DNA from: Calditrichia bacterium
GTDB taxonomy: Bacteria > Calditrichota > Calditrichia > RBG-13-44-9 > J075
DNA: 64,000 bases
NCBI GenBank assembly: GCA_050633245.1
Contig: JBOEGD010000011.1
Span: 64,001-128,000, forward strand
Direction of reading: 5' to 3'
Part shown: piece by piece, positions 1 through 64,000 of the stretch
How positions within the stretch are numbered: the stretch's first letter is position 1
How the letters are laid out: every line of letters starts with the position of its first letter
Translations under genes and position numbers: made by a program
Notes under the pieces: generated by a model
Seen by the model: only the letters and a program-made list of their open reading frames with translations
What the model was told of the DNA's origin: nothing
Database searches by the model: none

Positions 1-669
1 GTAGATTACCACGACGTCTCGATTACTCAAAATACCCGTGCCTCCTATCCAATCGACTATATACCAAATGCGAAGATTCCTTGCATTGGCGGACATCCAA
101 AGAACGTTATTTTGCTCACGTGTGATGCCTTTGGAGTGTTGCCCCCTGTTAGTAAGCTGACTCCGGATCAGGCAATGTATCACTTTATTAGTGGCTACAC
201 TGCCAAGGTTGCCGGAACTGAAATGGGTGTAACCGAACCGGAAGCAACGTTTTCGGCTTGCTTTGGAGCAGCATTTATGGTTTGGCATCCGAGCAAGTAT
301 GCAGAGCTTCTTGCGCAAAAGATGGAGAAGCATGGCAGTACGGCATGGTTGGTGAATACCGGCTGGACTGGCGGGCCGCATGGAGTTGGTTCACGCATTA
401 AGTTACGCTATACACGTGCTATTATCGATGCAATTCACGACGGTACTCTTGCCAGCGTTGAGACCGCAATTGACCCGATTTTTAGTCTTGCTGTTCCGAC
501 ATCCTGCCCGAACGTTCCTGATGAGATACTTATTCCGAAGAACACCTGGACCAATTCTTCTGACTATGACAGTCAGGCGAAGAAGCTCGCAGAGTTGTTC
601 AATAATAACTTTGAGGAATTTAAGGAAGGTTGTAGCCAGTCTATTATTGATGCCGGACCTAAAGGCTAA
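1..669 (+). CDS. pckA: Phosphoenolpyruvate carboxykinase (ATP), C-terminal part (5' end outside window)
   Basis: Frame open from base 1 ([18 protein letters not shown]...[19 protein letters not shown]...[15 protein letters not shown]...FSACFG...LVNTGW); hallmark PCK-ATP motifs. Confidence 0.97.
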
Positions 670-687
670 AATTGCCTGTTGTAAACT

Positions 688-729
688 TAAAGAAGCCGCA
701 CGTTAATCGATTAACGTGCGGCTTCTTTA
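688..729. terminator. Bidirectional intrinsic terminator (perfect 42-bp palindrome)
   Basis: TAAAGAAGCCGCACGTTAATC|GATTAACGTGCGGCTTCTTTA between convergent genes, T-rich downstream on +. Confidence 0.85.
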
Positions 730-753
730 TTTTATTTTAAATGTTCTTCCTGC

Positions 754-2466
754 TTATCTGGTCGTTGCCAATCGAAATGCTGCCATTTCCTGGGCATTAC
801 GCACCAACAAAATGTCGTCTACCAAAACCGGGTGATTCCACGTCTTACCACTAATTGCCGGCACTTCAGCCAGCTGATTCCATTTCTCGGGAGTTGCGGA
901 AGCCAGAGCAAGCTTACCCTTTTCGGAAATAATGACCAACAGATCTTGCTGAGGAAGCAGAAAGAGTTGGCCACTGCCATAGCGACCACCTTTCCAAACT
1001 CGCTTACCATCTTTTAAATCCATACAGGCTAAAATACGTCCATCAATCCCATAGGCATAACCTTCATGAATGACGAAGTCGCTGAAATAAGGTTTTAAAC
1101 GAATGGAGGTATACACTTCTTTTGTTGTCCAGCTGCCCGAGTTTTGTATAATGTTAATGCGCCTTAAGCCGCTCCCCTGATTGACGCTTATCATCACATC
1201 GCCATCACTGGTGATGGCCGGCTGGACAATTGGATAACCGTCCCAGTCGTGTTTCCACAGAAGCTTTCCGCTACCCGGATTTACGCTAACGAGTCCATCC
1301 CCATTAAGTTGAAGAATTTGTCGTACGCCGTCAATGCTTGCCAAATGCGGTGAGCTATAGCCACCGCCGCCTTTCGGACCGTTCCAGATGACCTCACCAC
1401 TAAGCATATCGTATGCAATGATCGCTCCGGAAGCTGCTACATAAACAGTGCTATCGATGACCAAAGGAGAGCCCGAATAACCCCAAGTGGGTGTTTTTGT
1501 CCCGGTGTCATCGCTCGCATTACGAGTCCAGATCTGCTTTCCGGTTGCGGCATTTAGCGCATTTACGATGCCCGTTGCACCTAGCGTAAATACGCGTCCG
1601 GAATGAAGCGTTGGTGTTCCGCGTGGCCCGGCTCCGGCATTGGATTCCCAAAAACGAACGTTGTCTCCATAGCGCCAGACAGGGTCACCTGAACTAAGCC
1701 TGTAGCAGGAAACCATTTCTTCTTCGCCACGTTGTTCCTGAGTAAAAAACACATCGCCTTGCGCTGCAAATGAAGACCAGCCGGGACCGATCTCTTGTCG
1801 CCATATCTCCACAGGTGGATTCGATTGCCAGTCGGTTGAGATGATCTTGTCTGTAATGACTCCATCGCGGTTTGTGCCACGGTAGCCGGCCCACTTAACT
1901 AGGGTGCTATCTGTTATGGCGGCATTTGCCTTCGCCATATGCTCCGCTGAACCTGCAATCAATCTGTCTTCCCGCGTTTCGGACCAGCGCCATGCAAAGT
2001 CGTGTTCTAAATCGCTGGTAAAGCCACCCGTTTGCACCAACGCCCAAAACAAACAAGGTAGGAAAATAGCTGCGGCCATGGTTGCCCAACGCATGTTCCC
2101 ACTAAAACGATCGCTAAAATAAGCCCATAGAACGAAGGATAGCGAAAGTAGTGGAATTGCATAGATTGGAAACATCATTCCCATCATTCCGGTTGCAACT
2201 GAAGCATGAAGTAAAAAGGGGGTTGTTACCATTGCAACGATCATGAGCAGCGCGCCGACCAGGCGCTCTTTCTTTTCAGCCTTGCTAAAAAAGGCCCACC
2301 ATATGAGTATTAGGGCTCCGGCGAGCAGTCCGCCCATAATACCGATTGGTAAAGCCTCAGGGTAGACCATGGGAACAATAAATCTTAAAACCCACTGAGT
2401 GGCAACGATTGCAATCGCCGGCCAAAGACGAAGAGATGTTTGATTAGAAGAGGTATTGGTGTTCAT
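754..2466 (-). CDS. Membrane-anchored PQQ-binding-like (BamB-like) beta-propeller protein
   Basis: N-terminal hydrophobic helices, then WAGYRG.NRDG, GPGWSS, GPRGTP, YSSP, W-repeat blades, C-terminal TWNHPVL; start 2466 (AGGA SD) or 2484. Confidence 0.85.
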   Translation of the reverse strand: MNTNTSSNQTSLRLWPAIAIVATQWVLRFIVPMVYPEALPIGIMGGLLAGALILIWWAFFSKAEKKERLVGALLMIVAMVTTPFLLHASVATGMMGMMFPIYAIPLLSLSFVLWAYFSDRFSGNMRWATMAAAIFLPCLFWALVQTGGFTSDLEHDFAWRWSETREDRLIAGSAEHMAKANAAITDSTLVKWAGYRGTNRDGVITDKIISTDWQSNPPVEIWRQEIGPGWSSFAAQGDVFFTQEQRGEEEMVSCYRLSSGDPVWRYGDNVRFWESNAGAGPRGTPTLHSGRVFTLGATGIVNALNAATGKQIWTRNASDDTGTKTPTWGYSGSPLVIDSTVYVAASGAIIAYDMLSGEVIWNGPKGGGGYSSPHLASIDGVRQILQLNGDGLVSVNPGSGKLLWKHDWDGYPIVQPAITSDGDVMISVNQGSGLRRINIIQNSGSWTTKEVYTSIRLKPYFSDFVIHEGYAYGIDGRILACMDLKDGKRVWKGGRYGSGQLFLLPQQDLLVIISEKGKLALASATPEKWNQLAEVPAISGKTWNHPVLVDDILLVRNAQEMAAFRLATTR

Positions 2467-2576
2467 AAGATGTTCCTGTTTCATAAATAGGATGTAGTTT
2501 CATTCGCTTAGCTTACGGGATCTCGATGGCTATGTTACTGTTAAAATATCGAAATCTGCCGAACCCGAATTTCTTG

Positions 2577-2605
2577 TACGAATTGGTAGATGAATTCGGT
2601 TTACA
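2577..2605 (-). promoter_or_regulatory. Candidate ECF-sigma promoter
   Basis: Minus strand TGTAAACC-N17-CGTA about 110 nt upstream of the beta-propeller gene. Confidence 0.3.
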
Positions 2606-2752
2606 TTTTAATAAAATGTAGTGAATTTTCTATGATTTAACAATTTCTATGGTGGGATTGCGGACATTGGTTAATTGGATGGACACATCATGGAATCGGC
2701 CTGCCAATGGCTATCGTGCAAGGCACAACACCTTTTGGCAGGCTTTTTTCCG

Positions 2753-3496
2753 TTAAGTCTGTTTTTCGAAAACAAAGGCTCTGTTGCGGAAAATCGTGGA
2801 GTTTGGAAAATAGCCGCAATCCTTATAGAACAACATTTTAAAGCCAAGCCTTTCGGCGGTTGCTATGATGTCGGCGTCTACAATTCCCCATTGCCAGATG
2901 TGGTGCACATCCCGCCACGGACGATTATGGTGGGGGTGAATGTCATTAATTTTATCAAAAAGAGTGGCATAAACCGGATTGCCCAATGCTCCCGGAACAG
3001 TATTCAGATATGTTTCCGGGCCCAGATCCAGAAGGCGTGTCGTTTCCTGCCCTGGCCACTGCTGGTTTAAGATTACCAAATAGCGGGTTCTGTCGGCATA
3101 CATCTCCATAACGTCATCCCAATGTGGATTCACCTGATGTAAAAGCACATCAAACATAAATACTGCATCTACTTTCCCAACTTGTTGTGCGACGAGCGGG
3201 TTTCCAAAATTGCCTTCAATGCACTGTAAGTTGCTTAGCTGATCTGCTGCTGCTTTTACTCTATCGTTAAAATGTGTGTCTACCAGACATGCCCGTTCTA
3301 CATGATGTTTGCGAAGGGCATACAAGGTATAAGCGCCATCGACCCCCCAGACGCCACCTAGATCGGCAAAAGACTTCGCTCCGGGTGAACAGCGAGAAAA
3401 TACATAGTCGATGATCTCTGCTTTATCATAGTTGAATTTTATCGTTTTGCCCTGTTGCGGCAGAATGGCGGCGTTCTGAATGTCGGTGGTGATCAT
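2753..3496 (-). CDS. Class I SAM-dependent methyltransferase-like protein
   Basis: Motif I-like FADLGGVWG, acidic end of beta2 (LVD), VDAVFMFDVLLHQ; SD GGAG upstream. Confidence 0.7.
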   Translation of the reverse strand: MITTDIQNAAILPQQGKTIKFNYDKAEIIDYVFSRCSPGAKSFADLGGVWGVDGAYTLYALRKHHVERACLVDTHFNDRVKAAADQLSNLQCIEGNFGNPLVAQQVGKVDAVFMFDVLLHQVNPHWDDVMEMYADRTRYLVILNQQWPGQETTRLLDLGPETYLNTVPGALGNPVYATLFDKINDIHPHHNRPWRDVHHIWQWGIVDADIIATAERLGFKMLFYKDCGYFPNSTIFRNRAFVFEKQT

Positions 3497-3611
3497 CTCA
3501 CTCTCCCTGAGTAAAAAAATGTGATTGGTAATCGTTTGTATGCAAACGTTCGAATCGATGACCGAGTCAATCCGGTCTAAAAGCGTATTTCAAATTTTAT
3601 TGGTATCGTTA

Positions 3612-3638
3612 GTATCGGTTCAGCGACAGTTTAGTTTA
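3612..3638 (-). promoter_or_regulatory. Candidate sigma28 (FliA)-type promoter
   Basis: Minus strand TAAA-N15-ACCGATAC versus consensus TAAA-N15-GCCGATAA, ~115 nt upstream of the methyltransferase. Confidence 0.4.
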
Positions 3639-3899
3639 ATGAAGGTCTGATTTTTATACTGTTTTTGGGTGAGATATTCAAATGGTAGCCAAACTCCTCG
3701 GATTAGAAAGGATGCAGCCTATGTAATGATGAGTCGATAATAGAGGTTATGCGTACTGGGACCTCCCCACATTTCTTGTATGCCAAAACCCGGTGCTTAG
3801 AGAAAGCGCTTTGCAAGATTGTCAAGCTGCGGGGCTTGTGAGGATTAACCCCTTGAAGGAGTTTGCACGACATTGCTGAACTCAATCACACTGAAGATT

Positions 3900-5798
3900 T
3901 CAATCCTTTGTTCGCATTATCAGCAATATCGCGGATGTAGCAGGGAGCGTAATATTTCCCTCTGTTAAATCGTACGTTGCTTCTGTTAAAACGTTTTTTG
4001 CTGAGCTGAATTTTTTTAGAATTTCGCTATAGGGAGTAAGGTCTACAATTTTGTCTTTCGTGTTCTTATTAAAGATGGACATGGTGGTTGTGGTTTCGTC
4101 GTGTCTAAAAAATACGTACACCTCATTTCGCGGAGCGAAGTGTGTGAGTTTGCCATTGTGCAAAACTTTGGTGTTTTTTCTGAAGTGTATCAGCTTACGC
4201 ATAAAAGCTTTTATATTGCGTTGTTCCTCTGTAAGACCAGCTCCTGTAAAGGCATTTATGCTGTCGTTCTTCCAGCCACCCGGCATGTCTGCGCGAATAA
4301 GAGAGTGATCGCGCGGGATTTCTGTATTACTCATTAGAACTTCAGTACCGTAAAAAATCTGCGGTATGCCTCGTGTAGTGAATAAATAGATCATGCCCAT
4401 TTTAAATAGGTTGATATTCTCATTTACCTGATTTATAAAACGTGGCATATCGTGATTGTCCAGAAAGACTACCAGATTGTACGGATCTGAGTACAAAAAA
4501 TCGTTTGCCAACATCTCGTAGACCGGGTTAAATGTATTGGAATATGGTCTGGCTTCACCGTTTAGCGATGATATGAGAGCGCTTTGCAGTGGAAAGTCCA
4601 TTAGTGAGGGCAAAAACGATTCAATGCCTCCATTGTTCGGCACGCCAGCCTGCCATCGTGAAACAATGATCGGGTTTTCAGACCACTCTTCTCCGACAAT
4701 ATTGAAGTTCGGATATTCTTCCATCACTCGCCGGGACCACGTTGCCATAAAGTCGGCATCCGGGTAGGGATAGGTATCTTGCCTCACCCCGCCGATATTC
4801 GCGTATTCAATCCACCAAATTGAATTCTGAATAAGATAGTTCGCCAGCAAGGGGTTTTTCTGATTTAAGTCCGGCATAATTGTATCGAACCATCCATCAG
4901 TATGCATTTGTTTATCTATATCTGACGCATATGGATCGGTAATGGTCGTGCGCTTGTGAGTAGAGTATGGCTTCTTTTCACTACCCTGATAGTTATACCA
5001 ATCACTCGTTGGCTCATCGCCAGTCCACCAATGAAACAGTCCACAGTGATTGGCAATCATATCCATAACCAGCAGAATTCCACGCTTTTTTGCCTCGGCC
5101 GATAGTCTCTTATAGTCTGCATTTGAACCAAAACGTTCATCTACCTTATAGTAGTTTGTTGTTGCATAGCCGTGGTAGGAATAGCGCTCCATATTGTTCT
5201 CGAGTAGTGGATTCAGCCATAGCGCGGTAAATCCCATATCCTGAATATAATCGAGATGATCAATCAATCCCTGGATATCTCCACCGTGCCTGCCACCTTT
5301 ATTGGTTCGATCCGACTTTTCGCGCATCCATTGAACGGTGTCATTCGATTCATCGCCATTGGCAAATCTATCAGGTGTCACAAGATACATAATGTCTTTA
5401 TTTGAAAACCCGCGGCGCAGTTTAGACTGTTTGTCTCGTGCTAGCAGTTGATAGGAATATGAAAAAACGGTGTTTTGCTCATTGTCCTTGAATTCAATCG
5501 GAAACGTTCCGGGTTTAACGTCTTTCTCAAGCTTTATATTTAGAAAGAGATAGTTGGGGTTTTCAACCATCGCTACGTTTTCCAGAGTAACACCTTCGTA
5601 GCTAAGTGAGGGGGTTAAGCCGTTAATTTTTTTGCCATGAACCAGCAGTTGCAGTTGGGAACTTGTCATTCCTGCCCACCAAAAGGGCGGCTCTATTTTA
5701 TCTATAATGGGCTTTTCTTGGGCAGCACAAATTGGCAGTATAGCATAAGCGAACAGCAGAATTAAGGCACTAACTCTTCCGGTCATTCCAGATGGCAT
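3900..5798 (-). CDS. Secreted GH13 cyclomaltodextrinase/neopullulanase (SusA-like)
   Basis: Signal peptide, IEPPFWWAGM N-domain, PDRFANGD, GGDIQG, YHGY, DMIANH, GVRQDT, GEEW, FLDNHD; start 5798 with AAGGAG SD. Confidence 0.92.
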   Translation of the reverse strand: MPSGMTGRVSALILLFAYAILPICAAQEKPIIDKIEPPFWWAGMTSSQLQLLVHGKKINGLTPSLSYEGVTLENVAMVENPNYLFLNIKLEKDVKPGTFPIEFKDNEQNTVFSYSYQLLARDKQSKLRRGFSNKDIMYLVTPDRFANGDESNDTVQWMREKSDRTNKGGRHGGDIQGLIDHLDYIQDMGFTALWLNPLLENNMERYSYHGYATTNYYKVDERFGSNADYKRLSAEAKKRGILLVMDMIANHCGLFHWWTGDEPTSDWYNYQGSEKKPYSTHKRTTITDPYASDIDKQMHTDGWFDTIMPDLNQKNPLLANYLIQNSIWWIEYANIGGVRQDTYPYPDADFMATWSRRVMEEYPNFNIVGEEWSENPIIVSRWQAGVPNNGGIESFLPSLMDFPLQSALISSLNGEARPYSNTFNPVYEMLANDFLYSDPYNLVVFLDNHDMPRFINQVNENINLFKMGMIYLFTTRGIPQIFYGTEVLMSNTEIPRDHSLIRADMPGGWKNDSINAFTGAGLTEEQRNIKAFMRKLIHFRKNTKVLHNGKLTHFAPRNEVYVFFRHDETTTTMSIFNKNTKDKIVDLTPYSEILKKFSSAKNVLTEATYDLTEGNITLPATSAILLIMRTKD

Positions 5799-5909
5799 TT
5801 TTACGTCTCCTTGAATGTTTTCTATCTGCATAAGATTAACGATGTATTGTCAAAATGAAAAGGGGTAGTGCAAGAATTGGGAAATTGGGGTTAGGGAACA
5901 TGTGAAAGT

Positions 5910-6641
5910 TTAAGTGCGAGCTACCTCATCCAGAGTGCTTACTGTTTCCATTGTCGTCGAATCATTGTCGAGGGAAGCAGAATAGGCATGAAATGAGACA
6001 TTGCCTTGGTCGATTGGCAGCGCTTTTGTCAATGCCCGAATTGCAGACCTGTTAATTCCGCCACCGATTACAATTTCTATTTGCCTGTTCGAAGCTTCTA
6101 TGAGGCGTGAGAGTTTTTGCTTGCCTTTGGTAGCCGGTTGGCGCCCTTGCCAATTGGTGCCGCTTGTTAGAACCCGGTCTACCCCAAAGTCAATCAGAAT
6201 TTGCAGTGCTTCGAAGGCGTCCGGTGTAGCATCAAACGCTCGATGGAAAGTTGTCGTGAGATTGTTTTTCCGACTTAGATTAACGAGGATATCGAGAGCC
6301 GGTAAGCTGAGACGGAAATCTGTTTTCTGCAGGACCCCAAATACAACGCCGTCTGCTCTGATTGCTGCGGCCATCTCAATTTGTTGTTTCATTAGGGTCA
6401 GCTCACTGGTTGAATAGCAGAAGTTGTCGGCTCGTGGACGAATCATGACCATCAGCCCCGGACGGTCTTTAAAAGCTTTGCGAGCTTCAGAAATATGCTC
6501 TTTGCCGGGCGTTAATCCATCTAAATGCATGGCCGCACAAAGCTCAACACGCGCGGCTCCACCGTAGTAAGCAGCCGATACGGCATCATATACGCTCTGA
6601 GGACCATCACAGTTTATGCAGATTTCAAGGTCAACTTTCAT
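5910..6641 (-). CDS. cutC: Copper homeostasis protein CutC family (TIM barrel)
   Basis: LEIC, GAARVELC, GLTP, VMIRPR, ADGVVFG, TFHRAFD, RVLTSG, GGGI motifs. Confidence 0.92.
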   Translation of the reverse strand: MKVDLEICINCDGPQSVYDAVSAAYYGGAARVELCAAMHLDGLTPGKEHISEARKAFKDRPGLMVMIRPRADNFCYSTSELTLMKQQIEMAAAIRADGVVFGVLQKTDFRLSLPALDILVNLSRKNNLTTTFHRAFDATPDAFEALQILIDFGVDRVLTSGTNWQGRQPATKGKQKLSRLIEASNRQIEIVIGGGINRSAIRALTKALPIDQGNVSFHAYSASLDNDSTTMETVSTLDEVART

Positions 6642-6981
6642 TATACTCTTTCTGAATATCTGAATTAGTAATTCCATCAAAGATAAAAAATATGAGTTGT
6701 TTGGAATAATGCAATTAATCACATGGATTTTTAAGGGAACTGCTTACTTGTTGTGGATTAGTAAAGAATTATGTAAAAACTTAAACCTCATCAAATTCAG
6801 TTGTTCATTTGGTGCTGTTTTTACGTAAGATTGACCACCTCTTTGGATAGGTTCTCGGGATGGGGATTTACCCACAAAAAAATTCATCCGTTTGCTGGAC
6901 GATACTTATGGTCTTTTGAAATAGACTCTAAGCCCTCCTGCACCAATTTGAATCGGATAAGAACGAGAGGTTTAAAAACTC

Positions 6982-9900
6982 TTGAAAATTTCCTGCCTGG
7001 CTATATGCAACGTACGCGGAACCTCATGGCTAATGCTTCTTCAAGCATTGTTATATTCTTTCCACTTCTCATTTGGCGGCAACTTTGTTTTTGCTCAAAC
7101 AATTGTTCAAGAGTCTGATAACCGTGGAAGAGAAGCCGGCGTTCCTTTTATAACGACCTTTGATGCGAAAGTGTATGGTGGCGATCAACAAAATTGGGAC
7201 ATAATTCAGGATGAGCGTGGCATTATGTATGTCGCCAATCAGTTTTGCCTTCTCGAATACGATGCTGTGGAGTGGAGGCAAATATATCCAGGATCAAAAA
7301 TGTCGGTACGATCCCTGGCAAAAGATTCCTCTGGACGCATTTGGTTAGGTGCTGCGAAGGACTTTGGTTATCTGGCTGCCGATTCAACCGGCTCTTTGCA
7401 GTTACAGTCACAATTAGAACTTTTACCTGAGGAGCTACGTGTAACCGAGCAGCGCTGGTCAGTCGCGGTCACCTCAGAAGATATATATTTCTATACCGAG
7501 AATTTGATCCTTAGGTGGTCAGATAATGCAGAAATTGTAGCCATTCAATATCCTGTAGGCGGTATAGATAAGGCCTTTGTTATTGCAGATCAACTGTATC
7601 TTCGTCAGCCGGGTCTTGGGTTGCATAGACTGGAAGGAGATTCACTGGTCTCTATTCCGGGTGGAGAACAGTTTGCTGATATCAAGGCTCTCTTCGTACT
7701 GCCGCATCCCCAAAGCAATGTAAATCCTGCTACAAAACAGTTCTTGGTTGGGACTCCCCGCAATGGTCTTTTTGAATACGACGGCGTTAATTTTCGCCGC
7801 TTTCAAACTGAGGCAGATGCCTATCTGGCAGAGAATGATCTTATTTGTGGCGTAGTTCTTCCTAATGGTGATTTCGTATTTGGAACGCGTCACGGAGGGA
7901 TAGTCAGCACCGACCACCTTGGAGAGCTGTTGCTTATCCGGAACAAAGAGAACGGGCTTCCAAACAATACTGTTTACAATTTGTATTCCGATCGTGAAGG
8001 GGGACTTTGGCTGGCTTTGAATAAGGGGCTGGCAAAGATTGAATTAAATAGCCCATTAACCGGTTACGACATGACCCCATCGTTAAAAAGTGGAGTTACC
8101 GGGATGGTGCGGCATCGGGGAAAGTTATACGTGTCAACTGCTGAAGGAGTCTTTTGGTTGGAGCCTGGGCAGTCTGGTGCACTCCCGAAGTTCATGCCTG
8201 TTGAAGGAAAGGAGAACCTTTGTGGTGTTTTGCTTTCTGTCGAAAGCCAGTTGTTTGTGGTAAGTGTATCAGGCCTTTATGTAATCGAGGATTATCGTGC
8301 TCGCATGTTTTACCCGCGAGATAAAGTTCATATTCTCTGGGTTTACCGTTCGAGATTCGATTCAAGTCGGGTTTATCTGGGACTGCGAGGTGGATTGGCC
8401 TGGATGCAGAAAATCGATGGAAAATGGACATTTAGTGATCCGATTCCGAGAATAAGTGAGATTGTCGAAGGAATAGCCGAAGAGAGTGCGAATGTACTGT
8501 GGTTAACCACTCGTTACGGCACGGCGACCCGGGTTAGTGCACCCTTTGCCCGGAAGCCCTTCCATGCCGATTCCGGAGAGATCGTTATTGAAAAATTTAA
8601 TGAGACACACGGGCTTGGTAAGAGCTGGGTTGAAGGAACGCTTATCCGGGATAAGTTGTTGTTTGTAACGCACAACGGGCTGAGGCGATTTGATCAGGAC
8701 AGTCGCACATTTCTACCCGAACCCATTTTTAACGGGCTCTTTACTGATTCTTCTCGTGTTTTGAGCGGTAAATTCTTTGACCTCGACAATCGGGGGCGGC
8801 TCTGGACAGCGCGATCCGGATCCGAAATCGGCATGGCTGCTATCGGTGAGGACGGCAAATACAAATGGAATCCCGAGCCTTTTCACCGGATAGAAGATTT
8901 TGGAGAAGTCTGGATTTTCTATATCGATGAGAAGGTCCCGGGCGTTTACTGGTTTGGCGGTGCGGATGGTGTTATGCGTTATGATGACTCCATTGCGAAG
9001 AATTATAGTACCCGTTATCCAGCCTTGATTCGGCGGCTTATCGTGAATGGAGATTCAATCTTATATGATGGGGCTGAGATCGACGGTAGTGATGGCATTA
9101 AATCACTCACCTTGTCGTATGAGGACAATACGATACGATTGGATTTTGCTGCACCCTATTTCGACAAAAATGAATCGAATGAATACCAATTCTTTCTTGA
9201 GGGCTTTGACAGCGATTGGTCGCATTGGACGCATGAAACTATGGTAGACTATCGACAATTGCCCGAAGGTCGCTACACGTTTCATGTTCGTGCCAGAAAC
9301 GTTTATAAACAGGACGGCCAGGAGACACAGTTTCGATTTGAAATTCAGCCACCCTGGTATCGTAGCTGGTGGAGTTATATGCTCTATGCATGCCTCTTGC
9401 TAGGTTTTTTCTACTTTTTAAGACGATATGAAATGAGCCGCCAGCGCTTTAAATATCAGGCTGAACTGGAGAAGGTAGAAAGTGAGAAACTAAAAGAATT
9501 GGATACGATAAAATCGGATTTCTTTGCCAATATTTCGCATGAATTTCGGACACCCTTGACGCTGATTCTGGGGCCCGCTGAACAATTGGTGGAAGAAAAT
9601 AATGGCTCTGTACAAAAAAAAGCCAACTTGATTCGTCGCAATGCTCAACGACTTCTGCAATTGACAAATCAAATACAAGACCTGTCCAAACTTGAGAGTG
9701 GTGGGCTACCGCTAAAGGTTCGGCAAGGAGACTTTGTCGCTTTCCTAAAGGGTCTGACGATGTCTTTTGAATCGCTTGCTGCGAACAAGCAGATAGATTT
9801 GCGCTTTGATTCTAATAACCCACAGAGCGTAAATTATTTTGATCAGGATAAAATCGAGAAAATTTTTTCTAACCTATTATCGAATGCGCTAAAATTTACT

Positions 9901-11223
9901 CAACAAGGCGGTATAATTGAGGTGCTTGTTGCGCCTGTAAACTGTCGACCGAAATCGAATACTGTTAAAAATATGCAGAGGAAAGATACTTCATCTGCCG
10001 GTTGTGCAGTGTGCCTCAACGGTCATTCTGTAGATAGAGAACGCATGAATATGGAGCGGGCGCAGTGTGTTGAGGTGACAATTCGCGATACCGGCGAGGG
10101 TATATCGAGTATAAGTCTGCCTTATATTTTTGATCGTTTTTACCAGGCCAACAGTTCCAGTCGCCGAATTCACGGAGGAACGGGGATCGGCTTGGCGCTT
10201 GCTAAGGAACTGATTGAGTTACATTACGGAAGTATTGTCGTTGAAAGCACGGAAGGTGTCGGGTCCGCATTCAAAATAATCCTGCCGCTTGGGAAAGGGC
10301 ATCTGAAACACGAGCAGTTTGCGGAAGTTCTCCCGAAAAAAGTTACTAAATTAGCAGATAATGCAAATAAAAATATCCGACTGCAGGAGCGACAATCGAG
10401 TTCTGCCAACAATGGTGAGCTAGAGCGACAAAATGCACGATTTAATAAAAATGGCAGCAGCCCTCAAATTCTGATCGTCGAAGATAATCACGATGTGCGT
10501 GCTTATATCCGTGAACAGCTTGAAAAAAACTATGGCATTTTGGAAGCTGAAGACGGTCGGGCCGGCCTCGAACTGGCGCTTAAGGCAATGCCGGACTTGA
10601 TAATCAGCGACGTAATGATGCCGAAGATGGACGGATACGCTCTATGCCGTAACCTGAAATCTGATCCTCGAACCAGCCATATTCCGATTGTGCTATTAAC
10701 TGCAAAAGCGGGAGATGAAGAAACGGTGGCCGGTTTTGAAACCGGTGCCGATGCCTATGTCCTGAAGCCCTTCCGCCATAAAGAGCTGGTTCTTCAGGTG
10801 CGCAACATGATTCAGGTTCGCCAGGCGATGCGCCGACGTTTTCGTTCAGTAACAATTATTAAGCCTGACGAAGTGGCTACCAACTCTGTTGATCTTGGTT
10901 TTCTTGAACAGGTCGTGGCAGCTATCGAAGCCAACATTGATAAGGAGCAGTATAACGTCGAGGCGTTGGCAGGGCAGGTAGCGCTAAGCGTTTCCCAGCT
11001 CAATCGCAAACTTAAAGCGCTTACCGGGCAGCCTGCCGGGCAAATGCTGCGACGCATGCGCCTGCAGCGTGGTGCTGAGTTGCTCATAGAGAAGACAGAC
11101 CGTACCGTTGCGGAAGTTTGTTACGCGGTTGGATTTAGCGACCAGGCTAACTTTACACGTAGCTTCAAAAAGCTTTTTGGCAGTTCTCCATCAGAGTATC
11201 GAAAGAGCAGAAAAACCTCCTGA
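6982..11223 (+). CDS. Hybrid two-component system: beta-propeller/Y_Y_Y sensor, TM, HisKA, HATPase, receiver, AraC HTH
   Basis: YQFFLEGFD..W..W/GRYTFHVRA, PPWYRSWW TM, NISHEFRTPLT, NLLSNALKFT, GGTGIGL, IVEDN/ISDVMMPKMDG, VGFSDQANFTRSFKK; start uncertain. Confidence 0.95.
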   Translation: MKISCLAICNVRGTSWLMLLQALLYSFHFSFGGNFVFAQTIVQESDNRGREAGVPFITTFDAKVYGGDQQNWDIIQDERGIMYVANQFCLLEYDAVEWRQIYPGSKMSVRSLAKDSSGRIWLGAAKDFGYLAADSTGSLQLQSQLELLPEELRVTEQRWSVAVTSEDIYFYTENLILRWSDNAEIVAIQYPVGGIDKAFVIADQLYLRQPGLGLHRLEGDSLVSIPGGEQFADIKALFVLPHPQSNVNPATKQFLVGTPRNGLFEYDGVNFRRFQTEADAYLAENDLICGVVLPNGDFVFGTRHGGIVSTDHLGELLLIRNKENGLPNNTVYNLYSDREGGLWLALNKGLAKIELNSPLTGYDMTPSLKSGVTGMVRHRGKLYVSTAEGVFWLEPGQSGALPKFMPVEGKENLCGVLLSVESQLFVVSVSGLYVIEDYRARMFYPRDKVHILWVYRSRFDSSRVYLGLRGGLAWMQKIDGKWTFSDPIPRISEIVEGIAEESANVLWLTTRYGTATRVSAPFARKPFHADSGEIVIEKFNETHGLGKSWVEGTLIRDKLLFVTHNGLRRFDQDSRTFLPEPIFNGLFTDSSRVLSGKFFDLDNRGRLWTARSGSEIGMAAIGEDGKYKWNPEPFHRIEDFGEVWIFYIDEKVPGVYWFGGADGVMRYDDSIAKNYSTRYPALIRRLIVNGDSILYDGAEIDGSDGIKSLTLSYEDNTIRLDFAAPYFDKNESNEYQFFLEGFDSDWSHWTHETMVDYRQLPEGRYTFHVRARNVYKQDGQETQFRFEIQPPWYRSWWSYMLYACLLLGFFYFLRRYEMSRQRFKYQAELEKVESEKLKELDTIKSDFFANISHEFRTPLTLILGPAEQLVEENNGSVQKKANLIRRNAQRLLQLTNQIQDLSKLESGGLPLKVRQGDFVAFLKGLTMSFESLAANKQIDLRFDSNNPQSVNYFDQDKIEKIFSNLLSNALKFTQQGGIIEVLVAPVNCRPKSNTVKNMQRKDTSSAGCAVCLNGHSVDRERMNMERAQCVEVTIRDTGEGISSISLPYIFDRFYQANSSSRRIHGGTGIGLALAKELIELHYGSIVVESTEGVGSAFKIILPLGKGHLKHEQFAEVLPKKVTKLADNANKNIRLQERQSSSANNGELERQNARFNKNGSSPQILIVEDNHDVRAYIREQLEKNYGILEAEDGRAGLELALKAMPDLIISDVMMPKMDGYALCRNLKSDPRTSHIPIVLLTAKAGDEETVAGFETGADAYVLKPFRHKELVLQVRNMIQVRQAMRRRFRSVTIIKPDEVATNSVDLGFLEQVVAAIEANIDKEQYNVEALAGQVALSVSQLNRKLKALTGQPAGQMLRRMRLQRGAELLIEKTDRTVAEVCYAVGFSDQANFTRSFKKLFGSSPSEYRKSRKTS

Positions 11224-11274
11224 TCTTGCCTGTAATCTTATAACCTGCAAGAATAATAGTTCCTACCCGCAAAA

Positions 11275-11316
11275 TGCGCAAAAATGACCAGCTTTTGCGC
11301 AGAATCGCCAAGATTT
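11275..11316 (+). promoter_or_regulatory. Candidate AraC-type tandem operator (21-bp period)
   Basis: TGCGCAAAAATGACCAGCTTT then TGCGCAGAATCGCCAAGATTT, between the HTCS and the next gene. Confidence 0.55.
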
Positions 11317-11531
11317 TGCCTGGAGTAATTGCTTATTCTATGGCTGAAAGCAGAGAGCCAGGTGGCGATAAGGTTTACGAAGCCCATCTTGTCTCTGCTG
11401 TTCGGGATGATTTTCAACTTCATACATTTTGCATTATTCGGGTGCCTCTCTGGGATGGGGCATCCTCAACTCATGGCGCTTGGGGGATACCTTCGCCACA
11501 TCTATTCATCGTTCCATGAAAGGAATGATCT

Positions 11532-13784
11532 ATGAAACAATTCATACGAATTTGGATGCTTTTATGTTTTATGTTAGCCTGCCTTGCCGGCTCTGCCTTT
11601 GCGCAGAATCTCGACAATCAAGGCAAAGAGTTTTTCATGGCTTTTTTGCCAAATCTATTGACACCAACAATTGAAATACATTTAACCAGTAGTTCTACAA
11701 CAAATGTAACGGTTGAATATCCGGCAAACGCCCCGACATTTAGCTCGACTGTTTCTGTTGCACCGGGTGCAATTACCATTGTTACGCTTCCGAATACCGC
11801 TAGTCAATCCTGGTCACCCGGTATAGTACAAAACAATTTGGTACGGGCTTTTTCAAGTGAAGAGTTTGTCGCATACATGATTAATGTTTCGGGGTTTACT
11901 TCTGATGCTGCATTAGCATTACCGACGGATACCTACAACACCGAGTTTTTTATCAATACGTATGATGTTGCTAATCATGGTTCCGATGCCAGTGAATTTG
12001 CTCTTGTTGCTGCTTTTGATAACACAACCGTAACTGTCACACCTAAATCTACTCTTGTTGGTGGCTTTGTTGCTAACACACCGTTCGATATTACGCTTAA
12101 TAAGGGACAGGGTTTTCTGGGACAGGCATTTACGAGAGGACCAGCAGGAGACTTGACCGGCTCACTTGTCACTTCTGATAGACCTATATCTGTAACCAAT
12201 GGTAACCGATGTACGAATATTCCCTCAAATGTGTTTGCCTGCGATCATATTTTTGAAGTTGCACAGCCAACCCAAACTTGGGGGAAAAGAGTTATGGTTA
12301 GAGACTTTCCTCATACTCCGAATGGCGCAGTCTATCGTATTCTGGCGTCTGTAAACAACACCTCTGTTTTACAGAATGGAACTCTTGTTGCAACATTAAA
12401 CCGCGGAGAATCTTATGATACGGGACAGCTACCCGGAACTCATGAATTCTCTTCCAATAATGCTATTTTTGTAACGCAATATATGCCAGGAATTTCAGCT
12501 AATAATACCACTGGCGACCCGGCAATGGGGAACATGGTTCCAACAGAGCAATATCAGGATGAGTTTACATTCTCAACTGTCGGTGGCACTCAGTTTTCAC
12601 AACATGGGCTTAATATAATTGCCGAGAATGGTGACGTTGGAGTTTTGACGCTTGATGGTGTTGTCATTCCAGCCAGCGAATACACAGCTATTGGAACAAC
12701 GGGATATTCAAGTGCAAGTGTGACATTAACGGAAGGCACGCACACAACAACCTCTCCCGGAGGGCATAGCATTACGGTATATGGAACCAATAATGCTGAT
12801 TCTTATCTCTACCCAGCCGGTGGTTTTGCCAATTTTATCAATCCGGTTGGAGATCCATATCTTCCGGTATGTTCTATCGATATCAGTAGTAATAGCGCAA
12901 CAGGCAGTGCGACCGACAATACGCCATCTGAAGATTTGAACGGTAACCACGAGCTTGATGCCGGTGAAGATACAAACAACAATGGAGTCATTGATAAGGA
13001 CACTGGAATCTTTCTTGTTGAGCTACGAGATGGTAGTGAGAATGTAGAGTTAGTCGTAACTCCCTTTGAACCAGGTGATGGCAGCGTTAGCTATACCGTA
13101 AACCAAATAGATCCTTTATTACCGGGAAGCGGCACTATCCGCGTTATAGACGGAGCCGGTAATTTTTGTGAAGAGCCGGTTGAATTCAGTGGTGAGCCGG
13201 TTGTAACAGACGATACAGATCCGCTCTGCGAAATCATCGGTGTCGATCCCGGACCGCCGGTAGTGCTGTCCGTAATGCTGCAGGATACCGAGAGCGGTAT
13301 CTCCCATGTAAACGTGCTGCGTGATAAGAACGCCGACGTTGTGGTGCCGTCCTTCACACCGGGAACCAATGAAGCCATCGTGGTTACCGCAACAAAGATC
13401 AATCCGAACAAAGGCTCCAATGTGGTTTTGGAAGTCTTCGACATGCAGGGCAACAGCACCATTTGTGATCCGGTGTATACGACGCTGTCTACCATTGCTC
13501 CGCAGGACTTCCAGCTTGAGCAAAACTATCCAAACCCGTTCAACCCGACCACAACCATTCGCTTTGGTGTTGCTGCAGAGCAGACCTTTGTTTCGCTTAA
13601 GGTGTATGACATTAGTGGACGCGAGGTGCGCACGTTGATCAACGAGCAGGTGAGTGCCGGTCAGTTCGCCATTGAGTGGGATGGTAAGAATAACAGCGGA
13701 CAAGAAGTCGCCGGTGGGATATATCTCTACCGTCTGACGGCAGGAAACTTTGTTCAGACCCGCAAGATGACCTTTTTGAAATAA
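11532..13784 (+). CDS. Secreted IgGFc-binding-domain protein with Ca-binding-like loops and C-terminal FlgD-Ig/T9SS-like domain
   Basis: Signal peptide AFA, DNQGKEFFMAF, SDAALALP, CDHIFE, GDPAMGNMVPTEQY, YG...DSY.YP; EDLNGN/EDTNNNG loops; QNYPNPFNPTTTIRF...GIYLYRL...RKMTFLK. Confidence 0.85.
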   Translation: MKQFIRIWMLLCFMLACLAGSAFAQNLDNQGKEFFMAFLPNLLTPTIEIHLTSSSTTNVTVEYPANAPTFSSTVSVAPGAITIVTLPNTASQSWSPGIVQNNLVRAFSSEEFVAYMINVSGFTSDAALALPTDTYNTEFFINTYDVANHGSDASEFALVAAFDNTTVTVTPKSTLVGGFVANTPFDITLNKGQGFLGQAFTRGPAGDLTGSLVTSDRPISVTNGNRCTNIPSNVFACDHIFEVAQPTQTWGKRVMVRDFPHTPNGAVYRILASVNNTSVLQNGTLVATLNRGESYDTGQLPGTHEFSSNNAIFVTQYMPGISANNTTGDPAMGNMVPTEQYQDEFTFSTVGGTQFSQHGLNIIAENGDVGVLTLDGVVIPASEYTAIGTTGYSSASVTLTEGTHTTTSPGGHSITVYGTNNADSYLYPAGGFANFINPVGDPYLPVCSIDISSNSATGSATDNTPSEDLNGNHELDAGEDTNNNGVIDKDTGIFLVELRDGSENVELVVTPFEPGDGSVSYTVNQIDPLLPGSGTIRVIDGAGNFCEEPVEFSGEPVVTDDTDPLCEIIGVDPGPPVVLSVMLQDTESGISHVNVLRDKNADVVVPSFTPGTNEAIVVTATKINPNKGSNVVLEVFDMQGNSTICDPVYTTLSTIAPQDFQLEQNYPNPFNPTTTIRFGVAAEQTFVSLKVYDISGREVRTLINEQVSAGQFAIEWDGKNNSGQEVAGGIYLYRLTAGNFVQTRKMTFLK

Positions 13785-13792
13785 GCTATATT

Positions 13793-13892
13793 AGACTGGA
13801 GCAGTTTTCAAAACTGCTCCAGTCTTTCTACAAAACTGCTCCAGTCTTTCTACAAAACTGCTCCAGTCTTTCTACAAAACTGCTCCAGTCTT
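13793..13892. repeat. REP-like palindrome copy 1 with 22-bp tandem amplification of its 3' arm
   Basis: AGACTGGAGCAGTTTT-C-AAAACTGCTCCAGTCT (13793-13825); unit CAAAACTGCTCCAGTCTTTCTA at 13809, 13831, 13853 and partial at 13875. Confidence 0.95.
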
Positions 13893-13916
13893 ATCTTTTA
13901 ATACTGTGAAGCATAG

Positions 13917-13954
13917 AATGGCCCGACTCTTGGGGGAGACGGGCCATTTCTTTT
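13917..13954 (+). terminator. Intrinsic terminator
   Basis: AATGGCCCG...CGGGCCATT stem followed by TCTTTT. Confidence 0.75.
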
Positions 13955-14059
13955 ACAACCAATATATAGGCAGAAAATAGCGACTTCAGAATAGCATGGA
14001 AGTGCTGTTGATGCAGATATCGATTTCTGGGTGGACGCTCAAATAAGGCCATACATCAG

Positions 14060-14731
14060 CTAGGGCGAATCACTTTGAACAAAAAATTGGTGCTCATGTT
14101 CTATTAACTTTCCTGCTTTTAATCCTCTCTCAATAAATTTGGTAAAATGAAGCTGAGCATCTTGTAATAACATTGTGCCTTTCAATTTCTGGTCGAGTAT
14201 GCCATTGGCCTTTCTATCCTGAAATGTATTAATACTATGTCGGGTAACAATTCGTTTGTCCACAATAGTGAATTCATTGAAGATTTCACCGCTTTCCAGA
14301 GAAAAAGTCACAATCTCAAGATCAAATAAAATAGAATACTCGCGATAATAATCAGCCCGCCTTTCGATTTGTATAAGCTTGTTCTCTTTTATCAACCTAT
14401 CGAGACAATAGTCGTATATATCCTGAGCTTTGGTCAATTCGATACTGCCCAATTGAATTTGGTCTATGATGCGATCTTGATCCAGATCCACGGCCAGGAA
14501 CGATCTTCCGATCAACTCGTTTCGAGATTCTTCTTCTACGGATGATATAATGGTGCGAATGCGGTATTTTTCGCCATTGTAGACAAAATGGTGCATGCCG
14601 GCCCGCTTAATTTGTTTGGAGCTTGAGCAGGAAAAGGAAAAGGATGTGAAAATGAATGCTAAAGAGAGAACTATGGGGGGCCACTTAAAGAGTTGAAGAA
14701 CTCTTCGGAAAATGTGCCTGGCAGGTTTCAT
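14060..14731 (-). CDS. Hypothetical lipoprotein-like protein
   Basis: 223-aa ORF, hydrophobic stretch ending FSC, DLDQDRIID EF-hand-like loop. Confidence 0.65.
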   Translation of the reverse strand: MKPARHIFRRVLQLFKWPPIVLSLAFIFTSFSFSCSSSKQIKRAGMHHFVYNGEKYRIRTIISSVEEESRNELIGRSFLAVDLDQDRIIDQIQLGSIELTKAQDIYDYCLDRLIKENKLIQIERRADYYREYSILFDLEIVTFSLESGEIFNEFTIVDKRIVTRHSINTFQDRKANGILDQKLKGTMLLQDAQLHFTKFIERGLKAGKLIEHEHQFFVQSDSP

Positions 14732-14924
14732 TCTCTATCCCGGGATATGGGTTATGGAATCGTCTCTGCAAAATTATGGGCTTCTTTAGGTAATATATCA
14801 GTAAAATGGGAAAAGAACAGTCGTGTTGTGAAATGTTTTTTACTACTGAAAACCAACGCTAATTATATCATTCTTTTGCTATCTAAAATTATATTTGTAG
14901 ATCCATCCGAAGGATTCTAAAGAC

Positions 14925-14950
14925 TGCCTTGCCGCAAGTGCAGCAAGGCA
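14925..14950 (-). terminator. Probable intrinsic terminator of the SnoaL-like gene
   Basis: TGCCTTGC...GCAAGGCA stem, followed by GTCTTT on minus strand. Confidence 0.55.
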
Positions 14951-14986
14951 TATAAGTTTCAGAATAGTGTTCTTTGCAGATAGAAG

Positions 14987-15355
14987 TTACCCCATATCGT
15001 AAAAAAACTCTTCTTTTACAATTTTACCATCTTTAACGGTATAAAGACCAACTTCGCTCATTTGCCAGCGCTGACCACTTTCTTTGACAGTCACCTCGAT
15101 CTCGAAGCCTACAATAAAGCGATCACCATGTGGCCAGGGGCCTGTCATTTCCATTGAGTGAACCTCATGGCTATTAATCCACCATTCATTTTTTCCTTTT
15201 ACGGCTTCTTTGCCGTGAACTTCGCGCTCGACGCCTGGTGCTGCAACAGCTTCTATGCTGACAACATCATCAGAGAAAAGCGTTTCGATGGCTTCGATGC
15301 CCTTCCCTTCCTTACATAAAGCTACCATTTTGTTTGCAATGTCCATGGTACTCAT
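14987..15355 (-). CDS. SnoaL-like/NTF2-family protein
   Basis: LFSDDVVSIEA...GKEAVKGK.EWW...EVGLYTVKDGKIVKEEFFY; AAGGAG SD before ATG 15355. Confidence 0.88.
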   Translation of the reverse strand: MSTMDIANKMVALCKEGKGIEAIETLFSDDVVSIEAVAAPGVEREVHGKEAVKGKNEWWINSHEVHSMEMTGPWPHGDRFIVGFEIEVTVKESGQRWQMSEVGLYTVKDGKIVKEEFFYDMG

Positions 15356-15469
15356 ATGCACTCCTTTTTTTATATGAATAGAATGTGAATTTGGGGAATT
15401 CAAACTAGTCTGATTAGATAGAGAATGCAAATAATTTATAGCGGAAGATTGCAAAAAAAGTTTCGGGAG

Positions 15470-15520
15470 AGTGGAGCAGTTTAAAGCAAAGTGGAGCAGT
15501 TTTTAAAACTGCTCCACTTT
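15470..15520. repeat. REP-like palindrome copy 2 with one extra arm
   Basis: AAAGTGGAGCAGTTTT-T-AAAACTGCTCCACTTT (15488-15520) plus extra AGTGGAGCAGTTT at 15470-15482; just downstream of katG stop. Confidence 0.9.
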
Positions 15521-15532
15521 AAATCTATCTCA

Positions 15533-17737
<2,205 letters not shown>

Positions 17738-17785
17738 TCATGATTTTACCTAAACCAATATAAGAACTATACGATTGCCTGTCTA

Positions 17786-17821
17786 ATAGGAATATCTGAT
17801 TAAGCGATAGATTTAATTGAT
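17786..17821. promoter_or_regulatory. Candidate OxyR/LysR-type operator upstream of katG
   Basis: ATAG-N7-TGAT-N6-ATAG-N7-TGAT, resembling the OxyR ATAG-N7-CTAT repeats. Confidence 0.5.
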
Positions 17822-17865
17822 ATTAGCAGAAAAACAGAAGGTTATGGAGTGGCTGTCTTTATCGT

Positions 17866-18047
17866 TTATATCAAACCAGTGAATTGCAACGCCATTTTAA
17901 TTAACCCGACCAGAATGAGGACTATCGCGATATAGAATACTTTCTTGCTCTTTAATGCTTCATTTGCTCCTGCTTTATTTAAAAATAAAATTACAATGCC
18001 AGTTATTAGTGGAATCAGAGTATCAATTAGTGCAGCATAATGACCAT
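17866..18047 (-). pseudogene. Small two-TM membrane protein paralog A (~60 aa), one base short after codon 2
   Basis: GGGAG SD, ATG GTC AT TAT GCT...; restored frame M(V/G)(N/H)YAALIDTLIPLITGIVILFLNKAGANEALKSKKVFYIAIVLILVGLIKMALQFTGLI; gapless homology to 20324-20499. Confidence 0.7.
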
Positions 18048-18149
18048 GTCTTTAACTCCCGATTTTTGTTGTCTTCGGTGTCCATTATCTCAATATAGTT
18101 AGATTACACCAACCTAACCGAAATCCCTCGGGCCTATGTCTTCTAAAAG

Positions 18150-19436
18150 CTATCGAACCAGGACCATTTTGCGACTTTGGTCAAAGCTGGCGGATTGTAG
18201 TCGATAGAAATAAATGCCACCAGAGGCTTGAACGCCGAACTCGTCTTCCCCATCCCACTCAACACTGTAACTACCCGTTTCTTGCTGGTCATTGAGAAGA
18301 GTTTTGACTTGTCTGCCTAAAATATCGTAAATAGTCAGACTGAAATGAGCGGGTAATTTTACATAAAAACGAATTTGTGTCGATGGATTAAATGGATTCG
18401 GATAATTGGAATATAGTTCCGCAGCTTTTGGCAGTAGGGGAGAGGGGGAGTCAATAGAGGTCGACTGTTGAAATGTTTCCCAGTGTTTTACGAGAGATCG
18501 ACTGGCATGCAGGTCTGCAAAGCCAAAATTGTGCTCAGCAAATGGTGCCAGAACGACATCGTTAAATGTATTGTGAATACCTCTTGCCGCCAAGCTGTCG
18601 AGAAGTTGAGTATTTCTGGCCAGATTAGTTGTAATATTTGAGTGGCCTGCAGTGATATGAAAACGCATCGATCGCAGGCTGTCCAACGTGGCTGAATCCG
18701 CTTCACTGACTATATTGGTAGCACTATGAAGCAACATGTAATTTACATTCCGAGGAACGCCAAATAATGGGCCGAGTAAATTATCATAATTTGAGTTTAG
18801 CCAGATTGGGTCATCAGGCGCAGCACCCGGAATTTCAGGGGCATCCAGATTATGCCACATAACCGTGCCGTCATAGCTGCCGACAGAGCTAAATATATCC
18901 GGGTTTTTCAAGCCTATAACGGTAGATGAATAACCGCCAAGCGAAAACCCATCAATACCACGATGTGTACGGATTGCAATTGTTCTGAATGTGGAATCAA
19001 TATGGGGTATTAGATCATAAACTATATAGTCTTCAAAACGTCCGGTGCCGATTCCCGCGGCAGATGTGAGTGCAGGACTTAACATATTCACTGCACCCGA
19101 AATTACTCCATTATTACTACCGGTACTGGAGCAAACAAGTATAACATTTCCAATATGACTATTTTGAATCAACGTATCGGTTACACCTGCGAGGGTTAGA
19201 GTACGTCCGGGCATGTTGGGATTAAACCATTCGTATTCATGAAGCCTTAAAAAGTAGACTGTCGGATACGCCTCGGTGCTCGCGTCATAACCGGGCGGCA
19301 AATAGACGTAATAATGTTTTGTCTCTTCTAGAATGGGCGAATAGAAACTGTGCTGCTCGACCCGGCCATTTGTTTGTGCGGCAAGGGTGGACACCAGGAA
19401 CAGCACGCTGCAAAGCAGTTCTGTTATTCTTTTCAC
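18150..19436 (-). CDS. Secreted alpha/beta-hydrolase (esterase) with C-terminal FlgD-Ig/T9SS-like domain
   Basis: VYLPPGY, YPTVYFL, GFSLGG nucleophile elbow, EHNF His, NYPNPFNPST tail; likely GTG start 19436 with GGAG SD and signal peptide. Confidence 0.85.
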   Translation of the reverse strand: MKRITELLCSVLFLVSTLAAQTNGRVEQHSFYSPILEETKHYYVYLPPGYDASTEAYPTVYFLRLHEYEWFNPNMPGRTLTLAGVTDTLIQNSHIGNVILVCSSTGSNNGVISGAVNMLSPALTSAAGIGTGRFEDYIVYDLIPHIDSTFRTIAIRTHRGIDGFSLGGYSSTVIGLKNPDIFSSVGSYDGTVMWHNLDAPEIPGAAPDDPIWLNSNYDNLLGPLFGVPRNVNYMLLHSATNIVSEADSATLDSLRSMRFHITAGHSNITTNLARNTQLLDSLAARGIHNTFNDVVLAPFAEHNFGFADLHASRSLVKHWETFQQSTSIDSPSPLLPKAAELYSNYPNPFNPSTQIRFYVKLPAHFSLTIYDILGRQVKTLLNDQQETGSYSVEWDGEDEFGVQASGGIYFYRLQSASFDQSRKMVLVR

Positions 19437-19486
19437 GACAAAACTCCCGGTATAAAAACGACTTTTAATAACGGCCATTTGTATTT

Positions 19487-20299
19487 CTATTTGAAGAATA
19501 CAGGTAAGACGTGAAGAACAATGTCTACCGAGAAATGAGCGACTATTGCCGCAATTAGGCTCCTTCGCCAATAGCACCAACCATAAAGAAACCCTACCGC
19601 TGTATTCCCCAAAACCGTACCGGTAATAGCAAATGGTGAGCCGGCTCCATAAGAAACAAGCTGCGGCAGATGAGCAGTGCCAAAGCCAATTGATGTGATC
19701 GCGATGACTGACCAGACCAGGACAGGTTGAACTTCTCCTTTGCTAAAGGCCTTCGATGCAATCCACACCAAAACTGTCATCAATCCTAACCTAAACCATA
19801 CTTCTTCTGCAACCGCAGCGCCCACTGAGACCGCAAGGCCACCGAGTATGCCACGGTGTCCGAATGCAGGTAGTTCAGGTGGTAAGTATGGCGTACTGAA
19901 AACTCGAACAAGTAGTAACAGTGCTCCCAGAGCTAACCCGAGGATAGTTGCAAATACCACGTCATTTCGTAGTATCCTCCATGCTGTGGGTTGGTTAGCC
20001 AGGAATTGATCAATAAGTGGAATACCCAAGCCAACTTTGGGTCCAAGCCTAATACCGAGCCAGGTTAATGGTAGGGTAATGGCACATAGAAACAGGAGAC
20101 TGGGAAGAAGGACCGAGCTAAGACTCTGCTCTGCGTTAATTCTGCCAAATGCCAGATTGATGAGTTGTGCCGCTATTGTAAGTACTAGTAGAATCGACAG
20201 TGGTGGAAACATGGAGCGTGCCGGAGTGGCAGGTTGGCGCGATTCAGTCGCTAGGGACTTTCGCGTTTGTCCAGTTTTGGTGCAATCGATTTGCGTCAC
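19487..20299 (-). CDS. CPBP (Abi/CAAX protease-like) intramembrane metalloprotease
   Basis: EEVWFR, FGTAH, AH...D motifs, multiple TM helices. Confidence 0.9.
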   Translation of the reverse strand: MTQIDCTKTGQTRKSLATESRQPATPARSMFPPLSILLVLTIAAQLINLAFGRINAEQSLSSVLLPSLLFLCAITLPLTWLGIRLGPKVGLGIPLIDQFLANQPTAWRILRNDVVFATILGLALGALLLLVRVFSTPYLPPELPAFGHRGILGGLAVSVGAAVAEEVWFRLGLMTVLVWIASKAFSKGEVQPVLVWSVIAITSIGFGTAHLPQLVSYGAGSPFAITGTVLGNTAVGFLYGWCYWRRSLIAAIVAHFSVDIVLHVLPVFFK

Positions 20300-20323
20300 G
20301 TGTCGTATTCCTAAGGTACAGGA

Positions 20324-20499
20324 TCAATTTATAAAAAGGAGCGCCAGTTTTGTCAGACCAAATACTATGAATCCGATGGCAAGATAAATCCATTTTTTCC
20401 CGCTAAAGGGTTTATTGCCAGCTTTTTGTTTTGATAAAGCAAAAAAACGCCACCCAATAGTGGAATTAAAGCATCAATAGCTATACCATAGTTTATCAT
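20324..20499 (-). pseudogene. Small two-TM membrane protein paralog B (58 aa), needs a -1 shift at AAC AAA AAG
   Basis: GGGGA SD; restored MINYGIAIDALIPLLGGVFLLYQNKKAGNKPFSGKKWIYLAIGFIVFGLTKLALLFIN; 176 nt, one short of 59 codons. Confidence 0.7.
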
Positions 20500-20581
20500 A
20501 CTTTCCCCTGATGCCTACTCTGATCTTTAGCACATTAAAAGCGTTAATGAAATGGTTAAAAGCTGGCAACGAAGCTATGCC

Positions 20582-21307
20582 TCAATACACCAGTGTCAAT
20601 TGGAAGGAGTTTATTGTAAAACCGTCAACTTCAATCCGCGGATCATCAAAATTGCCAACGAGAGGATCAAAATCATCCTGATTGTATGTCCAGTAATAGG
20701 AGTAGCCCAAATAGAGTCCCGGGCTTAGCTGGATGTCCAGCCCAAGCGACCATAAATTGAATTCATCTGCCGGGAAGCTGTTGGACTCAACAAAGGAACC
20801 ATTTGACTTGGTTTTTGCATGTCGCGACCGACCCTCTTCAACAATAAAAACGCCTCCGGTTGCTAAAAGCCGTCTGGTTATTAATGCCTGCTTCAGCCGA
20901 AAGCCGCCAACGAAATACCCGATGTCGATATAGGTGTCGACCGAGCCTCCATTGCTTGTGGAACGGAATCCTCCTTCTTCTAAATACTGTCCATTCGACC
21001 ACCCAAGCTCCAACTGCAGTTGAGTTCTTTGTTTCCAAACCTGTAGCCCAAAGCTAAAACCCAATAGCATCTTGCCGCTTAAGCGCGTGGCGTCGTAAGA
21101 ATCCGTTTCCTTGATGTATTTCAGGCGGTTACCAACTCCACTCATGCGGTTATAGATGATGCCAAAGGAGAAGCCCAACGGGCGGTAAAATTTCTTTAGA
21201 ACTTCTGCTCTGGCAGAATCAGAGGAAGCCTCTTCATTAGACTGCGCACAGAGCTCAATTCCGCTGAACAGGGCAGAGATTATGATGAATAGAATGATTG
21301 ATCGCAT
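20582..21307 (-). CDS. Hypothetical secreted protein, probable outer-membrane beta-barrel
   Basis: Signal peptide, alternating amphipathic strands, terminal FQLTLVY aromatic beta-signal. Confidence 0.6.
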   Translation of the reverse strand: MRSIILFIIISALFSGIELCAQSNEEASSDSARAEVLKKFYRPLGFSFGIIYNRMSGVGNRLKYIKETDSYDATRLSGKMLLGFSFGLQVWKQRTQLQLELGWSNGQYLEEGGFRSTSNGGSVDTYIDIGYFVGGFRLKQALITRRLLATGGVFIVEEGRSRHAKTKSNGSFVESNSFPADEFNLWSLGLDIQLSPGLYLGYSYYWTYNQDDFDPLVGNFDDPRIEVDGFTINSFQLTLVY

Positions 21308-21749
21308 GTTGTCCCCCATGTCTTAAACTGAAATAGGATTGCAGAGTATATAGTATGAATAAAATTGAAGAGTATCAAGACTCTAGAAGGGTAGTAAAAG
21401 TGGACTTTTTCCATGTCTCAAATAGTGTTGTGGAATGACAGACGGTGTTTTTTAAACGGTTTTGTCTAAGCAAATCGTTTTTAGCCTCACTTGGTGCTGT
21501 GCGACGCACTCTCCGAGACGTGTTGCCCAAAAGCTTGAACAAATACCACACAAGTGAAAATCCCTTGATACTTTATACAATATCTGTTCTCGTTTAAATA
21601 AGTTAGCATTTTTTGTATATTCCTAACAAGAAAATCATCCCCTGCCCGGATAAGAGCTATTAGTTTTCTCTGCGTGTTATCCGTTATGCCAAGTGCATTG
21701 ATTCTTGGTAAACTTTTGACTTTACCTGATTTCTTGAAACGGAGGTTTT

Positions 21750-23441
21750 ATGAAATGCTATTTTCCGGTTGTTTTAATTGTTGCTCTTTTTGTGTTCCTG
21801 TGCTCATGTAGTGGTGAAAAAACTGGCTCGGAGAAAATACTCGACTCTTTCTCTTCGACATCTGAGATTTTGGTTACGTCAGAAGCTGGTGATAAAATAG
21901 CCATAAAGAAAAATATTGCCTTTAAAAGCGGTAAAGCAGAAGCAACAACGATAAGAGTTTTTCCTAATCAGCTAAAACAAACCATAGACGGAATCGGCAC
22001 CTCATTCACTGAGTCTTCTGCTTTTGTTTTAAGTCATTTGGATAAAGAAAAGAGGCAGGAGGTGATGGATCGAATATATGGTGAAGACGGTGCAAACTTT
22101 TCACTAACCCGTACCCATATTGGTGCGTGTGATTTTTCTGTAGAGGGCAAATACTCTTATCTCGCTAAAAAAGGGGATGTTTCGCTAAACAGTTTTACGC
22201 TTAACCCGGATGTGGAAGGCTTTAAACGATCAGCGTATCCAGGCGTAGTCGACGAAAGCTATGATTTATTGCCGATGATCAAAGAGGCACTTGCGATAAA
22301 AAACGCCCAGGAAGACAAAGAATTGCGAATTATTGGCTCAGCATGGACAGCTCCTGCCTGGATGAAGGATATTGAGGACTGGTATATACCCGGTGGGCCA
22401 CAGAACAACTGGCAGGGCACCGGCGGTAGCCTGAAGGAAGAATATGTCTCAACCTACGCCGACTATCTGATAAGATATATCGACACCTATAAGAAAGAGG
22501 GTGTAGACATTTGGGGACTAACGCCGGTTAATGAACCGCATGGCAATAATGGTCAATGGGAGAGCATGCACTTTACTCCTGAAACCCAGCGCGAGTTTAT
22601 TAAAGAGCATCTTGGGCCGAAGCTGAAGGCCAGTGGGAACGATGACGTGCATCTGTTGATTTATGATCAAAACAGAGACGGTATGGAGGAGTGGACGGAT
22701 ACAATACTTGGTGACCCTGAAACCGCTCAATACGTTTATGGAACTGCGATACACTGGTATGAAAGCACCTTTAAAGTTTTTGAGGAAAATCTGGAGCATG
22801 TGAATACGAAGTTTCCGGATTTTGCAATAATACATACCGAAGGCTGTATCGATGATTTGGGCAAGAAAGCACCCGGTGGTGTAACTGATCCGGAGCGTTT
22901 TCAGGAAAAAGACTGGTTTGATAATGACAGCTTTTGGTGGAACCCCAATGCCACCGACTGGGCATATTCCGTCACTTGGGCCGGCGTTAAGGCAGAAGAT
23001 CATCCGATTTATACGCCGGTTCACCGCTATGCCCGAAACATTATTGTCAGCCTCGATCATTGGATGACCGGCTGGGTCGATTGGAATGTGGTTTTAGATC
23101 AGAATGGCGGCCCCAACCACGTGGGTAATTTTTGCGGTGCCCCAATAATGATTGATACTGAGTCCAGGAAAATATACTATACACCGATATATTACATTTT
23201 AGCACAGCTTAGCAAAACTATCAGACCGGGAGATCGGGCGGTTCAAACCCAAAAAATTCTTGTTGACCTTGATGATGATGCTTTACATGCCTGTGCTACA
23301 ATTAACCAGAGTGATTTGCTTAGTGTTCAGCTGTTAAATACTACAAAGAGCCCGATTTCCTTTCAGCTGCAAATTGCCGAAAAGTTTGCTTCTGTGACCA
23401 TTCCGGCAAATTCTCTGCAAACGATGCGAGTACAGTTATAG
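21750..23441 (+). CDS. GH30 glucosylceramidase-like glycoside hydrolase, lipoprotein
   Basis: Lipobox, Q.IDGIG.SFT, SAWTAPAWMK, TPVNEP acid/base, HTEGC nucleophile, WVDWN..LD..GGPNHVGN. Confidence 0.92.
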   Translation: MKCYFPVVLIVALFVFLCSCSGEKTGSEKILDSFSSTSEILVTSEAGDKIAIKKNIAFKSGKAEATTIRVFPNQLKQTIDGIGTSFTESSAFVLSHLDKEKRQEVMDRIYGEDGANFSLTRTHIGACDFSVEGKYSYLAKKGDVSLNSFTLNPDVEGFKRSAYPGVVDESYDLLPMIKEALAIKNAQEDKELRIIGSAWTAPAWMKDIEDWYIPGGPQNNWQGTGGSLKEEYVSTYADYLIRYIDTYKKEGVDIWGLTPVNEPHGNNGQWESMHFTPETQREFIKEHLGPKLKASGNDDVHLLIYDQNRDGMEEWTDTILGDPETAQYVYGTAIHWYESTFKVFEENLEHVNTKFPDFAIIHTEGCIDDLGKKAPGGVTDPERFQEKDWFDNDSFWWNPNATDWAYSVTWAGVKAEDHPIYTPVHRYARNIIVSLDHWMTGWVDWNVVLDQNGGPNHVGNFCGAPIMIDTESRKIYYTPIYYILAQLSKTIRPGDRAVQTQKILVDLDDDALHACATINQSDLLSVQLLNTTKSPISFQLQIAEKFASVTIPANSLQTMRVQL

Positions 23442-23642
23442 AGCACAACAAGATGTCTAATTTGCATGCGACCACTATTGGTGGTCACAAAAAAATAGCC
23501 TTTCTATCCGCAGCATACACTTGCAGCTACGGTTCCATTTTATTACTATGATTCTGTTGAACCAGAAAAGCCGGGAATCTTAGTGAAAAGAATACGCATA
23601 CAGAATGAATACAAAAACTATAACAAATTAGTGGGCAATATA

Positions 23643-24896
23643 ATGACCGCCATGATTCTCGCTTTTTTGATGCTGTTTCTAAGCTGCCAGAGCGAGAGCG
23701 GCTCTGATAAAAAGGAATCTGGCTCTACTCAGCTACACGACTTTCTAAAGTCTCAAAAGATCGGTAGTGATTTTGAGAAGCCGCCGCTGATTTCCCATCT
23801 TCAGATTGTCGATTTAGATCAGGATGGCTTACTCGACATCGTCGTTTGTGATATTGTCAAAAGCGAAATCTCATGGATTCGCCAATCACCGGCAGGCGTT
23901 TATTCCGAAGAAAGACTTGCCGAACAAATGGCGGCTCCCAGTCATGTTCAGGTCATTGATTTTGATTTTGATGGCGATCTTGATCTGATTGTCTCACTAC
24001 TTGGTATATTGTATCCAAACAATGACAAAATCGGCTCCATTGTGATCCTGGAAAACAGTGGAGATAACAAGTTTGAAAAACACCTGATCGTCGAAAAAAT
24101 AGCGCGTGTTGCTGACGTTCGTGCTGCGGACTTAGATGGTGATGGAGATATGGATCTGGCATCAGTTCAATTTGGTTATCTGGACGGCGATACGAAGTGG
24201 TTCGAGAATAAGGGGAACTGGCAGTTCAAAAGCCATGTGCTTCAGAACTTGTCTGGCGGTATTAATGTAGAAATCATTGACATAGACAGCGATGGCGACC
24301 TTGACCTGATTACATTAGTCAGTCAGGAATGGGAAGAAGTGCATTTGTTTCTGAATGACGGAAAGGGCATGTTTACCAATCGTCGTTTGTATGGATCGAG
24401 CAACGACGATTATGGATCGAGCGGTATTTCCCTGTGTGATTTCGATAAGGACGGTGATGTTGATATTTTGTATACCAATGGAGACTCATTCGACTACATG
24501 CCTCCGCGGCCAAGACCCTGGCAGGGGGTCAATTGGCTTGAAAATACCGGTAAGTTGACTTTTGAATTTCATCGAATTGCCGATTTTGGCGGTGCCTATA
24601 ATGCCCGCCCACTTGATGTTGACAAGGACGGAGATCTTGACCTTTTTGTCGTTAGTTCTTTTAATTCCTGGGACAAGAGCGAATCGCAGAGTTTTATTTG
24701 GCTGGAAAATGATGGGAAAATGTCTTTTACAAAGCACAACATTACCAATAATCCGTCGCATCTATTAGCCCTCGAATTGGGAGATTTTAATAAGGATGGC
24801 AATATCGACTTCGTAACCGGTGGCCTGCATGTATATCCGCCATACGAGAGAATGGCGCGTATAACGCTGTGGCAGAACAATTGGGTATCTGAATAA
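23643..24896 (+). CDS. FG-GAP/VCBS repeat lipoprotein
   Basis: Seven DxDxDGDxD repeats, lipobox FLSC; start 23643 or 23583. Confidence 0.88.
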   Translation: MTAMILAFLMLFLSCQSESGSDKKESGSTQLHDFLKSQKIGSDFEKPPLISHLQIVDLDQDGLLDIVVCDIVKSEISWIRQSPAGVYSEERLAEQMAAPSHVQVIDFDFDGDLDLIVSLLGILYPNNDKIGSIVILENSGDNKFEKHLIVEKIARVADVRAADLDGDGDMDLASVQFGYLDGDTKWFENKGNWQFKSHVLQNLSGGINVEIIDIDSDGDLDLITLVSQEWEEVHLFLNDGKGMFTNRRLYGSSNDDYGSSGISLCDFDKDGDVDILYTNGDSFDYMPPRPRPWQGVNWLENTGKLTFEFHRIADFGGAYNARPLDVDKDGDLDLFVVSSFNSWDKSESQSFIWLENDGKMSFTKHNITNNPSHLLALELGDFNKDGNIDFVTGGLHVYPPYERMARITLWQNNWVSE

Positions 24897-24925
24897 ATAA
24901 TTCAACACTCTCGGGATAAACCGAT

Positions 24926-26725
24926 TTGAAAAATAGTCTCCTCATTGTCAGTGTGGTTGCGCTGCTAAGTACTTCTCAATTGTTACTCCTCAGTTGCAAT
25001 ACCCCTAAGGAACTTCCTCCATTACCGAATTTTCAGAACAGCTCTGGTGCAGTAAACAGCCATGTTGACGCCACTTATGCTGAAGTGCTTAAGAATTCTG
25101 GTGATCAGGCCGTTGTTGGCAAGATGGCCATGGTCTTGCATTCAAATTTTTTTTATAAGGAGGCGCAACTCTGGTATAACGCTGCGCAAAAAAGGGATTC
25201 TACAAAATGGCTGTGGTCATATTATCCCGCCTTAATAGTAGAAGAACTTGGCGATGCCAATTCAACAATTTCGCATCTGAAAAAGGTTGTCAAAGTTAAT
25301 CCTCAGGTTGCAAATGCGTGGTTTAAGCTGGGTAATTTGTATATCAAACAAAATGACTACCAGACTGCCGAAACTGCCTTTAGCATGGCGCGAAATTCAA
25401 AGACGTTTACATACGCAGATGAATTACCGAACAAAGGCGCTTTTCCTCTTTTGGCTTATGCGCAGTTTAGCCTGGGGCGCGTCTATTTATTGCAGAAAAA
25501 ACATGACGACGCCAAAGAAGAACTATTGTCATTAATACAGCGTTATCCGAGATTTGGGGCTGCCTACCGACTTTTGGGACAGTTATACACTTCTCAAGGG
25601 GATATGTTAAGCGGCAAAAACATGATTGAAAGAGCAGGCGATTTTGAAAGTTATATTCCGCCTGCAGATCCAATGTTTAATGCGTTGTTATTAAACTCAA
25701 GAGATTCAGACTTCATTCTAAAACAAATCGACATTGCAATAAACAGTGAAAATTTCCCGTGGGCAGAAATGCTCTGTAAACATATTCTACAATACGACCC
25801 GAATGATATTGATGCCATCGCAAAAAGCATTCTGTTGATGCTCGTTAAAAACGATTCGCACGGACTAGCTGAAAAAGTGAAGAAGTTCTTTGAGTACTAC
25901 AAAACGAATGACGCAAAACTTTATGAAATGGCTGAGTCACTTTATCGCTGGAGACAGAACAAGTTCGCCTCGAATTATTTGCAGCAAGCGCTCGCTGTAA
26001 ACCCGCAGGCTATTGATGCTCATGTGCTGTATTTAAAAATCCTGACGGCATTGAAATCTGATGAACTGGCCGCTAAGCATTGTAAGAAAGCGTTGGCGAT
26101 TGCTCCGGACAATTCTCAATTGCGAACAGAGTATGGTCGAATCATGCTGCTGCAGGGAGATGAGAAGGAGGCAAAACGTCAGTTGGGAATTGCGATAAAA
26201 AATTCCCCGGACAATGAAGTTCCATTTATTGTCCGGGGAATTTTGGCACAGAACAACGGGGACGTTGATGTTGCCTTGAGGAATTATCGGAGAAGTGTAA
26301 AGATAAAACCATCTAATGTAAACGCGACGAAAAGACTCGGAAATTATTTGTTGGAGCTTAGGCGATGGGCGGATGCATTTTCAGTATATGAGGCAGCATT
26401 AAATGCCTCGCCAAATAAAATTGATCTGCTCGAAAGAACCGCCTGGATTCTGGCAACTTGCCCATCAAAACGAATAAGGAATGGTGAAAGAGCTTTGGAA
26501 TTAGCAAAACGCCTTACGCTGATTAGAAAAGAAGGTGTTCATCAGGATATTGAATGTGCAATTACCCTCGCAGCTGCGTATGCCGAAAAGGGCGAGTTTG
26601 ACAGGGCGATCGGGGTATTAAATAACCTGATCCCCCGTGCGAAAGCCACTCGTATGCAACGCTACATCCCGCAAGTCAGGGAAATGATCAAACTGTTCGA
26701 GGCAAATTCAGCGTATCGGATGTAA
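24926..26725 (+). CDS. Tetratricopeptide-repeat lipoprotein
   Basis: Lipobox LLSC, many TPR helix pairs, C-terminal AWILATCP...RNGERALELA...TLAAAYAE.G.FDRA motif. Confidence 0.88.
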   Translation: MKNSLLIVSVVALLSTSQLLLLSCNTPKELPPLPNFQNSSGAVNSHVDATYAEVLKNSGDQAVVGKMAMVLHSNFFYKEAQLWYNAAQKRDSTKWLWSYYPALIVEELGDANSTISHLKKVVKVNPQVANAWFKLGNLYIKQNDYQTAETAFSMARNSKTFTYADELPNKGAFPLLAYAQFSLGRVYLLQKKHDDAKEELLSLIQRYPRFGAAYRLLGQLYTSQGDMLSGKNMIERAGDFESYIPPADPMFNALLLNSRDSDFILKQIDIAINSENFPWAEMLCKHILQYDPNDIDAIAKSILLMLVKNDSHGLAEKVKKFFEYYKTNDAKLYEMAESLYRWRQNKFASNYLQQALAVNPQAIDAHVLYLKILTALKSDELAAKHCKKALAIAPDNSQLRTEYGRIMLLQGDEKEAKRQLGIAIKNSPDNEVPFIVRGILAQNNGDVDVALRNYRRSVKIKPSNVNATKRLGNYLLELRRWADAFSVYEAALNASPNKIDLLERTAWILATCPSKRIRNGERALELAKRLTLIRKEGVHQDIECAITLAAAYAEKGEFDRAIGVLNNLIPRAKATRMQRYIPQVREMIKLFEANSAYRM

Positions 26726-27117
26726 AGTTTTTTTTATGCCGCAACAGTTTACAATACAACTCCCGTATGGCAACAAAAAAGTCCTCATGTTTAAGATCCC
26801 TGGAAGCTCTTGAGATCCGGAAAATTCTAAACAGCTTGATAAAGAAAACTTTCATTTTTACATTTAAGACAACGGGGTCTGAAATGGGCTGTGCTGACAC
26901 TCTCTCATTTTTTGTTGATTTTAATTGTCCATTGTTTTGGCCTCATCGCGACTGATCATTTCGAACTGTGCTCCTCTCACGTCTACGAACCACCTTCTGG
27001 GTGGTACATAATAAATGAGTTTTCAAGATTCGCTACCAATGAATCTCATCGTTTCGGGGAATTAATCTCCGGGTGGATCGTGAATGAAAAATCATAAGAT
27101 TTAAAGTGAGGTGTAAA

Positions 27118-27675
27118 ATGAAACGTTCTTTTGCAGGAGTACTTTTAAGTGTCACTATTATGTTTGCATGCTTTGTTGCTTGTAACAGTGAAGGGCCGCA
27201 ATCTGTGCGTGAGGTGGCGAAAGCGCCGACTACACATGGACAAGCTGGAGTCCAGGATGATGAATCTGCCAAGAATATTTTGAAGGTCGCTCTCGGATCT
27301 CCCGATCACAGCACCCTGGTTGCCGCTGTGCAGGCTGCCCAGCTGGAGAATGTGTTGGTAAATGCCGGTCCATTAACCGTCTTTGCACCCAACAATGCAG
27401 CCTTTGCACAATTGCCGGCAGGGGCTCTGGATGAGCTGCTAAAACCGGAGAACAAGCGGAGATTGGCTAATATTGTTACCTCTCATGCTTCACCTGGGAC
27501 TTTTAAGGGAGAGCATCTGGCTGATGGCTCGAAGATTTATCTGGCCACTGGGCAATATGTAGATGTTGAAGTGAAGGATGGTGACACCTACGTAAACGGT
27601 GCTAAGATTCTGGGCACGGTCGATGCCTCCAATGGTGTGGTTCATGTAGTCGATAAGGTGTTTCTGTTTTATTAA
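27118..27675 (+). CDS. Fasciclin (FAS1) domain lipoprotein
   Basis: Lipobox VAC, HSTLVAAVQAA, GPLTVFAPNNAAF, ASNGVVHVVDKV. Confidence 0.93.
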   Translation: MKRSFAGVLLSVTIMFACFVACNSEGPQSVREVAKAPTTHGQAGVQDDESAKNILKVALGSPDHSTLVAAVQAAQLENVLVNAGPLTVFAPNNAAFAQLPAGALDELLKPENKRRLANIVTSHASPGTFKGEHLADGSKIYLATGQYVDVEVKDGDTYVNGAKILGTVDASNGVVHVVDKVFLFY

Positions 27676-27756
27676 ACCGACCTCCGACGCAGTTCGCTTC
27701 CAAGCTCGGGATGGAAAAATAAAACGTATCGGATTATCACGAAATCAGCAATAATA

Positions 27757-27793
27757 AAAAGCCCTTAGCACTTTATTGGCGCTGAGGGCTTTT
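27757..27793. terminator. Bidirectional intrinsic terminator
   Basis: AAAAGCCCTTAGC...GCTGAGGGCTTTT between convergent genes. Confidence 0.8.
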
Positions 27794-27854
27794 ATTCGCC
27801 CATAGGCTATGGCCAAAGCAAAGTAACAATTGGCTCATTACTAGAATATGAGAA

Positions 27855-28475
27855 TTACCATTCTGATGTAAAGTTGTAACTGGAATCGGGCTTAACTGGA
27901 TATTGCACAAATGTAAAATGTCTTTGTGCTTCGGAAGAGTAGCCAGATCCCCGACAAACCTGGCGTATTGTTTCAAAAGTGGAACCGCTTAATACAATAT
28001 TCTTTGAAGTGCAAACAGTTTTACCGCTTAACGTACCTGCGTCGGAACTGATCCATTTAAACATAAGTGTATCTTGCTGTGTCATGCGATATTGTCCCCA
28101 GGAAATAACGTGATAGGACTCCTTATCATCAGAAAAACGGTTAAGATTTTTTAGAAAATTATTGAGAGCATTCTCATATGAGTTATCCTCGGGATTAAAA
28201 GATCTTCTTGATTCTTTTAGTGAAAAGGCTCCATAGGATGGAAACATCGCTAAACTCCCATTCCGATACAGAATGACGGGACGAACATGCTTTATAAGAG
28301 GTCCTACTCTATCTGATCTTTTTTCGAATTTATGATAATAGAAGCCATTCAGCTTAAGATCGGTTTCTAAGGACGAGTTATTACGCATAAATTCCCGAAA
28401 TGGGCCCTTTCCAAAGAAACAGGATGTCAATTGTGTACACGTAAGTATTAGTAATAGCAAAGAGTAGATTCTCAT
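27855..28475 (-). CDS. Hypothetical lipoprotein
   Basis: MRIYSLLLLILTCTQLTSC lipoprotein-type signal, L.LNGFYY segment. Confidence 0.65.
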   Translation of the reverse strand: MRIYSLLLLILTCTQLTSCFFGKGPFREFMRNNSSLETDLKLNGFYYHKFEKRSDRVGPLIKHVRPVILYRNGSLAMFPSYGAFSLKESRRSFNPEDNSYENALNNFLKNLNRFSDDKESYHVISWGQYRMTQQDTLMFKWISSDAGTLSGKTVCTSKNIVLSGSTFETIRQVCRGSGYSSEAQRHFTFVQYPVKPDSSYNFTSEW

Positions 28476-28518
28476 TTGAAACTCGTCGTATTTTGCAAAG
28501 CAAGTATTAGTATATCCT

Positions 28519-29643
28519 TTACTCATCCCTAAATGTTTCATTCATTTCTGTGCCGGCTCTCGCATCAGTAAAGACGGGTTGTCCCCATGCATGGTATTCT
28601 TCCAGTATGTCAGTCTCCGGATGTTTGCGAATGAGAGTCACCTTGGCACGAACATATGGGATTGCACTGTCGATCTTGAACTGCCCCGTCATGCCATTGA
28701 TTGCATCAAGGATTGCTCCATTCGGTCCAATGAACTCTATTCGGTAACCTTCGCGTCCTTGTTCTACGGAGACACCCAGTGTTTCGAGAGGGGAGGACAA
28801 CTCTTGTTTTGTTCGGGTATCGTCAACTTCGACCCGATAGATATCGCGCCCTCGGCTGCATGTCTTGAGAAAAACTCCGGTACTGGCGTAAAAGTCGCCC
28901 TGCAGCATGGCCTTCGTTATACTGTCTGCATCAAGTGCTGTGGCTTGCACCATAACCCATCCGCGACCTGGGTTTGCATTCTTCGGTGAAATGGCACTAT
29001 AATGATGTGCATCGTCCGCGGCTACGGCAAAGATCTTCATTCCTTCAGTGAGTAGATGATCCCAAATAGCCTCAGTTGATGGATGTGAGGCATCACCACT
29101 ATTGTTAACATAGGGGTGCCCGTTGAATAATTCGAACATGTAGAGACGATCTACCCCAAGAATATCATCAGCTGATACAGCATATTTGTAATTGGGATGG
29201 TTTAGGATCGCAGCTCCCCCCACCTTTATGGCTTCATCTACATGGAACTGAATGATCTTTGATTTATCGTGATGATCAAACTCCCATAATGCAGCATAGT
29301 CGATATTCATTGCAGTTGTATGAACCGTCTTGCTTCCGGTAATTTCTTCTCCCGGGATCAACAGAAAGTTCTTGCGCGCGTCGGCGGGCATTGTGATCTG
29401 TTTGGGATCAACGAACTTGTTGTGATCCGTAATAATCAGGAAGTTGTAGTTGCGATCGTGATACCACTTTACGACCACTTCCGGCGCTGCATCTCCGTCG
29501 CTTTCTAAGGTATGAGTGTGCGTATTGCCTCGAAACCAGTGCTTTGTATTAGCCGTTTTTGTAGAGACACACCCAGAAGTAAGAAGTGCCGCAAACAAAA
29601 TGGAAATTGCCAACAAATAACGCATCAAAAGGTTTCCTTTCAT
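28519..29643 (-). CDS. PHP-domain metallohydrolase (CehA/McbA-like), lipoprotein
   Basis: WFRGNTHTHT..SDG, ITDHN, IPGEE, LNHP, DDAH; GGAGG SD before 29643. Confidence 0.88.
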   Translation of the reverse strand: MKGNLLMRYLLAISILFAALLTSGCVSTKTANTKHWFRGNTHTHTLESDGDAAPEVVVKWYHDRNYNFLIITDHNKFVDPKQITMPADARKNFLLIPGEEITGSKTVHTTAMNIDYAALWEFDHHDKSKIIQFHVDEAIKVGGAAILNHPNYKYAVSADDILGVDRLYMFELFNGHPYVNNSGDASHPSTEAIWDHLLTEGMKIFAVAADDAHHYSAISPKNANPGRGWVMVQATALDADSITKAMLQGDFYASTGVFLKTCSRGRDIYRVEVDDTRTKQELSSPLETLGVSVEQGREGYRIEFIGPNGAILDAINGMTGQFKIDSAIPYVRAKVTLIRKHPETDILEEYHAWGQPVFTDARAGTEMNETFRDE

Positions 29644-29847
29644 GGTTTTTCCTCCTGCACACAATGGCTGTCTTAAACGGCGCAGCGACACTAATGATCT
29701 GCTTCAAGCACTGATTCTGTTAAAAATGATGGTTTGAAAAGCACCGGAGTGCTTTAAAATTATTGTGGAAAGTGCTATTAAAGTTACATAAACCCCAGTG
29801 GAATGACACAACGGTTTCATTCAAATCTAATTGTCCACTCGACCAGT

Positions 29848-30375
29848 TTATTCCTGTTCTGTTTCAAACGTCAGAGCATCCATTTTGAGAAAATCCTTCT
29901 CAGTAACGGGCTGACCATTAATCTGATCAGCATCCCAATCCTGAACAATTTTCCATTCGTCTTCAAACTTTTTCAACACCACATGAAAACGGCCATAAAA
30001 TTCTTCTTCCTTGCCGTTTCGAATACGCAGTATTTTGTAATATCCAACCTCATAAGCGATATTCTCCCGAACCAAACGCTGTTCGAATCGCAGTTCAATG
30101 GATCGTTGGTCCCCTCTGGTCTTTGCTTCATCATACCGCATGGAATTTGAGTCTTTGTATTCCTGGCCAATACGAATGCCCCATGCGTTGGCACGAAGGA
30201 TGTCATCTGAGTGCAACGCGTTGAAGCCATCGGCGTCAAATTGATTGTATGCTTCCATAAAAGGCTTCCAGATCTGCAGGTTTATCTCCTCAACATCTGC
30301 CTCAGTCTGGGCAAAAATGCTACTTGAGTACAGCACTAAAAGGATCAGCAAGCCAATTGATTTTCCCTTGATCAT
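29848..30375 (-). CDS. Secreted NTF2-like (DUF4440/YybH-like) protein
   Basis: Signal peptide, IWKPF.EAY, AYEVGYY, YGRFHVVLKK...WKIVQDWD. Confidence 0.85.
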   Translation of the reverse strand: MIKGKSIGLLILLVLYSSSIFAQTEADVEEINLQIWKPFMEAYNQFDADGFNALHSDDILRANAWGIRIGQEYKDSNSMRYDEAKTRGDQRSIELRFEQRLVRENIAYEVGYYKILRIRNGKEEEFYGRFHVVLKKFEDEWKIVQDWDADQINGQPVTEKDFLKMDALTFETEQE

Positions 30376-30445
30376 GGAGTCTCCTCTCAAAGTAAAAAGA
30401 AGCAAATGCAAGCCAGAAAGTGTGTTTGTTTTGCATTTGCATTAA

Positions 30446-31198
30446 TTAACGAATCAGCCCGGCCTGTCTAAAGTCTGCAGTTGTTGCTCCAGGTTCCAAA
30501 CCAGATGCAAAAACGCGCTCAATAGCCATTCTCTCAAACTCTACGAATGAATCTGAACTACCCAGTTGTGGATTAGCCATGGTGGCTCCGGGTACGCTGG
30601 TTTGGCTAACGTGACACAGGCCTAAGGCATGGCCAACTTCGTGCACGTGAGACGTTCCAGGGAAATTCGGCCCCTGATAGGTTTGCACGCTGATAAAAAC
30701 AGCGCCATTGGTAACAGTAGGCACGGCGCATCCCTGGCTATTACCATCACAACGGGCAGAGACCTGGTTTCCGCCAAAATCTGCCGACGTTATCTCATTT
30801 GTTCCTGCCACCGGATCTGCACTTGTGCTTGTATCGATTGTAATTACAAAAAAGCCGTCTATGAGATCATTGAAAATGGCAATTTCTCGTTCAAGCGCGA
30901 TTCTGCCCTCATCTGCTACGCTGGAACCGATTATCAATCGAATTTGAGATCCTTTTTCAAAAGTTCGCCAAATCCCTTCAGTATGCCCACCGCCGATATC
31001 TTCAATGCAACCACCACCGGCGCTGGCACGCCCGGTGCCAAGAAACAATGTTTCGATAACATCTTCAATAGTAACGTCTTCAGGACCAATTGGCTCAGTG
31101 GAGTCACATTGCGGCAACAAGATGGAGAGTAATAAAATACTGAGGTAAATAGTAATACGCTCAGTTGAACGTAGCTTTTTTTCTAACATAACGGTCAT
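30446..31198 (-). CDS. Metzincin-type zinc metallopeptidase, probable lipoprotein
   Basis: HEVGHALGLCH zinc motif followed by Met-turn-like ATM. Confidence 0.8.
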   Translation of the reverse strand: MTVMLEKKLRSTERITIYLSILLLSILLPQCDSTEPIGPEDVTIEDVIETLFLGTGRASAGGGCIEDIGGGHTEGIWRTFEKGSQIRLIIGSSVADEGRIALEREIAIFNDLIDGFFVITIDTSTSADPVAGTNEITSADFGGNQVSARCDGNSQGCAVPTVTNGAVFISVQTYQGPNFPGTSHVHEVGHALGLCHVSQTSVPGATMANPQLGSSDSFVEFERMAIERVFASGLEPGATTADFRQAGLIR

Positions 31199-31398
31199 CC
31201 CTATTTAATTAACTAAGCAGAATCAGACTTTTTTATCAAATTTTAATGTCAAAACAATGAAGGCAAACGATTCTCTGACTTTAAGCTGGGTTGGGTTTCC
31301 GGAAATGATTCTGCTTTAAGCTAAGAAGAGTATCGAAAGGAATCTATAACTCATTTCTGGACTCTGGATGAATGGCAAGGTACTCCACCAGTGTAATA

Positions 31399-32418
31399 TT
31401 ATTTCCTGATATAGGGGAAATTTCCACTCTTTGGGATCTCTAAGTGTCCTTTTGAAGCTAAAATATTTGTCGCATCAGTATATATCAGGTGATACCACCA
31501 AATAAAGAATTCTTCGAACGTAATTTCATCAGCGTATCCGGTTTCATAATAAACCTTATTCATGTATTCACGATTGTCATTAAGGATTGAAAGTAATTTT
31601 GGAAGGTACGCATCGGCCATCTTCCGAAAGGCGATATTGTCTTTGGCACTTACTACAGGTGCATTATGGAGTATTGAATCCTTAAAGGCTGAATCAGACC
31701 TTAATCTCTTTGCGAATGTTATGCGGTTATTTCCATATACGCTGTAAGATATTGTATCATTTATTTTTCCAAACTTATTTCCATATATACCAAATTTTTC
31801 CTTTGGGTAATTTGGATTTTGGATGATGCTATAATAATAATGTTTACCATGCCTTTCAGGTCTATTGTCTTTTTGTAAAAAATCTCTTTCTACATTATTT
31901 ATTTGCCAATTGTCCAATAAAACATTGCTCAATATCAGAAATGACATCGTTGAGAAAGGTTGAATTTTTGACAACTCAGTTGTCACATATAACTTTATTG
32001 TATTCAGAATTTCTTCCTCAACCGATTTTGCAATCATTTCTGAAATGGGCTTTGCAAGCTCCATGAGTTTTAGCCCTTCAGCATTCGAAGCAATAAAAAC
32101 AGTTGGTCTTAAATCATCTTTGTTATGCAACCAATTTTTTGATGTCAGCAGGTCTATTTTATTTTGAGTAAGGCTATCTGTCCACCCGGCTTTTTTTTGA
32201 AAAGATTTAACATCTATTTTATGATGCAGAGAAACGAGGAATAAATCTATACTATCTTTTCTTGAACGAAAATCGGGGAAATTGTCGCCGCGTGATATCA
32301 AGCTATGTTCATACTTTGAACTAAATATTTCATTCAGACTCAGCTCATTAGTCGTGACTTCTTGATTGCAAGAAAATGAAATAATTAAGAGTAAAGGGAT
32401 AATGTATCTCATTAGCAT
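31399..32418 (-). CDS. Hypothetical lipoprotein (AT-rich gene)
   Basis: 339-aa ORF, lipobox SFSC, C-terminal ITFEEFFIWWYH. Confidence 0.75.
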   Translation of the reverse strand: MLMRYIIPLLLIISFSCNQEVTTNELSLNEIFSSKYEHSLISRGDNFPDFRSRKDSIDLFLVSLHHKIDVKSFQKKAGWTDSLTQNKIDLLTSKNWLHNKDDLRPTVFIASNAEGLKLMELAKPISEMIAKSVEEEILNTIKLYVTTELSKIQPFSTMSFLILSNVLLDNWQINNVERDFLQKDNRPERHGKHYYYSIIQNPNYPKEKFGIYGNKFGKINDTISYSVYGNNRITFAKRLRSDSAFKDSILHNAPVVSAKDNIAFRKMADAYLPKLLSILNDNREYMNKVYYETGYADEITFEEFFIWWYHLIYTDATNILASKGHLEIPKSGNFPYIRK

Positions 32419-32538
32419 TCCTTTGTATAGTTCATACGGTACAGACTATTTTCAAATCAGAAGTGGAAGTGTTTAATCGAATGAAGGGGATTATTTTTAC
32501 CCGGGCACACAATAAAATTAATCCAGAATACAAGCATT

Positions 32539-32565
32539 TACGCTGTCGGCCCAAGAAATGTTACA
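32539..32565 (-). promoter_or_regulatory. Candidate ECF-sigma promoter
   Basis: Minus strand TGTAAC-N17-CGTA ~120 nt upstream of 32418. Confidence 0.4.
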
Positions 32566-32619
32566 AGGCTGTGTGAATATCCAATGTAATAGCGGTTGAT
32601 AGAAGGGGAGTAGACGAAA

Positions 32620-32678
32620 AAACTGGAGCAGTTTTCAAAACTGCTCCAGTTTTAGAATAGAAAAAGTCCTCACCACGT
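32620..32678. repeat. 59-bp direct repeat, left copy (contains REP-like palindrome copy 3)
   Basis: AAACTGGAGCAGTTTTCAAAACTGCTCCAGTTTTAGAATAGAAAAAGTCCTCACCACGT identical to 36122-36180. Confidence 0.97.
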
Positions 32679-32967
32679 AGATTGTAATTTAGAATTTTTC
32701 TTTCAGTCTGATTGAGCCCGTTACCAAAATTGAAACCACCTTCTCTAAAATGGAGTGACAATTGTATCTCCTTAGCTGGCTTTCCCAGCGTATGGCTTCC
32801 GGATTAGAGGAAAAAAAAGAGCGGGGTAGATGACTTCTGAAAAGTTTTCACTATAATAAACTAAAGTCATTGGTAGATTCATATGCGTCAACCATTAGAA
32901 GCTGGCAAAAAGAGTTTTTTAAATATCACTCCCGAATTAAGAACTTAACAATGCATAGGGCCCTATT

Positions 32968-35900
32968 ATGGATTGGTTCTATCTACAACCTTTTTCACTC
33001 CTGGCTCTAACCCAGTCAATTATAGCATTCTTTATCATGCTTTACCTTCTGAGCGTAAAAAAGAAGAGCAGTGCCACCTGGATGCTGGCACTGGCAATCG
33101 GCGCATTTGGTCTGTTCTGGGGAATAAAGTTTATCGATTACAGTGAATCCGGACTGTCGCCGCTGCCTATTTCTCTTAACCCTCTAGACGGCATGATGAT
33201 AGGAATTTGCTTCTTCGGATTTTTCCACTTTGCTTATGCTTTTCTGGGGAACCCATACCCTCGGGAATCGAAGATCGCTCTGGGGCTGACGCTATCTTTT
33301 ATTAGCATTCATATGTTTTTGGGCTTCCATCAGGCAATAACACAGCTGGATTCTTCAAACATCATGGAGTTTATCCTCACCATTGGCTATCTCCTGATGA
33401 TCTGTTGGGCAACAGCGGTTTTCCTGCGTAAAAGACACATTCTCCTGAACGCTTCAGGAGAAAGGCCGAATTGGCTGGTATCAACAGGTGAGGGAGAAGC
33501 TCAGGCATTAAGAGCCTTTGCGCTATTAACCTTTTGTATCATGCTGCTGACATTGCCGGGATTTTTAACCGGAGCAAATTCTTCACCTTTATGGGTTGCC
33601 TATGTTGAATATTTGGGTCAGGTGACCCTTCTAATTGCTTTTGTCGTCGTTTATATCAATCATGCCGCAGAACCGACTACGTTTTTATTAAAGCTGACCG
33701 GTCTGTCCTTAACCACTATTCTGGTTGTGCTGGGTCTTGCCTCTATGATGCTTTTTCCTAATGCCGAATTGGTTCTCTATAAGACAACCGGCTCTCCTCA
33801 TGCATACAACACACCGATTCCGGAGCTGAAGTCGATGCGCTTTACACCAAATGCACATGGAGGTTACTCTACGGTGTTTATACCGCGATCCTATGATCCG
33901 GATATTGGCGATAATCTTGAGATTGGTGTGGAAGGTGATTCCCTTGTTGAGCTGGATTTTAGCTTTCCGTTTTATGATACTTCCTGGGATGAAATCTATA
34001 TTGACTCAAATGGACTTATAACATTCGGCGGAGCATACCGCAGCACCAGCTTTCAGTCGTTTTTTGATGACGCGCTACCTAAAATTGCACCGTATTATCG
34101 AGCTTTGGTTCCTCTGAGTTCAGAGGGGAGCGGGGTCTTCTATAAAAGCGAAGTTGATCGAGCGACTGTCACCTGGTACCGCGTCCGTGAGCGCTATGAT
34201 GCTGTAGCCGACAATGAGAATACATTTCAGTTGGTGTTACATCGCAGTGGAGACATAGATTTCATTTATGATAGAATGGAAGCTTTACCGTTAAATGGCT
34301 ATCGCGGCCTGAGGCCGGGCGGATCAAACGTTAAGTTGGAAGAAAGCCAATTTTCCCTTTCCTCCTCAGAGTCGATTACCAATGCTATACTTCCTGAGGC
34401 AATGACTATCCGGTTTGAACCGGTCATGGAAGGGGAGTATCGTATATCGCAGCTTCCTGGTCAGTTTGACCCTGAACTGGGTGAAAACCTCCAGTTGCGA
34501 AACAGGGATGACAGTACTGTTTCGGTAGGATTTCCTTTTCACTTTTTCGGTATTTCTCATGATAAAATTATCATCAATGATAATGGTATTGTATCCTTTG
34601 GACGGTCACTATATCTACCGGATGGCTCATGGTTCGATCCATTTCTTCAGTCTTACTCTGAAATCCCCATTATTGCCCCCTTTTTTGCAGACCTGATTCC
34701 AGGGGGAACCGGCGGTGTGTATTTCAAACAATATAAAGAGAGTTTCACTGTTACATGGAAACGACTTCCGGTATTGGGGCGGTTGGCACGAAATACGATT
34801 CAACTTGTACTCCACAACAACGGAACGATTGACTTTACGTATAAAGCAATCGGCCCAGCTTCTTTCGCTGTAGACCTTTGGGGTCTTTACCCAGGCGATG
34901 GTCGATCGCCTATTGATGCCGTTCGCTATCTGACCGCTGTACATTCAAGTGCAGGAAAGTCTGGGGGCGGGCTATTTGAGGATTTCTACAGATCCTGGGG
35001 CCTCGCCTCGCTTCAATACAGGCATGAACGAATGCTGCCGTTTTTTTACGTTATTATTGGAAGCACTGTATTCATTCTTCTTGTTTTTCCCTTTCTGTTT
35101 CTAATCAGCCTTGTATGGCCATTAAATGCTTTACTAAAAGGTGTTCGTCTGGTTGATGCTGGAGATCTGAATACCAACGTTCCGGTTCGAATAAATGATG
35201 AAATCGGTGTTCTGGCCCAGAACTTTAACCGAATGACAACCTCCTTAAGAACTGCAGAAGAGCAGCTGACGGCTTATGCTGAAGGACTCGAAGGAAAAGT
35301 CGCTGAGCGAACTGCCGACCTTCAGGATGCGCTTAGAAGCTTAACCGAAACCCAGGACAGGTTAATCCACGCGGAAAAAATGGCCTCTCTCGGTCAGCTA
35401 ACAGCTGGAATCGCTCATGAGATCAAAAATCCACTTAACTTTGTTAATAATTTTGCCGGGCTTTCCGTTAAACTGGCAGATGAATTAATGGAAACACTGG
35501 CTGAAGGTGAATCTGTCGAAGATGTTGTTGAAGTCCTGAAAGAGAATGCCGGCAGGATCGAAGCTCACGGTAAACGAGCCGTTGATATTGTTCAGAAAAT
35601 GATGCAGCATGCTTCTGCCCAATCAGATCACCGTGAAATTACAGATATTAATCACCTTGTTTCAATGAGCGTAGATTTGGCATATCACGGAATGAAATCT
35701 CAATTTACAGGTTTTGAGGTTCAAATTCACCGCGAGTTGGGTACTGATGTCGGTGAATTGGAAGTAATGCCACAAGGGCTTAATCGCGTTGTTTTAAACC
35801 TGCTCTCAAATGCCTTCGATGCGGTTCATGAGCAAGCCGCCGCGACTGATGCGGATTATGTTGCAAGCGTAACGGTCTTTACCGCTCGCAAGAAAGACCG

Positions 35901-36123
35901 GGTTGAAATCCGGATTTCTGATAATGGGACGGGGATTCCATTAAAAAATCACGAGAAGATATTTGAGCCATTCTTTACCACAAAGCCCACTGGAACCGGA
36001 ATTGGCTTTGGCCTCTCGCTGTCGTATGACATCATTACTCAGGGGCATGGTGGAACGCTTACGATGGAAAGTGAAGAAGGAAAGAAGACAACCTTTTCAA
36101 TTACATTACCAGTTAGTGCATAA
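32968..36123 (+). CDS. Sensor histidine kinase: multi-TM N-terminus, two nidogen(NIDO)-like repeats, TM, HAMP, HisKA, HATPase
   Basis: Two repeats F.FPFY/FF...I.I..NG.I/VSFG...IAPF/Y..L...TF/IQLVLH..G.IDF.Y; DEIG.LA.NFNRM; EKMASLGQLTAGIAHEIKNPLNF; IFEPFFTTKP.G.G.GFGLS. Confidence 0.92.
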   Translation: MDWFYLQPFSLLALTQSIIAFFIMLYLLSVKKKSSATWMLALAIGAFGLFWGIKFIDYSESGLSPLPISLNPLDGMMIGICFFGFFHFAYAFLGNPYPRESKIALGLTLSFISIHMFLGFHQAITQLDSSNIMEFILTIGYLLMICWATAVFLRKRHILLNASGERPNWLVSTGEGEAQALRAFALLTFCIMLLTLPGFLTGANSSPLWVAYVEYLGQVTLLIAFVVVYINHAAEPTTFLLKLTGLSLTTILVVLGLASMMLFPNAELVLYKTTGSPHAYNTPIPELKSMRFTPNAHGGYSTVFIPRSYDPDIGDNLEIGVEGDSLVELDFSFPFYDTSWDEIYIDSNGLITFGGAYRSTSFQSFFDDALPKIAPYYRALVPLSSEGSGVFYKSEVDRATVTWYRVRERYDAVADNENTFQLVLHRSGDIDFIYDRMEALPLNGYRGLRPGGSNVKLEESQFSLSSSESITNAILPEAMTIRFEPVMEGEYRISQLPGQFDPELGENLQLRNRDDSTVSVGFPFHFFGISHDKIIINDNGIVSFGRSLYLPDGSWFDPFLQSYSEIPIIAPFFADLIPGGTGGVYFKQYKESFTVTWKRLPVLGRLARNTIQLVLHNNGTIDFTYKAIGPASFAVDLWGLYPGDGRSPIDAVRYLTAVHSSAGKSGGGLFEDFYRSWGLASLQYRHERMLPFFYVIIGSTVFILLVFPFLFLISLVWPLNALLKGVRLVDAGDLNTNVPVRINDEIGVLAQNFNRMTTSLRTAEEQLTAYAEGLEGKVAERTADLQDALRSLTETQDRLIHAEKMASLGQLTAGIAHEIKNPLNFVNNFAGLSVKLADELMETLAEGESVEDVVEVLKENAGRIEAHGKRAVDIVQKMMQHASAQSDHREITDINHLVSMSVDLAYHGMKSQFTGFEVQIHRELGTDVGELEVMPQGLNRVVLNLLSNAFDAVHEQAAATDADYVASVTVFTARKKDRVEIRISDNGTGIPLKNHEKIFEPFFTTKPTGTGIGFGLSLSYDIITQGHGGTLTMESEEGKKTTFSITLPVSA

Positions 36124-36180
36124 ACTGGAGCAGTTTTCAAAACTGCTCCAGTTTTAGAATAGAAAAAGTCCTCACCACGT
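36122..36180. repeat. 59-bp direct repeat, right copy (contains REP-like palindrome copy 4)
   Basis: Identical to 32620-32678; overlaps kinase stop codon. Confidence 0.97.
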
Positions 36181-36201
36181 TGATGTGATGAGGACTTTTT
36201 T
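36163..36201. terminator. Terminator-like hairpin T2
   Basis: AAAAAGTCCTCACCAC-GTTGAT-GTGATGAGGACTTTTTT; pairs better (G-U) on the minus strand. Confidence 0.8.
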
Positions 36202-36234
36202 GTGCTCCCTTCATGGACGATTTTCGAACTTTTT
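36200..36234. repeat. att-like arm P, copy A (resembles a tRNA 3' end on minus strand)
   Basis: TTGTGCTCCCTTCATGGACGATTTTCGAACTTTTT; differs from 36961-36996 by 1 indel and 1 substitution. Confidence 0.9.
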
Positions 36235-36318
36235 AAATTCGGACTTATCGCTAATTGGCTGTGACAGCTACTTTTAATTTAGCTACCTTTATATTGCTAA
36301 TATAATTATATTATACTC

Positions 36319-36603
36319 ATGGAATATTTGCGTTTTGAATGGGATAAAAACAAAAGCCGGGTAAATAAGAACAAGCATGGCATCTCATTCGAAGAAGCTA
36401 AAACAGTCTTTTATGACGAATATGCCAAGCTGATTCCCGACCCGGATCATTCACTAGAAGAAGAAAGATTCATTTTACTTGGGCTAAGTAGTGTGTTGCG
36501 GATGCTGGTTGTTGTTCATATATACAAGGAAGAGGATGAATTAATTCGTATAATATCAGCGCGAAAGGCAACCAAAAAAGAAATAACTATTTATCAAAGG
36601 TAA
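36319..36603 (+). CDS. brnT: BrnT family toxin
   Basis: FEWD..K...N..KHGISFEEA..VF.D, HS..EERF..LG, RIISARKAT. Confidence 0.95.
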   Translation: MEYLRFEWDKNKSRVNKNKHGISFEEAKTVFYDEYAKLIPDPDHSLEEERFILLGLSSVLRMLVVVHIYKEEDELIRIISARKATKKEITIYQR

Positions 36604-36608
36604 GCTAT

Positions 36609-36833
36609 ATGAGAAAAGAATACGATTTTTCGCAGGCGGCCAAGAATCCTTATGCTAAAAAGCTCAAGAGGCAAATTACTATACGGATAGAGAACGAAAC
36701 GATCGAGTATTTCAAAAGATTAGCTGTAGAAACAGATATACCCTATCAAAAACTGATTAATCTGTTTTTGCGGGATTGCGCGCAGAATAACATTAAGCCA
36801 TCAATCTCCTGGAAAAAAGTGCAGCCCTCCTGA
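36609..36833 (+). CDS. brnA: BrnA/CopG-type ribbon-helix-helix antitoxin
   Basis: MRKEYDFS...NPY, ITIRI...IEYFK, PYQ.LIN..LR; directly after brnT. Confidence 0.92.
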   Translation: MRKEYDFSQAAKNPYAKKLKRQITIRIENETIEYFKRLAVETDIPYQKLINLFLRDCAQNNIKPSISWKKVQPS

Positions 36834-36901
36834 ATCAAAGTTACCTCTTCCGGCCTTCGCTTTTAAGAGCTCTTGGAATACTTGATTAAAGAGTAAAGGT
36901 G

Positions 36902-36997
36902 ATTCTCCCTGCCAAGTATAAAAAGCTCCAAGTCGTTATATTTAAATGGCTTGGGGTAAATTGTGCTCCCCTTCATGGACGATCTTCGAACTTTTTT
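36902..36997. repeat. Hybrid junction B: terminator arm T (57/67 identical to 38918-38984) fused at GCTC to arm P
   Basis: ATTCTCCCTGCCAAG...CTTGGGGTAAATTGT-GCTC-CCCTTCATGGACGATCTTCGAACTTTTTT. Confidence 0.9.
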
Positions 36998-37410
36998 GAG
37001 GGCGGTTTGAGCATAGCTGGTATATTTATTTCAACAAAAGCATTTGTCTTACTTTTGGAAACTTTCTTCATTTAGCATTTACAGGTGTCGCAAAGAACCG
37101 AAAGAAATATATGCCATTCGCGTATTTCGAAAGAGGACATTTGGAGACTACTCAGATCGTCAAAATTGTCAGCTCTGTATAGCATTCCAGATGGGCTTAT
37201 TATTAAACGTTGGCAATAGTTTTGAGCCAATTATGAGAAAAAACTGCTAATTCTGTATCTTTATTGTTATTATTGTAATAACTCCCCACAATAAATGCTC
37301 TGAACATTAGTTGGAGATATGCCGCTTAAGAGTAGGTGTGCTTCAGCATCGAAACGCTTGAATGAGGGCCTCGGGCTTCTTCTTCAACTTAATAAGATGG
37401 GGAGAGACTT

Positions 37411-38832
37411 ATGAAACTGCGCTTGAAATTCGGTAAATCATTTTCAATGCTCAACGTTCTGGTTGTATTTACTTTGAGCATGCCTAATCTTATGCTCGCA
37501 CAAGTAGTATTCAAAGACGCTGCTTTGGACTCAAATAAACTGAGAACTTATATTAACAATCGCGGTAGCATTAGTAGTCCTGATCCCTGGGGGGTAAGGT
37601 GGCCTTATCGAACGACGAACGTTTTGGATTATGCTTTTGAAATGGGGCTACTTGTAGGTGGTGAAGTCTTCGATATAAATGGCGATACAGTGCAAATCGT
37701 TAACGATGGCTTAAAACCGGGTTCGGGAGGTGAATATGATCCTGTGTCCGGTGATCCCTGGGGCTGGCTACCAGAGAGTGGCTATGATAATCCAAACCAG
37801 GGATCTGTTGCATTGAGTGATGACTCCTTAAGCTGGCCTGCAAATTGGTCTGCCTGGCCCGGAGTCAATGGCCAGGGAACTCAATCTGCCGATCTTGAAT
37901 CAATCTGGTCAATAACAGATAGTTCGAATAAAGAATTTGAATATTATCCTTTCCCTGGTGATTCCTCCATAAGAGGTTTGGGGCTCAGGGTTGTATGTCG
38001 CGGTTTCCAATGGAGTGCTCCACAATACGAAGACATAACCATCTTCACGTATGATATAAAAAATATGAGCTCTAAGCCCCTAAACAAGCTTTGGGTTGGT
38101 TTGTATTCAGATCCAAGCATAGGAGGACCAAATGATTTTGCAGATGATTTGGCAAATTATGATTCAACCGAACAACTGATCTACAGCTGGGACTCCAATG
38201 GGATAGGTGATGGTGGAATCTCTCCGAGCGTCCTTGCATTTGCCATTTTGGAATCTCCTAACAATGTTGGTCTGACCTCTGTGAGGGCTGTTCCTTTCGG
38301 AGCTGTAAATAGACCAAGAGATGATGAAAGAACCTGGGAGTTGATGAAGCCGGATTCATTTAACGTGCTTTCACAGAGCTCTGATGTGGTTCTATTTTTC
38401 GGTTCCGGTTATTTTTCATTACAACCCGGTGAGATTCAGAAGTACGCTTTTGCTCTAATGGTAAGCGATATTTATCAAAATGCTGCCGAGGCTCGCAACG
38501 CATATCAAGGTATTCTGACAGGACTACATGATACTAGCAATTCAGCGATATCAAGGCATTTTACTCTACATTTCAGTTATCCGAATCCATTTAACCCAGC
38601 TACAACAATCAGTTTTAGTTTAAAAAAACAAGCTGATATACAGTTAGAGATATATAGTATTACTGGAGAGATTGTGCGCACACTAGTGAATACAAATAGT
38701 AGTGTCGGAAGACATCAAGTTATCTGGGACGGCATGAATGACGACGGGATGAAAGTCTCATCAGGTGTGTACTTATATCGTCTTAAGAGTGAAAACTTTT
38801 TTCAATCGAGAAAAATGGTTTTGTTACGATAA
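37411..38832 (+). CDS. Secreted protein with C-terminal FlgD-Ig/T9SS-like domain
   Basis: Signal peptide, WP..W..WPG, ADLES, GLGLRV..RGFQW, YDIKN, SYPNPFNPATTI...SGVYLYRL...RKMVLLR. Confidence 0.85.
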   Translation: MKLRLKFGKSFSMLNVLVVFTLSMPNLMLAQVVFKDAALDSNKLRTYINNRGSISSPDPWGVRWPYRTTNVLDYAFEMGLLVGGEVFDINGDTVQIVNDGLKPGSGGEYDPVSGDPWGWLPESGYDNPNQGSVALSDDSLSWPANWSAWPGVNGQGTQSADLESIWSITDSSNKEFEYYPFPGDSSIRGLGLRVVCRGFQWSAPQYEDITIFTYDIKNMSSKPLNKLWVGLYSDPSIGGPNDFADDLANYDSTEQLIYSWDSNGIGDGGISPSVLAFAILESPNNVGLTSVRAVPFGAVNRPRDDERTWELMKPDSFNVLSQSSDVVLFFGSGYFSLQPGEIQKYAFALMVSDIYQNAAEARNAYQGILTGLHDTSNSAISRHFTLHFSYPNPFNPATTISFSLKKQADIQLEIYSITGEIVRTLVNTNSSVGRHQVIWDGMNDDGMKVSSGVYLYRLKSENFFQSRKMVLLR

Positions 38833-38934
38833 CTTCAAACGACCATAAGGGTGCGTAAACCAATTATAGAGGCTGGATTCTTATTCTAATATTAGAGAGA
38901 AGAGTAGAACTCTTTAAATTCTCCCTACCAAGAA

Positions 38935-38973
38935 TAAAAAACCCCAAGCCATTATGTTTAAATGACTTGGGGT
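38935..38973 (-). terminator. Intrinsic terminator of tRNA-Asn (arm T)
   Basis: Minus strand ACCCCAAGTCATT...AATGGCTTGGGGT followed by T-run. Confidence 0.85.
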
Positions 38974-38981
38974 AAATGGAG

Positions 38982-39053
38982 CTCGGGAGGAGGGATTTGA
39001 ACCCCCGACCTAGTGGTTAACAGCCACCCGCTCTACCACTGAGCTACTCCCGA
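38982..39053 (-). tRNA. tRNA-Asn (GTT), CCA not encoded in register
   Basis: TCGGGAG/CTCCCGA acceptor stem, GCTC/GAGC D-stem, GGTGG-CTGTTAA-CCACT anticodon arm, GGTTCAAATCC T-arm, discriminator G then CTCCA. Confidence 0.97.
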
Positions 39054-39082
39054 ATGTTCCCTTGTTCATATAAGAGAGGCAA

Positions 39083-39111
39083 AATATAGGCTATCGTCTT
39101 AGCATTGTCAA
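39083..39111 (-). promoter_or_regulatory. Sigma70-type promoter of tRNA-Asn
   Basis: TTGACA-N17-TATATT on minus strand. Confidence 0.8.
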
Positions 39112-39131
39112 GAAAAAGTTTATGCTTTTAT

Positions 39132-39166
39132 AAAAAAACGGCCCCTAAACTTCGAGGCCGTTTTTA
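39132..39166. terminator. Intrinsic terminator downstream of the CBM48-like gene
   Basis: AAAAAACGGCC...GGCCGTTTTT. Confidence 0.75.
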
Positions 39167-39195
39167 ATATTAGACATGTTGCGAAAAGACGCTAC

Positions 39196-39519
39196 TTATT
39201 TCTTCTTGGTAGCCGTCTTGCGAGCTGTTTTCTTTGCAGCAAGCTTGATCTCAACAATGCTGTTCTCAGTGCCGAAGGAATTCGCAACATAAGTGGTGGA
39301 ATCGTCATTCATCCACTGGCCTTTGTCTACAAGATAACGGAACTGATATTCGCCTGCAGGAATCTCAACAGCCAGTTTCCAAACGCCAGCCTTGTTTTTC
39401 TTCATCGGATGGGCTTCACCATTCCATGCGTTGAAATCGCCTACTACATTAACGCTTGCTGCTTCCGGAAGTGCTACTTCAAAACTGGTCTTTTTGGTGC
39501 GAGTACTAACTTTTACCAT
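39196..39519 (-). CDS. Isoamylase early-set/CBM48-like glycogen-binding protein with Lys/Ala-rich tail
   Basis: V.VVGDFNAW, GVW, GEYQFRYLVD..W.ND, N.FG.ENS; tail AAKKTARKTATKKK. Confidence 0.88.
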   Translation of the reverse strand: MVKVSTRTKKTSFEVALPEAASVNVVGDFNAWNGEAHPMKKNKAGVWKLAVEIPAGEYQFRYLVDKGQWMNDDSTTYVANSFGTENSIVEIKLAAKKTARKTATKKK

Positions 39520-39810
39520 GATTTTCTCCTTGATAGTGTTTTTGGTTTTTATGTGTCGAATATTTTTAGTTCGGATTCTTTATGAATCTGTTCTCAAAAA
39601 AATGTAAGTTTAAATTTTGTCAGGCAAATCCAAAAAGTCAAACTGAAAATAATTTTTATGCAAATTGTTTTGAGTGGACTAATTCTGTAAGTTTTTTGCC
39701 ATACCGCGTCGATACTTTTTCGAGTGAGTAAGCATGTTCAAAGAGCAAGATAGTATATTGTTAAATTTCGACGCGTGCAGGCCCAACTTTAGTCCTGATC
39801 AGGAGAAAAA

Positions 39811-40386
39811 ATGGTTCGCATAACGAAAGTTTATACCCGCACCGGCGATGGCGGAAATACGCATTTAGCTGGTGGACAGCCCATTGCCAAATCGTCCGAT
39901 CGTATTGAAGCGTATGGATGTGTTGATGAGCTGAATTCACAGCTTGGTCTGGTTGCCGAGGCGCTCCGTGAAGATAAAACTTTAAAAGAAATGCGACAGC
40001 AGGTGCTGCGCATTCAAAATATATTGTTCGACCTCGGTTCACAGCTTGCCGTGCTGCCGGAGGATCGTCGCGAGAATACTCCGGTCGTATCCGAAGCTGA
40101 TACGACGCAGCTTGAAGAGGAAATGGATGCAATGAATGAAGAGCTGCCAATGCTAACTTCGTTTATTTTACCGGGTGGTGGAGAGCTATCCGCGCGGCTT
40201 CACGTGGCGCGTACCGTCTGCCGACGCTGTGAGCGCGAAATTATTCGACTGGCTGAAAAAGAAACGCTGGATGGCACAGAAATCCCATACGTTAATCGTC
40301 TCAGTGACTGGCTATTCGTAGCTTCGCGGTATGCGGCACACAAGAGTGGAATCGAAGAAACGCTGTGGAGCCCGGGAACGAGGTAG
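39811..40386 (+). CDS. pduO: ATP:cob(I)alamin adenosyltransferase, PduO type
   Basis: KVYTRTGDGG, IEAYG.VDELNS, FILPGG, LHVARTVCRR.ER, NRLSD.LF. Confidence 0.95.
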   Translation: MVRITKVYTRTGDGGNTHLAGGQPIAKSSDRIEAYGCVDELNSQLGLVAEALREDKTLKEMRQQVLRIQNILFDLGSQLAVLPEDRRENTPVVSEADTTQLEEEMDAMNEELPMLTSFILPGGGELSARLHVARTVCRRCEREIIRLAEKETLDGTEIPYVNRLSDWLFVASRYAAHKSGIEETLWSPGTR

Positions 40387-40543
40387 AGAACAGGACACAG
40401 ACAGTGAGAAACAGGCAGAGACAGTAAGAAATTGCCTTATTGCCTTATTAGCCTTATTCACTTTTCACTTTTTTAACTGACACAGAACAAAGTAGTCAAT
40501 GAACAATTGCCAATGCTCAATGGACAATTTTTAATAGACAATT
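40387..40543. repeat. Patchwork of short 7-8-mer tandem repeats
   Basis: Two ~20-bp GAGAA(A)CAGG..AGACAGT units, (TTGCCTTA)x3-like, CACTTTT x2, CAATGAA/CAATTGC/CAATGCT/CAATGGA heptamers. Confidence 0.75.
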
Positions 40544-40560
40544 CACACGGAGAATAACTT

Positions 40561-41637
40561 ATGTCCCGAATTTTTAACTTTAGTGCCGGACCGGCAACAT
40601 TACCCTATTCGGTAATTCAGCAGATTCAGGAAGAAATGCTCGATTATCACGGCGAAGGCATGTCACTTATTGAAATGAGCCACCGCTCAAAAACCTTTGA
40701 TGCCATTACTGTTGAAGCCGAAGCGCGAATCCGCCGCCTGATGGGTTTTTCGGATGACTATCAATGTCTTTTTCTGCAGGGCGGAGCCACCGGACAGTTT
40801 GCTGCGGTTGCTTTAAATCTTGGTCGCGCTGGAGGTACGGCGGATTATGTTGATACCGGAGCATGGTCGGCAAAAGCAATCAAAGAAGCAGCAAAACTGG
40901 ACGTTCCAGCTAGAACCATCGCCAGCTCTAAAGACGATACCTATAACCATATTCCGGAGTTTAGCTGGTCTGAAGACGCCTCGTATTTACACATTACATC
41001 AAACAACACGATTTATGGCACCCAATTTCACGATTTTCCCGATACCGGTAATGTGCCGCTGATCTGTGATATGTCCTCCGATTTTTACTGCAAGCGGTTC
41101 GATGCCAATAAGTTCGCGGTAGCTTATGCCGGAGCCCAGAAAAATGCCGGCCCTTCTGGTGTAACAATGGTCATTATTCGTAAAGATCTGCTCGAACGCT
41201 GTAAGGATGATATTCCAACAATCTTGAACTATAAGATTTATGCCGAAAAGAACTCACTGTATAACACGCCGAACACATTCGGTATTTACGGTGTGAATCT
41301 GGTTATGAAGTGGATCGAAGATCAGGGTGGCGTCGATGCGGTAGAGGAGCACAATCGCGTAAAAGCCGGTTTGCTTTACGATAAGCTGGATTCAAGTGAT
41401 TTCTTCAGTCCTCACGCACGAACAAAAGATCGTTCATTGATGAATGTTACCTGGAGGCTTCCCAATGAAGATCTGGAGAAAAAATTCATTGCCGAAGCAA
41501 CAGCGCAGGACTTAAGTGGTCTGAAAGGACATCGCTCTGTAGGCGGAATTCGAGCATCAATTTATAATGCTATGCCGAAAGAGGGCGTTGAAGCACTGGT
41601 AAGCTTTATGACCGAGTTTGAAAGAACAAATGGTTAG
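40561..41637 (+). CDS. serC: Phosphoserine aminotransferase
   Basis: NFSAGPA, EMSHRS, LQGGA, NNTIYG, DMSS, GAQKN, NTP, GHRSVGG.RASIYNA. Confidence 0.98.
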   Translation: MSRIFNFSAGPATLPYSVIQQIQEEMLDYHGEGMSLIEMSHRSKTFDAITVEAEARIRRLMGFSDDYQCLFLQGGATGQFAAVALNLGRAGGTADYVDTGAWSAKAIKEAAKLDVPARTIASSKDDTYNHIPEFSWSEDASYLHITSNNTIYGTQFHDFPDTGNVPLICDMSSDFYCKRFDANKFAVAYAGAQKNAGPSGVTMVIIRKDLLERCKDDIPTILNYKIYAEKNSLYNTPNTFGIYGVNLVMKWIEDQGGVDAVEEHNRVKAGLLYDKLDSSDFFSPHARTKDRSLMNVTWRLPNEDLEKKFIAEATAQDLSGLKGHRSVGGIRASIYNAMPKEGVEALVSFMTEFERTNG

Positions 41638-42668
41638 TCTTCAGGCATTGAATCTACAATCTCTTCCAGCCTGCCGTGCACTTCCAGTGCGGCAGGCTTT
41701 CCTTTCTCTTCAAAAATAATCTTGCCGCTTTTTCGTTCCGTAAAAGATACCTCACAAACTGATGTCAGGCTCTCGGAGACACGCTCCACCATATCACTTT
41801 CATAAGGCGCGTGAAGAATTCCGCCATCCGTGCGGTCTGCTTTTACCTCCAGCTTAAAACGTCGATCACGAATGGTAATAAACACATGCTCTTCGGTAAG
41901 ACGCAATTCTTCTACCTTCGCCCCGGTATATGTGGTGAACCGGTAGAGTTTGTCCTCCAGGAGCAGTCCAAAAATAAAGCCTCTGAAGGAAGAGAAAAGC
42001 CATGGGATTTTTGCAACTGATCCGCTAAGACAAACCCCGGGCGTATTAAAATGATTGCATTGAAGCCAAACATAACTACTTGGGAAGGCACGGCCCCAGT
42101 CTTTTTCGATATAGCCTTTGCCACCGTTAAAATCAATGGTCTCACCATTAATGTTCAAGCTGCCATCAAGAGTGTGATTTAGACTTACAACGCCATGATA
42201 GCACTGCATGAAAGGGGTAAAGGCATACCAACCCATTATACCGGGAGATAAGGCAGTTATCGGCCACTCGCGAAGAGGTCCAAAGTTAACTTTGCCTGAT
42301 ATGGATGAATTCTCATCAACCAGGTTTAAATCAATACCGTCTGAGTGGAAGCGGCTTTCTTCAATGTTTGCAAAAAAGCTGGCCTCGCTGGATTCGAAGG
42401 CGTCTATAGGATAGCGGAAATAGCTACTGGTGTGATTGCGCCCATCCAGAAACTGCACAAAGGCATGGGCTTTTTGCAGGTCGGTATCCTGGAGTACACC
42501 AGGAATAATAGAATAAACATGCTCTCTGTTTGCGCTAACGAGCTTGATGAACCAACCTTCAAAAAAATTACCGGATTTGCGATAGCCGTGAAACGCTTGC
42601 GGCCTCCAAGTGAGGCCGAATTTCTTCTTACTTTTAACCAGTGCAGCAGAGTAGGGCGAACTCTTCAT
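41634..42668 (-). CDS. Tocopherol cyclase family protein
   Basis: FFEGWF.K, PGIMGWY..PFMQCYHGV.S, GYIEKDWG..FP..Y.W.Q.N. Confidence 0.88.
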   Translation of the reverse strand: MKSSPYSAALVKSKKKFGLTWRPQAFHGYRKSGNFFEGWFIKLVSANREHVYSIIPGVLQDTDLQKAHAFVQFLDGRNHTSSYFRYPIDAFESSEASFFANIEESRFHSDGIDLNLVDENSSISGKVNFGPLREWPITALSPGIMGWYAFTPFMQCYHGVVSLNHTLDGSLNINGETIDFNGGKGYIEKDWGRAFPSSYVWLQCNHFNTPGVCLSGSVAKIPWLFSSFRGFIFGLLLEDKLYRFTTYTGAKVEELRLTEEHVFITIRDRRFKLEVKADRTDGGILHAPYESDMVERVSESLTSVCEVSFTERKSGKIIFEEKGKPAALEVHGRLEEIVDSMPED

Positions 42669-42675
42669 TAACGTC

Positions 42676-43542
42676 CTAGAAGTTGAATACGAAGTCGATA
42701 TATGGCCATCCGGGGAAGACAAATGAGCCAGCAACGTTTATAAAAGCAAGGTCGATACTCATTTGTTCGCCAAAGAAGCGTATACCATACGAAATTAGTC
42801 CGTCTTCGGCTCCGGCAATAAACCAGTTCTCAGTAATTAAGGACATCCTGCGGCTAATGCGAATATCTCCACCGACCACAAAGACCAGATCGTCTGCAAG
42901 GTCATCGCCGGCAAAAGGAACACCAAGCCCTGCCGTAAAACTGCCGGTCTCATTTCCTATGGTTCCTACGCCGTAACCTAGTCCGACAAAACTATCCAAT
43001 CCACGTGCCTGTAATACGATTGCCCCGGCTGCAATGCTAACGTTTTCATTCAATTGAGTGCCTATCTTGGGTGTAAAGTAGAAAATGTTCTCGCTTAGAA
43101 AATCGTCTACGGGAAAGATAGAGAGTCCACCACCCAGTGAAACATTGTCAGTTACACCATAGGCGAAACCGTTAAAAAAGAGATAGATGTTCTGATAATA
43201 ACCGGTTCCTTTTTTCAGAGTTTTCCCCGTAGGTGCTAAAAACAATCGGGTTTGATTTGGATTTGGGAACCAATAGTATCCGTCGCGAATCTTGGTTGGG
43301 TCAATACTCTTAACGCTCATTGCCTTTGCATAGGGTACATTTACTTTTCCAATAGTTGTGTTGACCTCAAAGGCGTCGTCATTCACTGCGCTAATGCGTC
43401 CAATAACGGAGCTACCGTCAGATAGTTTAACAACGAACACCTTGCTCGTGTCGGCATTACTAACCGTTGCTCGCGTCACCTGATTTTGCGCGAAGGAAAA
43501 GGAAATAGAAGTCAGGAGTAGAAAAAGAATGCTTTTCATCAT
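42676..43542 (-). CDS. Hypothetical secreted protein, probable outer-membrane protein
   Basis: Signal peptide, L.DGS...G.I N-domain, RLFLAPTG..L.KG.GYY, terminal YIDFVFNF beta-signal. Confidence 0.7.
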   Translation of the reverse strand: MMKSILFLLLTSISFSFAQNQVTRATVSNADTSKVFVVKLSDGSSVIGRISAVNDDAFEVNTTIGKVNVPYAKAMSVKSIDPTKIRDGYYWFPNPNQTRLFLAPTGKTLKKGTGYYQNIYLFFNGFAYGVTDNVSLGGGLSIFPVDDFLSENIFYFTPKIGTQLNENVSIAAGAIVLQARGLDSFVGLGYGVGTIGNETGSFTAGLGVPFAGDDLADDLVFVVGGDIRISRRMSLITENWFIAGAEDGLISYGIRFFGEQMSIDLAFINVAGSFVFPGWPYIDFVFNF

Positions 43543-43640
43543 AGTGTGAAGCCTTCCAAATTTAGTTACCATCAATAATACGCGATCTTTTCCAGACATC
43601 AAGTGCAAAATACAAAGAATTCGGCATTTTTATTCTGAAG

Positions 43641-44228
43641 CTAGCCCTGTAGCTGCGTGCTGTACTCTCCATGCGCATACTGGCGTAGCAATTGAAATGC
43701 GTACGTCAAGCGGTTGCGGACTTGCTTTTGCCGCAGACCGAGATCGTCTGCAATCTCCTCAATTCCCATCTCCTCAAAAAACCGCAATTCGATAACCTGA
43801 CGGTACTTTTCATCCAGCACGTTCAATAGCTCCTGGAGAAGATTACTCTGTTGTTCTTCCTCAACGTGCAGTGGCGTGTTTTGCGAAGCATGGTCAGCTA
43901 TTGGACTCATCCAGCCAAAGCGCGAATGCTGCTTGTAATAAAGGGAAATCTTGTTGCGCGTGATACCCCAGAGAAAGGCGCCAAACGGCGCGCGTTCAGG
44001 ATTGTAGCGCCCGGCACGCAATGCAAGGATAAGTGCGGTGATTACCTCATGCACCACGTCTCGCTTATCTGAATCGGCAACGTTGTTCATGCGACCAAAA
44101 ACCATGCTCTGGACGCGGGTATACACCTGATAGTGTTCAATTATCTCGCCCTCTGCCTGAAAGTTGCCATCGGCAATCTCGTTAAATAGATGGTTCATAT
44201 TTTTCTCTGCTGGTGTTGCTTTAGACAT
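43641..44228 (-). CDS. ECF-type RNA polymerase sigma factor
   Basis: Region 2 DVVHE...F..FLWGITRN; region 4 L.EKYRQVIELRFFEEM..EEIA..LGL....VRNRL. Confidence 0.88.
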   Translation of the reverse strand: MSKATPAEKNMNHLFNEIADGNFQAEGEIIEHYQVYTRVQSMVFGRMNNVADSDKRDVVHEVITALILALRAGRYNPERAPFGAFLWGITRNKISLYYKQHSRFGWMSPIADHASQNTPLHVEEEQQSNLLQELLNVLDEKYRQVIELRFFEEMGIEEIADDLGLRQKQVRNRLTYAFQLLRQYAHGEYSTQLQG

Positions 44229-44269
44229 GTCCTGCCCCCATAGTGTGTTGTGGATTTGCAGGTGTATAC

Positions 44270-44286
44270 TTCAATATACATGCCAA
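44270..44286 (-). promoter_or_regulatory. Candidate sigma54 (-24/-12) promoter of the ECF sigma gene
   Basis: TTGGCATGTATATTGAA; correct 10-nt GG-to-GA spacing; ~40 nt upstream of ATG. Confidence 0.5.
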
Positions 44287-44486
44287 AAAGTGGTAGTGTT
44301 TGCTAAGCTACTGTTTTTGATTTGCTTATGAAAGCTTCTCTTTGATGGATTAGTTAATCTTTGGGTATAGGAGGTTATACGTGTGTCTATTTTTGTATAC
44401 ATCTATTTAGTCTTGAGTAGCACGATCTGCGATTTCGGTCATTGTGGTTTGATCTGTAGGAATGTAGATTAAGTGAACGGTGACCA

Positions 44487-44560
44487 TTTATTGCCTAATT
44501 ACCTTATTGCCTATTTGCTCAATGGCACTTTTCATTTTTCATTTTTCACTTTTCACTTAT
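44487..44560. repeat. Patchwork of short 7-8-mer tandem repeats, same vocabulary as 40387-40543
   Basis: TTGCCTAA/TTACCTTA/TTGCCTAT, TGCTCAATGG, (CAYTTTT)x5. Confidence 0.75.
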
Positions 44561-44567
44561 TAGAACT

Positions 44568-44966
44568 ATGAACGCATCCGATAAACAACTTCGCAGTTTC
44601 AGATGGTTAGATCTTCTACTGTATGGCTTACTGCTTGCAGGTAGCTTCGCGATGTACTCTTTTACGCTACAAGAGGGTGGGGGAGAGCCGGTTGTTGTTA
44701 TAGAACGGAATGGTGAAGTGATCAGGCGATTACCATTGGGTGATAATATGCAAATTCAATTGACCGAATTCTCATCAACGATTCATGTAGACCTGCGAAA
44801 TCAGCAGGTGCAGATAAAATCTGTTGATTGTGCCAGGCAGGTTTGCCGACGTGTTGGCGCCATATCTCTCCCCGGCGAATCAATCGCCTGTGTTCCAAAT
44901 AAACTACTTATATATATTGAGGGCTCAGGCAGTGAATCCGTCCCACCACGACTTATCATTGGATGA
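44568..44966 (+). CDS. NusG domain II-containing membrane-anchored protein
   Basis: N-terminal TM, C..QVC...G.IS.PGESI.C.PNKL.I.I three-Cys motif. Confidence 0.85.
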   Translation: MNASDKQLRSFRWLDLLLYGLLLAGSFAMYSFTLQEGGGEPVVVIERNGEVIRRLPLGDNMQIQLTEFSSTIHVDLRNQQVQIKSVDCARQVCRRVGAISLPGESIACVPNKLLIYIEGSGSESVPPRLIIG

Positions 44967-45465
44967 AAACACAGATGCCAGGCTTGCCGGACTTATCGTT
45001 CTCGGATTACTATTGTTTCTCTTCGAGTCGTTTATTCCGCGGCCGTTGCCATGGCTGAAGTTTGGGCTCTCCAATATTGCCACGTTAATCGCGCTGTACT
45101 GGCTGGGTTGGCGAGAAGCCATCGTGGTAAGTTTATTTCGAATTTTGGTCGGGGCCTTTTTTACCGGGAATCTTTTAACGCCGGGATTCTTCTTGTCAGC
45201 CAGTGGTGGCTTTGCTGCCGTAATAACCATGATCGTCTTGAAACGATCAATGCTGTTCAGTATTGTCGCGGTGAGTATCTGTGGTGCGGTTATGCACAAT
45301 CTTGCTCAGCTGACCCTGGCCGCCGAGTGGTTATTTGCAAATCCGGTTCTGTGGCATTTGCTGCCATATTTGGTCGCGACCGGAGTTTTGACGGGGGCTG
45401 TTATTGGTTGGTTTAGCAGGAAGTTACTAATGCGTATCCAGCATATAACTATGTTCAGCCCATAA
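44959..45465 (+). CDS. Gx transporter family protein (heptaprenyl diphosphate synthase component I-like)
   Basis: ES.IP.P.P..KFGLSN, R, S..GG, S..GAV.HN..Q; TTG start overlapping upstream gene. Confidence 0.85.
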   Translation: MDENTDARLAGLIVLGLLLFLFESFIPRPLPWLKFGLSNIATLIALYWLGWREAIVVSLFRILVGAFFTGNLLTPGFFLSASGGFAAVITMIVLKRSMLFSIVAVSICGAVMHNLAQLTLAAEWLFANPVLWHLLPYLVATGVLTGAVIGWFSRKLLMRIQHITMFSP

Positions 45466-45491
45466 CTTCCGCCATGGGCTGAACGAAAAAA

Positions 45492-46460
45492 TTAGCTTTT
45501 AGTTCTTTTGACTTCCTCAATCATCGCCGGCAATACTTCAAACACGTCACCAACGATGCCATAGTCAGCAACCTTGAAGAACGGTGCTTCCGGGTCTTTG
45601 TTTATGGCAACGATATACTTGGAAGAAGACATTCCGGCGATATGCTGAATGGCGCCGGAAATTCCGCAGGCAATGTATAGGTCAGGTGAAACCGTAATAC
45701 CGGTCTGACCAACATGCTCGCCGTGTGGACGCCAGCCTTCATCCGATACCGGGCGTGAACAGGCCGTCCCGGCACCTAAAGCGTCGGCAAGATCTTCGAT
45801 CATGCCCCAGTTTTCCGGACCTTTCAAGCCACGGCCGCCGCTAACGAGAATATCTGCTTCGCTAATGCTGATTTTACCGCCGCTGGCGAACTCGGTGTCT
45901 GCCATTGCAACCTTGGCTTCCGGTAGAGCTACAGAATGGGTCTCTACTGAGCAACTTGTTGCGCTCTCTTCCGCTTTAACGCTTTTTGAGCGCAGCGTAG
46001 CAAGTGCCGTTGCCGACGTTATGCGAACCGTTGCAAACAGCTTACCGGCGTACATCGGACGGGTAAATGCCAGTCCTTTATCATCATGTTCTACCGCGGT
46101 ACAATCTTGTGCCAGTGCACAATCCAGAATTGCGGCAACGCGTGCCATTATGTCTTTTCCGTTTACGGTGGCAGACATTAGAATGGCGGTGGCGCCCTTG
46201 GCTTTTGCTACATCGGCTACTGCCGCAGCGTAGCTGGCAGGACTTCCCGAGTTTAGCGCTTCCCCTTCAACAGCTACTGCATTGCTAATTCCATAGGCTC
46301 CTGCTTTTTCGGCCAGACCGGCTGCTCCCGGCCCAACAACTAAAGCGATAGCGGTAGCGCCACTTTTTTCGGCGAGCTGTCTGGCGGCAGTAAATGCCTC
46401 GAAGCTGCCATTGCGTAACTGACCGTTACGAATTTCTCCTACTGCAAGAATGGTGGACAT
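45492..46460 (-). CDS. etfA: Electron transfer flavoprotein alpha subunit
   Basis: RPMYAG, VSGGRG, SRP, VGQTG, LYIACGISGAIQH.AGM, AINKD.EAP.F..ADYG. Confidence 0.97.
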   Translation of the reverse strand: MSTILAVGEIRNGQLRNGSFEAFTAARQLAEKSGATAIALVVGPGAAGLAEKAGAYGISNAVAVEGEALNSGSPASYAAAVADVAKAKGATAILMSATVNGKDIMARVAAILDCALAQDCTAVEHDDKGLAFTRPMYAGKLFATVRITSATALATLRSKSVKAEESATSCSVETHSVALPEAKVAMADTEFASGGKISISEADILVSGGRGLKGPENWGMIEDLADALGAGTACSRPVSDEGWRPHGEHVGQTGITVSPDLYIACGISGAIQHIAGMSSSKYIVAINKDPEAPFFKVADYGIVGDVFEVLPAMIEEVKRTKS

Positions 46461-46493
46461 GTATTTATCTCCTTAACGTATTCTCTCTTTAAT

Positions 46494-47243
46494 TTAGATA
46501 ACCTTCGCTTCTTCGCGCAGCAGGCGTATCAGTTCAGGAACGGCTTCAGCACCGGTTCCCAGAATTCGACCATCGCCTTTTGCCGGCGGTTGCTCCAGTT
46601 TTTCTACAACCAGTTGCTCGGCGGCGAGATTGGCTTCCTGAACGTCAATCGGCTTCTTCTTAGCCTGCATAATGCCTTTTAATGAGCGATAGCGCGGCTC
46701 GTTGAGGTGCCGATGTGCGCCAATAACTGCCGGTAAGGACAGCGTAAAATTCTCATATCCACCTTCTACTTCGCGCTTGGCCTTCGCTGTCGATCCGTCA
46801 ATCTCCAGGTCTACAATAGAGCTAATGCAGGGCAGGTCGAGCAGTTGTGAAAGCAGAGATGCCATTTGAGCATGGTCGTCGTCAATCGCCTGCTTGCCGC
46901 AGAAAATAAGGTCATAACTTCCGGCCTTCAGCGTCTCGGCCAGTGCTTTTGCGGTAACAAGCGGGTCGGCAGGAATGCTTTCTGCATTCAAGCGGATTGC
47001 TCTATGGGCGCCCATTGCGAGGCCTTCCCGGATTGTTTTGTCCAGGCTTGCCGGTCCAAGCGAAACTAAGGTGACTTCACCGCCGTGCTTTTCAGTAAGT
47101 TGTAGTGCCTCTTCAATAGCAAATTCATCGTATGGATTGATAATCCAGTTTACACCTTCATGACTGATTGCCGTGCCGCTGTCGTTAACTTGCACGCGCG
47201 TTGTCGTATCGGGTGTTTGTTTGATACAAACAGCGATATTCAT
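46494..47243 (-). CDS. etfB: Electron transfer flavoprotein beta subunit
   Basis: VCIKQTPD, NPYDEFAIEEA, LAMGA, GKQAIDDD, NEPRY.SLKGIM.AKKK. Confidence 0.97.
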   Translation of the reverse strand: MNIAVCIKQTPDTTTRVQVNDSGTAISHEGVNWIINPYDEFAIEEALQLTEKHGGEVTLVSLGPASLDKTIREGLAMGAHRAIRLNAESIPADPLVTAKALAETLKAGSYDLIFCGKQAIDDDHAQMASLLSQLLDLPCISSIVDLEIDGSTAKAKREVEGGYENFTLSLPAVIGAHRHLNEPRYRSLKGIMQAKKKPIDVQEANLAAEQLVVEKLEQPPAKGDGRILGTGAEAVPELIRLLREEAKVI

Positions 47244-47503
47244 TTACTTTTCTCCTGTATGGTAATCGTAATATTATGTATTTTTATGGACTTACGTTTA
47301 CTGATTAGTTAAGTCAATCGGACTTAATGAATCAAAATAGAAATTATCGGAAAGATTGCAATAGATTTTGAATTTTATTTATTTGCGGCTGGTTGGAAAA
47401 CAGGGGACGTTTGACCACTAATTTTAAAAATAATGCTTGATTTAAGTTGTGTAGATCATATATATTTGGCGCTGTTCAAAAATCTAAATAGGAGAAGTAT
47501 TAC

Positions 47504-47938
47504 ATGAGAACGATGTATTCTAAAGCAGATGACGTAATTGCAGACCGAAAATGGTTTGTTATTGATGCCTCTGATGTTGTTCTCGGACGTCTTTCTACCG
47601 TAGTTGCAAAAGTTTTGCAGGGTAAGCATAAGCCCGACTACGCACCGCATCAGGATGTGGGCGATTTTGTCGTGGTTCTCAATGCCAGCAAAATTCGCGT
47701 AACCGGTAATAAAGCGGATCAGATCAGCTATTTCAGCCACTCCGGCTATCCGGGTGGGGGAAAGCAGGTTCCGTTCCGTCGCATGCTCGATCGTCGTCCG
47801 GAATATGTCATTGAGCACTCTGTACGCTTGATGCTGCCGAAAAACGCTCTTGGCCGTAAGATGTTCAAGAAACTCAAAGTATATGCTGGTGAGAAGCATC
47901 CGCATGAAGCACAACAACCGCAATCATTAACCCTGTAA
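47504..47938 (+). CDS. rplM: 50S ribosomal protein L13
   Basis: W.VIDA...LGRL, GKHKP.Y.PH.D.GD, HSGYPGG, MLPK..LGR, HPHEAQQP. Confidence 0.99.
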   Translation: MRTMYSKADDVIADRKWFVIDASDVVLGRLSTVVAKVLQGKHKPDYAPHQDVGDFVVVLNASKIRVTGNKADQISYFSHSGYPGGGKQVPFRRMLDRRPEYVIEHSVRLMLPKNALGRKMFKKLKVYAGEKHPHEAQQPQSLTL

Positions 47939-47957
47939 AGAGTAAGGATACGTTATT

Positions 47958-48344
47958 ATGGATGTATACTCTGCATTGGGTCGACGTAAGCGCTCTGTTG
48001 CCCGCGTTCGTCTGGTTCCAGGAAGTGGTAAAATCACGGTAAACAAAACAGAAGTTCTGGACTATTTTAAGCGTGAAACGCTTAAGATGATCATTGAGCA
48101 GCCGTTTGGTGTTACTGAAACACTTGGAAAATTCGACGTTATTGCAACAATTGACGGTGGTGGCCTTTCTGGTCAGGCCGGAGCACTGCGTTTGGGCATT
48201 TCCCGTGCACTTCTACAGTGGAATGCAGAATCCCGCGATCAGCTTAAGTCTGCCGGTTTTCTGACACGTGATCCACGTAAGGTAGAGCGCAAGAAGTACG
48301 GACAGCCCAAAGCCCGTAAGAATTTCCAGTTCTCGAAGCGTTAA
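47958..48344 (+). CDS. rpsI: 30S ribosomal protein S9
   Basis: [37 protein letters not shown]. Confidence 0.99.
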
Positions 48345-48395
48345 TAGAACTGACTTATTAATGAATAGTCCCGTAAATCCGGGACTGCAAAAATC

Positions 48396-48484
48396 TCGCA
48401 CACTGCCCGATCCAGAAATAGGGTGTCTTCCTTTGGAGAAGATTTTTTCTGGAGATGAAAGCGGTGGCGGTTTAACCCAAGCGA
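48396..48484 (+). ncRNA. rpsB (S2) leader, t44-like cis-regulatory RNA
   Basis: TCGC/GCGA closing stem, CACAC, inner TCCAGAAA/TTTCTGGA stem, GGGT complementary to TAACCC (pseudoknot-like), directly upstream of rpsB. Confidence 0.65.
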
Positions 48485-48497
48485 CAAGGAGCTTGCC

Positions 48498-49226
48498 ATG
48501 AAGGTTCAGCTGGAAGATCTGCTGAAAAGCGGTGTTCACTTCGGACACCTTACCCGCCGATGGAATCCCAAAATGCGCCCGTTTATTTTTCTGGAGCGTA
48601 ATAAGATCCACATTATCGACCTTAAAAAAACCATGATCAATCTGCAGAAGGCTCATGATCTTATTAAAGAGATTGTGCTATCTGGTGATGAGGTCTTGTT
48701 TGTAGGTACCAAAAAACAAGCCAAAGATATTATTCAGGCCGAAGCAGCACGCTGTGGAATGCCGTATATCGCAGAGCGCTGGCTCGGTGGTACACTGACG
48801 AACTTTTCTACCATTAAGAAAAGTATCCGTAAACTCGAAGGCCTCGAAAAGATGGTTAACGACGGAACGGTCGAAAAGCTCGTAAAGAAAGAGCGACTGA
48901 TGGTAGATCGTGAAATTGAGAAAATGAAAAAAGTCTTCGCCGGAATTCAAAATATGAAGCGTATTCCCGGTGCCGTATTTGTGGTAGATACCCGTAAGGA
49001 AGAAATCGCCGTCAAAGAAGCCCGTAAGCTAAATATTCCGGTATTTGCCATTGTTGATACCAATTGCGACCCGGATGTTGTTGATTATCCAATTCCTGGA
49101 AATGATGACTCTACCAAGTCGATCGGTATTATTACAAAAACTCTCGTCTCTGCCGTTTTGGAAGCGCGCGAAATTCGCGAAGCTAAAAAAGCCGGTGAAA
49201 AGGGACAGGCAAAATCAGACAAGTAA
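48498..49226 (+). CDS. rpsB: 30S ribosomal protein S2
   Basis: GVHFGH.T.RWNPKM, FVGTKKQA, RWLGG.LTN, VDTNCDP, PGNDD. Confidence 0.99.
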   Translation: MKVQLEDLLKSGVHFGHLTRRWNPKMRPFIFLERNKIHIIDLKKTMINLQKAHDLIKEIVLSGDEVLFVGTKKQAKDIIQAEAARCGMPYIAERWLGGTLTNFSTIKKSIRKLEGLEKMVNDGTVEKLVKKERLMVDREIEKMKKVFAGIQNMKRIPGAVFVVDTRKEEIAVKEARKLNIPVFAIVDTNCDPDVVDYPIPGNDDSTKSIGIITKTLVSAVLEAREIREAKKAGEKGQAKSDK

Positions 49227-49262
49227 GAACATATAAAAGAGTACATAAGGAGTTAGCGCGTT

Positions 49263-49859
49263 ATGGCGGAAATTACAGCCAAACTTGTTAAGGAACTACG
49301 CGATAAAACCGGCGCCGGAATGATGGACTGCAAGAAAGCACTGCAGGAAGTTGACGGCGACGTAGAGAAAGCGATTGAGTTCCTCCGCAAAAAGGGAATT
49401 GCGAAAGCAGCCAAAAAAGCGGATCGTGAAGCAAAAGATGGTCTCGTAGAGGCCTATATCCACGCCGGCGGTAAGCTGGGTGTGCTGGTAGAAGTAAACT
49501 GCGAAACAGACTTTGTTGCCAAAACGGACGATTTCAAAGACTTCTGCCGAAATCTGGCCATGCACATTGCTGCAGCCGAGCCGGTAGCGCTTAATCGTGA
49601 GGATATGGACAGCTCGGTTATTGAAAAAGAGCTGGATATTTATCGCGACCAGGCCAAAGCCGAGGGCAAACCGGATCATATCATCGACAAAATTGCCGAA
49701 GGAAAAATCGAGAAATTCTATTCCGAAAGCGTACTGCTCGAGCAGGGCTATATTCGCGAGCCCGATCGCAGCATCAAAGACCTGTTGACCGATATGATTG
49801 GTAAGCTTGGTGAAAATATAACTATCAGTCGTTTTCAACGCTTTAAAATCGGGGACTAA
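49263..49859 (+). CDS. tsf: Elongation factor Ts (short 198-aa form)
   Basis: [33 protein letters not shown]. Confidence 0.98.
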
Positions 49860-49862
49860 CCT

Positions 49863-50588
49863 ATGAGTAAACGCCCTGCATTTAGCCGCATACTGTTGAA
49901 GTTGAGTGGAGAATCGCTTGCCGGAAGCGATAAGTTCGGAATCCGGTTACAGGTACTTCAGACCTTTGCTGCAGAAGTGAAAAAAGTGGTTGATTTGGGC
50001 GTTCAGGTTGCACTCGTAGTTGGCGGTGGAAATATCTTTCGGGGTATTTCCAGCGCCGCCAACGAAATGGATCGCGTATCAGCCGACTATATGGGAATGC
50101 TGGCAACGGTTATCAACTCGATGGCTTTGCAAAGTGCTCTTGAAAACGTCGGTATTGATACACGAGTTCAAACCGCCATTCCAATGAACCAAATTGCCGA
50201 ACCGTTTATCAGACGAAAAGCCGTTAGACATTTGGAAAAGGGAAGAGTGGTAATATTTGCAGCTGGCACCGGAAATCCGTATTTTACTACTGATACCGCT
50301 GCCGTTCTACGCGCCGTCGAAGTTGAAGCTGAAGTTATTCTTAAAGGCACCCGCGTTGATGGCGTCTATACGGCGGATCCGGAAAAAGATCCAAATGCAA
50401 AGAAATATGATGAACTTTCTTACATGCAGGTGGTAAAACAAGAGCTTCGCGTAATGGATACAACTGCAATTACCCTGTCTATGGATAATGAACTTCCGAT
50501 TATCGTGTTTAATATGGAAAAAGAAGATAATCTGAGGCGCGTTGTTGAAGGCGACGCTATTGGAACAAAAGTAAGGAGTGACGCATGA
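49863..50588 (+). CDS. pyrH: UMP kinase
   Basis: [40 protein letters not shown]. Confidence 0.99.
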
Positions 50589-51145
50589 GTCTCGAAACAA
50601 TTTATACTGACACAAAAGGCCGAATGGATAAGTCGGTTGATCATCTCTTAACCGAACTCGCTAAGGTTAGAACCGGACGCGCTACACCGGCATTGCTGGA
50701 CTCGGTGAAGGTTGATTATTATGGAACGAAAACACCTCTTGGGCAGGTCGCTTCGGTTTCTGCACCTGAACCACGTTTGCTCGTTGTTCAGCCCTGGGAA
50801 AAGAATCTGATTCCCGAGATCGAAAAGGAAATCATTGCTGCCGATTTAGGCCTGAATCCATCAAACGATGGAACGCTGGTTCGTATTCCAATTCCTGAAT
50901 TAAGCGATGAACGTCGTCAGAATCTTCTTAAGATGGTCAAGAAATCTTGTGAAGAAGCGCGCGTTGCAATTCGTAACGTACGTCGTGATGCCAATGACAG
51001 CGTGAAAAAACTTGAAAAAGATCATGATATCTCTGAAGATAACAGTCATGATGCCATCGAGAAAATTCAGGGATTTACCAACGACCACATCAAAAAGGTC
51101 GATGGCATTCTTGAAAAGAAGGAAAAAGAACTGATTGGTGACTAA
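50585..51145 (+). CDS. frr: Ribosome recycling factor
   Basis: [29 protein letters not shown]. Confidence 0.99.
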
Positions 51146-51173
51146 GAGAGCAAATACAACACTTTGATATTGC

Positions 51174-51202
51174 GAGCCGGGGACCTCTCCGGCTCTTTTT
51201 TT
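51174..51202 (+). terminator. Intrinsic terminator after frr
   Basis: GAGCCGG...CCGGCTC followed by T7. Confidence 0.8.
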
Positions 51203-51207
51203 ATGCC

Positions 51208-52368
51208 ATGAAAAAAAGAATCCTCATTATTGCAGGTGAAGCATCCGGCGATCATCATGCCGCAGATATGCTGGCCGTACTTCGGAAAAGTGAACCCGAT
51301 TGGCAGTTTGTCGGAATCGGTGGCGATTCTATGCAGAAGCAAGGGGTTCAACTTACCTATCATATTTCCCAAATGGCATTTTTAGGTGTCAGCGAAATAG
51401 TAAAACACCTCCCCTTTATTCGCATTGTAAAAAAAGCGATGGAGGCCGAGATGGATAGGGGAGTGGATGCCGTTTTGCTGGTTGATTATCCCGGCTTTAA
51501 CCTGTTGCTTGCAAATAGTGCGCGTAAACGCGGAATTCCCGTCATGTATTATATCAGTCCGCAGCTTTGGGCTTGGCGCGAAGGACGTGTAGAGAAAATT
51601 CGCAAGCGCGTTGGCTTAATGATGGTGATTTTTAAATTTGAACAGGAATTCTACGCCCGGCATGGAATTCGTGCTGAATTCGTGGGACATCCGCTGGCTG
51701 ATCAGCTCAAGGAGACCTCAGAAAATTCCGCATTCCGGCAAACCCACGCCATTCCTGAAGGCAAACGCATTCTCGGTTTGTTCCCGGGGTCTCGTGAAAT
51801 GGAAGTGCGGAAGTTGTTGCCGGAAATGCTTCGTGCCGTGCAACAGCTCTCCGAAAATGATAACGTTATTGCAGTCGTCGGCAAGGCCGGCAATTTGCCC
51901 GATTCGCTGTACGACGAAGTTGCCGCAGATACTCCTGCTGTGCAGTTTATTGCGGATGACAGTAAGCGGTTAATGGAACATTCGTTTGCTGCTCTGGCGG
52001 CAAGTGGAACTGCCACACTGGAACTTGGATTTCTACAAACACCTCTTATTGTGCTCTATACCGTCTCCCCACTTACCTACTGGCTTGGCCGAATGCTGAT
52101 TAAGGTAGATGCTATTTCTCTTGCCAATATCGTCCTGGGTGAAAAGGTTGTCCCCGAACTGATTCAAAAAGAAATGACGGCTGATGGTATTGTGCATGAA
52201 CTGCGTCGCTACCTGGATGATGAAGCCTATTATAAAGATGTCAAAGAAAAATTGGGCGGTATTCGTCCCGCATTGGGTGGGTCTGGAGCGGCAAAAAAAG
52301 CAGCTGAAGCGGTTACAGGCTTTCTGCATGGAACAATTCCATCGCTAAAAAAGTCATCCTCCGAATAA
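51208..52368 (+). CDS. lpxB: Lipid-A-disaccharide synthase
   Basis: AGEASGD, DYPGFN, SPQLWAWR, FVGHP, PGSR, SGTATLE, PELIQ. Confidence 0.97.
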   Translation: MKKRILIIAGEASGDHHAADMLAVLRKSEPDWQFVGIGGDSMQKQGVQLTYHISQMAFLGVSEIVKHLPFIRIVKKAMEAEMDRGVDAVLLVDYPGFNLLLANSARKRGIPVMYYISPQLWAWREGRVEKIRKRVGLMMVIFKFEQEFYARHGIRAEFVGHPLADQLKETSENSAFRQTHAIPEGKRILGLFPGSREMEVRKLLPEMLRAVQQLSENDNVIAVVGKAGNLPDSLYDEVAADTPAVQFIADDSKRLMEHSFAALAASGTATLELGFLQTPLIVLYTVSPLTYWLGRMLIKVDAISLANIVLGEKVVPELIQKEMTADGIVHELRRYLDDEAYYKDVKEKLGGIRPALGGSGAAKKAAEAVTGFLHGTIPSLKKSSSE

Positions 52369-52482
52369 AACCTGCAGCAGAATATTATGCACCAGCCGGC
52401 ATATCTTGCACAAAAAATGCCGGAACTGATTTAACCAGCTCCGGCAATTCGCTCCTAACTCCCGACTCAAAATTTACTTAAG

Positions 52483-52734
52483 TCAATAATTTGCGATTTC
52501 AAATGCCTGGTCTCTCGAATAGACAATCTTTCGCACGGTTTCCACAGAAAGATAGGGAAACTCCTCCTGAAGTTGGGCAATAATGTCCTTTGGCTTTTGC
52601 CTGTCTTTACGTTCGCTGAATGTTGCGCGAATGTAAAAGTCGCGAATAGCACGTTCATTGAGGAACCCCTTTTCCCAAAGTTGTGCAAACATCGCATCGT
52701 CCAGATAGTCCCGTAGGGGATTGCTACGCATCAC
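52483..52734 (-). CDS. Small hypothetical protein with HTH-like C-terminus
   Basis: GGAGG SD; RDFYIR..F ... LQEEFPYLSVETVRKIVY resembles a helix-turn-helix. Confidence 0.7.
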   Translation of the reverse strand: MMRSNPLRDYLDDAMFAQLWEKGFLNERAIRDFYIRATFSERKDRQKPKDIIAQLQEEFPYLSVETVRKIVYSRDQAFEIANY

Positions 52735-53055
52735 TATACCTCCTGATTTTTAGTGAAATACCCTCATAACGCATGAAGAATGCGCAGTAGCATTAGGTTC
52801 TTGAGGCAACCCTCCTGAATGGATGTGTGGCGTAAATCTATTTCGAATTTAAGAAAAAATGGCTGGTAGCACTAGTCGATGGCAAATAGGGGTTTATGTT
52901 AGACTTAAACAGAATATAAGGGACAGATTTTTGAAAACAAGGGGAATATTGGGTATCTTATTTGATTCTTAGAAGTTGTTTCCCTGAAAGAAAAAATTTC
53001 TTAGCTTCATATCAATTCGTCAGTCACCACTTCCTGCGATGCAAACGGATAGGCA

Positions 53056-53670
53056 ATGATAACGCTTACTGCAGAAAAAATTGGCCATCACTACGCCGGA
53101 CGTACTATTCTTAAAGACATCTCCTTTAGCATAAACAGTGGACAATGTCTTGCAATTGTTGGTCCCAACGGCTCGGGCAAGAGCACGCTTGTTAAAATAC
53201 TGTCCGGCCTGCTTTCTGCCAAAACCGGGACGCATGAATACTCTGAAAGTACCGAACCACTAGAGAATTTTCAGCGACGAATTGGACTTGTAACGCCCTA
53301 CCTGCAGTTATACCGTGACTTAACTGCATTGGAAAATTTGACTTTCTTTGCCTCTGCGCACCAAATTGCTTTGGACAATGAGCGAATAAAAGCGCTTTTT
53401 GCAGAGGTCGGCCTTGTTGGGCGAGAGCATGATGCTCTGCGGAGCTATTCCTCGGGAATGATGCAACGTGCAAAATACATAATGGCTCTCTACCACCAGC
53501 CAGACATTCTGATTCTCGACGAGCCAACAGCCAATCTGGATCAGAGTGGTTGCGATATGGTGTATGCTCTTATCGAAAAGATGCGCTCAGAAAAACTGGT
53601 TGTTCTGGCAACAAATGAACCGCGTGAAGCGGCCCTCGCAGACAAGGGGGTGCCCGTTGTTACGAAATAG
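53056..53670 (+). CDS. ccmA: Heme exporter ATP-binding protein CcmA
   Basis: GPNGSGKST, YSSGM, LILDEP; first gene of ccm cluster. Confidence 0.9.
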   Translation: MITLTAEKIGHHYAGRTILKDISFSINSGQCLAIVGPNGSGKSTLVKILSGLLSAKTGTHEYSESTEPLENFQRRIGLVTPYLQLYRDLTALENLTFFASAHQIALDNERIKALFAEVGLVGREHDALRSYSSGMMQRAKYIMALYHQPDILILDEPTANLDQSGCDMVYALIEKMRSEKLVVLATNEPREAALADKGVPVVTK

Positions 53671-54319
53671 TCTGAACGTTCTGCGTAAAGATTTTCAGCT
53701 TGAGTTCCGCACCCGCTACTCTTTGAATGCAATCGCGCTCTTTGCTGTTACCACATTGGTGGCGGTAGGATATTCTATTGCACCGGTTCGCCTGGATGAA
53801 TTGGTTTTGGCACCACTGCTGTGGATTATCATTTTTTTCTCGGCAATGTCCGGATTGTCTCATGTCTTTGTACGCGAAGAGGAGCAGCAAACTGCCGATA
53901 CCCTCAGATTGCTCTTTAAACCAGAGGAGGTACTGCTTGGGAAGTGGCTGTTTAATGTGCTGCTTCTTTTTGCACTTGTTGCTTTGGTGGTGCCACTTTT
54001 TGTGGCAGTAATGAACGCAACTGTGCAGAATGTGGCCATATTGCTTGCAACGCTTGCACTTGGAAGTTTGGCCTTGGCAACCGCTTCTACGATAATAGGG
54101 GCGATTATTTCACTTTCCGGAAATCGTGGCGCATTATTTGCAGTTCTATCTTTCCCAATAGCCTTACCCGTTTTGATCTCTTCAATTCACAGCACTAGAT
54201 TAGCGATGACTGGTGCGCCATTTTCCGATTGTTTGGCAGACTTGAAGTTGCTATTTTCCTTTGTTGTTGTTCTGTTTACTGCGTCCTGGCTACTGTTTGA
54301 TTTTGTATGGAAAAAATAG
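53657..54319 (+). CDS. ccmB: Heme exporter protein CcmB
   Basis: KD..LEFR, F.REE...T...L, GK, L..P...PVL; TTG start 53657 after AAGGGG. Confidence 0.9.
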   Translation: MLRNSLNVLRKDFQLEFRTRYSLNAIALFAVTTLVAVGYSIAPVRLDELVLAPLLWIIIFFSAMSGLSHVFVREEEQQTADTLRLLFKPEEVLLGKWLFNVLLLFALVALVVPLFVAVMNATVQNVAILLATLALGSLALATASTIIGAIISLSGNRGALFAVLSFPIALPVLISSIHSTRLAMTGAPFSDCLADLKLLFSFVVVLFTASWLLFDFVWKK

Positions 54320-54331
54320 AGAATATACGAT

Positions 54332-55006
54332 ATGTTGGCAATTGAAAATTGGTGGAAATGGCTGCTGGGTAGCGGTATGTGCGTGGTTATCTGGGCGGCA
54401 TTTTTATATGCACCTCCGGCGAAAGCCTTGGGAGAATCGACGAGAATTCTGTTTTTTCATGTACCATGTGCATGGGTTGGAACGCTGGCCTTTTTTGTTT
54501 CGGCATGGGCAAGCTTTCGCTATTTGAGAACGAATGATTTGTCGTATGATCACTCAGCACATGCTGCAGCACACATTGGTTTTATCTTTACGGTATTGGC
54601 GACGGCTACCGGCTCGATTTGGGCGAAGGAAATCTGGCAGTCCTATTGGAATTGGGATCCGAGACAAACATCTATTTTTATCCTGCTGCTAATCTATGCC
54701 GCCTACTTTGCATTGCGCTCTTCTTTGGAAGATGAAGATACCCGCGCACGTCTAGGGGCCGTCTATTCGATGATCGCCTGTGTGACGGTGCCCTTTCTGG
54801 TATTCATCGTCCCGCGTATTTACGACTCTTTGCATCCCGATCCGATTATCAACGATCAGGCCAAGATTAATATGAATGCTGCAATGCAGCATGTTTTTTG
54901 GGGATCACTCCTTTGTTTTACTATTCTTTTCAGATGGATGCTTCAGCTAAAGAAGCGAAGTCTTATTATTCAACATCGACTGGAACTCGCGCGCCGCGCC
55001 AACTAG
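54332..55006 (+). CDS. ccmC: Heme chaperone-loading protein CcmC
   Basis: FHVP.AW, TGSIWA..W..YWNWDPR.T WWD motif, SLHP. Confidence 0.93.
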   Translation: MLAIENWWKWLLGSGMCVVIWAAFLYAPPAKALGESTRILFFHVPCAWVGTLAFFVSAWASFRYLRTNDLSYDHSAHAAAHIGFIFTVLATATGSIWAKEIWQSYWNWDPRQTSIFILLLIYAAYFALRSSLEDEDTRARLGAVYSMIACVTVPFLVFIVPRIYDSLHPDPIINDQAKINMNAAMQHVFWGSLLCFTILFRWMLQLKKRSLIIQHRLELARRAN

Positions 55007-55016
55007 GAACTTAATC

Positions 55017-55259
55017 ATGTTAAAATCAATTACATATTTAGCAGACGCAGGCACTAACATGTTAACACTGCTTATGAAGCCGCTACAGGAAGCAGCTGGT
55101 GCAAGTCAACCACTACAGACGGTAAAGGACGTCGGCAACGACATCTATATTGTCTTAACGGTTACAATGATGGTTTGGATCGGTTTATTTCTTTATATGC
55201 TGCTGATGGAACGTCGCGTAAAAGACGTTGAGAATAAACTGGATCAGCTTAGTAAGTGA
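55017..55259 (+). CDS. ccmD: CcmD family small membrane protein
   Basis: Single TM (VW.GLF.Y) plus charged tail, located between ccmC and ccmE. Confidence 0.75.
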   Translation: MLKSITYLADAGTNMLTLLMKPLQEAAGASQPLQTVKDVGNDIYIVLTVTMMVWIGLFLYMLLMERRVKDVENKLDQLSK

Positions 55260-55335
55260 AAATAGCATTGATTATCAATCTCACATTTGTTAATTTTTTC
55301 TCAAAGTGCATTTGGAAATGCAAAGGAGATAAAAA

Positions 55336-55719
55336 ATGAGCACAAAATACATTGTTGGCGGTATTATAATTCTGGCCTTTATGATCTTTGCGGGCATGAA
55401 TTTAGGTGATTCTCTGACGCCGTATGTTTCGATAAAAGAGGCCCGTATGAAGGGGACTAAGGTTCAGGTGAAAGGCGCACGTGTTGAAGGAACAGCAAAC
55501 TACGACGCGCAGCGAAAGACATTCAACTTTAAGCTGAGCGATCCTGACGGTGAAGAAGTGCAGGTAATTTATGATGGCCTTCGCCCGTCGAACTTTGAGC
55601 GTGCAAAGGAAGTTGTTGCAATCGGGAAATATCACAATGGCGAATTTCTGGCAAGCGAACTACTGATAAAATGCCCCTCCAAATATGAGGCAGAAGAAAT
55701 GGACGGGGTACGTTCATGA
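55336..55719 (+). CDS. ccmE: Heme chaperone CcmE, CxxxY type
   Basis: N-terminal TM, V.Y.G..P.NF, F.A.ELL.KCPSKY. Confidence 0.93.
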   Translation: MSTKYIVGGIIILAFMIFAGMNLGDSLTPYVSIKEARMKGTKVQVKGARVEGTANYDAQRKTFNFKLSDPDGEEVQVIYDGLRPSNFERAKEVVAIGKYHNGEFLASELLIKCPSKYEAEEMDGVRS

Positions 55720-57980
55720 GTGAATTTATGACGTCTGTTGTATCCAATGCAGGTTACATGTTGGTATCCTTTGCCTTTGCCAGCTGTCTGGTTTCCATAA
55801 CTGCTTTTTTCCTGTATTACCGAGACAAAAACGAGCAGCTTTACAAGATTGCTACAAAAGCATTTTACGCAATGACTATTGCGGCTGTGATTACGCTGAT
55901 TTCCCTGGTTTTATTAATAATGACGCATCAGTTTCAGTTTAACTATGTGTACAGTTATTCCTCCACAGCACTAAATAAGTTCTATTTATTCGCAACGCTT
56001 TGGGCCGGACAAGAAGGGACGCTGCTTATGTGGCTGACCTATGGATGTATTTACGGCATCCTGCTTATTCGCAGCTTAGGGCGTAAGATGCCGCTGGCGC
56101 TGGTCTTTTTAGGGCTGGTTCAGGGAGTGCTGCTTTGGATTCTCCACGTAAAGAATCCTTTCCCGCTGGTTTGGCATACCTTTGAGCAGGTACCGATTGG
56201 TTTCTTCCCGCAGGAAGGCGCTGGCTTAAATCCCCTGCTGCAAAATCCCTGGATGGTGATTCATCCGCCGACGCTGTTTGTCGGATACAGTTCAACCGTT
56301 GTCGCATTTGCGATCGCCATGTCTGCTTTGGTGACAGGTGATCGAACGGAATGGGTAAAAGCGGCTCGCCCCTGGGTTGTCTTCAATGTAATGATCCTGG
56401 GGACGGGGATTATTATGGGTGGCTACTGGGCTTACATCACGCTTGGTTGGGGTGGCTACTGGGGCTGGGACCCGGTGGAAAATGCCTCACTTGTTCCGTG
56501 GTTGTTTAGTGTGGTGTTACTGCATGGAATTCTGATTCAAAGCAAGCGCGGCTCTCTGGTGAAGAGCAATCTGTTCTTTGCCGGTGCTTCATTTCTGACT
56601 ATGGTTTGGGGATCGTATCTAACTCGGTCCGGTGTTCTGACAGACTTCTCTGTTCATTCATTTGCACCGAGTGGTCTAAATTTTTATCTGGTAATGTTTC
56701 AACTGATCTTTACCGGGTTGTTTCTTGGTTTTTTTATTCGGTTTGTAAGACAGGAGCAGGCTGATGGAGTTGAATCCGTAACATTCGGTGATGGTTTTTT
56801 GAATCGTGAAACATTTATGCTGATGGGCATTTTGGTATTGCTTCTCAATGCAATATTTGTCCTGTTGGGCACGTCTGCTCCACTGTATACACGGTTGTGG
56901 GGAGATGCAACCAGCGTTGCGCCGGATTTCTACAATACGATGACGGTACCGATCGCCTTCTTCATACTGCTTGGACTAGGTATTGCGCCGCTATTGGCCT
57001 GGAAAACGTCCGAACTTCGCAATGTGCCAACCATTATCTGGAGCGCCGGTATTGCTGCAATGGCAACCGTTGCTGCCATGGGATTTGGGTTGACGCACTT
57101 GAATGCTGCGGTACTGTTTTTTATGGCTATGTTTGTCATATCGGTTAACCTTCGAGTGGTATGGTTGTTTTTGCGCAATAATTTTGATGCGGCCGGAGGC
57201 TATCTTGCACATGTTGGCTGGGCATTTATGGCGATTGGAATTATTACATCTTCGATGTATGAAAGTAGTGAAAAGATTCTGTTGCCAAAGGATACCTTTA
57301 CGCAAACCGATCTTGGTTATGAGATAAAGTTTCTTGGCTTTCGGGATATGCCGGATGGCAAAGATCAGGTGCGCCTGATGGTAAAAACGGCCGATCAATC
57401 GTCCTATGAAGCCAATCCACGCTTTTATTACAGTGATTACTCCAAGGCCTTTATGATTACTCCTGACGTGAAAATGAAGTTTGGTAAAGACGTGTATATA
57501 TCGCCAATTTCATTTACACCGGCAGAATTGGGCGATAAGCAGATGATCCTGCTGAGTAAAGGACAAAGCACAAATGTAGGCACACTGCAGGTTACCTTTA
57601 ATGACTTTATTACCAAGATGGGCGCTTCACGTCAAGAGGTTACAGCAGATCTAAAGGTGGTGACCGGCGTAAATAGTTATGGCGATGCGATTAGCGTTCA
57701 GCCGGTAATTATTGCTGATCAGGGGCAAATGAATAGTGAGCCGGTTGACGTACCTGGAACGGATTATCGCATTGCGATTACTCGTGTAAATGCCAATAAT
57801 GGACAGGTCGAACTGGAAATCTCATCGCCTTCGGAAAACCAGGCTGATGTTAAGGATACTATGGCGATTGAGCTTCGTGAGAAACCGCTGATCAGTATCC
57901 TTTGGTTCGGAACATTAATCTTTGTTTTCGGCTCGATGTTGTCACTCAGACATCGCGTCCGTCGCAGGCGTAAAGATTAG
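55716..57980 (+). CDS. ccmF: Cytochrome c synthetase CcmF
   Basis: WAGQEG, GLNPLLQ, IHPP, LGWGGYWGWDPVENAS, LTRSG, SVHSF. Confidence 0.96.
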   Translation: MSEFMTSVVSNAGYMLVSFAFASCLVSITAFFLYYRDKNEQLYKIATKAFYAMTIAAVITLISLVLLIMTHQFQFNYVYSYSSTALNKFYLFATLWAGQEGTLLMWLTYGCIYGILLIRSLGRKMPLALVFLGLVQGVLLWILHVKNPFPLVWHTFEQVPIGFFPQEGAGLNPLLQNPWMVIHPPTLFVGYSSTVVAFAIAMSALVTGDRTEWVKAARPWVVFNVMILGTGIIMGGYWAYITLGWGGYWGWDPVENASLVPWLFSVVLLHGILIQSKRGSLVKSNLFFAGASFLTMVWGSYLTRSGVLTDFSVHSFAPSGLNFYLVMFQLIFTGLFLGFFIRFVRQEQADGVESVTFGDGFLNRETFMLMGILVLLLNAIFVLLGTSAPLYTRLWGDATSVAPDFYNTMTVPIAFFILLGLGIAPLLAWKTSELRNVPTIIWSAGIAAMATVAAMGFGLTHLNAAVLFFMAMFVISVNLRVVWLFLRNNFDAAGGYLAHVGWAFMAIGIITSSMYESSEKILLPKDTFTQTDLGYEIKFLGFRDMPDGKDQVRLMVKTADQSSYEANPRFYYSDYSKAFMITPDVKMKFGKDVYISPISFTPAELGDKQMILLSKGQSTNVGTLQVTFNDFITKMGASRQEVTADLKVVTGVNSYGDAISVQPVIIADQGQMNSEPVDVPGTDYRIAITRVNANNGQVELEISSPSENQADVKDTMAIELREKPLISILWFGTLIFVFGSMLSLRHRVRRRRKD

Positions 57981-58051
57981 TGCCGGAGTCGATTTGTCTG
58001 GCGGATCCGAGAAAGGTCCGCTGACTGCCCATCAGACAGTGAAAGTTGCTT

Positions 58052-58600
58052 ATGAAGTGGATCTTAGTTAGTTGTATTATCGCCCTCATCATTATTCTTC
58101 CGACCTATCTCTACAGTCAGTTTACCCTCAAGAATGTCGAGAAACGTATCGAGCGTGAACATTCTGTGAAACACATGACTGTCGATTCGCTGCATGCTGC
58201 TCTTTCTGAGAACGACTCTGCAAATTTTGTTCTTTTTGATGTGAGAGAGAAAGATGAATATGATGTTAGCCATCTTCCCAACGCTGTTCAGCTTGATCCC
58301 GGCATTACGCCGGATGAGTTTATTAATACCCACTCCGATAATCTGGATGGAAAGCACGCAGTTTTTTATTGCTCGGTAGGGAAGCGAAGTGCTATTCTTA
58401 TTGAAAAACTCGATGCTGCTGCGCGTGAAGCGGGGGCGACAGAACTGTCTAACCTAAAGGGTAGCATCTTCCGCTGGTATAACTCAGGTTTTCCTGTTTA
58501 CAATGCTTCAGGAGAAACGTCGCAGGTTCATCCCTATGATAAAAAATGGGGTGTCCTTCTCAATAAACGCAGTGAATCCGACAGCTCAACAAATCGCTAG
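58052..58600 (+). CDS. Membrane-anchored rhodanese-domain protein
   Basis: DVRE..EY.VSHL, YCSVG.RS active loop, L.G.IF.W.N, VHPY...WG. Confidence 0.9.
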   Translation: MKWILVSCIIALIIILPTYLYSQFTLKNVEKRIEREHSVKHMTVDSLHAALSENDSANFVLFDVREKDEYDVSHLPNAVQLDPGITPDEFINTHSDNLDGKHAVFYCSVGKRSAILIEKLDAAAREAGATELSNLKGSIFRWYNSGFPVYNASGETSQVHPYDKKWGVLLNKRSESDSSTNR

Positions 58601-58676
58601 AAGCCTCTCTTATTACGCCCCCGTGACAATGTCAATTTAAAATGGTCATAAATACAGAGCTTTTATATGATTAAGA

Positions 58677-58705
58677 TTGAATTGGCAGGACTTTCTTACT
58701 ATATT
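58677..58705 (+). promoter_or_regulatory. Sigma70-type promoter of ftsK
   Basis: TTGAAT-N17-TATATT, same -10 hexamer as the tRNA promoter. Confidence 0.55.
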
Positions 58706-58731
58706 CTGACCACAAAATCGACTCTGACTTT

Positions 58732-61317
58732 ATGGCAAAAAGAAAAGCAAAACAGCTAAAATTATTTTCCCGCAAACGAAGCAGCAAGAAGAATACACCT
58801 GCGGATGGCAATAACGAGATCTATGGTCTCCTTACTATTGCATTTGGTGCCGTCTTTGCTGGTTCACTGGCCACATACCATGCGGATGACCCCACTTTCT
58901 GGAGTGCCGGAACAACTACGGTGAAAAACCTTTTCCGCATTGTCGGGGCTTCTATAGCCGAGCCTGTTTTTCAGGGCACACTGGGATACGCTTCCCTTAT
59001 TTTTCCCTTAATCATTATCGTTGTGGGTTTTGCCATCGCTGCCAGCTACCCCTTGATAAAGCTGAAGTCTCTCGGAATACGTGCACTTGCATGGGCGTTT
59101 CTGGGTGCTCTCGTACTCGCTATGCCGGAGAGCCTCGAAACACTCGGACGATCCCGTCAATATTATCCCAGCGGACTTTTGGGCGGTATTACGACCGATG
59201 CTATCGCAAGATATATGGGGCGTGGTGCGCTTGTTTTTATTGTTTTCATCTACTTTTTCGTGCTGCTGATGATCACGTTTCGTTTCCGTATCTCTACCAT
59301 ACCCATTTATATCGTCGCACTCTTTCAGCAGATGACGGCACAGGTTACCGGTTTCTTCTCCGAACTTTTTAACTGGGGGCGATCGGTTCAGCAGCGCCAT
59401 ACCGGTGGTGAAAAGGTACCGCTACGTGAGCGTATTACCGGAAGGCTGTTGCGTGACGATGATCTTGAAGACGATGAATTGTTTGAGCCTCCGATGGATG
59501 ATGGACTAGACTTTGAACCGGTGCCGCCGGCAAAGCCAGCCCGCCGAAAGCCAAAGATCGACGAGCCGCCGCCATTTGATGAAAACTTTCAAAGTTATGA
59601 AGAACCACCGCTTCCTCCGGAACCGGTTGTTCCTCCAGTTAAGAAGCCGGCGAAACCTCCTGCACCGCCTGCACCGATAATTGAGGCTGCTAAAGACGAA
59701 TCCAGCTATCAACTGCCGGAACGTCCTCCGGAACCAGCTACAGAGCTTCCACCAACGTCGCCGACTGTTCAGCAAACACTCGATATTGATAATGAGCCAA
59801 TCGTTGAAGAAGAAGTCATTGATTATGATGAGCAAGTTCAGGCAGCATTGGCAAAATTCGAAATGCCTCCAATGGAGCTTCTCCATGAGGACGAAACGGA
59901 GTCTGCGAAAGTCAGTCGTGAAGAGCTGATGGCTAATGCAGACCTTTTGGAGAATACGCTCGCACAGTTTGGCGTTAAGGCCTTCGTAAAGAAGGTGATT
60001 GAAGGGCCGGTAATTACGCTTTATGCCGTTCGACCTGCTGAAGGTGTAAAGATTAACCAGGTTGTGAGCTTGGCAGATGACCTGGCTCTTGCCATGCGGG
60101 CCAAGGGAATTCGTATGATTGCTCCGATTCCCGGTGAAGCAGCTATTGGTATTGAAATTCCAAACCGGCGTCCTTCTACGGTATATTTGAAGTCGATCAT
60201 GCGTTCGGAAAAGATTGCAGAGCACAAGGGACAACTTGTAATTGGTATGGGGAAAACAATCGGTGGTGACGTTTTTTGTGCCGATTTAACGCGCATGCCT
60301 CACCTGCTTATTGCCGGTTCAACCGGTTCGGGTAAGAGTGTTGGTGTCAATACGATGATTGCCAGTATTCTTTGTCGCGTACCTCCCAGCGACGTTAAGT
60401 TCGTTATGATCGATCCGAAAAAACTTGAGCTGTCGTTATATGCCAAGTTGAAAGATCACTATCTGGCCATTTGTCCGGACTTGGATGAAATTGTTATCAC
60501 GCATCCGCAGAATGCCATTATGATTCTGCGCAGTGTTGTACTTGAGATGGAAGAACGCTATGATACACTGGCTAAGGTTGGGGTGCGCGATATCGTGGCT
60601 TACAATCAAAAATTGGCCAAGCTGGAGACCAGCGGGAAAAAGCCGGAAGGCGCAATTCGCCTGCCCTACATCATTGTTATTATTGATGAGCTCGCCGACC
60701 TTATTCTTACTGCTTCCAGAGAAGTTGAAGAGCCGATAACCAGACTGGCGCAGATGGCGCGCGCCGTCGGTATTCACCTGATTGTGGCGACACAGCGTCC
60801 ATCGGTAGATATTATTACCGGCTTGATTAAAGCGAACTTTCCGACGCGAATCGCCTATCAGGTCGCAACCAGACCTGACTCTAAGGTTATTCTGGATATT
60901 TATGGTGCCGAAAAGCTAATCGGAAATGGCGACATGCTCTTTCTTCCACCGGGAACGGGAAAGCCGGTTCGTCTTCAGAACCCGTTTGTTTCCACCGAGG
61001 AAGTTGAACGACTGATTTCGCACATTCGTAAGCAGCCAAAGTTTCCTCCATATGAGTTGAAATTGGTGAAACCAAAGTCTGCCGGAGATAAAAGCTCTGG
61101 CAAAAAAGCCTACGAGCAAGATGAATTTTACGACAAGGCGAAAGAGATTGTTGTTCGCCATCAGCAAGGATCAATCTCCCTTCTGCAGCGTAAACTTAAG
61201 GTTGGATATGCGCGCGCTGCCCGCTTAATTGACGAGCTGGAAGAAGGGGGCGTCGTTGGACCGGGACAGGGAAGTAAGGCAAGAGATGTTCTGATTTCCT
61301 CGTCCTACGATACGTAA
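58732..61317 (+). CDS. ftsK: DNA translocase FtsK
   Basis: 4TM N-domain, Pro-rich linker, PHLLIAGSTGSGKS, IDPK, IDELAD, ATQRPS, gamma domain LQRKL.VGY.RAAR. Confidence 0.98.
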   Translation: MAKRKAKQLKLFSRKRSSKKNTPADGNNEIYGLLTIAFGAVFAGSLATYHADDPTFWSAGTTTVKNLFRIVGASIAEPVFQGTLGYASLIFPLIIIVVGFAIAASYPLIKLKSLGIRALAWAFLGALVLAMPESLETLGRSRQYYPSGLLGGITTDAIARYMGRGALVFIVFIYFFVLLMITFRFRISTIPIYIVALFQQMTAQVTGFFSELFNWGRSVQQRHTGGEKVPLRERITGRLLRDDDLEDDELFEPPMDDGLDFEPVPPAKPARRKPKIDEPPPFDENFQSYEEPPLPPEPVVPPVKKPAKPPAPPAPIIEAAKDESSYQLPERPPEPATELPPTSPTVQQTLDIDNEPIVEEEVIDYDEQVQAALAKFEMPPMELLHEDETESAKVSREELMANADLLENTLAQFGVKAFVKKVIEGPVITLYAVRPAEGVKINQVVSLADDLALAMRAKGIRMIAPIPGEAAIGIEIPNRRPSTVYLKSIMRSEKIAEHKGQLVIGMGKTIGGDVFCADLTRMPHLLIAGSTGSGKSVGVNTMIASILCRVPPSDVKFVMIDPKKLELSLYAKLKDHYLAICPDLDEIVITHPQNAIMILRSVVLEMEERYDTLAKVGVRDIVAYNQKLAKLETSGKKPEGAIRLPYIIVIIDELADLILTASREVEEPITRLAQMARAVGIHLIVATQRPSVDIITGLIKANFPTRIAYQVATRPDSKVILDIYGAEKLIGNGDMLFLPPGTGKPVRLQNPFVSTEEVERLISHIRKQPKFPPYELKLVKPKSAGDKSSGKKAYEQDEFYDKAKEIVVRHQQGSISLLQRKLKVGYARAARLIDELEEGGVVGPGQGSKARDVLISSSYDT

Positions 61318-61340
61318 ACAAAAACGAAACAGGATATACC

Positions 61341-61994
61341 ATGAAAATGCATAAAACTTTTTATCGCTTACTTGCAATTGTAATACTTTCTGTCATATTA
61401 TTGCCACTTCAAGCTGCTAAAATTGACAACATCATAAAAAAAATGCAGAAAAAATATCGTTCTGCAAAAACGGTTAGAATTGAATTTACCGAGAAATCTC
61501 GCTTTAGTCTGACCGGTACGGAAAATCAAATAAGCGGCCAGTTGCAGATGGAAGGCAAGGAACGCTTTCGGCTGGAATCAGAAGATCAGGTTTTAGTCAA
61601 TGACGGTGTAACATTTTGGCGATACAACAAGCTGGATAGTCAGGTGCTCATTGATAATTCAAAGAAAGAAGATCAGGAAGTAATGCTGAACGATTTTCTA
61701 TATAACCTCAAAGACCGCTATTACAGCCAGATATTGGGTGAATCAAATGAGTCTGGTAAGAAAGTCTACAACATCAAGCTGACGCCAAAGGAAGATCAGC
61801 AAAGCTACTTTACTTCAATTAAAATGTGGGTAGAGGACGATAATTGGACAATTAAACGTCTGATTTACACTGACTACAACGAAAATGAGACAGAATACAT
61901 CATAGAGAAAATGGATTTTAACCCCGTCCTACAGCGTTCAACCTTCACCTTCACGCCTCCAGAAGGCATTGACGTTGTTGACCTGAGAATGTAG
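61341..61994 (+). CDS. lolA: Outer-membrane lipoprotein carrier LolA family
   Basis: Signal peptide, V.DG...W.Y, F.F.PPEG.DVVD; conserved position after ftsK. Confidence 0.88.
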   Translation: MKMHKTFYRLLAIVILSVILLPLQAAKIDNIIKKMQKKYRSAKTVRIEFTEKSRFSLTGTENQISGQLQMEGKERFRLESEDQVLVNDGVTFWRYNKLDSQVLIDNSKKEDQEVMLNDFLYNLKDRYYSQILGESNESGKKVYNIKLTPKEDQQSYFTSIKMWVEDDNWTIKRLIYTDYNENETEYIIEKMDFNPVLQRSTFTFTPPEGIDVVDLRM

Positions 61995-62144
61995 TTTCCA
62001 CACGGAGTTGGATTAAAGTTTTTTTTTGGCTCGCCGATTATAGATCACTTTTGATACTTCCGGCATGTTGTATATTTATGGCTACTTTTGGCTATAAAAT
62101 TTAGTCACATCCATCTAAGAGTCATCGATTTATGAGGTTATTTA

Positions 62145-64000
62145 GTGGAAAATAGCATTAACTATGATGTACAGGATTCCGAACAACAGATACATCTTCG
62201 CGATTATCTGAATATTATCTATCAGGGAAGATGGATTGTTTTAGTATGTTTTTTAACGGTCTTATCGGCAGCAGCGTATTTTACCTTTACGGCAAATCCG
62301 GTTTTTCAAGCTTCGTCGAAAGTTTTGGTCGATGACCAGGCTTCAATGGAGCGCGCATTGTTCAACGTAAATTATATGAACAATAGTTCTACTCTTTTGG
62401 CTCAGCAGATTGAGATTCTCAAAAGCCGTCGTTTGGCCGAGAACGTAATCCCAAAGCTGGAAGCTAAACCCTATCGAGACTCGCTATACGTTTTTCAACC
62501 GTTATCAAACGGCGGATACTTTGTCTTTGAAGACCAGGTTTCCTGGCTTCGCAGCCAAATGGCTATTAATCCGATGCTCGAAGCGGATATTATCGAGATA
62601 ACGTTTAGTGCGGGGACAGCATTTGAATCCGCCGAAATCTGCAACGTCATCACCGAGACCTTTCAGCAGCTGAACAAAGAATACAATCGCAGTGAATTCC
62701 GTGACCTGCGTGAGTTTCTCGAGCTTCAGCTTCGAAAAAAGGGCGAAGAACTTCGCAAATCGGAAGAGACGCTGAGACTTTATAAAGAAACCGAAAAGCT
62801 GGTTTCCTTAGATGCAAGCACCGCAGAGCTAATTCGTAAACTGGCTGTAAGTCAGGCGGCTGGTGAAACGGCGCAGATTGAGCTGCAATCTGCACAAGAG
62901 CAGAAACGATCACTGGAAGCCCAGCTTGAAGAGCGCAGAGGAGCGTTGAGTTCTGAAGTTAGCGAAATAAGCAGCCCGCTTTTGAATGAACTCCAGCAAA
63001 ACTATGCAAAGTTAGTTTCTGATAAAGTACGTTACGAGAGTTTAATTGCGCAGGATAAAAACATTGATCCGCGTGAATACGAACTGCAACTACAGAGCAT
63101 GAATAGTCGAATTAGTGCGGTAAAATCGCGTTTACAGGAAGAGGCTCAGCGCATTTCGACAACCAGTATGGTCTCCGACCCGCTTAAGATTGCAGAAGAC
63201 CTTGTTGCATCAATCTTGGATTTTGAGAATCAGATCAACGGACTGAGTGCGAAAATAGATGCGTATCGCGATGTTGTGCAACAGAATGAAATCGTCTTAG
63301 ATCAACTGCCGAGTCAAGGTCTGGAATTAGTGCGTCTTGAGCGTCAGGTTAAGGTCGACGAAAACACTTTTGTTTTGCTGACGCAAAAGCTGGAAGAAAC
63401 GAAAATTGCTGAGGCCGGTCAAAAGGAAATCATTCGCGTTATTGATACTGCAATCGAACCGGTTAACCCGATATCGCCTAAAAAGAGGTTAAACCTTCTT
63501 CTGGGAGCTATTCTCGGTTTGGGACTTGGTATCGGACTTACATTCCTGAAAGAGTTCTTCGACGATTCGGTTAAGTCTCCGGAAGAAATTGAAAAAATTG
63601 GTTTGCAGATTCTCTCTATTATTCCGGAAATTTCGGCAGATCAATTTGTGAAAAAAGCCAGCACGTCGAATGGACATGAAAGCATTGCCGGTCAGGAGAA
63701 TGTCGAAGCGCGGCTAATTACGCACTTCGATCCCAAATCACCTATTTCGGAAGCCTACCGTACGCTGCGCACCAACATTCAGTTTCAGAAGTTTGAAAAT
63801 GAATGTCCTGCACTTTTGGTTACCTCATCTACCCCTAAAGAGGGGAAGTCTACCACGATAGCCAATCTCGCTATAACAATGGCTCAGATGGGCAGCAGAA
63901 CACTTATTGTGGACACAGATCTCAGACGCCCGGTAATCCACTCTGTGTTTGGATTGCGCAAGGAAAAAGGCGTGAGCAACTTTCTGTTGGGCAAGATGTC
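62145..64000 (+). CDS. wzc: Polysaccharide co-polymerase/tyrosine autokinase Wzc (GumC-like), 3' end outside window
   Basis: GTG start after GAGG; HLRDYL, TM, EILKSR, coiled coil, P.SPK + TM, PKSPISEAYRTLRTN, Walker A TSSTPKEGKST, VDTDLRRP. Confidence 0.93.
   Translation, partial: MENSINYDVQDSEQQIHLRDYLNIIYQGRWIVLVCFLTVLSAAAYFTFTANPVFQASSKVLVDDQASMERALFNVNYMNNSSTLLAQQIEILKSRRLAENVIPKLEAKPYRDSLYVFQPLSNGGYFVFEDQVSWLRSQMAINPMLEADIIEITFSAGTAFESAEICNVITETFQQLNKEYNRSEFRDLREFLELQLRKKGEELRKSEETLRLYKETEKLVSLDASTAELIRKLAVSQAAGETAQIELQSAQEQKRSLEAQLEERRGALSSEVSEISSPLLNELQQNYAKLVSDKVRYESLIAQDKNIDPREYELQLQSMNSRISAVKSRLQEEAQRISTTSMVSDPLKIAEDLVASILDFENQINGLSAKIDAYRDVVQQNEIVLDQLPSQGLELVRLERQVKVDENTFVLLTQKLEETKIAEAGQKEIIRVIDTAIEPVNPISPKKRLNLLLGAILGLGLGIGLTFLKEFFDDSVKSPEEIEKIGLQILSIIPEISADQFVKKASTSNGHESIAGQENVEARLITHFDPKSPISEAYRTLRTNIQFQKFENECPALLVTSSTPKEGKSTTIANLAITMAQMGSRTLIVDTDLRRPVIHSVFGLRKEKGVSNFLLGKM

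Follow-up and report, generated by a model that had tools for sequence, protein, structure and literature searches.

Two small recombinase-less units behind the single tRNA-Asn gene of a Calditrichia bacterium, possibly the product of successive insertions at its 3' end

Integron arrays consist of short, mostly single-gene units that carry no recombinase and are joined head to tail, with a recombination site at each joint. In staphylococci, composite SCC and ccr-less pseudo-SCC elements place recombinase-less, att-flanked cassettes at the 3' end of rlmH, the recombinase being provided by another element, and P4-type tRNA islands leave a direct repeat of at least ~15 nt of the 3' part of the tRNA at their far joint. 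Elements with a large serine recombinase carry its gene, and their attP and attB have little in common beyond a 2-bp crossover, without a long direct repeat. The closest known kind to the locus described here is the accretion array of integrase-less, att-flanked elements, as formed by CIMEs and by the ssrA islands of Dehalococcoides. CIMEs and their accretion at target genes are treated in a section of PMC5704250, which cites Pavlovic 2004 and Bellanger 2011 as the original CIME work, and the portion of PMC3146451 on Dehalococcoides describes tandem islands at ssrA, 15 of them without an integration module, with a conserved motif beside the repeat.

The window analysed here is a stretch of 64,000 nucleotides from a Calditrichia bacterium, and it contains the sole tRNA-Asn gene found in the genome, with a promoter-like site at 39111-39083. 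Two units of 2016 bp (unit a) and 761 bp (unit b), as measured from the positions of their cores, lie behind this gene, arranged as tRNA / T ... P / T ... P / T2, both with the same polarity (P, cargo, T; Table 1). With about even confidence, we propose that the very 3' end of this single tRNA-Asn gene received, in succession, two related integrative elements that are no longer autonomous; two successive insertions at a tRNA end would be a known type of event, here unusually small.

Table 1. Features of the tRNA-Asn locus and of the repeat beyond it (positions in the window)
Feature	Position	Strand	Remarks
tRNA-Asn(gtt)	38981..39053	-	Rfam 38982-39053, 73.2 bits
T arm, copy a	38918..38984	-	13-bp-stem hairpin 38941-38973, then T run; begins 3-4 nt inside tRNA end
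Unit a cargo, 473-aa secreted protein	37411..38832	+	T9SS C-terminal sorting domain (PF18962/PF13860); convergent with tRNA
Unit a spacer	36997..37410	.	414 nt, AT-rich, GC 37.9%
P arm, copy a	36961..36996	-	far end of unit a; shares TTGTGCTC (36961-36968) with T arm copy b = junction B
T arm, copy b	36902..36968	-	displaced former terminator (putative); 3 of 12 stem pairs broken
Unit b cargo	36319..36833	+	brnT 36319-36603, brnA-like antitoxin 36609-36833
P arm, copy b	36200..36234	-	distal end of unit b; junction A with T2
T2 hairpin	36163..36200	.	16-bp stem; z ~ -4.2
H1 palindrome and left half of T2	36122..36184	.	right copy of 61-63-bp direct repeat around histidine kinase gene
Left repeat copy	32620..32682	.	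62/63 identical; no gene to terminate; ends within T2 loop
GIY-YIG relics (small nuclease gene, two fragments)	32571..32814	-	C-terminal-like 32814-32731, N-terminal-like (FFVYSPSINRYYIGYSH) 32621-32571

The two T arms are identical at 57 of 67 positions (85% over 67 nt) with a spacing of 2016 nt, and match each other with E = 5.5e-15 in a within-genome BLAST search; the P arms, which read TTGTGCTCCC(C)TTCATGGACGAT(T/C)TTCGAACTTTTT, are one indel and one substitution apart (E = 6e-8 in the same kind of search). Both pairs of arms and all three junctions had been described in a first-pass annotation of the window and are in place, and a 29-mer given there has an expectation of 0.00 occurrences in shuffles. 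The GCTC core assigned to the junctions is likewise present at all three sites (36204-36207, 36965-36968 and 38981-38984) and is the only part common to them, but its 4-bp extent is a minimum and not the whole shared block, as junctions A and B are identical over GGGAGCACAA (in tRNA orientation), a block of ~10 nt within which the P-arm homology extends 4 nt beyond GCTC on the hairpin side (TTGTGCTC, + strand). The tRNA terminus GGAGCA, present in 14 of 21 relatives and taken as ancestral, matches 6 nt of GGGAGCACAA, and the sequence in common with the tRNA is very short in either case, 4 nt today and 6-7 nt against the ancestral end. Since the P-arm homology passes GCTC by 4 nt, the preference for a serine over a tyrosine integrase that had been drawn from a 4-bp core is left unsupported. 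Matching T and P arms are present in both units, and a single stretch of 8-10 nt at the end of the tRNA takes in all of the junctions.

On its predicted fold, T arm copy a is the working terminator of tRNA-Asn: it forms a perfect terminator (z = -2.95 for folding against shuffles) and gives the top terminator match of the region. The displaced copy b folds no better than shuffles (z = 0.47 and -0.26) and was not detected by the terminator scan of the region, which is the decay expected once a copy has been displaced and has lost its use. T2, the innermost hairpin, is presumably the original terminator of tRNA-Asn: junction A is made up of GGAGCACAAAAAAG and the hairpin, and its 14 nt before the hairpin are identical to the end of tRNA-Asn and its flank in a relative (G004), where the native gene is followed by a terminator hairpin too. 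When 36100-39100 was scanned with Rfam by E-value, the tRNA alone scored above its gathering score. The T loop was considered by eye as a dif/Xer-like site, and this was rejected because there is no second arm. One sequencing run was examined, containing 0.05 of the sampled words, with short contigs of a relative; a 356-nt contig of this ~91%-identical relative spans 35880-36232, and the bins 36548-36791 and 37524-38499 are without cover among the matches listed (8/67 pieces).

Each unit has a ~63-bp terminator module T as its boundary on the tRNA side and a ~35-bp arm P at the far side, so that a circular form would carry a P-core-T joint. If two elements were inserted successively, the brnTA unit would have been the first to enter, separating the tRNA from T2, its original terminator, and the secreted-protein unit would have followed, between the tRNA and the T of the first unit. 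Every insertion would have supplied the tRNA with a new terminator and displaced the previous one, which then decayed. The geometry of tRNA, arms and hairpins, including the T2-like original end and the decayed T(b), is that expected from the stacked insertion put forward in the first-pass annotation; the site-specific recombination itself, a circular intermediate, which insertion came first and any mobility at present we infer. As neither the array nor its borders retain a recombinase gene, we call the units CIME-like (i.e. att-flanked and integrase-less). They may have had this small size originally, or may be eroded islands retained by their toxin-antitoxin genes.

Downstream repeats of the gene's own end are present at 4 of the 33 tRNA/tmRNA genes with sufficient downstream sequence (Asn, Pro-cgg, Phe and SeC). 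The repeat-bounded units behind these four are 0.8-3.5 kb long and all below genome GC, with cargo that includes DUF433/DUF5615, PIN, TIR and T9SS proteins and Crp-like regulators with enzymes, and none of those cargo ORFs that were scanned against Pfam is a recombinase. In the Pro, Phe and SeC arrays, 17-44 nt from the 3' part of the tRNA are repeated directly at the far joint. At tRNA-Pro and tRNA-Phe the repeats contain the local, species-specific terminator at 93-99% identity, and the tRNA-Asn repeats of three relatives belonging to different genera likewise include the local terminator at ~98%, which copying or conversion explains more easily than a foreign attP does. The array could have arisen without any site-specific recombinase, by homologous or illegitimate recombination among terminator modules (Campbell-type insertion via T homology, unequal crossing-over or gene conversion). 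For a second insertion, 67 bp of T homology would have been available, and terminators are also duplicated here without a tRNA, both in the 61-63-bp repeat around the kinase gene and in a 46-bp pair on contig C10. The first insertion, however, had no usable T homology, since T2 is unrelated to T. Both insertions also lie at the same few nucleotides of the tRNA end, and the two units, whose interiors have nothing in common, share a second, non-terminator arm P without a chromosomal counterpart. We regard recombination among terminators as an unlikely origin of the array. The H1 palindrome in the right copy of the repeat around the kinase gene is one member of a genome-wide REP-like family.

The claim that the units have no recombinase of their own holds for both genes and relics: the ORFs in them are brnT, brnA and one gene for a T9SS protein, and no relic of any of the nine recombinases of the genome was found in 32400-39100 (best tblastn E = 0.08). 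Six of the nine are tyrosine recombinases (PF00589), all on other contigs, and three are serine recombinases (PF00239), at C25, C17 and C12 only; all are located away from the array and none is linked to the arms. The large serine recombinase that might have been expected beside the same arms was not found; within this genome the arms occur only at tRNA-Asn. Two large serine recombinases are encoded in the genome, and one of them acts at a tRNA 3' end, in a 16.5-kb tRNA-Glu island that supplies its own terminator and has a 13-nt tRNA repeat and the old terminator left at its far end. The joint of this island is not significantly similar to junction B (p = 0.09), and its comparisons with junctions A, B and C range over p = 0.09-0.31.

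Each arm has only two copies in the 6.35-Mb genome, both by BLAST and with a two-copy nhmmer profile, and the T+P joint has no BLAST match in 15 other genomes of the family or 85 other genomes of the class; the search for P and T arms proposed in the first-pass annotation thus yielded no copies beyond the array. A 20-nt P-arm pattern gave two matches in genome contigs, five in metagenome contigs and none in viral contigs, all seven coding-like and without the GTGCTCCC context, and the T-arm pattern gave one chance match in the contig collections, among viral contigs. A 17-nt exact match on C18 was considered as a further arm copy and rejected, as it sits in a coding region.

These searches bear on the possibility that the units are minimal cassettes, always small and still mobile through a recombinase in trans (preferably a serine integrase), with tRNA ends serving as an integron-like platform. 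Seven or more small units without a recombinase lie behind four tRNAs of the genome, a serine recombinase works at a tRNA 3' end, and P is better conserved (one substitution and one indel in 35 nt) than T (10 differences in 67 nt), although by our estimate this gap is not significant at such lengths. Stacking into an existing attL is usual for tyrosine systems and for Ccr-type serine recombinases, whereas attL is, to our knowledge, not a target for classical large serine integrases. The ssrA islands of Dehalococcoides do stack with a CcrB-like serine recombinase, as described in the relevant part of PMC3146451. Against such cassettes stand the shared block of ~10 nt rather than 4, the lost hairpin of the internal T(b), a joint without attC-like folding, and the absence of further arm copies from the genomes and contig collections searched. 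The active platform served in trans that was envisaged in the first-pass annotation finds neither arms elsewhere among these sequences nor a cognate recombinase, and we consider still-mobile minimal cassettes decidedly improbable.

Comparison with the tRNA-Asn loci of 12 relatives, which had been suggested as a check on cargo turnover, shows that the neighbours on the tRNA 5' side are partly kept (CBM48 in 8, a pduO-like gene in 7 and serC in 6 of the 12), and that on the 3' side a homologue of any window ORF is present at none of the 12. In three relatives (G001, G002 and G026) the locus reads tRNA-Asn, terminator, GIY-YIG gene, altered pseudo-tRNA and terminator, partly in tandem. The window has relics of a GIY-YIG gene on the tRNA's strand, 6.2 kb downstream of tRNA-Asn, as two fragments with the left repeat copy between them, a layout that resembles the joint of two tandem GIY-YIG cassettes behind tRNA-Asn in the relatives; these relics are the top or joint-top genome-wide match for two of three queries. 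The P arm has the position of a dead tRNA end, carries GTTCGAA and ends in GGAGCA, and the tRNA end of this genome that it matches best is the T arm of tRNA-Asp, at 13/15 (shuffle p = 0.02-0.03). It might be supposed, then, that the array derives from tandem GIY-YIG cassettes like those of the relatives (terminator, gene, dead tRNA end), with the nuclease genes replaced and P a much-altered dead tRNA end. However, P has no significant similarity to the tRNA-Asn 3' end (p ~0.2), no GIY-YIG gene or relic is present inside the two units, the only relics being those at 32571-32814, none was found in the Pro, Phe and SeC arrays, and the cargo genes run in the opposite direction. P as a dead tRNA end may be taken as a weak lead, and we give a GIY-YIG ancestry of the array only a very slight probability.

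The cargo of unit b matches both families of a BrnT/BrnA pair, with PF04365 at 97.1 bits (cut-off 34.5) for the toxin, and PF12441 at 33.4 bits (cut-off 28) and PF14384 at 25.1 bits, slightly below the cut-off of 26.1, for the antitoxin; the toxin gene comes first and the gap is 5 nt, which identifies the pair as brnTA. Unit b (36205-36964) has a GC content of 36.8%, in about the lowest 1-2% of the genome's 1-kb windows, and unit a 40.8%, with 42.1% in the 473-aa gene; the genome as a whole has 45.3%, its 1-kb windows varying with an sd of 3.0%. Neither a family match nor a recombinase relic was found in the spacer of unit a. The brnTA DNA is similar (~65-72%) to two small plasmids of uncultured bacteria and is the only part of the DNA with a plasmid match; a DNA search against phages gave no match. 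The closest BrnT homologues in relatives adjoin tRNAs at none of 11 loci.

Set beside SCC elements, the units preferred here as successive insertions show the same stacking at the 3' end of one gene, but the SCC target is protein-coding, its recombinases are CcrAB or CcrC, and its elements are larger. Integron arrays have similar short head-to-tail units, but those described here are anchored at a tRNA end; no intI, attI and Pc were found beside the array, the six PF00589 genes being on other contigs, and the joints have no attC-type palindrome, with junction B folding no better than shuffles on either strand and P pairing with nothing. Islands with a P4-type tyrosine integrase or a large serine recombinase are likewise inserted at a tRNA 3' end, with a new terminator supplied by the element and the previous end and terminator remaining at the far joint, but they carry a recombinase beside the tRNA, as in the tRNA-Glu example, whereas neither unit has such a gene, and a repeat of the tRNA 3' part of the P4 type is lacking at the far joint at tRNA-Asn. 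Like CIMEs, as the consulted section of PMC5704250 presents them, the units have putative att-type joints, contain no integrase or transfer genes, and lie in tandem at a tRNA end, where repeated insertion at the same site may have placed them. CIMEs are described there as products of the decay of ICEs or IMEs that depend on a functional neighbour for their movement, whereas no such neighbour or ancestry is visible here. At 0.76 and 2.0 kb the units are also much smaller, and the tRNA repeat has only 4-7 nt. No larger relative with the same arms was found in the genomes and contig collections searched, and the array contains no autonomous element. The ssrA islands, in the portion of PMC3146451 that concerns them, are similar in being multiple and tandem behind one small RNA gene, in that many (15) lack an integration module, and in having, right beside the repeat, a conserved element-side motif that cannot be aligned with the target, which is also true of P; they differ in their 20-bp ssrA repeat, in the CcrB-like serine recombinase module that many carry, and in being much larger.

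A bolder conjecture, which we rate as rather improbable, is that minimal cassettes without a recombinase (T, cargo, P) form a family directed at the final nucleotides of tRNA genes. Each would bring a replacement terminator and perhaps the terminal bases of the tRNA and would be moved in trans, so that tRNA ends in this lineage would gather genes for toxin-antitoxin pairs, defence and secreted proteins much as an integron does. Terminal bases supplied by a cassette could explain why pair 3:70 is G:C in this tRNA-Asn alone and C:G in all 21 relatives examined. With several arrays beside an intact serine-recombinase island at another tRNA, all in one genome of a little-studied lineage, the question is testable. 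If the units are mere fossils, the locus would be a hot spot of the ordinary kind, in which the scars of insertion are unusually easy to read. If they are as they appear, a 761-bp element consisting only of a toxin-antitoxin pair between att-type arms would be among the smallest integrative units described, and would offer a concrete route by which gene pairs and single accessory genes may move, and accumulate at tRNAs, without a recombinase of their own.

The host genome (6.35 Mb on 59 contigs) encodes 35 tRNAs and one tmRNA, and its single tRNA-Asn(gtt) is the sole tRNA in the window. Stacked behind this gene are unit b (761 bp) and unit a (2016 bp), each bounded by a terminator module at one end (the T arms, T(b) and T(a)) and by a distal P arm at the other. 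Junction A joins a P arm to T2, the innermost hairpin, junction B joins the other P arm to T(b), and junction C joins T(a) to the tRNA. The first-pass annotation had described these arms and their GCTC junctions, and the coordinates were reproduced both by a repeat finder and by reading of the sequence; neither BLAST nor profile searches showed either arm anywhere else in the genome. Junctions A and B match base for base across GGGAGCACAA when read in the tRNA orientation, so the shared block exceeds the 4-nt core originally proposed.

Features of the tRNA-Asn region (window coordinates) and of other loci in the same genome (C-numbers denote contigs; the window is C11:64001-128000).
Feature	Position	Strand	Remarks
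tRNA-Asn(gtt)	38981-39053	minus	ARAGORN, Rfam concurring
T arms	36902-36968 and 38918-38984		85% identity over 67 nt, spacing 2016; first repeat-finder family
P arms	36207-36234 and 36969-36996		96% identity; second repeat-finder family
P arms, indel included	36200-36234 and 36961-36996
GCTC cores	36204, 36965, 38981
Direct repeat, 61-63 bp	32620-32682 and 36122-36184		62/63 identical; H1 palindrome plus left half of T2
GIY-YIG relic fragments (two)	32571-32621 and 32731-32814	minus	Same strand as the tRNA
H1 copies in the window	13796, 15491, 32623, 36125
tRNA-Pro(cgg) array	C11:217631-220841		Outside the window; units of 776 bp (DUF433/DUF5615 pair) and 2321 bp (TIR-domain protein, small membrane protein)
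tRNA-Phe array	C22:24767-30710		Units of about 3.5 kb (T9SS protein, DUF433, PIN, HicB-like) and about 2.3 kb (Crp-like regulator, NAD(P)H-binding protein)
tRNA-SeC array	C31:39229-42705		3.35 kb; Crp-like regulator, MBL-fold protein, luciferase-domain protein
tRNA-Glu island	C12:63613-80232		16.5 kb; 533-aa large serine recombinase
Terminator hairpin pair	C10:52059-52103 and 54755-54800		98% identity, 2.7 kb apart
Short tyrosine recombinases (190-202 aa)	C2:40475-41047, C20:169380-169952, C17:27746-28354

In both units the cargo genes run in the P-to-T direction and so converge with the tRNA gene, and the interiors of the two units share no similarity. Unit b encodes brnT and a brnA-like antitoxin, and unit a, which has a spacer of 414 nt, encodes a single 473-aa protein bearing a T9SS sorting tail; their GC contents are 36.8% and 40.8% respectively, the genome having 45.3% (sd 3.0% in 1-kb windows). 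The earlier description of the units as recombinase-free holds, as neither contains a recombinase ORF and tblastn with the genome's nine recombinases as queries revealed no relics (best E-value 0.08). These nine comprise two large serine recombinases and one small one, together with tyrosine recombinases of which three are short, one is phage-type and two are Xer-like. An active cassette platform served by a recombinase in trans carries real weight as a rival explanation of such units, which may have been small from the outset or may be eroded islands; toxin-antitoxin genes would favour the keeping of such remnants.

The T(a) module adjoining the tRNA has a 13-bp stem followed by a T run and is the region's best terminator match (z = -2.95), the internal copy T(b) has 3 of 12 stem pairs broken and folds no better than shuffles, and T2 is strong (z about -4.2). 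Junction A reads GGAGCACAAAAAAG followed by the hairpin, and in the relative G004 the native tRNA-Asn end, GGAGC, runs directly into ACAAAAAAG and then a hairpin, with 14 nt identical to junction A. These terminator states and the match to G004 fit an order in which T2 was the original terminator, T(b) a temporary one that was later displaced, and T(a) the current one. The tRNA-Asn gene itself stands apart, in that acceptor-stem pair 3:70 is C3:G70 in all 21 relatives and G3:C70 in the host genome only. The tRNA continues as GGAGC-A in 14 of the 21 relatives, and the P arms terminate in this ancestral GGAGCA, which together with the changed pair suggests that an insertion supplied the tRNA's current terminal bases and that 6-7 nt of its former end survive at the far joints.

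Circles of the form P-core-T inserted twice at the tRNA-Asn end would yield the observed geometry. Since T2 bears no relation to T, homology cannot account for the first insertion, and both insertions fell at the same few nucleotides; these features, with the two-insertion geometry, make some site-specific process the best reading of the sequence, to which we give about an even chance of being right. Recombination between terminator modules with no dedicated enzyme must also be given real weight, since the repeats found at other tRNAs, and those of relatives, contain species-specific terminators. As to the type of enzyme, tyrosine systems commonly show both a shared block of 7-10 nt and stacking into a joint already present, and the Ccr-type serine recombinases of SCC do likewise. 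The two features are also described for Ccr-type enzymes in Dehalococcoides (PMC3146451). The initial preference for a serine integrase was based on a 4-nt core, and is weakened because the shared block is longer.

When the genome was compared with itself and searched around its tRNAs, downstream repeats of the gene's own end appeared behind 4 of the 33 tRNA/tmRNA genes with sufficient downstream sequence, tRNA-Asn being one. At tRNA-Pro(cgg) the repeat comprises 28-44 nt of the tRNA 3' part and its terminator (94-99% identity), at tRNA-Phe there are partial tRNA copies, each with its T loop interrupted by 72-93 nt of hairpin-rich sequence, and at tRNA-SeC a 28-nt repeat of the tRNA end lies 3.35 kb downstream. 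No recombinase was present among the cargo ORFs scanned in these three arrays, and the GC content of all their units is lower than that of the genome. Matches at tRNA-Ser and tRNA-Gly correspond to neighbouring paralogous tRNA genes. The tRNA-Glu island, in which the recombinase gene overlaps the tRNA end, supplies its own terminator, and its far end keeps CCCTTGGGAGTAC (a 13-nt repeat) and the old terminator. Elsewhere in the genome a pair of terminator hairpins on C10 has no tRNA near it. There are also three short tyrosine recombinases, each adjoining lipoprotein- or T9SS-like genes, two of which are near-identical paralogues with similar neighbours; these are possibly invertase-type switches.

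Searches of 15 family genomes and 85 class genomes did not find the T and P arms, and exact arm patterns gave nothing beyond chance matches in three public collections. One public sequencing run contains short contigs of a relative, including a 356-nt contig (about 91% identical) that runs from the kinase end through the REP-like palindrome H1 and T2 into the P arm as far as 36232; junction A is thus present in a second organism. Of 86 class genomes, 32 encode a BrnT homologue (top identity 69%), with no tRNA within 1.5 kb at any of the 11 best loci, and brnTA is found on two small plasmids of uncultured bacteria at 65-72% DNA identity.

On the 5' side of tRNA-Asn the relatives' loci share CBM48 (8 of 12), pduO-like (7 of 12) and serC (6 of 12) genes, and none of the 12 has a homologue of the 3'-side window ORFs. 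The downstream content varies and includes a PIN toxin pair in G004 as well as PLD-like, T9SS and NACHT proteins; in 11 relatives no recombinase was found among the 46 of 68 ORFs scanned within 8 kb. Behind the tRNA of G001, G002 and G026 come, in order, a small GIY-YIG gene, an altered partial tRNA copy and a terminator copy; the tRNA and terminator copies make up a repeat of 72-77 bp at about 98% identity, and these units are tandem in G001 and G002. The gene is about 87-89 aa (loci L051, L030 and L035 in these genomes, respectively, and also L029 and L034), the partial tRNA copy has either a GC hairpin in place of the anticodon-stem region or an interrupted T loop, and the terminator copy is roughly 98% identical to the local terminator. 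In G032 and G035 a GIY-YIG-like reading frame lies directly 3' of the tRNA.

Two GIY-YIG relic fragments are present in the window, in permuted order and flanking the left copy of a 61-63-bp repeat; for two of three queries, no match in the genome ranks above the N-terminal fragment. This layout resembles the joint of two tandem GIY-YIG cassettes behind the relatives' tRNA-Asn, and descent of the array from such cassettes is a further rival explanation of real weight. The left repeat copy terminates no gene and ends within the hairpin loop, and the two copies bracket a 1051-aa histidine kinase gene. H1, which forms part of the repeat, is CTGGAGCAGTTTT.AAAACTGCTCCAG; when up to 3 mismatches are allowed, 53 copies of it, 23 being exact, are spread over 23 contigs, those compared each lying just 3' of a T9SS-tail gene. 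We read the region as what is left of a joint between tandem GIY-YIG cassettes that was later entered by the kinase gene, with the ancestral neighbour of tRNA-Asn now 6.2 kb off.

Neither intI nor attC, the hallmarks of integrons, is found in the array. Among known systems the array comes closest to those built by accretion of att-flanked elements that have no integrase, and it is probably one of them, units a and b both lacking an integrase and having putative att-type joints. Examples are CIMEs (PMC5704250) and the Dehalococcoides ssrA islands without an integration module (PMC3146451). The array is unusual for this kind in its tiny units, in having almost no tRNA repeat, in the terminator carried by each unit, and in the presence of several arrays within a single genome.
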